Assembly (NCBI GenBank): GCA_944371445.1
Contig: CALVXR010000038.1
Span: 1-39,753, forward strand
Source of the DNA: an uncultured Bacilli bacterium
GTDB taxonomy: Bacteria; Bacillota_I; Bacilli_A; RF39; UBA660
Direction of reading: 5' to 3'
Length of the DNA: 39,753 nt
The notes under the pieces are model-generated. The model searched no databases and was not told the DNA's origin. It saw nothing but the letters and a program-made list of their open reading frames with translations. Position numbers and translations under genes: made by a program. Positions 1 through 39,753 of this stretch are shown here, one piece after another (position 1 is the first letter of the stretch; every line of letters starts with the position of its first letter).

Positions 1-1262
1 GTAGTTCTACTTTTTGAGCATGTAGTTTTTTTAGGCTTTCGTAATATTCTCTATTATCATCAAAAATAGTATCTTTTAAATATAAATCTTCTTTTTCAGC
101 AAATACAATATCTAATACATTTTTAAGTCTTTTAAATATAGGTAAATTTTCATCTTCGCCATGAATTAAACTTTCATATACACTTGTATAATACCATTTT
201 TGTTGTTCTTCGCCTCTCTTAAATGCTGAAAAATCTCTTTTTCCACTTTTTTTGAATTTAAGCATTAAGTCTTCTAAATTATTTATCTTATCTGCACAAA
301 TAACTGACTTATTTCTTAAAGGTAATTTTTTAGTTTCTTCAATAGTATGTGCTTTTCTTTCTTCTCAAGATAATGATTTATCTGGCTCTGATGCACCCAT
401 AACTAAGTTTGCAACTTCATTACCAAATTCTCTTTTTTATATCTTCAATGGTATATTTAGTATCTTCTACGACATCGTGTAAATAACCTGCAGCTACTAC
501 TGGTTCGTCATAGCCATATTCTTCTAATAACATGCCTACGCTAATAGGATGTATTATCATAGGTTTATCTGGTTCACTTTTTCTAATTTGTCCCATATGA
601 GCGTTTATTGCAAATAATTTTGCTTTTTCTTTTAAATCCATAATTTCGTTTACCTCCAAATATTTTCTTGTAAACTCCCATTTATTCTTTAAGATTTTTT
701 CAACATCTTGTTTAAATTGTTCATAATCCTTATCATAACAATAATTTTTAGCATAACCATTACCACCATATTTTTTAAGCATATGATTATAAGAACGCTC
801 AACCATTTGACATAAATCTAAATCTTGGTAATGTTTAGTAGTATAAGAATGAGTTCTCTTTAATACAGATTCAATATTAGTTGTTCTATCGGCTGATGAA
901 ATTATCTTACCATAATCACTTCTAGGTTCATATTCTAATGATGCTCTATGATCTTCTATTGCTTCTTTTATAATTATTCTCTGTTTATCATCAAAGAAAT
1001 CTTTCATCTTTTCATTTTCATAAAATAATTTAGCAGATAATATTTCATGTTTGTCTTTATCTATATGGTGTGCTACATCATGAAAAGAAGCGATAGCGTA
1101 CACCATATCAAGATTTATATGAGGAAATTGGTTAGCAAATTCTAAACTTCTTTTAACAACATATTTAATATGCTCAATATCATGACCAGTATCATTTTTT
1201 TCATATATTGGTAATATTTGTTGTTCAATATAATCTTTTAATTTCTTTGTAACGCGCATCAT
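1..1262 (-). pseudogene. Tandem HD-domain phosphohydrolase fusion (HD + RelA/SpoT-hydrolase/Mesh1-like HD), broken by a frameshift and an in-frame TGA; runs off the window edge
   Basis: First domain has H..H and FHD motifs (GHDIEH, FHDVAH, SADR). Second has AHMGQIRK, IIHP and LHDVVEDT. After the A6 run at 433-438 the +1 frame continues EFGNEVANLVMGASEPDKSLS*EERK...ICADKINN to base 1, with TGA at 365-367. Confidence 0.85.
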
Positions 1263-1303
1263 ACAAATCCCCCTAAATCTATTAATATTTTTAATTATTA
1301 TAT

Positions 1304-2110
1304 TTATTGATATATTGCTATTGGAATTACAACAAATGCTGGCCCCATTATTTTATCTTTGATCTCTTTTGGATTAGACATATCTTTTTTAGCCATTTTT
1401 CTTCGTTGTTCTCTATTAATAGCTATTGACTTAACATCTTCAAATATCTCATCTAAACATATACTATTTCCTTTGTCTATTTTCTTTTGAATTTTACATA
1501 ACATATATACTTGTGAAACAAAGTTGTCCTTTGAAGTTTTTAAATAAGTTTTATCTATAGTTCCAATTAAAGGATATTTTTTATCTGCAAAATTGAAAAC
1601 ACATGATAATGAATTGCTATTTCTTGATTCTGATAATCGCTCGAAACCATTTATTACTTCTTTTCCAGCATCGTCAATAACATTATCTCCCAAAAATGGT
1701 TGAACTGCTTCACATAATTGCTTAATACTATTCATAGCATTAGTAACTTCTTCAAATTTTGAAAAACGTGGTGTAACTAAAACTTCAATGAAATCATCCC
1801 TATATATATCATTCCATATTTCTTCATCAATATTTTCATAATACTTTAATTCATCATTTTCTTTTAAATACTTAATAATTTTATCTAATTTGCTTGCATC
1901 ATTAACTCTTGCATTTAATGAAATTTTTTCTTCTTTTTGATTTCCTAAATTACCTTCTGCATTAACTTTTGAAAATCCAACTCCTAGTTTGCCGCCTTTA
2001 TTAGTTGTTGAACTTTGAACGATTTCTTGTTCATCAAAGATATATCCATCAATAATAGAAATATAGTTATCCAACGCCTCTGTATCAGCATATAATATTT
2101 TTCTTAACAT
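1304..2110 (-). CDS. DUF6414-like hypothetical protein
   Basis: 268-aa ORF with GAGGTG RBS. N-terminal ILYADTEALDNYIS, Gly-rich GGKLGVG segment and C-terminal PIAIY resemble DUF6414 (from recall). Confidence 0.6.
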   Translation of the reverse strand: MLRKILYADTEALDNYISIIDGYIFDEQEIVQSSTTNKGGKLGVGFSKVNAEGNLGNQKEEKISLNARVNDASKLDKIIKYLKENDELKYYENIDEEIWNDIYRDDFIEVLVTPRFSKFEEVTNAMNSIKQLCEAVQPFLGDNVIDDAGKEVINGFERLSESRNSNSLSCVFNFADKKYPLIGTIDKTYLKTSKDNFVSQVYMLCKIQKKIDKGNSICLDEIFEDVKSIAINREQRRKMAKKDMSNPKEIKDKIMGPAFVVIPIAIYQ

Positions 2111-2178
2111 TATTGGTCACCTCTAGACAATATTTTATCATATAATTGCATTTTTTTTGAGACATTTTCATAAATTTA

Positions 2179-2187
2179 TGTTAGAAT
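2179..2187 (+). promoter_or_regulatory. Extended -10 promoter (TG-T-TAGAAT)
   Basis: TGTTAGAAT lies in a 27-nt segment (2162-2188) that is 24/27 identical to the promoter region at 5027-5053. Confidence 0.5.
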
Positions 2188-2193
2188 ATTGTT

Positions 2194-2299
2194 AGAAATT
2201 GATATTAAATTATTAATTTCTCATTAGCGAGAAAAAGTTTGAAATAACTTAACCAATCGCTCCATGTGATATTACTGAGTTTATAGCTCAGTTTTTTTT
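2194..2299 (+). ncRNA. Candidate ~105-nt structured small RNA of unknown family
   Basis: Upstream promoter; stems AGAAATT/AATTTCT (2194-2221) and AGCGA/TCGCT (2226-2261); intrinsic terminator; no credible ORF. Confidence 0.4.
2274..2299 (+). terminator. Intrinsic terminator
   Basis: ACTGAGT-ttata-GCTCAGT followed by a T run. Confidence 0.75.
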
Positions 2300-2612
2300 A
2301 TATCTTAAAACCCAACGTAGCTAGCTTGGAGGGTCTACCATTAAACAACTTATAAATTACTTTTATACATTTTAATAATAACAATATTTCAGTATTTATA
2401 AATTATATTTTTTTTAAAGTTTTATATATTCTTTTCTCATAGTCAATATTATATAAAATACTATTTCAATACAAACATCATTCTCATATAACTAATATTT
2501 AATAAATTTATATTTCCCACACTTTTATCAAATAATTTTTAAAATTCATAAATTTTAGGCTTACTATCATTAAAATTATATTATATAATTATTTTATAAA
2601 GAGGTGTTTTAA

Positions 2613-3506
2613 ATGAAAAATTACATAGATCTACACATACATTCAAACTTTTCTGACGGAACTTTATCTCCAAAAGAGATAATCGATGAAGCATTACAAA
2701 ATAAAGTTAAAACTATCGCAATTGCGGACCATGATACAATCGATGCTTATAATGATGAATTATATGAATATGCAAAATCAAAAAATATTAAGATTATAAA
2801 TGCTGTAGAGGTTTCTACAAAAATAAATAAATGTGGCATCCATGTTCTTGGCTATAATTTTGATGTTAAAAATCCAATCTTAAAAGAAAAATTATCTAAA
2901 TTAAGAAATGCAAGACATGACTATCTATATAATGTAGCTAAGAAATTAGATGAACTTAGTTTTTACGTAAATGTAGATGAATTAGATAAAATAAAATCTG
3001 TTACAAAAGCACATATTGCACTAGATGTTATTAATAACATTAATAATAAAGGTACACTTATAAAAACATTTAATCATATTCCAACTAAAGGAGAATTCAT
3101 TGAAACTATTATGAATGAAGGTTGCCCAGCTTATGTAAAAAAAGAAACAATAACTCCTAAAGAAGCCGTATCTTTAATAAAAGAAGCAGGTGGAAAAGCT
3201 ATATTAGCTCATCCAGTTGCATAAAAGCACGAAGATAATTTAAGTGATGAAGAAATAGAATATTTAATACAAAATATGAAAGCAGATGGAATAGAATCAA
3301 ACTATATATATATTAATAAAAATAATCAAAAAATAAAAGAGTGCGAAAAATGGAATGAATTTGCCAAAGAAAGAAATTTAATTACTACAATAGGATCAGA
3401 TTTTCACTCTAAAGATAATATACATCCAGAAATAGGATTAATAAATGAGGATTTAAACTTAACTAATGAGGAATTAGAAACCATAATAAAAAATATACTT
3501 ACTTAA
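2613..3506 (+). pseudogene. PHP-domain phosphoesterase (TrpH/YciV-like) with one in-frame TAA
   Basis: DLHIHS, ADHD, HVLGY, AHP and GSDFH motifs. The two ORFs (2613..3224, 3276..3506) are in the same frame and only the TAA at 3222-3224 interrupts them. Confidence 0.85.
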
Positions 3507-3528
3507 TTGTAGGTATATTTTTTTGAGA

Positions 3529-4329
3529 TTATTCTCTAGATACCGGTATAAAACTTTCAGCTAATTTATATTTATCCCTATTATGAATATATAAATAACC
3601 TATTATAGAAAATACAACAGCTCCTATAAAATTAACTATTAGATCCTTCATTGTATCTATTATTCCAATATCTAAATATCCATCATTTATTTTTATATCC
3701 TTTAGCTTTCCATCATCTTTATAATAAATTTTAGTATATTCGATATTATCTATTTTAACTGGTACATTTTTATTATCTGGGTTAATCTTTACAGTAGATA
3801 TATTATTTACAATTCTATCTTTTTGCATATCTAATCTAAAAAAGCTATCACAACCAAATTCAAAAAACTCCCACAAAACACCTATAGTCATTGAAAAACA
3901 AAATGCTACTAAAGCAACAAATATTGGTGTTAAACTTATATGAAGTCTTTTAGATCTATTTAATATATCAATAAGTGAAAAACCTATTGCTGCACACAAG
4001 AAACCATTTAGTGTGTGAAGGATTGTATCCCACTGTTTAAATATACCATAAAAATTTTGAATTTCCCCTAATATCTCAGCTGAGAATATAAATAATAAAA
4101 TAATAATTTCTAAGGGTGTAGGAAGGTCTATTTTAAATTTTTTGTCAATGATAAACGGTATAAAAAATAATATTAAAGTCAAAAAGCATAAAAATACTGC
4201 TTGAAAGTTTCCATGCAAAAATTGAAATATCATAGTAATAATTACTAAAAACCTCAAAATTAAATATACTGTAAGTGTTTTTTTATCAGCATCTTTAAGT
4301 AATTTCTTAATATTTTTTTTCATATTCAT
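3529..4329 (-). CDS. Integral membrane protein (DUF2238-like)
   Basis: Several hydrophobic helices; WDTILH, GVLWEFFEF and DTMKDL motifs. Confidence 0.65.
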   Translation of the reverse strand: MNMKKNIKKLLKDADKKTLTVYLILRFLVIITMIFQFLHGNFQAVFLCFLTLILFFIPFIIDKKFKIDLPTPLEIIILLFIFSAEILGEIQNFYGIFKQWDTILHTLNGFLCAAIGFSLIDILNRSKRLHISLTPIFVALVAFCFSMTIGVLWEFFEFGCDSFFRLDMQKDRIVNNISTVKINPDNKNVPVKIDNIEYTKIYYKDDGKLKDIKINDGYLDIGIIDTMKDLIVNFIGAVVFSIIGYLYIHNRDKYKLAESFIPVSRE

Positions 4330-4340
4330 AACCTACTTTT

Positions 4341-4997
4341 CTATCTAATGTTTTCACTTTTCATAATAAATTTAATATCTTCTATTGCTTTATCCATATT
4401 AAATCTACCATTTCCTACAGGATAATATACTGGATAAAATTTATATTCTTTGTTATTTATTTTTTTTATGAAACATTTTTTTCTACAATTTGATATAGAT
4501 ATTTTTTCGTTTAAAACTATACTACTAACTTGATTTCCAAATAAAATTATTAGTTTAGGATTTACTATTTCTATTTCTTTTTCAAAGAGTTTTAAATATT
4601 TTTTAAATACATTATCATCTAAACTTCTAGCATCAACTTGTGTACATTTAGCTAGATTAGTAATAAAAAATTTATATTTTTTTACATTTTCATATACTTC
4701 TAAAGCGAAAGATTCAGTCCACTCCTTACCTTTTATTGATTTTATTTTTAAATATAAACATTCATCAATTAAATTTAGTTTATAAAAAATATCCCAAACA
4801 TTTTTAGTACCAATCCAAGGTGATTTAAGTCCTTTCCAGCTCTTATTTGACGCTATATTTCTTCTAGTAGGATTCATAAAAACAAAACATATATCAGGGT
4901 TTTCACTAAATCCTCCGTTATAAATAGAATCTAAGCTTTTATCACCATATTTTAACTGAAGTTTATCATATTCTCTATTCAAATCTTCTAAATTCAT
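4341..4997 (-). CDS. Uracil-DNA glycosylase superfamily protein
   Basis: FVFMNP, ITNLAKC, EIEIVNPKLIILFG and YYP motifs fit the UDG fold; no 4-Cys Fe-S pattern. Confidence 0.7.
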   Translation of the reverse strand: MNLEDLNREYDKLQLKYGDKSLDSIYNGGFSENPDICFVFMNPTRRNIASNKSWKGLKSPWIGTKNVWDIFYKLNLIDECLYLKIKSIKGKEWTESFALEVYENVKKYKFFITNLAKCTQVDARSLDDNVFKKYLKLFEKEIEIVNPKLIILFGNQVSSIVLNEKISISNCRKKCFIKKINNKEYKFYPVYYPVGNGRFNMDKAIEDIKFIMKSENIR

Positions 4998-5074
4998 AAC
5001 TCACCAACTTATATCAAAATTATAACACATTTTCAATAATTTATGTTAAAATAAAAATCACAGGAGGTTTATTT

Positions 5075-5554
5075 ATGTTTAGAACAAATGATATTTATTA
5101 TAAAGTAGGAAAAGGATTAGTAGCTCATGATTACTATCAAAAAGATATTAACACCCAAAAAGAATTAATTGAACTAGAAATAAAAAAATATATTATAAGT
5201 AAATTAGAAGAGCTTAATTTAAAAGCATCCATGAAACTATCTATCTATGAACTAATTAATCTTTTAAATCAAAGAATTGATGCTAAAGATAAAGAGAAAA
5301 TTTTGCCGCATTTTACTCATTGTATTTTAAATTTAATTAGCGATAAACAAAATTATAGTGTAACTTGGTATGTTGAAGATGACGAGTCACTAAAAGAAAA
5401 TCCAGTATTAAATTTTAATGAAAATAATTTATGTGATAAATTAATAACTCATATAAATATTGACTATGTTAAAGTCTTTGGCTTTGTTTATTATACATTT
5501 AAAGATAAAATGTTTTTAAAGGAGAAACAAAAAAAATTAGCTAGTGATAGTTAA
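5075..5554 (+). CDS. Hypothetical protein
   Basis: 159-aa ORF, AGGAGG RBS, extended -10 TGTTAAAAT upstream; no motif recognised. Confidence 0.75.
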   Translation: MFRTNDIYYKVGKGLVAHDYYQKDINTQKELIELEIKKYIISKLEELNLKASMKLSIYELINLLNQRIDAKDKEKILPHFTHCILNLISDKQNYSVTWYVEDDESLKENPVLNFNENNLCDKLITHINIDYVKVFGFVYYTFKDKMFLKEKQKKLASDS

Positions 5555-5561
5555 TTTTTTA

Positions 5562-6350
5562 TTATGCTAATTCTTTTTTATTATATTTACAAGTACTTAA
5601 TACAATTAAAATAGAACTTAATATAACAAAAATAAAAACATTTATTATATTAAAAGAACTTTTCTCAATTATCTTTCTAACGTCCACTAAAGTATATAGT
5701 GAAAAATATTTTATAAATTCTATTTTAGATGATATATTAGCAAATGTACAAATAAAATAATTTAAAAATACTAAAGATATTGCTATACCAATAGTTTGCT
5801 TAGTTTTAGTAAAATATGTTGATATAAATATATTTAATAAAAATAGAATTATTGCTGGTAAAACAGGAGCTAGTGTAAGTAATACTATAATTTCAAAATC
5901 AAACGAATCACAAAGTTTTAATCCAATTAATGAAGTTATCATAACTATTATAGCCATTATTAAAATATTACATATTCCAACTATTATTTTAGATATCAAT
6001 ATTTTATTTCTAGATACTGGTTTAGAATATAAAAATTCTATAGTTTTGTCATTTTCTTCTTTAAGTAAAATATTAGAACCTAATATTGAGGCGTATAATC
6101 CATAAATTAAAAGTAAAAATATATTTCCTTCTGTTTTAAACCAACCAAGTGCAGTTGAAATATCAGCAATATCCATATTAAATGCTTTACTAACATCTTT
6201 AGGAAAAATAGCAAGTAATTCTTCTAATGATTTAGAATTATCTACAATAATATGTGGATAAAGTAAAAATACTAAACTAAATATAACTATTAATACAAAT
6301 GTCCATATAATTAAAGATTTAAAGTTTATTTTTAATTCTCTTTTTATCAT
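5562..6350 (-). CDS. ABC-2 type transporter permease
   Basis: Multiple TM helices; KEENDKTIEFLYSKPVSR motif; overlaps the ATPase stop. Confidence 0.9.
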   Translation of the reverse strand: MIKRELKINFKSLIIWTFVLIVIFSLVFLLYPHIIVDNSKSLEELLAIFPKDVSKAFNMDIADISTALGWFKTEGNIFLLLIYGLYASILGSNILLKEENDKTIEFLYSKPVSRNKILISKIIVGICNILIMAIIVMITSLIGLKLCDSFDFEIIVLLTLAPVLPAIILFLLNIFISTYFTKTKQTIGIAISLVFLNYFICTFANISSKIEFIKYFSLYTLVDVRKIIEKSSFNIINVFIFVILSSILIVLSTCKYNKKELA

Positions 6351-7204
6351 AAATTCTCCGAATAATAATTTAGAAATACATCTTCAAGTTCCATTTCTTC
6401 TATTAATAATTCATCTATTTTATATTTACTAAGTATCATTAATAAATCATTTATATTTTTATCATATAAAAATTTATTTCCTTCTTCTTTTATTGATAAT
6501 TCATCTTTTATTTCTTCTAAACTATTTGATTTTATAGTTACAAAAATACTATGCTTATCTATTATATTTTCTATTTTATCTTTTTTTAATATCTTACCAT
6601 CTTTTAAAAGTGCCACTGAATCGCATACTTTTTTTACTTCACTTAAAATATGTGTTGAGAAAAATATTGTTTTACCTCTTTCTTTTTCTTTTTTTAATAA
6701 CATATAAAACTTTTCTTGTATAAGAGGATCTAGTCCACTTGTTGGCTCATCCAAAATAATAAGCTCTGGATTATGCATAAGTGCTAAAACAATTCCTAAT
6801 TTTTTCAAATTTCCTAATGATAAATCTTCTACTTTTTTATCTAAATCTAGTTCTAAATAATTTGCTAATTCTAATGCTTTATCTAGAGTATTAAATGAAT
6901 AAAAAGAATCTGAATATTTAATCATATCTATTACTTTATAATCCGTATATAAATGAACTTCACTTGGTAAATACCCAATCATTTCCTTGATTTTATAATT
7001 ATCTTTAGTTACTAATTCTTTATCAATATATATTTTTCCACTTGTTTTATTTATTTGATTCATTATACATTTTATGGTTGTACTTTTTCCAGCACCATTA
7101 GGGCCAATAAAACCAAATATTTCACCTTTTTTTACTTCTAATGATAAGTTATCCACTGCTTTTAGATTACCATAATATTTAGTTAAATTTTCTATTTTTA
7201 GCAT
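6347..7204 (-). CDS. ABC transporter ATP-binding protein
   Basis: Walker A GPNGAGKST, LSLGN signature, Walker B IILDEP, H-loop STH. Confidence 0.95.
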   Translation of the reverse strand: MLKIENLTKYYGNLKAVDNLSLEVKKGEIFGFIGPNGAGKSTTIKCIMNQINKTSGKIYIDKELVTKDNYKIKEMIGYLPSEVHLYTDYKVIDMIKYSDSFYSFNTLDKALELANYLELDLDKKVEDLSLGNLKKLGIVLALMHNPELIILDEPTSGLDPLIQEKFYMLLKKEKERGKTIFFSTHILSEVKKVCDSVALLKDGKILKKDKIENIIDKHSIFVTIKSNSLEEIKDELSIKEEGNKFLYDKNINDLLMILSKYKIDELLIEEMELEDVFLNYYSENL

Positions 7205-7208
7205 TATT

Positions 7209-8108
7209 TCACCTTCTCACATATTTATCTAAAAATTCATCTAAAATTTTTTTATATTTTTGGTTGTCTTTAATAAATGCTTCTTCATAATTTCCCTCTA
7301 AATAATAGACTTCTTTTTCACTAGTACATAATTTATACAATTCTTCAGTCATATATGGTGATATAAAATCATCGTCTTTAGCATGAATAAATAATGTTGG
7401 ATATTTTGATTTTTTCATAAGTTCTAAAACACTTAATTCTTTTAAAGATTTTTTAAACTTTAATCTATATATTAAATTAATACAAAACATCATAGGCAAT
7501 GTTAAAATTCCTAATCTTAAATGTAATTGATATTCAAAAATATCATAAGCACTAGTATATGAACTATCTGCAATTATACATTTTATATTTGAATTAATTT
7601 TATATTTATTAATAAGTAATGATGAAAATGCACCTATTGACATTCCATGCAAAATTATTTTAGAATTTGGATAATTTTTCTGAATATACAAAATAAAACT
7701 TACTATATCATTACTTTCATTATAGCCAAAAGTTACATATCTTCTTTTATTATTTAAAATTAATACATTATAATTTTTTTGAACATAATAACTAGATATG
7801 AACATCATACTTTTAGCATCCTCTAAATATCCAGGTGAAAGAATTGCCCATTTATTACTTTTATTTTTAATATATATTGCCTCTATATTGACATTATCTT
7901 TACCTTTTATTGCTACCTCTTCTAAATTATATTTTTCTCTTAATTTTTTATAAATTCTTTCTTCTTCACTTCTTTTAGTAATGTATTCGTCATAATCCCA
8001 AATTGATAAATTTTTAATATCTATTTTATTTTTATCAATTACCATACTTAATATAAAATATGATAAATAAAGCCATAAAATAATTATTAATATAAAAAAT
8101 ATACTCAA
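7209..8108 (-). CDS. Membrane-anchored alpha/beta hydrolase (YqkD-like)
   Basis: N-terminal TM helix, GMSIG nucleophile elbow, PTLFIHAKDD; TTG start with AGGTGG RBS. Confidence 0.8.
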   Translation of the reverse strand: MSIFFILIIILWLYLSYFILSMVIDKNKIDIKNLSIWDYDEYITKRSEEERIYKKLREKYNLEEVAIKGKDNVNIEAIYIKNKSNKWAILSPGYLEDAKSMMFISSYYVQKNYNVLILNNKRRYVTFGYNESNDIVSFILYIQKNYPNSKIILHGMSIGAFSSLLINKYKINSNIKCIIADSSYTSAYDIFEYQLHLRLGILTLPMMFCINLIYRLKFKKSLKELSVLELMKKSKYPTLFIHAKDDDFISPYMTEELYKLCTSEKEVYYLEGNYEEAFIKDNQKYKKILDEFLDKYVRR

Positions 8109-8141
8109 ACTACCACCTACTTCTTAAACAAAAACGAGCGA

Positions 8142-8684
8142 TTATACGCTCATTAATTCTTCTTCTTTTTGTTTTAATTTTTCATCAACTATTTTATTAT
8201 ATTTTTGAATTAGTTCTTGAACGTCATCCATTGAAGCCTTTTTATCATCCTCTGTTATTTCTAATTTTTTGATACTATTATTTGCATCTTGTCTTTGATT
8301 ACGTAAAGCTATTTTACATTCTTCAGCAATTTTTTTTACATCTTTTACATACTCTCTTCTAGTTTCTTCTGTTAAAGCTGGTATATTTAAAATTATCATT
8401 TCTCCATTATTATTTGGAGTAAGTCCAATATTTGATTCAAATATTGCTTTTTCAATAGTACCTATTATTGATTTATCAAATGGCTTAATACATAATTGTC
8501 TAGCTTCTGGAATAGAAATATTCGCAAGTGATTTTAAAGGAGTTTCTACTCCATAATAAGACACCATTACTTTATCAAGTATTGCTGGATTTGCTCTTCC
8601 TGCTCTAACATTTGAAAATCTTCTTTCCATAGTTTCAATAGAACATTTCATTTCTTCTTCTGTTAATTCTAATATATCATTCAT
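8142..8684 (-). CDS. frr: Ribosome recycling factor
   Basis: RAGRANPAILD, YYG, PALTEETR motifs; 180 aa. Confidence 0.98.
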   Translation of the reverse strand: MNDILELTEEEMKCSIETMERRFSNVRAGRANPAILDKVMVSYYGVETPLKSLANISIPEARQLCIKPFDKSIIGTIEKAIFESNIGLTPNNNGEMIILNIPALTEETRREYVKDVKKIAEECKIALRNQRQDANNSIKKLEITEDDKKASMDDVQELIQKYNKIVDEKLKQKEEELMSV

Positions 8685-8786
8685 ACTTATTTATTCATCC
8701 TTTCATTTATATTATTATAATATATTTATTTTATTTATTCAATATTATAAATAATAGTTTTATATTATTTTCATATAATTTATTAG

Positions 8787-9437
8787 GTGAAGCATATGAG
8801 AAAATTAGTTATTGTTTTTATTTTATTATGCTTACTTAAGGGAGATGAAATAATGGGGTTTTATGAAAATATTAATATTATTGAAAATCCTAATGATATA
8901 GATGTACTAGTTAATAAAAATAACAAACTTGATAAAAACTATGTCCCCTATGATTTAGAAAAAATATCTATTTTATATTCTAATGATGATAAATATTTAA
9001 GGAAAGAAGCGAAAGAAGCTTTTGAAAATCTTAGTATGGAAGCTAAAAGAAAAGGATTTAGAGTGGTTGCTACATCTACTTATAGAAGTTATGATTACCA
9101 AGAAAAACTATATAATCATTATGTAGATGAATATGGTTTAGAATATGCTGATAATTGTAGTGCTAGAAAAGGTCATTCTGAACATCAAACTGGTCTTGCA
9201 GTTGATGTAGAAGGAACAGAAAATGATTATAATGACTTTGAAAATACTAAAGATTTTATTTGGATGAAAGATAATGCTCACAAATATGGATTTATTTTAA
9301 GATATCCTAAAGATAAAACGCATATTACTGGATTTAAATATGAACCTTGGCATTATAGATATGTAGGAAAAGAAATTGCAACTTATATCTATGAACATAA
9401 TTTATGTCTAGAAGAATATAAAAAAATTAGTAATTAA
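8787..9437 (+). CDS. M15B D-Ala-D-Ala carboxypeptidase (VanY/YodJ-like)
   Basis: STYRS, SARKGHSEHQTGLAVD and YEPWH zinc motifs; N-terminal hydrophobic segment. True start is probably ATG 8796. Confidence 0.92.
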   Translation: MKHMRKLVIVFILLCLLKGDEIMGFYENINIIENPNDIDVLVNKNNKLDKNYVPYDLEKISILYSNDDKYLRKEAKEAFENLSMEAKRKGFRVVATSTYRSYDYQEKLYNHYVDEYGLEYADNCSARKGHSEHQTGLAVDVEGTENDYNDFENTKDFIWMKDNAHKYGFILRYPKDKTHITGFKYEPWHYRYVGKEIATYIYEHNLCLEEYKKISN

Positions 9438-9520
9438 ACTAATTTTTTTTAAACAAAAGGTCTAGCATCACCTTTAATACGATAGCGAATAGAATTAGTA
9501 ATTGGCCATATAAAAACTTT

Positions 9521-9673
9521 TTATGTCATTGCCTTCATAATTACCTGATTTTTTATTTTATTAGAAAAGGGCTCAATTTTAGTAATATAATTATCAAAAT
9601 AAAAATAAATTATTATTAATACAATAAAAAAAACGAGAACTAGACTACCTATTATTAATACTTTCTTTTTCAT
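9521..9673 (-). CDS. Unlisted 50-aa membrane-anchored small protein or truncated gene
   Basis: MKKKVLIIGSLVLVFFIVLIIIYFYFDNYITKIEPFSNKIKNQVIMKAMT*; AGGTG RBS; TTTACA(9719-24)-17-TACTAT(9696-9701) promoter. Confidence 0.6.
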   Translation of the reverse strand: MKKKVLIIGSLVLVFFIVLIIIYFYFDNYITKIEPFSNKIKNQVIMKAMT

Positions 9674-9757
9674 AAAACGTACACCTATTTTATTAATAGT
9701 AGCATATATATTTTATGATGTAAATAATAATATACTCTCTAGTCTAAAATTATCGTT

Positions 9758-10213
9758 TTAATAATTATTTAATTTTACTGCAATTTCATCTAATTTTTCT
9801 TTTTTTATTAAATTATTATCATATGTGATATATATGTTTACATTAAAATTGTTTATATAATCAAAATTAGAATAAGCATTTATAATTCCATCATATTCAA
9901 TTAAATCTTCAATCATTCCTTTTAAACAATATTCACAACACAAATCTTTTATAGTTATAATATACTTTTCCAAATCGCCATCTAAATGTTTATTAAAAAA
10001 AATAATTGATGGAACGTTTAAAACATCTAAATATAATAATATTTCCATTTTTAATATTTTCAAAGAAATTATATTTGAATCATATTCTACATATATTTCC
10101 TTACTTTCAGTATTTATTTTAACCAACTTTATACCATTAAGTCCTAATAAATAGTTAATTATATCATTATTAAAAAACAATGAGTAATCTACTTTTAAGG
10201 TTATTTTTTTCAT
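9758..10213 (-). CDS. Protein with two HMA-like (ferredoxin-fold) repeats
   Basis: Second repeat has IKDLCCEYC; both end in V/I-x-YD-x3-I; first repeat has no Cys. Confidence 0.6.
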   Translation of the reverse strand: MKKITLKVDYSLFFNNDIINYLLGLNGIKLVKINTESKEIYVEYDSNIISLKILKMEILLYLDVLNVPSIIFFNKHLDGDLEKYIITIKDLCCEYCLKGMIEDLIEYDGIINAYSNFDYINNFNVNIYITYDNNLIKKEKLDEIAVKLNNY

Positions 10214-10235
10214 AAATTTTCCTCCGTAATACGTT

Positions 10236-11867
10236 TTAAAATACCCACGTGCTTAACCATTTCAAACTATTTGCAAGACTATTTTCTATATAAGTTGCTG
10301 ATACAATAGGATAAAAATAGTATGAAAAGAAAATAACTAATACTAAAAAGCTAACATAGAAATAACTATTTTTTACTCTTTCATCTATTTTTTTTATAAG
10401 AAATGTTAGGGATAAAAATGCAAATGGTAACATAGGAAAATAATGATATAAAAACATTCCTCTAGTTATAAATAAGTATGGTATAAATAAGCACACATAT
10501 ACTATTAATATTAATAAACTATCTTTATTTTTATTTTTAATAGAATTATATATTAAATAAATTATCGAAATAGCACTACTCCACCATAATATTGGATTTC
10601 CAAATCCACTAATAGTTGCTTTCATATTACTTATACTTGATGTATAATACCAAACAGGTTTAATCATAAATGGCCATGTATAAAATCTAGAGTAAAAGTC
10701 ATGTGGTGCTTTTAAAGAAGAATGATAATCATACATACTTTTTGTTATTTCTATTATTTTAGGTAAAGAATCAGTTTTAAAATAATACATATTTGGAAAT
10801 AATAAATAAAGTGATATATAAATAATAATAGGTATTATAACAAAGAAAAATATATTAGCTATTATTATTTTTTTTCGATCTTTTTTATCTATATTGTTGT
10901 AATTTTTAATAAAGTGATAGAAAAATATAATTGCAAGCGCTAATGCAAAAGCAGATGCTGTCCATTTTGTACAAAGAGCAAGTCCCATAAATAATCCTGA
11001 TAAGAATAAATATAAAAGTTTTTTATTTAAACTTTTTTTATCAGAATTTATATATTCATACATAAATAAAAATGATAAAAGTATAAATAATACTAAAAAT
11101 CCATCTATTTGACACATTCTTGTATGCGCAAAATGAAATGTATCAATCATCATAAAAAGTGCTGGAAGTAAAGCATAAATAGTTTTTTTAAATATTCTTT
11201 TACCTAAAATATATAATACTGGTATCATTAATATACCTGCCAAATTACTCATAAATCTATAATAAAAAGGTGCCATTTTAAAGAGTTTTATAGGAATCGA
11301 TATAAGTATTTTTCCAAGTGGTGGATGTATCCATTCATAAGCTTCTAAGTCATTTGCATATTCATATGCTGTTCTAGCAAAATATATTTCATCAAAATAA
11401 GTACTATTATAATTACTTATACTATTTGGTATTACATTACCTTCATCTACCACTTCTTTTCTATTAACAGTAAATTCATTATTATTAAGTTTATTTCCAA
11501 GTTCATCATAAAGAGCAATTTCACCAATAAAGCTTTCTTCATCCAATTTTATATGTATTACATCTACATTAGAACTTACATTAACATCATTCCATGAAAA
11601 AACATATGATAAATTTGTTTCTATATTTGTATTTTTATTCTCATTTTCAAAACTAATATCTAAACTATTCATTTGATGTCCTGTAAAATATCTTATTTTA
11701 CTTATCTTTTGGTTTTCTTTTAGTTTTATATCAATATTTTTATTTGTAAAAGTATTAGGATTATCAAAAGATCCTAAATTATAAAAAGAAAATAAAGAAT
11801 ATATTAAAATCATTACTAATAAAATAATATAATCTATTTTTGACATTTTACTTTTCATATAAAACAC
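10236..11867 (-). CDS. GT39/PMT-family lipid-carrier-dependent glycosyltransferase (protein O-mannosyltransferase-like)
   Basis: YFDEIYF, HPPLGK, TKW, H..S...WP, GNPILWW and FLYHY motifs; many TM helices. Confidence 0.88.
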   Translation of the reverse strand: MFYMKSKMSKIDYIILLVMILIYSLFSFYNLGSFDNPNTFTNKNIDIKLKENQKISKIRYFTGHQMNSLDISFENENKNTNIETNLSYVFSWNDVNVSSNVDVIHIKLDEESFIGEIALYDELGNKLNNNEFTVNRKEVVDEGNVIPNSISNYNSTYFDEIYFARTAYEYANDLEAYEWIHPPLGKILISIPIKLFKMAPFYYRFMSNLAGILMIPVLYILGKRIFKKTIYALLPALFMMIDTFHFAHTRMCQIDGFLVLFILLSFLFMYEYINSDKKSLNKKLLYLFLSGLFMGLALCTKWTASAFALALAIIFFYHFIKNYNNIDKKDRKKIIIANIFFFVIIPIIIYISLYLLFPNMYYFKTDSLPKIIEITKSMYDYHSSLKAPHDFYSRFYTWPFMIKPVWYYTSSISNMKATISGFGNPILWWSSAISIIYLIYNSIKNKNKDSLLILIVYVCLFIPYLFITRGMFLYHYFPMLPFAFLSLTFLIKKIDERVKNSYFYVSFLVLVIFFSYYFYPIVSATYIENSLANSLKWLSTWVF

Positions 11868-11908
11868 CTCTTATATAATTATAACAAAAAAATTCTATAT
11901 AAATAGAA

Positions 11909-12442
11909 TTATTTTAAAACATATTCTTTATTTTTAATATTCATATCTTCTTCATATACTTTTTCTGGTACTTGAGTAAATTCCATAGCTTTATTAATAC
12001 CTTTTATACCACTCTCTTTAGAATAAGATGCTTTTAAACTAAGATCATTATAACCTGCATTTGGAATAATTAATTGAACCTTATCATTTTGTTCAATTTG
12101 GTTAAGATTAAATAAAGTTACATCTTGAGAAACTAATCCTACTTTTTTCAAACTAAAAACGCTTGAAATAATCTTATTTATATATTTTATATTATCAGAA
12201 TCAATACCAGGTAGATTTAAATAATTAAAACCAATACCAGTTTTCTTTAAATAACTAAATAATAAACTTGCAAACTCATATGAATCTTTAGAATTATTAT
12301 CAATTAAATATAAAAATAAATTTTGACAGTCATTTTGTTCTTTGAATAATAACATATTTTCTACCAAATTATTTATTTCTTCAACACTTGCTTCTTTATA
12401 AGAACTATCAAATTCTATAATAAAAAGTGCATTATTTTTCAT
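11909..12442 (-). CDS. Hypothetical protein
   Basis: 177-aa ORF with AGGAG RBS and TGTATAAT upstream; faint HAD-like alpha/beta pattern only. Confidence 0.7.
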   Translation of the reverse strand: MKNNALFIIEFDSSYKEASVEEINNLVENMLLFKEQNDCQNLFLYLIDNNSKDSYEFASLLFSYLKKTGIGFNYLNLPGIDSDNIKYINKIISSVFSLKKVGLVSQDVTLFNLNQIEQNDKVQLIIPNAGYNDLSLKASYSKESGIKGINKAMEFTQVPEKVYEEDMNIKNKEYVLK

Positions 12443-12549
12443 AAAATCATCTCCTAGGGAATATATTATACAAAATTATTCAATAAAAGGCAAATGCATA
12501 TTCAAAGTATTTAAAAGTTCATATTATAAACTAGATAGGAGGTAAAAAA

Positions 12550-12831
12550 ATGTTTGGAAGAAGATGTTGTTGCAACAGACCAATGGGATTTGGTTTTGGG
12601 AATCAAAACAATACTGTGATGGAATGTGAAATAATTGAACCAACAATAAATAAATGTGTAGAACAAGAATGTTATCATGAAGTACCACATATTTGCCCTA
12701 TTCATACTCACTTTATAAAAAGAGATATCTACAATCATACTTACACTCCAAGATATACTTGTTCACAAGAAAATCAAGTTGTAAACAATGATTGTGGAAG
12801 CTGTAGTGGACTTGCAAATAATAATCAATAG
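12550..12831 (+). CDS. cotD: Spore coat protein CotD-like
   Basis: IIEPT..C...HEVPHICPIHT...H.Y.PRYT.S pattern, Cys/His rich; AGGAGG RBS; GCATA..CATATTA sporulation-type promoter upstream. Confidence 0.75.
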   Translation: MFGRRCCCNRPMGFGFGNQNNTVMECEIIEPTINKCVEQECYHEVPHICPIHTHFIKRDIYNHTYTPRYTCSQENQVVNNDCGSCSGLANNNQ

Positions 12832-12856
12832 TGTAGCATATGCTGCACTATTTTTG
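12828..12856 (+). terminator. Intrinsic terminator
   Basis: ATAGTGTAGCA-ta-TGCTGCACTAT followed by a T run. Confidence 0.8.
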
Positions 12857-12908
12857 TTATTAATTTCTTTTAATTAATGATATAATAAAACTAGAGGTGC
12901 AATATATT

Positions 12909-13700
12909 ATGAATAATATTAAAGAGTTTTTTTATAAATTTTTTTACTTCTATTTAAATAATCCTAAATTCTTTTTTGAAATAATAACATTATTTACTAT
13001 AAGTATATTACTAAAAATATATTACCCAAAATTTAGAGGATTTATGGGTGAATTTTGGGTAAGAATTGAATTAAGCAAGTTACCAAAAAGTAAATATATT
13101 GTTTTAAATGATATAATGATTTACTATAATAATAAAACTTGTCAAATAGACCATATAGTTGTATCGAATTTTGGAATATTTGTTATAGAAACAAAAAATT
13201 ATTATGGACTAATAAAAGGAAATAAGTATGATAATAAATGGTATCAATATTTAGGAAGAACGAGAAATAGTTTTCTAAATCCTATTCATCAAAATTATGG
13301 TCACATTAGAGCTTTGTCAAATTTACTTAAATTAGATGAAAAATATTTTATTTCAATTATTTGTTTTTCTAATCAAGCTAAATTAAAAGTAAATTGCAAA
13401 GATGAAATAACTCATCTCGACTTTTTAAAAAGTGAAATTTTAAAATTTAAAGATATAAATTTTAATTATGATATAAATGAATTAGCAAATATAATAAATT
13501 ACAATAATATTACAGACAGAAAAGCAAGAAGAAAACATATAATAGATATACATACTAAAATTAAAAATGATAATGAATTATTAAATAATATGATATGCCC
13601 AAAATGTGGTAATCAATTAGTTGAAAGAAATGGTAAGAATGGTACTTTTATAGGCTGTTCTAAATTTCCTAAATGTAAATATACAAAAAATAGATTATAA
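12909..13700 (+). CDS. NERD nuclease-related domain protein with C-terminal topoisomerase-type C4 zinc ribbon
   Basis: GFMGE, QIDHIVV, VIETKN and NPIHQN motifs; CPKCG...GCSKFPKC. ATG 12909 follows GAGGTG. Confidence 0.92.
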   Translation: MNNIKEFFYKFFYFYLNNPKFFFEIITLFTISILLKIYYPKFRGFMGEFWVRIELSKLPKSKYIVLNDIMIYYNNKTCQIDHIVVSNFGIFVIETKNYYGLIKGNKYDNKWYQYLGRTRNSFLNPIHQNYGHIRALSNLLKLDEKYFISIICFSNQAKLKVNCKDEITHLDFLKSEILKFKDINFNYDINELANIINYNNITDRKARRKHIIDIHTKIKNDNELLNNMICPKCGNQLVERNGKNGTFIGCSKFPKCKYTKNRL

Positions 13701-13858
13701 ATAGAGATTATATCTATAACAATAATGTAATCATATATTAAATGATAAAGAACAAATATATGATTTAAATATTAGACAAATTTGTGTATAAAAAAATTTA
13801 ATATTTAATTAGTCATTTTTAAAAACTTAATTTATTATATAAAATATTTTTAAACAAT

Positions 13859-13885
13859 AAAAAATGTAGACTAATCTACATTTTT
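13859..13885. terminator. Bidirectional terminator
   Basis: AAAAATGTAGA-ctaa-TCTACATTTTT between convergent genes. Confidence 0.75.
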
Positions 13886-15680
13886 ATTTTGATAAAAACT
13901 TTTTAACACTTTTTAAAGATTCTTCATCATATTCTTTTTTCCACTCTTTATAAAGTTTTATAATTTTATTTTTATTTTTTAAAGCTTTTTCAATTTGATT
14001 TGCAATTGCAATTGGATCATCATTTTTATTTACTATTAAATATTCTTCTAACTTAGTTCCATCAAAATAATGGTGATTATTAGAAGTTATACATGGAACA
14101 CCAAGTTCCAAACTTTCAAGTGGAATCATAGGTGCACACTCAGTAAAAGTAGTATAAACATTTACATCATTTCTAGTCATCATTTTAAGAAGTTTTTCTC
14201 TAGATACTGGTTTAGTAGCTCCGTTTACCACAACACCTAAAAGTCTAGCGAATTCCATTGTTTTATTAGTAACTGGAATACATTCAATTTCAGCATTTTT
14301 AATTAAACTAGCAGCTGCTAATTGATTATAAAAGTTCTTAACCCATCTATCACCAGATGCATATAATCCAAGCTTAATAGTATCTGAATCTTCTCTTTTT
14401 ATAATATATTTTTCTGCATCTAATTTTAAATTATTCATTAAAAATTCTGCCTTATAACCTCTTCTTTTATAAAGTTCATACATGCTTTTTTTAACAAAAG
14501 CAATTGAATCTATATAATTATCATTAGCTAAATTAAGAATTGTTGTAAAAGGAGTCCATTCATATTTTTCAGATAGAGGAGCATTTCCACCATGCCAAAT
14601 AATTTTTACTTTTATTTTAGGATTTATTTCTTTTATTTTCTTAATTATTTGATCATAACCATCAGAAAATCCACTAAAAGCAATTAATTTAAATTTTTGA
14701 TTACATAAAATATTAGCTATTTCATTTACTGTCTTTTCACCAGAAACTTCAGATAGTTCTAATGTAGAATCAAATAGTTCTTTAGTAGCAGTAGTTATTC
14801 CTAGAAAATTAGGATTGTGAATAATTACATAATCATTATTTTTTACTTTTTCAAGATTTTTATTTACACAATCAATAATTTCTTTAAAACGAAGTTCACT
14901 TCTTTTTCTTCTTCTATATAATACATAAGGATATACAGGAAGTTTTAAAACTCTTTTTGTATTTCTTTTAGCAAACCTACACATATTTATAAATTGCTGT
15001 CCTCTTTCCTCGCCTAAAGTTCTAAATATTTTATTTTCTCTTTGTTCCCATTTAGATACCCAACTAGCATCATAATAATGAATACAGCAAGTATTATCTG
15101 TAAATAAATTATTTTTATGATTATATGATAGTGGATAAAAATAATCTCTTGGATAAATATAGAAACCATTATCTAAAACTTGCAATCCTTTTTTTAGTGG
15201 ATCATATCCACAAGGTTTTAATGCATTTGTAATAAGTTTAGGAATACTAAATGCAAACATATCATTATCATCAAATTCTTCCTGTGCTCTATAATAATCT
15301 AATAATTTTTTTGATAAATAACTTTTAGAATGCTTTTCACCCCATATACCACAAGCTATCATATTAGAGTCTTCTACACCAATAAAGCTTTCATTTTCAA
15401 GTAAAAAATCAATATTTTTAACAACTAACATATCAGTATCAAAATATATTCCACCATATTCATACATTACTTTAGCTCTAACATAATCAGCTACAAAAGC
15501 CCATTTCTTTTTATCATAAGCTCCTCTTATAAAAGGACATTCATCTAAATTAACATTTTCTTCTGACCATTTCATTATCTTATAATCTGGTAAATATTTT
15601 TGCCAACTTTTAATGCACTTTTTAGCAAGCTTAGGAAGAGGTTTATCTCCAAACCAACAAAAGTGTATATATTTTTCCAT
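13884..15680 (-). CDS. Bifunctional glycosyltransferase: GT32 (DxD) domain fused to a GT-B/GT4-like domain
   Basis: IHFCWFG, DYVR, GGIYFDTD and HYYDASW in the N-half; TECAPMIPLESLELGVP (E-x7-E) in the C-half. Confidence 0.88.
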   Translation of the reverse strand: MEKYIHFCWFGDKPLPKLAKKCIKSWQKYLPDYKIMKWSEENVNLDECPFIRGAYDKKKWAFVADYVRAKVMYEYGGIYFDTDMLVVKNIDFLLENESFIGVEDSNMIACGIWGEKHSKSYLSKKLLDYYRAQEEFDDNDMFAFSIPKLITNALKPCGYDPLKKGLQVLDNGFYIYPRDYFYPLSYNHKNNLFTDNTCCIHYYDASWVSKWEQRENKIFRTLGEERGQQFINMCRFAKRNTKRVLKLPVYPYVLYRRRKRSELRFKEIIDCVNKNLEKVKNNDYVIIHNPNFLGITTATKELFDSTLELSEVSGEKTVNEIANILCNQKFKLIAFSGFSDGYDQIIKKIKEINPKIKVKIIWHGGNAPLSEKYEWTPFTTILNLANDNYIDSIAFVKKSMYELYKRRGYKAEFLMNNLKLDAEKYIIKREDSDTIKLGLYASGDRWVKNFYNQLAAASLIKNAEIECIPVTNKTMEFARLLGVVVNGATKPVSREKLLKMMTRNDVNVYTTFTECAPMIPLESLELGVPCITSNNHHYFDGTKLEEYLIVNKNDDPIAIANQIEKALKNKNKIIKLYKEWKKEYDEESLKSVKKFLSK

Positions 15681-15780
15681 AACTACAACTCCTCTCGTAT
15701 AATAGTTTTTGTAAGTGTTATTTTACTTACATTAACTATTTTTTATTTATTCTATTTTATAAGTAAAAATAGTAAAACTT

Positions 15781-16029
15781 ATGGTACAGATTGTAACCCA
15801 TGTGTTATTATATTTTTGAAATGTAATGACAAGGAACTATTCATTCACTCCTTGTAACCCGTTTTGGTGTTTACTTTTATAGAATGTTTCCCTTCTTATT
15901 AGTTATTATCCTTCTAACTCAGATGATGTTTCTCTTTTAAGTTTAATCGCAGCAAATTATCCTTAAACAAAGATGTATTCTTATAACGAGGTTGTTGTCA
16001 TACTTTTAAGCTTGGGTATCTGTAATCAT
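15781..16029 (+). ncRNA. Putative IS110 bridge/seek RNA in the left non-coding end
   Basis: Nested pairings: TACAGAT 15785-91 with ATCTGTA 16018-24; ACCCA with TGGGT; ATGACAA 15826-32 with TTGTCAT 15995-16001; further inner stems. Confidence 0.6.
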
Positions 16030-16069
16030 TATATTTCACAAAATCCATAAATGAAAGGTGGTGTTACCT

Positions 16070-17353
16070 ATGCAAAACTGTTTATTCATTGGTGTTGATG
16101 TTGGATTAAGAGGCAACCAATTTTGTGTTATGAACTTTAATCAATATATTTATTTCAATCTTAAATTTTCAAATAATCCAGAAGGAAATGATTTGGTTAT
16201 TAATAAAATTAAAGACATTGAAGATAAATTCTTTTTTGAAAAAATTATTATTGTCATGGAATCTACTGGTATGTATTCTTTTCATCCCGCTTGTTATTTA
16301 TCTTCTAATGAATATTTAAATAACTTCAATACTGAAGTTTATCAAATAAATGCTTTTGAATTTGATAAATACAAGAAAAGTTTCCATGATCTAGAAAAAG
16401 AAGATGGTATTGATGCTTATGTTCTTGCCGATTTTGCCAGAGTTGGTAGAACTAGAAATTTATATCCTTTCAAAGGAGCTCAATACATTGCACTTCAACG
16501 TCTTACAAGACAAAGATATCATATTTGTAGAGAATTGATAAGAGAAAAAACATATATTTTAACAAATCTATATCTTTCTTTCTCTGGTTTAATCTCATCA
16601 AACAAGAACGATTTGCCTTTTTCTAATTTGTTTGGAGCTACTTCTTCTGCTTTTTTAGAAGAGTTTTCTTCTCCTGATCAAATTGCTGAATCTTCTATTG
16701 AAGAGCTTATAAACTTTATCTCTGAAAAAAGTAAAAATCATTGTACTAACATTGATAATAAAATTTCTTCATTAAATAAAGCTATTCGTTCTTCTTATAG
16801 ATTAGATCAAACTGCTTATGAACCTATTAATATGGCTATTGCTTGTTCTTTAAATACTATTAAATTTTATCAACAACAATTAAAGAACATAGATAAAGCC
16901 ATTACTACAACAGCTATTGGTCTTGATTCTAATACTTATAATATTTTACTTTCTATTCGTGGTATTGGAAAAGTTTATGCTGCTGGTATTATGGCTGAAA
17001 TTGGTAATATTGATAGATTTTCTCATAATTCCAAATTAGCAAAATATTCAGGCCTTTATTGGAAAAGAAATCAATCTGGAGAATATGATTCTCAAGATAA
17101 AAAATCTTCAAAAAAATCCAATAAATATTTAAGATATTATTTAGTTGAAGCAACTTCATCTTGTATTATACATAAATTTCCTTTTATTAAGGAATATTAT
17201 GATATTAAATATAACGAAGTTTCTAAACATCAACATAAACGCGCACTCGTTTTATCTGCTCGTAAACTTGAAAGATTGATTTTTGGATTGCTGCGAAAAA
17301 ATCAATATTACAAACCAATTGACTCAGTTCAAATAGCAAAGAACAATTCATAG
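16070..17353 (+). CDS. IS110-family DEDD recombinase/transposase
   Basis: FIGVDVG, MESTG, KEDGIDA; C-terminal GIG, LAKYSGL, QSG (Ser) and NKYLR. ATG 16070 follows GAAAGGTGG. Confidence 0.96.
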   Translation: MQNCLFIGVDVGLRGNQFCVMNFNQYIYFNLKFSNNPEGNDLVINKIKDIEDKFFFEKIIIVMESTGMYSFHPACYLSSNEYLNNFNTEVYQINAFEFDKYKKSFHDLEKEDGIDAYVLADFARVGRTRNLYPFKGAQYIALQRLTRQRYHICRELIREKTYILTNLYLSFSGLISSNKNDLPFSNLFGATSSAFLEEFSSPDQIAESSIEELINFISEKSKNHCTNIDNKISSLNKAIRSSYRLDQTAYEPINMAIACSLNTIKFYQQQLKNIDKAITTTAIGLDSNTYNILLSIRGIGKVYAAGIMAEIGNIDRFSHNSKLAKYSGLYWKRNQSGEYDSQDKKSSKKSNKYLRYYLVEATSSCIIHKFPFIKEYYDIKYNEVSKHQHKRALVLSARKLERLIFGLLRKNQYYKPIDSVQIAKNNS

Positions 17354-17414
17354 TTATCATAAATATGACTGTAGGACTTAAGTCCGAAAGGAATATTTAT
17401 GATAACGAACATTT

Positions 17415-17441
17415 GTTTTAGTCGTGAACTAAAACCTTTTT
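17415..17441 (+). terminator. Hairpin/terminator after the IS110 transposase
   Basis: GTTTTAGT-cgtga-ACTAAAAC then CTTTTT. Confidence 0.55.
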
Positions 17442-17531
17442 GGCGTGGAATAATTTATTTGATAAGGCAGCAAACTATTCAAAATATCTGCCAATTTTTA
17501 AAAATTTACATATTGACTTTTACCAGATGTT

Positions 17532-18452
17532 CTATATTTTTATTTTTAAAATAAATTTTTTTATTTTTCTTATATTAGTATCTTCTAATAAATCATCTAT
17601 TACATTTTTTTCTTTTATTTTATTTTTATATTCTTTTTTATCATTACCTTTTAAAGTATTTAATGAATTAATAACAGCATTTGCCATAAAACTATAATAT
17701 ATTTTTTTTATTCTTGGTTTAATAGCTTTATCATTTTTTGTTTTTTCTTTAAGTAATACATAATAATCAAATATATCATTTGCTTTTTTTACTGTTTTTT
17801 TATAACTATCGTTTCTAGTTATACTATCTTTAGTTTGATAATAATTATACATATTTTCATCTAATAATTTTATATTTTTACTTTTTAAAATTATATAAGG
17901 AACTAAACCAAAGTCTTCATGATACATTCCACTTTTAAAAGAGAATTTATTATCTAAATAAAATTTTCTATTATATGCATAAAGTGGTGCCATTTCAAAA
18001 ACTACTTTTTGAAAAGCTAAAAGTTCAAATGCAATATTTCCACTACAAACTTTACCTTCAAAATGTGTATAAGTATTTACTTCTTTTTCATCTAAGATTG
18101 TCCTAAAACCAAATTTAATCAAATCTAAATTTTTTTCCATTACATTTTCAAGAGTACTAAGTAAATTTTTATCAACTGTATCATCTACATCTAAAAACAA
18201 AATATAATCCCCACTTGCTTTACTTACACCTAAGTTTCTAGCTTCACTAAGTCCTTTATTTTCTTCATGAAAAACTTTTATGTTTTTATATTTTTCACTA
18301 TATTCTTCTAATATTTCTAAACTATTATCACTACTTCCATCATCTATAGCTATTATTTCAAAATTTTTATATGTTTGTTCTAATACTGATTTAAAACATC
18401 TATCAATATATTTTTTTCCATTATAAACAGGTACTATAAAACTATATTTCAT
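17532..18452 (-). CDS. GT2 glycosyltransferase (last ~4 codons probably displaced by IS110)
   Basis: SFIVPVYN, DDGSSD, GLSEARN, FLDVDD and HED motifs. Confidence 0.93.
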   Translation of the reverse strand: MKYSFIVPVYNGKKYIDRCFKSVLEQTYKNFEIIAIDDGSSDNSLEILEEYSEKYKNIKVFHEENKGLSEARNLGVSKASGDYILFLDVDDTVDKNLLSTLENVMEKNLDLIKFGFRTILDEKEVNTYTHFEGKVCSGNIAFELLAFQKVVFEMAPLYAYNRKFYLDNKFSFKSGMYHEDFGLVPYIILKSKNIKLLDENMYNYYQTKDSITRNDSYKKTVKKANDIFDYYVLLKEKTKNDKAIKPRIKKIYYSFMANAVINSLNTLKGNDKKEYKNKIKEKNVIDDLLEDTNIRKIKKFILKIKI

Positions 18453-18453
18453 A

Positions 18454-19530
18454 TTATTTCCTTTCTAATAATTTTTTTGTTTGTTTAATTACATTATTAT
18501 AAAAGTCTTTATCATTAAAAACTTTTTTATTTTTAGATTTTATCGCTTCTATTATTTTATTATAAATATCTTCTTCATTTTTTTCACATAAGAAAACATA
18601 ATCTTCTAAATTAAATTTAGGTGAACTAACATTTATAGTTGTTACTACTTTTGTTTTTAATGTTAAAGCTTCTATAACAGTAACAGGAAATCCTTCATAA
18701 TTTGATGGAAGTACAAATACATCAGCTTTTTTTATGTAAGGATATGGATTACTTTTACTTCCTAACATAAAAATATTATCAAGCTTTTCTTTTTTTATGT
18801 AATTATCATATAAATTTTTATCTTCACCATCACCTATTATATATAAATTAATTTTTTCTTTATTTTCTTTAAATTTTTTCATTACTTTTAATAATCTAAG
18901 TAATGCTTTGGAATCTTCTTCTAATCTTCCTACAAAAACTAGATTTTTTCCTTCTTTAAAATTTTCTATTTTTTCTTTAGACTTTTCTTTTATTTCTTCA
19001 AAGGAATAAATATTATTAATAGTTTGTGATTTATCTTTTATATTAGGATATATTTCTATTAAATCTTTTCTTGATTCATTAGAAACAAAAACAATTTTAT
19101 CAAACTTTTCTATTTTTCTAGTATTAAAAAATTCTTTTACTTTATTTATATCTTCTTTATATACATATTTATAATTACTGTGAACAAAATAAATGCTTTC
19201 TTTACCTAAATATCTAGTTAAAATAGAAGATGGAATATCATATGTTGCATAACAAATAGATTTATCATATTTTTTATAATTCAATAATATATAAAAAATA
19301 AGGTGCAGACGATTCATAATTTTACGAATTAGTGCACACTTATTTTTAGATAACTTATATTCTTTTACTTTTATATTAGAGGGAACATCTTTTAAAAATA
19401 TTCCTTTTTTCTTTTGAAGAATTAATGTTACTTCATTTTTATTTAAATCTATATTTTTTAAAAGATTAATTAATGATTTTTCTATTCCCCCATAATCTAA
19501 AAAATAAGCTGTAATTAATATTTTTTGCAC
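18454..19530 (-). CDS. GT4 glycosyltransferase
   Basis: GGIEKS, FVGRL, NPYPY and YEGFPVTVIEA motifs. Confidence 0.93.
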   Translation of the reverse strand: MQKILITAYFLDYGGIEKSLINLLKNIDLNKNEVTLILQKKKGIFLKDVPSNIKVKEYKLSKNKCALIRKIMNRLHLIFYILLNYKKYDKSICYATYDIPSSILTRYLGKESIYFVHSNYKYVYKEDINKVKEFFNTRKIEKFDKIVFVSNESRKDLIEIYPNIKDKSQTINNIYSFEEIKEKSKEKIENFKEGKNLVFVGRLEEDSKALLRLLKVMKKFKENKEKINLYIIGDGEDKNLYDNYIKKEKLDNIFMLGSKSNPYPYIKKADVFVLPSNYEGFPVTVIEALTLKTKVVTTINVSSPKFNLEDYVFLCEKNEEDIYNKIIEAIKSKNKKVFNDKDFYNNVIKQTKKLLERK

Positions 19531-20354
19531 TATTTTTTTCCTTTTTTAGTAGTTTTTTTATTTTTATCTTGTTCTGCTTTTTCTTTTTTATGTTCTTCAT
19601 CTACTTGCTCTTGTGTTCTTCCCATTTGTTCAAAATAATATTTATCACACACTTCTTTTGTATCACCAATCATTTTGACATGTCCATGTTCAAGCCAAAC
19701 TACTCTATCACATAATTCTTCTATTGAAGCCATAGAATGTGATACATATAAAACTGTTGTTCCACCTTTTATCATTTCCATCATTTTTTGACGGCTTTTT
19801 TCTTGGAATTTAATATCACCTACTGATAATATCTCATCAACTATTAAGATTTCAGGGTTTACTATAGTAGAAATAGAAAATGCAAGTTTTGCAACCATAC
19901 CTGAAGAAAAGTTTTTAACTGGAGCATCTAAGAAATCTCTTAGTTCTGAAAACTCTACTATTTCTTCAAACTTGCTATCTAAGAATTGTTTAGAATAACC
20001 TAAAACAGCTCCATTTAAATATATATTTTCGCGTGCGGTAAGTTCAGGATCAAATCCTGCTCCAAGCTCAATCATCGGAGCAATTGATCCATTTACTGTA
20101 ACTTTTCCATTTGTTGGTTTCATAACCCCACTTACTACTTTTAAAAGAGTACTTTTTCCAGCACCATTACTTCCTATTAAACCAATAACTTCACCTTTAT
20201 TTACATGAAAAGATACATCTTTTAAAGCCCAAAAATATTCTTTTTTCTTACGTCTTTTTTTCTTATCAAACATTGATACAAAAAGCATTTTAAAAGAAAA
20301 GTTTTTTTCTATTCCCATATCAAATTTCATTGATACTTTATCTATATTTATCAT
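19530..20354 (-). CDS. Polysaccharide ABC exporter ATPase (Wzt/TagH/RgpD type)
   Basis: GSNGAGKST, GAGFDPELT, FSSGM and DEILSVGD motifs. Confidence 0.95.
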   Translation of the reverse strand: MINIDKVSMKFDMGIEKNFSFKMLFVSMFDKKKRRKKKEYFWALKDVSFHVNKGEVIGLIGSNGAGKSTLLKVVSGVMKPTNGKVTVNGSIAPMIELGAGFDPELTARENIYLNGAVLGYSKQFLDSKFEEIVEFSELRDFLDAPVKNFSSGMVAKLAFSISTIVNPEILIVDEILSVGDIKFQEKSRQKMMEMIKGGTTVLYVSHSMASIEELCDRVVWLEHGHVKMIGDTKEVCDKYYFEQMGRTQEQVDEEHKKEKAEQDKNKKTTKKGKK

Positions 20355-20363
20355 GTTTACCTC

Positions 20364-21170
20364 CTATACATAGTATATAAATTGATCTTGTTTTTTCTTA
20401 AATGCAATTCCACCTACTAAAAGCATTGCAAAAGCGATTACTCCGCAAAGTGCTAAATTAGTAAGTCCTGGTGATCTATGAAATAAAATTATTTCTCTTG
20501 CACTATTTATAAAAATATATAATGGATTTAATTTAAATAATCCTCTATATGCTTCTGGTATAATTGTTAAATCATAGAATACTGGAGTTAAATAGTTCCA
20601 TAGTGTAAGTACTATTCCATATATATAGAACATATCTCTAAAGAATATTGAAATAGTAGAAAGTAAAAGTCCCATACCTATAGTAAATAAAATTAAACAA
20701 GCAAATATATATGGAAGAAGTAAATACCAGAATGTTATAACGCATTTAGTATCACCGCTACCTGTAATTAATATTATTACTAAAAGTGGTATTAATGTAA
20801 GAACAAAGTTAATTGCAACAAAAAGTGCTTTAGCTATTGGGAATATATATTTTGGAATATATACTTTTGTCATAAGTGGAAAGTTAGTTACAACTGAAGA
20901 CATTGATAAATTAGATGCTTCACTGAAATAATTCCACATTACAAGTCCAGTCATTAAATAAACTAAATAGTTTACACCTTCTACTTTAAACTTAAACATT
21001 TGTGAGAATACTAGTGCCATTACAGCCATCATAAGTACTGGATATAAAAGGCTCCATACAACTCCTAGTACACTTCTTTTGTATTTTACTTTAAAATCTC
21101 TCATTATTAATTGTTTCATTAAAAATGAATAATGTTTGAAATTGGCAATTATATTTTTAAGTGCTGTCAT
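20364..21170 (-). CDS. Polysaccharide ABC exporter permease (Wzm/TagG/RgpC type)
   Basis: RDFKVKYKRSVLGVVW, FRD, YLTPVFY and LNP motifs. Confidence 0.95.
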   Translation of the reverse strand: MTALKNIIANFKHYSFLMKQLIMRDFKVKYKRSVLGVVWSLLYPVLMMAVMALVFSQMFKFKVEGVNYLVYLMTGLVMWNYFSEASNLSMSSVVTNFPLMTKVYIPKYIFPIAKALFVAINFVLTLIPLLVIILITGSGDTKCVITFWYLLLPYIFACLILFTIGMGLLLSTISIFFRDMFYIYGIVLTLWNYLTPVFYDLTIIPEAYRGLFKLNPLYIFINSAREIILFHRSPGLTNLALCGVIAFAMLLVGGIAFKKKQDQFIYYV

Positions 21171-21178
21171 ATTTCCTC

Positions 21179-22129
21179 CTACTTTTTAATTAAAAGACAA
21201 TATATATTAGTAAATATTTTATTGTTTTTAACTATTCTTTTTAAAATACTTTCTTCTTTATATAATTTATTGTCTTTCCATGATGGATAATTTTCATTTA
21301 AATATTTGTATCCATCTTCTATAAATTTTTTTCTAACATTTTTATCTATTTGATATTTTTGTCTAAGCATATATCTTGTTATTTGCATAATGTTTAAATA
21401 TTCAATTACTTCTTTATCTACTTTTTTCTTATTTGCATATTTATTCACTATATCCATAATGCTAAAAATATCATAAACTCTAGAATCCATTGTAGTTGTT
21501 TCACTACCTTCATGTATTCGATAATAATAATATGATTTTTTTATATGTCCTATCTTACTTGATTCTAATAAAGATTTACATACAAATGGCATATCTTCAT
21601 ATTTTAAACTCTCTTCAAATAAAATATTTTTATCTATAATCATACTTCTTAAAAAGATTTTATTACATGGACCATAATCGTCAAAAACAAGTAAATTAGG
21701 ATTTTCTTTTATATTTGAGATATCAAAATAAGGTGTTTCAAATAAATATTTTCTGCTAGAATTTATTTTATAATAGTTTCCAGTTACAAATGATAAATTG
21801 TTTTTTTTAGCATATTCATAATATCTTTGATACATTTTAGAATCAACATAATCATCTGCATCTACAAATCCTATATATTCTCCTTTTGCTTTTAAAATAC
21901 CTTTATTTCTAGTAGCACCTATCCCTAAATTCTTTTTATTCTCTATATAAATAATATTTTTATATTTCTTTTTATAATTTAATATTATTTCTTTACTTTT
22001 ATCAGTACTAGCATCATTTACAATAATTATCTCTATTTCTTTTAATGTTTGTTTTATCAAACTATTTAAACATTTTCTAAGTTCTTTACTTTTATTGTAA
22101 ACAGGTACTATAATACTAACTTTTATCAT
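21179..22129 (-). CDS. GT2 glycosyltransferase
   Basis: VSIIVPVYN, NDASTD, FVDADD and YED motifs; ATG 22129 follows AAGGAAAG. Confidence 0.93.
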   Translation of the reverse strand: MIKVSIIVPVYNKSKELRKCLNSLIKQTLKEIEIIIVNDASTDKSKEIILNYKKKYKNIIYIENKKNLGIGATRNKGILKAKGEYIGFVDADDYVDSKMYQRYYEYAKKNNLSFVTGNYYKINSSRKYLFETPYFDISNIKENPNLLVFDDYGPCNKIFLRSMIIDKNILFEESLKYEDMPFVCKSLLESSKIGHIKKSYYYYRIHEGSETTTMDSRVYDIFSIMDIVNKYANKKKVDKEVIEYLNIMQITRYMLRQKYQIDKNVRKKFIEDGYKYLNENYPSWKDNKLYKEESILKRIVKNNKIFTNIYCLLIKK

Positions 22130-22182
22130 ATTATCACTTTCCTTACCCATTATACATTATTTTTCCTAATATTACAAATACT

Positions 22183-23490
22183 CTAAAAAGGCATTTTAAA
22201 ATTTCCATTTTTAAATTTTTTCATCATTATTTTCATTTGTTCAAATTGTTTTAAAAGTCTGTTTACTTCTTCTACACTTCGAGCACTACCTTTAGCTATT
22301 CTTTGTTTTCTAGATGCTTTTAATATTTCAGGGTGTCTTCTTTCATATGGTGTCATTGATAATATTATTGCTTCTATATGAGCTATATCTTTTGGATCAA
22401 TTTTTACATTGTTAAGTCCCATCTTAGAAGCTCCTGGAATCATTTTAATTAAATTTTCAAGTGGTCCTAGTTTTTTTATTTGTTTAAATTGTACTAGGAA
22501 GTCTTCTAAATCAAATTTACCACTCTGCATTTTTTTAGCTGCTTTTTCTGCTTCATCTTTATCTATTACACTTTCAGCTTTTTCTATCATAGATAGTAAA
22601 TCTCCCATACCAAGTATTCTTGAGGCCATTCTATCTGGATGAAAAGCTTCTAAACCATCCATTTTTTCTGATACACCAATAAATTTTATAGGTACATTAG
22701 TTAAATGTCTAATTGAAAGAGCAGCACCACCTTTAGTATCACCATCTAATTTAGTTAAAATAGCTCCTGTAAGTGAAAGTCTTTCATTAAATCCTGTTAT
22801 TACATTAATAGCATCTTGTCCTGTCATACTGTCTATTACAAGTATTGTTTCATCTGGATTTACCTCTTTAGTAATATTTTCAAGTTCTTCCATTAATTTT
22901 TCATCTATATGAAGCCTACCAGCTGTATCTATAAGTACATAATCATATCCATTTTCTTTAGCATAGTTAATTGCATTTTTAGAAATAATAACTGGATCAT
23001 TATTTCCTTCTTCATATACTGGAATTGAAAGTTCCTTTCCAAGTTGTTTTAACTGATCTATAGCAGCAGGTCTATATACATCACATGCTACTAAAAGAGG
23101 TTTTTTCTTTTCTTTTTTTCTCAAATAATTAGCAAGTTTAGCATTGGTTGTTGTTTTACCACTACCTTGAAGTCCTACAAGCATAAGTACTGCTGGATTT
23201 CCTTTTGTATTAAGTGGTGCACTATCACCACCTAAAAGTTCTACAAGTTCATCTTTTACTATTTTTACAAAAACTTCACCTGGTTTTAAACTTTTAGCAA
23301 CTTCTTCACCAAGGGCTTTCTCTTTTACATTATTTATAAACTCTTTAACTACTTTATAGTTAACATCTGCTTCTAATAAAGCAAGTCTTATTTCTCTTGT
23401 TACTTCACTGATATTATCTTCAGTTAATTTCCCGTATCCTTTTATTTTATCAACAGCTCTTGTAAGTCTCTCTCCTAAATTTTCAAACAT
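22183..23490 (-). CDS. ffh: Signal recognition particle protein Ffh
   Basis: ALLEADV, GLQGSGKTTT, DTAGR, TKLDGD and a Met-rich M domain. Confidence 0.98.
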   Translation of the reverse strand: MFENLGERLTRAVDKIKGYGKLTEDNISEVTREIRLALLEADVNYKVVKEFINNVKEKALGEEVAKSLKPGEVFVKIVKDELVELLGGDSAPLNTKGNPAVLMLVGLQGSGKTTTNAKLANYLRKKEKKKPLLVACDVYRPAAIDQLKQLGKELSIPVYEEGNNDPVIISKNAINYAKENGYDYVLIDTAGRLHIDEKLMEELENITKEVNPDETILVIDSMTGQDAINVITGFNERLSLTGAILTKLDGDTKGGAALSIRHLTNVPIKFIGVSEKMDGLEAFHPDRMASRILGMGDLLSMIEKAESVIDKDEAEKAAKKMQSGKFDLEDFLVQFKQIKKLGPLENLIKMIPGASKMGLNNVKIDPKDIAHIEAIILSMTPYERRHPEILKASRKQRIAKGSARSVEEVNRLLKQFEQMKIMMKKFKNGNFKMPF

Positions 23491-23598
23491 ATTGCCTCCT
23501 CATATTTATCATATTCGCCTATATATTATATAATAAAATGAAGTAAATTACCAGTTTTTTAAGGTAAATTTAGTAAATAAAAGAAAAACAAAGCATAT

Positions 23599-24642
23599 TT
23601 AGCTTTGCTTATCTTGATTATTATCATTAATTATTGAATTTGTTATATCCTGATCCATATTATTTTCGTTTGCTTTTTCATTATTAGTTAAATTTGTTAT
23701 ATCTTGATTAATGTTACTATCATTCACTTTTTCATTAAAATTTTGAACATCTGTTATTTTTTTTAAAGATGTTTGAGTATTATATAAATCCATTATTCCT
23801 TGATTACCATTATTTTTTAATATTTCTTTATTTAAAGTATTAAAATCAGTTGGATTTTCTTCATCCTTATTTAAGTTACTATTTGATTTATCTTTTTTAT
23901 TTGAAATGATTGCTGCTAAAACAATTACAAAAACTATGATAATTCCTATTATAAGTGAAATAGTTAACATTGTGTTTTGAGGAAATTTAAATTCAAAAGT
24001 AATATTTTCTCCACTTAGTTTCATTAAATCCCATGTAAGCGTTTTTCCATCTTCTGATACGGATGTTGCATTACTACTTATAGCTTTATTTGGAAGAGTA
24101 ACTATAAGTTTCATATCAATTCCCATATTACTTGGTATAGTTGAACTATCATATTCGCCATTGGTATCAAATGGTAACACTGCTTTGTAAACATCTTTAT
24201 TTTTTATAAATAATTTAGAATCTGCTATCTCTGTTATATCACTTGCATCTAATTCATTTTCATTTTTAACAGTTATTTCATCAATACTAGCTATTTTACC
24301 CGTAAAAATATAACCTTTAAAACCATCTTTTTCATATTTTTCAGCTTTTAAATTACTTTCATTTGCTTCTTTAAATAAACTATCTTCTCCATCTTTTAAA
24401 CTTTTTTCTAAGAAGTCCCATCTTTCTTCATCTGTATATTCCTCTGTATTTTCGGTAAGACTATCTTCTTCTTTATCTGAAGTTATCATCATATCTATAA
24501 GTTCATCATCAAATGCTGATATAAAACTTAATTCTAAAGATTTGTTTTTATTAATTTTCATAGTAATTTCTTGTTTCATTGCACAACCACTAAGTAAAAT
24601 AACTGTAAACATAATAACCATTAACCAATTTAGTTTTTTCAT
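23599..24642 (-). CDS. Lipoprotein with C-terminal TM helix and Asn-rich tail (LppM-like)
   Basis: MKK + hydrophobic stretch + LLSGC lipobox; VTLP..AISSNAT...GKTLTW; TM near residue 235. Confidence 0.7.
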   Translation of the reverse strand: MKKLNWLMVIMFTVILLSGCAMKQEITMKINKNKSLELSFISAFDDELIDMMITSDKEEDSLTENTEEYTDEERWDFLEKSLKDGEDSLFKEANESNLKAEKYEKDGFKGYIFTGKIASIDEITVKNENELDASDITEIADSKLFIKNKDVYKAVLPFDTNGEYDSSTIPSNMGIDMKLIVTLPNKAISSNATSVSEDGKTLTWDLMKLSGENITFEFKFPQNTMLTISLIIGIIIVFVIVLAAIISNKKDKSNSNLNKDEENPTDFNTLNKEILKNNGNQGIMDLYNTQTSLKKITDVQNFNEKVNDSNINQDITNLTNNEKANENNMDQDITNSIINDNNQDKQS

Positions 24643-24710
24643 AAAACACACTCCCTTTAACATTACTCTTCCTCTTATTATAAGGATATCATATTTTTAA
24701 AAGGTTGTCT

Positions 24711-25601
24711 TTATTTTTTTAAATATTTTTTTACTTTTCTTTCTTCTAAATCTTCACAAACTTTTTCTAAAATTTGCTTTTTACTATTTTCTAAATTTTC
24801 TTTTAATTTTATTAATTTAGTTGTTAAATTTGATCTTAAGTTTTTTTCACTATCTAAAGATGTTGTATCTAATCTTAATAGTTCTCCTGTATTAACCATT
24901 TTTCCATTATAATCTAAAGCAAAAGTTTTTATTTTACTTTTTTTATTAATCAATTTTTTAGTACTTGTTTTCATAAAATTAGATTTAACATTACTTTCTT
25001 TAAAATATGATACTTCATTATTTAAAAATTCTAATTTATTTAAGTTTATACTGCTATTTTTTACTATAATATATTTAATATCTAAACTAGTATCAAATAT
25101 ATTAATTTTACTATCTTCTAATTCAAACTTATTTGCTTTAAAACTAATAACTAATCCTTTATTATAAATGGTTTCATTTTTAAATTTAATATGATTTACT
25201 GTTCCTCCAATACTAGTTCCTGTATTATCTTTTATATTTTCTTTTGTATAAATATTGTTTTCAAGCTCTATTTTACCACCGATAAAATTTATTGGAGAAT
25301 CTATATAAGAATTTTTTATAATAACATTAGAATTATCACTACTAATTATTTTTATTTTTTTATAAATGTACAAGTCATTTATAATATAATTTACCGTGCT
25401 ATTAGGGACTTTAGGTTTTATAAAATATACATTATTATCATATAGACATTTTTGTGATACATATATATTTATAATAATTTTGCCTTTATCTAAAACAACT
25501 TCACATTTACCAATTCTTTTTTGTTCAAAATAAATTAGTATTTCTAATATTTTTTTTACAATTTTTTCTTTTATTCTCTTAAATGTTTTTTTTAATTTCA
25601 T
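24711..25601 (-). CDS. Hypothetical protein, possible beta-solenoid
   Basis: 296-aa ORF, AAGGAAG RBS; recurring I-x-N/D-S-x-I strands. Confidence 0.65.
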   Translation of the reverse strand: MKLKKTFKRIKEKIVKKILEILIYFEQKRIGKCEVVLDKGKIIINIYVSQKCLYDNNVYFIKPKVPNSTVNYIINDLYIYKKIKIISSDNSNVIIKNSYIDSPINFIGGKIELENNIYTKENIKDNTGTSIGGTVNHIKFKNETIYNKGLVISFKANKFELEDSKINIFDTSLDIKYIIVKNSSINLNKLEFLNNEVSYFKESNVKSNFMKTSTKKLINKKSKIKTFALDYNGKMVNTGELLRLDTTSLDSEKNLRSNLTTKLIKLKENLENSKKQILEKVCEDLEERKVKKYLKK

Positions 25602-25682
25602 AAAACTCTTCCTTTCGGCTATATATTATAAAACAAAAAACAATATTAAGCAATAAACTTAAATATTGTTCTTATCATTTGA

Positions 25683-27794
25683 TTATTTAATTATTAAATT
25701 ATTATCTTTTACATCAACTTCTATAGTAGAATTAAATTTTATTTTATCAGCTATAATATTTTGAGCAATTAAAGTTTCTAAGTTTCTAGATACAAATCTT
25801 TTTATAGGTCTTGCCCCAAATCTTTCATCATAAGCGTTTTCTATTATATATTCTCTTGCTTCTTTAGATAAATTTATTTTAATTTTTTTATCACTTAAAC
25901 GATTTTCTATTTCTTTTATTATTTTATCTAATATATCATAAACAACTTCTTTAGAAAGTGAGTTAAATACTATTATTTCATCTATACGATTTATAAACTC
26001 TGGTTTAAATGAATGTTTTAATTCTTCCATAACTAATTTATCTGCATTTTCTTTATTTTCCAATATATGTTCACTACCTAAATTAGAAGTCATTATAATT
26101 ATTGTATTTTTAAAGTCTACAGTTCTTCCTTGTGAATTTGTAATTCTACCATCATCTAGTATTTGAAGCAAAATATTAAATACGTCTTTATGAGCTTTTT
26201 CTATTTCGTCAAATAAAACTATACTATATGGATTTCTTCTAACTGCTTCAGTAAGCTGTCCACCTTCGTCATAACCTACATAGCCAGGAGGAGCACCAAC
26301 TAATCTCGATACTGAATGCATTTCCATGTATTCACTCATATCTATTCTTACCATATGTCTTTCATCATCAAAAAGTTCATATGCAAGTGATCTAGCAACT
26401 TCAGTTTTACCTACACCTGTTGGTCCTAAAAATATAAATGAACCAATTGGTCTATTAGGATCTTTTATTCCTGCTCTACTTCTAAGTATAGCTTCACTTA
26501 CAAGTTTTAATGCTTTATCTTGTCCTTTAACTCTTTTTCTAAGATTTTCCTCTAAATGTAAAAGTTTTTCTTTTTCTGTCCCTACTAATTTACTAACAGG
26601 GATATTAGTCCATTTAGAAATAATAGATGCGATTGATTCTTCATCAACAGTATCACTTAATATTTTAGAATTGTCTTGTTTTCTAAGAGCCTCTAGTTCA
26701 CTTTCAAGCTTAGGAAGAACACCATGTCTTATTTTAGCAGCCTCTTCTAGATTATATTCATTTTCAGCTTGCTCTAATTTAAATTTATTTTTTTCAATCT
26801 CTTCTTTCTTTTTATTTATTTTATCATTAATACTTTTTTCTTCTTCCCAAGATTTTCTAAGTTCTTTTTCTTTTTCTTTCATTTCTGATAATTTTTTATC
26901 TATTTCTTCTACTCTTTTTACTGATATATCATCTTTTTCTTTTTTTAGTGCTTGTCTTTCTACTTCAAGCCTCATAATGTTTCTAGATAATGTATCTAGT
27001 TCTGTTGGAACTGAATCCATTTGTACTCTTATAGTAGCACATGCTTCATCAATTAAATCAATTGCTTTATCAGGTAAAAATCTATCTGTTATATATCTAT
27101 CTGATAAAGTTGCTGCTGCTACTATTGCTTTATCTTTAATGTTTACGCCGTGGTAAACTTCAAATCTTTTTTTAAGACCTCTTAAAATTGTAATAGTATC
27201 AAGTACATTTGGTTCTTTTACAAGTACTTTTTGAAATCTACGTTCAAGTGCTCCATCTTTTTCAATGTATTTACGATATTCATTTAAAGTAGTTGCACCA
27301 ATTACATGAATTTCACCTCTTGCAAGCATTGGTTTAAGCATATTTCCAGCATCCATTGCTCCTTCTAGGGCACCTGCTCCTACTATCATATGAATTTCAT
27401 CTATAAACATAATAATGTCACCATTACTATCTTTTACTTCTTTTAATACCGCTTTTAATCTTTCTTCAAATTCACCACGATATTTAGCACCAGCTATTAA
27501 CGCTCCCATATCAAGTTCCCAAATTGTTTTACCTTTTAATGATGCAGGAACATCCCCTTTTACTATTCTTTGAGCTAATCCTTCTATAATAGCAGTTTTA
27601 CCAACACCTGGTTCTCCTATTAATACTGGATTATTTTTAGTTTTACGAGAAAGTATACGAGTAATAGAGCGAATCTCATCATCTCTACCTATTACAGGAT
27701 CTACTTTACCATCTTTAACACTTTGAACAATATTTCTACCATATTTTTCAAGTGGTTTTTGTAAATTTTCTTCATAAGGATTTACTCCATTCAT
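25683..27794 (-). CDS. clpB: ClpB disaggregase lacking the N-terminal Clp_N domain
   Basis: GEPGVGKT and GPTGVGKT Walker A motifs, long coiled-coil middle domain, GYVG pore loop; the protein starts just before NBD1. Confidence 0.95.
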
Positions 27795-27835
27795 ACATAT
27801 CCCTCCATTCTAGTAGTATTCAAACTACTAAATGA

Positions 27836-27877
27836 ATTATATACCTATTATTAGCACTTGTCAAGTAAGAGTGCTAA
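27836..27877 (-). promoter_or_regulatory. CIRCE (HrcA operator) overlapping a consensus sigma-A promoter of clpB
   Basis: TTAGCACTC-N9-AAGTGCTAA (27851-27877, minus strand); TTGACA 27859-64, 17 nt, TATAAT 27836-41. Confidence 0.93.
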
Positions 27878-27920
27878 TAAAATATAAATTTATTTTATAT
27901 ACTTAATAATTGTTATTAAT

Positions 27921-27948
27921 TTGACAAAAAATTTATTACTATTATAAT
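27921..27948 (+). promoter_or_regulatory. Sigma-A promoter of the Fic gene
   Basis: TTGACA-16-TATAAT. Confidence 0.75.
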
Positions 27949-27973
27949 ATTAGTCCAAAAGAGGTGAATAACT

Positions 27974-28780
27974 ATGAATAATGATGAAGCAAGATTTTTT
28001 ATAAAAAAAGTGATGGATGGATACAAAAAAAGAAAAAAAGAAAATAACCTTTATTCTAGTGATAATTTTATTCCAGAAAATATAATTACAACATATTATG
28101 GATTTGTAGATAAACCTAAATTTTCTTATATAATAAAAGAATATAAAAAACAATTTATCTTTAATGAGGCCAGAATTGAAACAAATGTTAGTAAAGAAGA
28201 ACAAATGGGGCTAGGAGAAATTTACGATTACATTGAAAATTTTGATTTTTCTAAAGATTATTTTAATATCTTTGTAACATCTTTACTACTTCATCAAAAA
28301 CTATATTCAAAATGCCCAGATCCTAGTTTTGGAGGGAGTTTACGTGATACTGATCCTATCATGTATGATTTAAATATGGAAATTCCAACTGCTAGTGAAG
28401 CAAAAAAAATATTTAATTCGTATATAAGCAGTTCAAATGATATATTTAAACCTCTTGAAAGTAACGACATTTTTGGATATATAAATAATTGTGTTATATT
28501 AGTAACGAATTTAATTAAATTACAACCTTTTGCTGACGGTAATAAAAGAACATTTAGAGCTTTATTAGCATTACTGTTAAAAAAAATAGATATACCACCT
28601 ATATATGTTGAAATTAGTGAAAGAGACGAATATAAAGAATGCTTAATAAGAGGAATGAAATATGAAGATTATACTAGTATAATTAGATTTTATTATTATA
28701 AAATCTGTGATGCAATTATGACACTTGATATAGAAAAGTCGCATATTAATGAAAGTGAAAAAATTTTTCAAAAGAAATAA
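27974..28780 (+). CDS. Fic/Doc-family protein with non-canonical active site
   Basis: LQPFADGNKRTFR versus HPFxDGN(G/K)RxxR; LLHQKL and GGSLR upstream. Confidence 0.88.
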   Translation: MNNDEARFFIKKVMDGYKKRKKENNLYSSDNFIPENIITTYYGFVDKPKFSYIIKEYKKQFIFNEARIETNVSKEEQMGLGEIYDYIENFDFSKDYFNIFVTSLLLHQKLYSKCPDPSFGGSLRDTDPIMYDLNMEIPTASEAKKIFNSYISSSNDIFKPLESNDIFGYINNCVILVTNLIKLQPFADGNKRTFRALLALLLKKIDIPPIYVEISERDEYKECLIRGMKYEDYTSIIRFYYYKICDAIMTLDIEKSHINESEKIFQKK

Positions 28781-28795
28781 TATAGAGTTTTAACT

Positions 28796-29302
28796 CTATA
28801 TTTTATTTTCGACAAAATCAATTATTTTATCTAATCTATCAATCACATAAAATCCTTTACTCTCTAAGTCTAAATTAAATCTAACACCAATTCCCCCTTC
28901 TTTTTCCCATTCTACTAAATTTTTAGAAAAATCATCAATAAGAATTGCGTCTTTAGCAGAAACCATCTTTGTTTTAGATATTTTCTTAGGAACTGTAATA
29001 ATTGTAATATCATCTAAATATTTTCTTAAATATTTTATTTTTTCTTCTGCTTCATAAAGTGTTGTTACATGTGTTAATATGTTAACATAAAATAAACCAC
29101 TATTAACTAATTTTTTTATATTTTCAAAACTATTATTAATTTGTTTAGAATCATTTAAAAATTTTTTCCAATCAAGTTTGCTATAAAACTGTGCTACTGC
29201 ATCATAATCTTTTGTATCAATACCTTCTTTTCTAATCATTTCATAAGAAGTTTCTATAGTATCAACAATTACACCATCAAAATCAATATATAAATTTATC
29301 AT
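28796..29302 (-). CDS. HAD-superfamily phosphatase (5'(3')-deoxyribonucleotidase-like)
   Basis: YIDFDGV, ILT, ILIDD and NLVEW...GGIG motifs; ATG 29302 follows AGGTGA. Confidence 0.85.
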   Translation of the reverse strand: MINLYIDFDGVIVDTIETSYEMIRKEGIDTKDYDAVAQFYSKLDWKKFLNDSKQINNSFENIKKLVNSGLFYVNILTHVTTLYEAEEKIKYLRKYLDDITIITVPKKISKTKMVSAKDAILIDDFSKNLVEWEKEGGIGVRFNLDLESKGFYVIDRLDKIIDFVENKI

Positions 29303-29318
29303 AATATCACCTAAAAAG

Positions 29319-29347
29319 ATTGTAACACATACATTAGTTCGTGTCAA
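29319..29347 (-). promoter_or_regulatory. Sigma-A promoter with LexA-box-like site in the spacer
   Basis: TTGACA-17-TACAAT with extended TG; CGAACTAATGTATG at 29328-29341. Confidence 0.65.
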
Positions 29348-29368
29348 TAAAAAAATAAAAACAACTGA

Positions 29369-29572
29369 TTATTCAGCTGTTTTAACAACTTCTTTACCTT
29401 TGTATGTACCACAAGCTTTACATACTCTATGTGGTCTTACTTCTTCTCCACATTTTGGACATTTAACTGTTGCATTTTCACTAATTTTGTAATGTGTTCT
29501 TCTTTTTCTTCCTCTAGTTTTACTTACTTTTCTAAATGGAACAGCAAATAATTGTAATTCTAATTTCATCAT
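29369..29572 (-). CDS. rpmF: 50S ribosomal protein L32 (Zn-ribbon type) with 8-9 aa N-terminal extension
   Basis: [20 protein letters not shown] and PHRVCKACG; downstream of yceD; GAGGTG RBS. Confidence 0.97.
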
Positions 29573-29587
29573 TTATAACACCTCTTT

Positions 29588-30076
29588 TCATTTAAATAAA
29601 TCTTTTAATTTAGCAAATTCAGGATTTATATTTTCTTCTTCTTCATCCTCTTCGATTAATTTCCATCCCTTACCCTCTTTTTTTATTGAAGATATATCAG
29701 AGTTTACAACTCTCATGGGAATTTCCATTAATATATTTTCCCATATTATTGGAAAAATATCAATAGTATTTTCTACTTTTTTTACATTTTCGTCTATTTC
29801 TTCAAGTAATGTTAATAAATTTTCATCTATTTTAATACTAAAATCATAATTTGTTGGTTTTAAAGAAATACTGCATGGCAAAATCATAGTACCATAAATA
29901 TCAAGTGATACGTAAAAATCATAATTTGAATTTCTAGTAATCTCACCCTCTACTTTAACATTATCTAAACTAATTATTTTAGCTTTTTTTAGTAGATCTT
30001 CTGATACTTGTAAATTTTCATTTATTATGACCTTATCTTCAATACCATTTTTTAGTTTTATTAAATCAATAAACAA
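29588..30076 (-). CDS. yceD: YceD/DUF177 family protein
   Basis: LPCSISL, ENILMEIPMR and INPEFAKLKDL motifs; TTG start after GGTGG; synteny with rpmF. Confidence 0.9.
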   Translation of the reverse strand: MFIDLIKLKNGIEDKVIINENLQVSEDLLKKAKIISLDNVKVEGEITRNSNYDFYVSLDIYGTMILPCSISLKPTNYDFSIKIDENLLTLLEEIDENVKKVENTIDIFPIIWENILMEIPMRVVNSDISSIKKEGKGWKLIEEDEEEENINPEFAKLKDLFK

Positions 30077-30179
30077 TATATCACCACCAAGCGTTATAAT
30101 TATACTAAAATTAATAAAAAAAATCAATATATATTTATTAATTAAAAAGAGTATGTTATTATAAAAAAAAGGAGGCACC

Positions 30180-31325
30180 ATGAAAGCAACTGGAATCATA
30201 TGTGAATATAATCCATTTCATAATGGTCATATTTATCATCTAAATAAAGTTAAAGAATTAAATAAAGATAATTGTATTATTCTTGTTATGAGCAGTTATT
30301 TTATGCAAAGAGGAGAAGTAAATATTTTAAATAAATGGGATAGAACTTCTATTGCACTCCTTTATGGAGTTGATATTGTAGTAGAGCTTCCATTTGTATT
30401 TGCTACTCAAAGTGCTGATACATTTGCATATGGAGGTATATCTCTTTTAAATTACTTAAAAGTAGATAATATTGTATTTGGTAGTGAAACAAGTGATATA
30501 AATGAATTAACTGAAATAGCAAATATTCAAAATAGTTCAAATTATAATATGTCAGTAAAAAAATACTTAGATAAAGGTCTTAATTATCCTACATCTATGA
30601 GTAAAGCTTTATATGAGCTTGGATTAAATAAAATTGATAACCCTAATGATTTACTTGGAATCAGTTATATAAAAGCTATAAATAAATTAAATAGCAATAT
30701 AACCCCTATAGCAATAAAAAGAACAAATTCATATCATAATAGTGATATAAATAACAGTATAGTGAGCGCTAGTACTATCAGAAGTAATTTAAGAAATAAT
30801 ATTAATATGGATCATACAATTCCAAAAGAAACTAAAAATAAGCTAAACAGAATTATTACTATGGAAGATTATTTTCCTATTTTAAAATACAAAATTTTAA
30901 CCGAAGATGATTTAGATAAATACAAATCTGTTGATGAAGGTTTAGCACCTAAAATAAAAAAAGAAATTTTAGATTCTAAAAGTTATGATGAATTAATAAT
31001 GAAAATTAAATCAAAAAGATATACTTATAATAGATTATCTAGAATGTTTACTCATATATTATGCAATTTTACTAAAGATGAAGATATCCATACAAAAGAT
31101 ATTGATTATATAAGAATACTTGGGTTCAGTAAAAAAGGAAAGCATTATTTAAATCAAGTAAAAAAAGATATAAATATTCCTGTAATAACTAATTATAAGA
31201 AAAACACAAGTAAAATTCTAGAACTTGAATTTAGAGCTACAAAAGCATATGCCTCTATATTTGATGAAGAAACAAAAATAAAAATTATTAAAGATGAGTA
31301 TCAAAAAAAGCCTATTATTAAATAA
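30180..31325 (+). CDS. tmcAL: tRNA(Met) cytidine acetate ligase
   Basis: GIICEYNPFHNGH, QRGE, FGSE, PNDLLG, SASTIR and KRYT motifs; divergent from yceD as in Bacilli. Confidence 0.93.
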   Translation: MKATGIICEYNPFHNGHIYHLNKVKELNKDNCIILVMSSYFMQRGEVNILNKWDRTSIALLYGVDIVVELPFVFATQSADTFAYGGISLLNYLKVDNIVFGSETSDINELTEIANIQNSSNYNMSVKKYLDKGLNYPTSMSKALYELGLNKIDNPNDLLGISYIKAINKLNSNITPIAIKRTNSYHNSDINNSIVSASTIRSNLRNNINMDHTIPKETKNKLNRIITMEDYFPILKYKILTEDDLDKYKSVDEGLAPKIKKEILDSKSYDELIMKIKSKRYTYNRLSRMFTHILCNFTKDEDIHTKDIDYIRILGFSKKGKHYLNQVKKDINIPVITNYKKNTSKILELEFRATKAYASIFDEETKIKIIKDEYQKKPIIK

Positions 31326-31335
31326 GCTTTTTTTA

Positions 31336-32745
31336 TTATATTTTCTCAATTTTTAAGAAGTTTGTAGTTTTAACTTTAGTATTATTAGGGAATCCACCTG
31401 TTATAACAATGATATCTCCTTCTTGTAAATTTAAGAAATTTGTAGCTTTTTCTTTTGAATCATTAACAACCTCATCAGTACTGTTATATACTGGTGTAAG
31501 TACAGGATATACTCCCCAGTTAAGAGCTAAACTTCTAGCTACTTCTTTAGTTGGACAAGCAGCTAAGATAATACTTTCTGGTTTTAAATTACTAATTTTT
31601 CTTGCACTATATCCACTCATAGTTGCTGCTACTATAGCTTTTACATCTAAACTTTTTGCACAATCTATTACACTTCTTGCAATAGTTTCTGTAACATCAA
31701 CTTTACGAGCTGATTCAAATTCGTAATCATAGTCATAATATTTTTCAGCATTTTCGCAAATGCTAGCCATATTTTGAACAACTTCAACTGGATATTTACC
31801 AACTGTTGTTTCACCTGATAACATAACTGCATCTGTACCATCTAATACAGCGTTAGCTACATCAGATACTTCTGCTCTAGTTGGTCTAGCACTTTTCTTC
31901 ATTGATTCTAACATTTCAGTTGCTACAATACAGAATTTACCTTGTTCACGACATTTTTGAATCATTAATTTTTGATAAATTGGAAGTGAATGCATTGGAA
32001 CTTCTACACCTAAATCTCCACGAGCTACCATAATACCATCAGATACTTCTATAATAGAATCTAAATTATCAATACCTTGCATACTTTCTATTTTAGAAAT
32101 TACTTTTATATCTTCTCTACCTTCTGCTTTAAATATTTCACGAGCTTCAAGTACATCTTCTTTAGTATTTACAAAAGAAAGTGCTACAAAGTCTGCTTCA
32201 TGATGACATGCATAAATTAAATCTTCTCTATCTACATCACTAATAAATGGAATGTCTAATTTTACTCCAGGTGCATTAAGACTTTTTTTATTTCCTAAAA
32301 CTCCACCATTAACAACTTTACATGTTACACCATCATCTTCAGTAGAGATAACTTCTATTTTCATAAGTCCATTTTCAAGTAAAATTACATCTCCAACTTT
32401 TAAAGAATCTAAAGCTTGTGGATGATTTACAGAAAATCTTTCTTCGTTTCCAAGTACTTCTTCTTTTACAACTCTTATTGTTTTTCCTTCTACTAAATTA
32501 ATTTCATCATTTTCAAGCATACCATTTCTAAATTCTGGTCCTTTTGTATCATATAAAATTCCTACATTAATACCTGTTCTTTTAGTAACTTCATGTACTG
32601 ATTCTACAACACCAATTTTTTCTTCTAAAGTTGCATGTGAACAGTTTATTCTAGCTACATTCATACCTGCTAGGACCATTTTTTCCATTACATCTGGATT
32701 ACAGCTTGAAGGTCCTATACTACAAATAATTTTTGTTTTCTTCAT
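31336..32745 (-). CDS. pyk: Pyruvate kinase
   Basis: KTKIICSIGP, DTKGPE, KIE, MVARGDLGVE, PTRAE and MLSGET motifs. Confidence 0.98.
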   Translation of the reverse strand: MKKTKIICSIGPSSCNPDVMEKMVLAGMNVARINCSHATLEEKIGVVESVHEVTKRTGINVGILYDTKGPEFRNGMLENDEINLVEGKTIRVVKEEVLGNEERFSVNHPQALDSLKVGDVILLENGLMKIEVISTEDDGVTCKVVNGGVLGNKKSLNAPGVKLDIPFISDVDREDLIYACHHEADFVALSFVNTKEDVLEAREIFKAEGREDIKVISKIESMQGIDNLDSIIEVSDGIMVARGDLGVEVPMHSLPIYQKLMIQKCREQGKFCIVATEMLESMKKSARPTRAEVSDVANAVLDGTDAVMLSGETTVGKYPVEVVQNMASICENAEKYYDYDYEFESARKVDVTETIARSVIDCAKSLDVKAIVAATMSGYSARKISNLKPESIILAACPTKEVARSLALNWGVYPVLTPVYNSTDEVVNDSKEKATNFLNLQEGDIIVITGGFPNNTKVKTTNFLKIEKI

Positions 32746-32825
32746 TTACATACTCCTCCATTTCGCACTTACAATAATATCACAAAATCACTATAAAAAT
32801 CAACTTTTTTAGTCTTAAAATCAAT

Positions 32826-32838
32826 AAAAAAATAAATT
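32826..32838 (+). repeat. Left copy of 13-bp target-site duplication
   Basis: AAAAAAATAAATT, identical to 34429-34441. Confidence 0.8.
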
Positions 32839-32940
32839 TGTATTTTAAAAAATGAAGTGCACAATTATTGTGCAGTAAGTTTTATAATGTTTTATAATAT
32901 TACATAAGCAATTTATTTGTCATTAAAGGAGGTATTGAAA

Positions 32941-34149
32941 ATGGCAAATTATTGTCATCTATCTTATGAAGATAGAAAAAATATTGAAGACGGATTAAAT
33001 AATAATAAATCAATTAATCAAATCGCAAATGAAATTAATAGAAATCATTCTTCTGTATTAAGAGAAATAGATAGAAATAAAACTTTTTCTAAACCTTCTA
33101 ATTGGAATTGTGGAAATATTTATGAAAATCCTAATTATGATCCTCATTGTCCTAAATTAGATAAATCACCTTATGTTTGTAATGGTTGTAAATCTAGAAG
33201 TGGTTGTAGAAAAGAAAGATATACTTATTATGCTAGAAAAGCTGATGATTCTTATAGAGAAATTAAAAGTGATTCTAGAAAAGGTATTAATTTAACTCCT
33301 GAAGAAGTTTATGTAATCAATACAACTCTTACACCTCTTATTAAAAAAGGTCAAACTATTAATCACTTATATATAAATTACCCTGATATTTTAAATTTTT
33401 CTAAACCTTCTTTTTATAACTACATTAATAATGGTGTTTTTGAATTTGGACCTTTAGATTTTCCTAGAATAGTTAAATATAAAAAAAGAAAAAATTCAAA
33501 TAAGAGAAGAACTAGAAAAGAACGTGAAATATTGATTAATAGAAAATATTCTGATTTCATTGAATTTACTTCTAACAATCCTGACTTAAATATTGTTGAA
33601 ATGGATACTGTGAAAGGTTTAAAAGATGAATCTGATTGTTTTCTTACATTATTATGGAGAAAATCTAAGTTTATGTTAATATTTAAATTAGAGTCACAAA
33701 CTACAGAAGAAGTAACTAGAATATTTGAAACATTACAATCTATTATTCCTTTAGATATTTATAAACAATTATTCTCTGTTATTCTCACCGATAATGGACG
33801 TGAATTTTTTGATGTTAATAATATTGAATGTATTCATTCAACTGGTGAATATGTTTCTCATTTATTCTTTTGTGACCCACATATGTCTTGTCAAAAAGGT
33901 ATGATTGAAAAAAATCATGAATTTATTAGATATATTTTACCTAAAGGTTCATCATTTAAAAATATTACTCAAAAAGATTGTGATTTAATAATGAATAATA
34001 TTAATTCGTTATGTAGAGATTCACTCAATGGTAAATCTCCATATGAAGCTATGTTATTTTTATGTGATGAATATATTTTAAATTTGATTAATTGTTATTA
34101 TATAAAACCTGACAAAGTTATATTGAATAAAAAATTATTAAACTATTAA
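32941..34149 (+). CDS. IS30-family DDE transposase
   Basis: HLSYEDR...IA...R..S.V.REI.RN HTH, Cys-rich insert, EMDTV, TDNGREF and KGMIEKNH; AAGGAGG RBS. Confidence 0.95.
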   Translation: MANYCHLSYEDRKNIEDGLNNNKSINQIANEINRNHSSVLREIDRNKTFSKPSNWNCGNIYENPNYDPHCPKLDKSPYVCNGCKSRSGCRKERYTYYARKADDSYREIKSDSRKGINLTPEEVYVINTTLTPLIKKGQTINHLYINYPDILNFSKPSFYNYINNGVFEFGPLDFPRIVKYKKRKNSNKRRTRKEREILINRKYSDFIEFTSNNPDLNIVEMDTVKGLKDESDCFLTLLWRKSKFMLIFKLESQTTEEVTRIFETLQSIIPLDIYKQLFSVILTDNGREFFDVNNIECIHSTGEYVSHLFFCDPHMSCQKGMIEKNHEFIRYILPKGSSFKNITQKDCDLIMNNINSLCRDSLNGKSPYEAMLFLCDEYILNLINCYYIKPDKVILNKKLLNY

Positions 34150-34294
34150 AAAAAATAATTATAGCTATCAACTATAATTATCTCGACAAATAAATTGCCA
34201 TACCCATAATTTTAATAATGTGGGGATTGTGCACTTAGTTTTAAAAAATGTACAATTCCTACACTTTTTGTCGTGGAACTAATGTTCTTTGACA
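34148..34294 (-). ncRNA. Candidate ~145-nt RNA inside the IS30 right end
   Basis: TG-A-TATACT at 34301-09 on the minus strand; 10-bp hairpin 34155-34181 plus T run on the minus strand; no credible ORF. Confidence 0.45.
34275..34288. promoter_or_regulatory. LexA (Cheo) box-like site
   Basis: GGAAC-TAAT-GTTCT fits GAAC-N4-GTTC. Confidence 0.5.
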
Positions 34295-34428
34295 ATCAAT
34301 AGTATATCATATTTTATAAATTTTTTATATATTTTCTTTTTAAATCAACTAAAAAATGTGCATTTTCTTATGAAAACACATTTTATGTCGTAATGCACTT
34401 AATTGTGCACTTTATATTTTATTTAACG

Positions 34429-34441
34429 AAAAAAATAAATT
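34429..34441 (+). repeat. Right copy of 13-bp target-site duplication
   Basis: AAAAAAATAAATT; overlaps one arm of the hairpin at 34431-34459. Confidence 0.8.
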
Positions 34442-34451
34442 TATAATAAAT

Positions 34452-35267
34452 TTATTTTTGACATATAGGGCAAAAATAAGTTCCCCTTCCACCAACTTTT
34501 ATCTTTTCAATTTTATTTTTACATAACGGACATTCTGTTTTGGTATGAACTAGTAACTTATTTTGAAATCTTCCATGAACACCTTCACTAGATTCATAAG
34601 ATATAATAGTAGTTCCCCCTAATGTTATAGCTTCTTTTAAAACTTTTTTAGTATTTTCAATAATTAATAACAATTCACCATCATTAAGTTCACTACATCT
34701 TTTTAAAGGATTAATTTTACTTAAAAATAATATTTCATCGGCATATATATTTCCAATACCAACTACTATTGTTTGATCAAGTAAAACAGTTTTAATAGGT
34801 AATCTTTTATTTTTATATTTTTCTTTTAAGTAATTTATAGTAAGTTTTTCATCAAAAGGTTCAAGGCCAAGCTCCGAAAGTGGCATTACACTAAAAGCCT
34901 TGTCTTTTTCAAGTAAATACATTCTACCAAATTTTCTAGTATCATTGTATCTTAAACTAGTATTATCAGAAAAAATAAAACTAACATGTTCATGTTTTAA
35001 TTTTTCATCATCCTTATTTCTAATAAAATATTTACCTTCCATACGTAAATGAGAAACCAGATAATAATCGTTTAAATCAAAAATTAGCCATTTGCCTCTT
35101 CTTTTTATATCAATTATTTTTTTACCTATACATTTTTTTATAAATTCATTACTTTTAGGTGCTGAAATTATATTTTCATAGTATACTTTTACATCAACTA
35201 TTTTTTTATTAAGTATATGTTTTTTCAATGTTTCTTTTACAGTTTCTACTTCTGGTAGTTCTGGCAT
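34452..35267 (-). CDS. mutM: Formamidopyrimidine-DNA glycosylase
   Basis: MPELPEVE, RRGK, HLRMEG, GIGNIYADE and a C4 zinc finger. Confidence 0.98.
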   Translation of the reverse strand: MPELPEVETVKETLKKHILNKKIVDVKVYYENIISAPKSNEFIKKCIGKKIIDIKRRGKWLIFDLNDYYLVSHLRMEGKYFIRNKDDEKLKHEHVSFIFSDNTSLRYNDTRKFGRMYLLEKDKAFSVMPLSELGLEPFDEKLTINYLKEKYKNKRLPIKTVLLDQTIVVGIGNIYADEILFLSKINPLKRCSELNDGELLLIIENTKKVLKEAITLGGTTIISYESSEGVHGRFQNKLLVHTKTECPLCKNKIEKIKVGGRGTYFCPICQK

Positions 35268-35314
35268 AATATCACCTCTAATACCCAATTATTATAACAT
35301 TATTTTTTTTATTT

Positions 35315-35343
35315 GCATATTTATTATTTATATTTCATAAATT
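35315..35343 (+). promoter_or_regulatory. Sigma-E-like sporulation promoter
   Basis: gcATA-16-CATAaatT upstream of gerQ. Confidence 0.55.
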
Positions 35344-35362
35344 TTTATGAAAGGAGAATTAT

Positions 35363-35728
35363 ATGAATAACGAATTTTATCCTAATTTTTATTCTAATAA
35401 TAATATAGGTAGTCCACTTTATTATGGAAAAAACGAAACTCCAAATCAGACTACAGCACCTACTACTGGAAATAATTTAAATGAAGATTATATTGAAGGT
35501 ATACTCAAAAAAGTTGAACCTATAAAAGCTACCGTTTATATGACTTTCCCAGGTTCTAAAGACTGGACTGACAGAGTATTCAGTGGTATTATTGAAGCAT
35601 CTGGAAGAGATCACATTATTTTAAGTCATCCAGAAAACGGAATATTTACATTACTTCCTAATATATATGTAGATTTTATTGAATTTGACGAAAATATAAA
35701 AAAATATATTAGAAATGAAAATGTTTAA
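35363..35728 (+). CDS. gerQ: Spore coat protein GerQ
   Basis: YIEGIL, ATVYMTF, W.DRVFSGIIEASGRDHIILS.P and F.EFDE motifs. Confidence 0.88.
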   Translation: MNNEFYPNFYSNNNIGSPLYYGKNETPNQTTAPTTGNNLNEDYIEGILKKVEPIKATVYMTFPGSKDWTDRVFSGIIEASGRDHIILSHPENGIFTLLPNIYVDFIEFDENIKKYIRNENV

Positions 35729-35774
35729 TTGATAATTTTTTAAATATTTGCTATACTCTTATTAGGGTGATAGT

Positions 35775-36320
35775 ATGCTTTTTACAATGATAGTCTTATT
35801 ACTTTTAATGATATGTAGTTTAATTCTTATAATATATGCAAGTATTTATAATAGATTTCAAAGTTACAATATAAAAATAAATGAAGCCGAAGCCTCAATT
35901 GATTCTATATTAAGGAAAAGATTTGATTTGCTCAACAAATCTATAGGTGTTATAAAATCTATTTTGGATGAGGAAGAAGATGTTTTAGATTCTATAGTAA
36001 AGCTACGTTCTAGAAAACTAAGTAACTTTGAACTAGATAGAAAAATTTATGATGCCATAAATGAATTTAATAATTATAAGGAAGAACACAAGGAACTACA
36101 AAAAAATGAAAGTTTCATCAAAATAGAGATTGGTCTTAATGAATCTGAATCAGAAATAGTAGCTCTTCGTAAATATTATAATGATATAATAACTGATTAT
36201 AATGAGCTTACTAAAAAATTCCCAGCTAATATAGTGGGAAAATTAAGTCATTTTGAACCTAAAACATATTTTGATGGAAAAAATATGGAAGATGATATTA
36301 TAAATGACTTTAAATTATAA
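35775..36320 (+). CDS. lemA: LemA family protein
   Basis: N-terminal TM, YN, ID..L.KR.DL, R.YYN...YN and FPANIV motifs. Confidence 0.85.
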   Translation: MLFTMIVLLLLMICSLILIIYASIYNRFQSYNIKINEAEASIDSILRKRFDLLNKSIGVIKSILDEEEDVLDSIVKLRSRKLSNFELDRKIYDAINEFNNYKEEHKELQKNESFIKIEIGLNESESEIVALRKYYNDIITDYNELTKKFPANIVGKLSHFEPKTYFDGKNMEDDIINDFKL

Positions 36321-36342
36321 AAATACTGATAACCAGTATTTT
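36321..36342. terminator. Bidirectional terminator
   Basis: AAATACTG-ataac-CAGTATTT between convergent genes. Confidence 0.7.
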
Positions 36343-36785
36343 TATTTTTTACTTTTATTTGAAGAACCTTTTAAAGTTTTTATTATATAAGTTATTGTAA
36401 TTAAAAGTACTATAGCAACAATTATTATATATATTTTATATTCATATAAGATATTATCATTTTTACTTTTATCCTTTTTTATATTATCTTCATCTACTTT
36501 TATTACATATTCACCATCTTTGGAATAAAGATAATTTTCCCTTGCAAATCTTGCTAAATATTCTGGATCTTTAAGTTTAGTAACTTCATTTTTTAAATCA
36601 AGTTCTTCTTCTTTCAAATCATTTAACTGATTTGTAAGTCTAGCTTCTTCTATAGTTAATTTTTTTATTTTATAAGAATATGTAATTAAATCTACTAAGC
36701 AAAAAAGCATAATAAAACAAGATATTGTTCCAAATATCATAAGACGTCTTTTAGATGCTTTGGATATTTTCTTTTGCTTAGCCAT
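36342..36785 (-). CDS. divIC: Septum formation initiator DivIC/FtsB with an extra C-terminal TM
   Basis: TM, coiled coil, DPEYLARFARE..LYSKDGE; follows yabPQ. Confidence 0.9.
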   Translation of the reverse strand: MAKQKKISKASKRRLMIFGTISCFIMLFCLVDLITYSYKIKKLTIEEARLTNQLNDLKEEELDLKNEVTKLKDPEYLARFARENYLYSKDGEYVIKVDEDNIKKDKSKNDNILYEYKIYIIIVAIVLLITITYIIKTLKGSSNKSKK

Positions 36786-36815
36786 TTAATCACCTCTATC
36801 TATTAAAAGAGTATA

Positions 36816-37100
36816 TCATTTTTTTATATGATTATCAAGAAGTGAATGTAAAGTATGTTCTAGTATAAAACCAATTACTATGCAAAAAAACGAATATATA
36901 TGTAATATTCCATTATTTATTTTTTGAAGCATAATAAAATATATCAATGTAAAGTTAAATACTGTAAAAAAAGATAAAAAATAATAATCATATTTCTTTT
37001 GTTTTTTTATATATGGATATAAAAATCTTAGATATAAAGAAAATAAAGTTCCAAATAAAATAGATGCTAATATCAAATTAATTTGTACTTTTAAACTCAT
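36816..37100 (-). CDS. yabQ: Spore cortex protein YabQ (short form)
   Basis: MSL.VQ, hydrophobic helices, INNG.L..Y.F; synteny. Confidence 0.8.
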   Translation of the reverse strand: MSLKVQINLILASILFGTLFSLYLRFLYPYIKKQKKYDYYFLSFFTVFNFTLIYFIMLQKINNGILHIYSFFCIVIGFILEHTLHSLLDNHIKK

Positions 37101-37390
37101 TATTTAAACAATTTATTAAATACACTTTCTTCTTTTGGTTTACTTCCTTTATTTTCCATATATTCCATGCTATTAACAATACCTTTTATAGAAACATTAC
37201 CTTGATATGTATCTAACTTAATTATTTCTAAAGACTCTCCCTTTAATATTAAAAAACCCATAGTTGTTTCCATTAAAAACTCTTCGTCATCAAAACTTTC
37301 TATTTTTTTTACACCTGTTATAATAATATTTTTTCTTTCTGTAATAGTAATCATATGATTATAATTAGTAATAGTTCTATCCTTGTCCAT
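37100..37390 (-). CDS. yabP: Sporulation protein YabP
   Basis: H.ITITERK...ITGV..IESFD, ETTMG.L..KG and FNKLFK motifs; sigma-E-like ATA-15-CATAtatT upstream. Confidence 0.95.
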   Translation of the reverse strand: MDKDRTITNYNHMITITERKNIIITGVKKIESFDDEEFLMETTMGFLILKGESLEIIKLDTYQGNVSIKGIVNSMEYMENKGSKPKEESVFNKLFK

Positions 37391-37436
37391 ATAATTTCCT
37401 CCTATAAGAATATATGAAAAAAAATAGTTTTTATTA

Positions 37437-38213
37437 CTATTTTTTAATATTATTTGCTTGATTTTTTTTCTCTAAATGAGTTAATAATAACAATTCATTT
37501 TTACTCTGCTCACTAAACATATCAAAAATCACATTTAATGATTCTAAATCATCTTCTATTCCTACTAATTTAAAATCTAATTTATTATGTCCTGTAAAAT
37601 AATTATCAACTACATACTCTAAAACTGAAACAATGTTATCATATAACAAATTTCTATTTAACATATAAACTGTCAAAATATTAAGCATAAAATTATCCAT
37701 TCTTTTATCAACAATTTTATTATATGATAGATAAACTGACATTGTTTTACTTTTTTCAGAAAAATTATAATTTCCTATTTTAGAACAGACTATATCAAGT
37801 AAGTAAACATCCTCTCCATCAGTAAGTATATTTTGAGGATTAAGATCACCAACAACAATATCATGCTTATGTAACTCTTCTAAAATTCTCTCCAATTTTT
37901 TTAAAATTTTTATAATTTCTTCTTCTGTTAAGATTCTTCTAGCAACATCTAAAGTAATTCCATTTATTTTTTGCATAGAATATCCTACTTTTTCACCGCT
38001 TAATTCTACCATTTTTTGTGGAAGAGCTACAAAAGGAATCGATAACTGAGAAAATAGTTCAATTTTTTTTAATGTATTTTTTAAAAAATACTTTCTATCA
38101 TAATATACTTTTATTAACGAACCATCTTTATATGTATATATAATTGATTCAAATCCCTCTTTAAATCTCTTTTCTTCTTTTATATCATCAGTCGTTATTT
38201 TTAAAATTTCCAT
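37437..38213 (-). CDS. Stand-alone Ser/Thr protein kinase-like protein
   Basis: GFESIIY, LIKVY (Lys), LH...IVVGDLNPQNIL catalytic loop, LLDIV in place of DFG. Confidence 0.85.
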   Translation of the reverse strand: MEILKITTDDIKEEKRFKEGFESIIYTYKDGSLIKVYYDRKYFLKNTLKKIELFSQLSIPFVALPQKMVELSGEKVGYSMQKINGITLDVARRILTEEEIIKILKKLERILEELHKHDIVVGDLNPQNILTDGEDVYLLDIVCSKIGNYNFSEKSKTMSVYLSYNKIVDKRMDNFMLNILTVYMLNRNLLYDNIVSVLEYVVDNYFTGHNKLDFKLVGIEDDLESLNVIFDMFSEQSKNELLLLTHLEKKNQANNIKK

Positions 38214-38221
38214 ACTACTGC

Positions 38222-38354
38222 TCCTATGTATAATATATTAGAACAAAAGTTAAATAAATTTAACTGCATCTAATCTCACGATTAGATATTTCTCCTTCTT
38301 CGGTGGCTTTCGCTTTTTCCTCCAGAGACTAATTTCCGATAGTCGCTACCGTAC
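38222..38354 (-). ncRNA. TnpB omegaRNA (reRNA) scaffold plus putative guide
   Basis: GC-richer tract after tnpB: CGGTAG/CTATCG hairpin, TCTCTGGAG...GAAGAAGGAGAA, hairpins 38268-87 and 38248-65, then TTTGTTCTA end. Confidence 0.75.
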
Positions 38355-38397
38355 TTATTTATTTTATATATTTATATTAAACTTATCTAACTATTGC

Positions 38398-39543
38398 TTA
38401 TATAAACATTTTTTTATTTTTTATTATTCCTTCCCACATTATATTTAGTGCTGAATTTATATCTCTATCGTTTTCACATTTACATTTCTCGCATATCCAT
38501 GTTCTTATATTTAAATCCTTTGTGTCTATATTTTTTTCATTACAGTGATTACATATTTGACTGCTTGGATAATATGTACTTATTTGGTAAAAATATTTAT
38601 TTTCCCACTTGCTTTTATATTCTAATTGTCTTATTATTTCACTTAGACATGCATCACTTATGTATTTAGATATTTCTTTTTTTTCTATTAGTTTTTTCAC
38701 TTGTATTTTTTCTGTTATTATTAGATCATTTTCTTTTACTATTTCTTTTGTTATTTTATGTACTCTATATTTTCTTGCATTTTTTAGTTTTTTATATGTT
38801 TCTTTTAGTTTGGTTTTTATTTTATAATAATTTTTACTTCCTTTTTCTTTTTTACTTATCCATTTTTGTAAGTTTTTTATTTTATTTTCATATTTTGTTA
38901 TGTATTTATTATTTTTATATTTTTCTCCATAACTTGTTATTATTAAATCTTTTACTCCTAGATCTATTCCTATAACTTTTGATGGAATTATTTTTTTATC
39001 TTCTTTTTCTATTTCATATAACACTGATACATAGTATCTATTTATTTCTTTACTTATTGTTGCATTTATTATTTTCCCTTTTATTTCTTTTGTTTTTCTA
39101 TATCCTCTTATTTTTATTTGGTTTAATTTGGGCATAGTTATTGTTTTATTCTCCATATCTATTTTTATATTTTCATATATTTTGTCTTTATATGTGTTTT
39201 TTATATAATTTGTACGATATGTATTTTTTTTATATTTACTCTTATATTTAGGATAATTTTTTGTCTTATAAAAATTTTTAAATGCATCTTCTAAGTCAAA
39301 CATAGCTGTACTTAATGCCATACTATCTATTTCTTTTAACCATGTATATTTTTGTTTTAAATGTGGTAGTTCTTTTATAAGGTCATTTTTAGTTTTGATA
39401 GTTTTATTTTCTTTATATGCTTTTTCTTTTTCATACAGCATCATATTATAAATAAATCTTATGCTTCCTAAAGTTTGGTTTATTAATTTTTGTTGTTTAT
39501 TATTTGGGTATAGTCTAAATTTATATGCTTTATATATTTTCAT
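38398..39543 (-). CDS. tnpB: TnpB RNA-guided nuclease (IS1341-like, no tnpA)
   Basis: KAYKFRLYP HTH; RuvC GIDLG, ITEK and DRDINSALNI; zinc finger CNHC..CEKC. Confidence 0.95.
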   Translation of the reverse strand: MKIYKAYKFRLYPNNKQQKLINQTLGSIRFIYNMMLYEKEKAYKENKTIKTKNDLIKELPHLKQKYTWLKEIDSMALSTAMFDLEDAFKNFYKTKNYPKYKSKYKKNTYRTNYIKNTYKDKIYENIKIDMENKTITMPKLNQIKIRGYRKTKEIKGKIINATISKEINRYYVSVLYEIEKEDKKIIPSKVIGIDLGVKDLIITSYGEKYKNNKYITKYENKIKNLQKWISKKEKGSKNYYKIKTKLKETYKKLKNARKYRVHKITKEIVKENDLIITEKIQVKKLIEKKEISKYISDACLSEIIRQLEYKSKWENKYFYQISTYYPSSQICNHCNEKNIDTKDLNIRTWICEKCKCENDRDINSALNIMWEGIIKNKKMFI

Positions 39544-39563
39544 ATCGCCATCACCTTATAAAC

Positions 39564-39592
39564 ATAATATCACACGAATAAATGTTCGTCAA
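39564..39592 (-). promoter_or_regulatory. tnpB sigma-A promoter with LexA box
   Basis: TTGACG-17-TATTAT with extended TG; CGAACATTTATTCG (39575-39588) overlaps the -35 and spacer. Confidence 0.8.
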
Positions 39593-39721
39593 TGCTTTTT
39601 TCCTTTGAAAAGAATTTTCCTAGTATATAAAAAAATGACAAAATAAATTTTGTCATGCGCACCCTATGGGTGCATTTTTATTTTTTCTAATTTTGTATTA
39701 TAATTATATTAGTGATGTATT

Positions 39722-39753
39722 ATGAAGCATATGGATATTAATAATTTTAATAA
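39722..39753 (+). CDS. Possible start of a CDS running off the window
   Basis: ATG AAG CAT ATG GAT... open to the edge; TATAAT upstream; weak RBS. Confidence 0.3.
   Translation, partial: MKHMDINNFN

Follow-up and report, generated by a model that had tools for sequence, protein, structure and literature searches.

An L27-like N-terminal leader on ribosomal protein L32 in one family of uncultured Bacilli

The rpmF gene of an uncultured Bacilli bacterium places nine codons ahead of the alanine that directly follows the initiator methionine in leaderless L32 proteins of the same family. This raises the question of whether these codons are translated, whether they are inherited or a peculiarity of a single genome, and whether they specify a pro-peptide of the type that the protease Prp removes from ribosomal protein L27.

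The rpmF gene and its leader codons

In the window (the whole stretch of 39,753 nucleotides analysed here), rpmF occupies positions 29369-29572 of the minus strand and encodes 67 amino acids. On that strand a ribosome-binding site, GAGGTG (29579..29584, minus strand), read directly from the sequence, is separated by the 6-nt spacer TTATAA from ATG ATG AAA TTA GAA TTA CAA TTA TTT GCT GTT CCA. Codons 1-9 (29546..29572, minus strand) give the leader MMKLELQLF, of nine residues before Ala10, or eight if the second ATG is used. They are followed by mature L32 (29372..29545, minus strand), a protein of 58 aa that begins AVPFRK and carries a CxxC...CxxC zinc ribbon, and by the stop codon (29369..29371, minus strand). 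The Pfam model Ribosomal_L32p (PF01783) matches residues 10-64 (E 2.3e-22, 79.3 bits, cut-off 21.3), and since the match begins at residue 10, the first nine residues of L32 lie outside the family model. Cysteines C38, C41, C51 and C54 are invariant in 50 aligned L32 sequences. Genome-wide, this is the single L32 match of the host, whose draft assembly comprises 1.19 Mb on 100 contigs, with 24.6% G+C and an estimated completeness of 91%.

From the second ATG (codon 2) up to the GCT codon of Ala10, the rpmF sequence holds no ATG, GTG or TTG, so the leader has to be translated. The preliminary description of this locus had argued as much from the position of GAGGTG before ATG ATG and from the lack of a later start, and reading of the sequence bears it out. 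A wrongly assigned start, with translation beginning at or near Ala10 and the leader codons forming 5' untranslated sequence, would find some encouragement in the many relatives with methionine at P2 (..Q-M-F'A, the apostrophe marking the boundary before Ala), where an internal ATG lies two codons before the alanine. The window itself, however, offers no such internal start, its ribosome-binding site is 6 nt from the first ATG and about 30 nt from Ala10, and in relatives the encoded residues are kept while codons change synonymously, which makes this explanation extremely improbable.

Immediately 5' of rpmF lies yceD (DUF177; 29588..30199, minus strand; PF02620 on residues 98-201, E 1.8e-15), and yceD-rpmF is a usual gene pair. 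The first 60 or so residues of the annotated yceD frame are hydrophobic and overlap a divergent gene (30180-31325, plus strand); because PF02620 covers residues 98-201 only, the true start of yceD is probably downstream of its first ATG. On the other side of rpmF, a gene for a Fic/DOC-domain protein (27974-28780, plus strand; Pfam E 2e-7) is flanked by clpB (25683-27794, minus strand) and by a weak NT5C-like 5'-nucleotidase (28796-29347, minus strand).

Prp, L27 and the candidate cleavage site

Prp, a cysteine protease of family C108, is studied as a narrow-spectrum antibiotic target. In the host genome rplU, prp and rpmA are consecutive on contig C40, separate from the contig carrying rpmF, so that the rplU-prp-rpmA arrangement and the L27 leader, on which the proposal in the preliminary description depends, are both present. 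The host Prp, a protein of 104 aa encoded between rplU and rpmA, matches PF04327 with 82.9 bits (cut-off 27) and aligns with S. aureus Prp (4PEO/7KLD) at E 7.2e-13. Its residues H20, D29 and C32 align with S. aureus H22, D31 and C34, which the available text of PMC9405229 names as the dyad and the essential Asp, and His20, Asp29 and Cys32 are invariant in 41 Prps of the host's family.

The host L27 starts MKFMDLELQLF followed by AHKKGQGSTKNGRD, reading AHKKGQG past the expected cut, and the seven residues LELQLFA are common to L27 and L32. In the accessible part of PMC9405229, the L27 leader motif is given as MLxx(D/N)LQ(F/L)F'A with A-(S/H)-K-K on the P' side, and the leaders range from 8 to 15 residues in length. 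The P side of L32, K-L-E-L-Q-L-F before Ala, fits the Prp-substrate motif, with Glu at P5 as in the host's own L27; its P' side is A-V-P-F and departs from the published A-(S/H)-K-K of L27, residues that form part of the mature L27 protein. If Prp reads P2'-P4', L32 could therefore be a poor substrate. Leaderless orthologues of the family start M'AVPFRK, and a cut between F9 (29548-29546) and A10 (29545-29543; minus strand) would yield the same N-terminus minus the initiator Met, in agreement with the earlier claim that cutting after LQLF would give the normal mature L32. A complex prediction with two Prp copies and L32 residues 1-40, run without controls, scored 0.15 against a mark of 0.32 and is taken neither as support for binding nor as evidence against it.

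The divergent P' side, together with the frequency of lineage-specific extensions in ribosomal proteins, would also fit an extension that stays on mature L32 as a lineage-specific feature, its likeness to the L27 leader being a relic of its origin. We consider this unlikely: the conserved positions coincide with the motif that Prp recognises, up to its final F'A, in organisms that have Prp; tails that bind rRNA do not share the hydrophobic and acidic character of this extension; and close relatives with identical mature sequences do without it.

The pattern [LIMFV]x[LIV]Qx[FL][AS], scanned over 4556 open segments of at least 50 aa in the host genome, gave 18 matches, six of them with a start codon within 20 codons upstream. 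These six are L32, L27, two matches internal to longer frames, and two short low-complexity frames, of 52 and 70 aa, in which the motif is followed by Ser. At the very N-terminus of a recognisable gene the motif was found in L32 and L27 only, and the search for further N-terminal carriers in the proteome that had been suggested at the outset leaves just these two as credible. Judged on motif, gene content and mature N-terminus, Prp probably cuts the L32 leader.

Distribution and conservation of the leader

Among 120 clusters of proteins close to this L32 that a search listed, 80 have the leader and 40 start MAVP, a proportion that the query's own leader words may have shifted in favour of leader-bearing matches. 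In all 80 leader clusters the residues immediately preceding AVP conform to [LIMFV]x[LIV]Qx[FL]. Of 60 related genomes, 59 have an L32 match, the one without being G008 (81% complete). The leader is present in 14 of the 36 L32-bearing genomes of the host's family, host included; these comprise all 6 of the host's genus plus 8 other genera. It is present in none of 24 related genomes that represent 17 other families. The RBS-encoded context just 5' of the start codon (..RGV.. / ..RSD..) is the same in relatives of both kinds, leaderless genes reading ..RSDTM'AVPF and leader-bearing ones ..RSDTMMKLDIQMF followed by AVPF. With the same upstream context leading into M'AVPF, the two forms differ by a precise indel that keeps the frame and spans the 8-9 codons separating Met from Ala.

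For wider scans a degenerate DNA pattern covering the leader and the first L32 residues (L-x-[LIMVF]-Q-x-F-A-V-P-x-[RHKQ..]) was used, which among 122 loci matched precisely the 14 leader-bearing ones. Across the host's family it detected the leader in 118 of 401 genomes (~29%), in 94 of 299 high-quality genomes and in 63 of 214 genera, and presence was mostly uniform per genus (e.g. 3/3 or 0/3). A sample of the phylum yielded one positive in 251 genomes, the host genome itself, with none in the two other members of the host's family that were drawn and none in 248 genomes from 25 other families; the reversed-pattern control was 0 in the printed rows of the 401- and 251-genome scans. A public collection with one genome per species contained at least 120 matching stretches, 119 of them true leader-bearing L32 genes and one a chance match in a Deltaproteobacteria record. 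When a profile of leader-bearing L32 was compared with 1.84 billion cluster representatives, 3084 matches were obtained, and the 10 with a leader among the best 150 all had the host-family type of mature L32. The leader is thus inherited and not an oddity of one genome, and it is confined to one family of small-genome gut bacteria within the scope searched systematically, namely the host's family and 25 sampled families of its phylum. As to its occurrence across Bacilli and Mollicutes, a point raised in the preliminary description, the leader is kept in relatives of one family and was not seen to spread beyond it.

The leader-bearing L32 records of the public collection are gut MAGs titled Bacilli, Tenericutes or Mollicutes bacterium, one being Candidatus Fimihabitans intestinipullorum, which NCBI places in Mycoplasmatota incertae sedis. 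Ten loci (L125, L127, L142, L147, L149, L161, L174, L176, L191 and L196) come from records titled Muribaculaceae, Ignavibacteriales or Paratractidigestivibacter and have L32 near-identical to that of Bacilli/Tenericutes gut MAGs, probably because the bins are mislabelled or contaminated. A separate observation concerns a protein of 1317 residues (P0129), in which the zinc-ribbon part of the L32 profile matches 18 separate stretches, forming a long L32-like zinc-ribbon array.

Within the family, the leader is constrained as a peptide. Among 111 distinct leader DNAs, P5, a position left free by the search pattern, is D in 71, N in 33 and E in 7; P7 is K or R in 91, and at P2 L or M predominates. 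Where residues are kept, codons differ synonymously at P7, P6, P5, P4 and P1, so that selection acts on the peptide and not on RNA. As P6, P4, P3 and P1 are fixed by the DNA pattern, this set says nothing on those positions, for which independent evidence comes from the 80-cluster protein set and from the L32 alignment. In that alignment of 50 sequences, whose leaders represent a hand-picked 49 of the 80 leader-bearing clusters, Q7 (P3) and A10 (P1') are invariant, and L4 and F9 are conserved in at least 90%. The motif is full even at ~52-60% L32 identity. The resulting pattern equals the published L27 motif, and in more than 200 species of one family the leader is conserved as a peptide.

Presence in the family is patchy. 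On a tree of L21, Prp and L27 (284 columns, quick method; G008, where L32 was not found, was left out), leader state, whether by gain or by loss, changes five times, on a weakly supported topology in which 10 of 57 branches are starred and the starred branches force only one change. Presence in 118 of 401 genomes and these changes indicate that the leader is easily gained or lost, is dispensable and cannot be indispensable to its carriers. One explanation, to which we give appreciable but minor weight, is that the leader is cut by Prp and is nevertheless a near-neutral add-on without any checkpoint function: a Prp site placed between Met and Ala would carry no cost, as Prp is always there for L27, and lineages would drift into and out of the leader-bearing state. 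The patchiness (118/401 genomes, 63/214 genera and 14/36 relatives), the five changes on the weak tree and the leaderless sister genomes that otherwise look alike all fit this explanation, and patchy distribution makes it a serious rival to a regulatory checkpoint. A near-neutral add-on would, however, be expected to decay or change in length, yet P6, P5, P4, P3 and P1 are constrained, the full motif persists as L32 diverges, and the state is stable within genera. This constraint would also be expected if an uncut leader were harmful, and so is no proof of benefit.

Association of the L32 leader with L27 and prp

Among relatives, 59 of 60 L27 loci combine the L27 leader with an adjoining prp. 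The remaining locus (L061) belongs to G051, a genome of the same class and another family that has neither; its L27 starts M'ASKKGVGSTK, making it a relative without the whole Prp system. No L27 was found in G005. L27 was also sought in 15 further leader-L32 genomes, nine with rare L32 P2 residues, five whose L32 falls in the same subclade or one next to it, and L198, picked as the near-twin of the doubtful case G074. Twelve of these have the L27 leader and an adjoining prp; G061, G062 and G065 yielded no L27 and no prp, as would be expected if a contig is missing. Altogether an L27 locus was located in 26 genomes with the L32 leader, and 25 of them have an L27 leader with prp beside it, so that the co-occurrence of L32 leader and prp envisaged in the preliminary description holds.

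The exception is G074, a 1.6 Mb bin titled Clostridia, in which a leader-bearing L32 lies on a 2.5-kb contig (loci L133/L254/L256), a leaderless L27 directly follows rplU, and no Prp match was found. G076 (L198/L255) has an L32 near-identical to that of G074, yet a normal rplU-prp-rpmA. Because L21 and L27 of G074 are strongly unlike those of G076 despite the near-identity of L32, G074 is, as far as its sequences indicate, probably a mixed bin of two low-G+C organisms. If it is not mixed, prp has been lost there and the L32 leader retained. This bin bears on the idea that a protease other than Prp removes the leader, which could also invoke the horizontally acquired Rrp, stated in the accessible part of a preprint to be able to cut the L27 leader in S. 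pneumoniae TIGR4 (bioRxiv 10.64898/2026.08.10.744006). With a Prp of intact catalytic dyad beside L27 in 25 of the 26 genomes, an L32 motif equal to that of the genome's own L27 leader, and G074 looking mixed, we regard removal by another protease as very unlikely, and Prp as the probable enzyme.

L32 and L27 leaders of the same genome resemble each other more than those of shuffled pairings. In 25 genomes, nine of them chosen for rare L32 P2 residues, 5.04 of 7 positions are equal within genomes and 4.34 in shuffled pairings, and one of 20000 shuffles reaches the own-pair value. By position, own L27 and L32 agree at P4 (I or L) in 24 of the 25 genomes, at P5 in 14 and at P2 in 12. Phylogenetically independent pairs give three contrasts at P4, with L32 changing in the same direction in 2.6 and in the opposite direction in none (p ~0.25, not significant), and no trend at P5 and P2. 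Since kin share states, the covariation is graded as suggestive only. Codons identical between the two leaders within genomes number 85 of 151 (0.56), against 0.60 in shuffled pairings. Gene conversion between the rpmA and rpmF leaders was discarded, there being no excess of identical codons, and recent DNA copying does not explain the likeness. Strict covariation at P2 was rejected as well, L32 QTF being paired with L27 QTF in one of four cases and L32 QLF with L27 QRF in two genomes. L32 QRF goes with L27 QRF in three of three genomes.

The N-terminal tail of L27 reaches the peptidyl-transferase centre. In part of the family, twelve L27 loci (G016, G019, G023, G024, G028, G036, L243, L244, L248, L250, L252 and L253) have a mature N-terminus AH(V/I)KAQGST instead of AHKKGQGST, with Val or Ile replacing a Lys of this tail.

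Maturation of pro-L32 and its possible meaning

Within the 50S subunit, bL32 has an extended N-terminal tail that lies buried in 23S rRNA. We infer a scheme in which L32 would be made as a pro-protein with a nine-residue leader of the L27 type, and in which host Prp would cut pro-L32 between Phe9 and Ala10. The cut would free an N-terminus equal to that of leaderless L32 after removal of its initiator Met. Until then the leader would keep the L32 tail out of its place in 23S rRNA, and Prp activity may, by analogy with L27, gate the supply of usable L32. The preliminary description had proposed a second ribosomal Prp substrate forming part of a proteolytic checkpoint. The first part is supported by the motif, the presence of prp and the conservation of the leader; a strictly required checkpoint fits poorly with a leader found in ~29% of the family. 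That a portable pro-peptide module has moved onto a second 50S protein, with Prp licensing both L27 and L32 and coupling their maturation, we put forward tentatively, as a possibility that is rather doubtful at present.

The closest parallel is the L27 system itself, in which, according to the available sections of PMC9405229, prp lies between rplU and rpmA, a short N-terminal leader ending in ..(D/N)LQ(F/L)F'A resembles that of L32, and cleavage uncovers the N-terminus with which a 50S protein functions. The present case differs in its carrier, L32, in having VPF and not (S/H)KK after the cut alanine, and in a leader that is optional in one family, whereas the long form of L27 is near-universal among the relatives. 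The same source, as far as available, describes two kinds of non-L27 proteins (PMC9405229). The phage 80alpha capsid and scaffold proteins gp46/gp47 have an L27-like leader and are cut by the Prp of the phage's bacterial host, so that the leader is portable and its P' side can differ from that of L27; these are phage structural proteins and L32 is a host ribosomal protein, and the comparison is by description, not by sequence. FlhB, a cellular protein that serves flagellar export and not the ribosome, has been put forward as a further Prp substrate because its N-terminus resembles the motif; in the host genome the N-terminal motif carriers found are L27 and L32 only.

Within the L32 family, mitochondrial bL32m (MrpL32) offers an analogy and no more, again from the accessible part of the source (PMC5438985): its N-terminal extension must come off before the protein can join the large subunit. 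There a 71-residue presequence without a sequence-specific site is degraded processively up to the folded zinc domain by the m-AAA protease, an ATP-dependent membrane enzyme unrelated to Prp. The L32 leader, with nine residues and a sequence-specific motif, is not a presequence of this type. As for bacteria, the consulted portion of a 2025 preprint calls other Prp substrates unclear, none having been found in S. pneumoniae (PMC12324487), and the available text of PMC9405229 names L32 once, as a tunnel protein. A literature search, with supplements and Wall et al. 2015 outside its scope, turned up no paper in which L32 is named among Prp substrates; the preliminary description, too, was aware of none.

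A practical consequence is that such L32 genes should not be trimmed to MAVP during annotation. For studies of Prp specificity, L32 would add another natural substrate, one whose P' side differs from that of L27, and paired sister lineages with and without the leader constitute a test bed for the benefit of ribosomal pro-protein synthesis. The presence of the same leader on a second ribosomal protein, in more than 200 species, suggests that the leader may work as a transferable module. If that reading is true, L27 at the peptidyl-transferase centre and L32 would be matured through one enzyme, members of this family would offer a bacterial parallel to mitochondria, where a protease gates the assembly of bL32m, and their leader-bearing and leaderless lineages would represent a natural experiment on what the leader is for.
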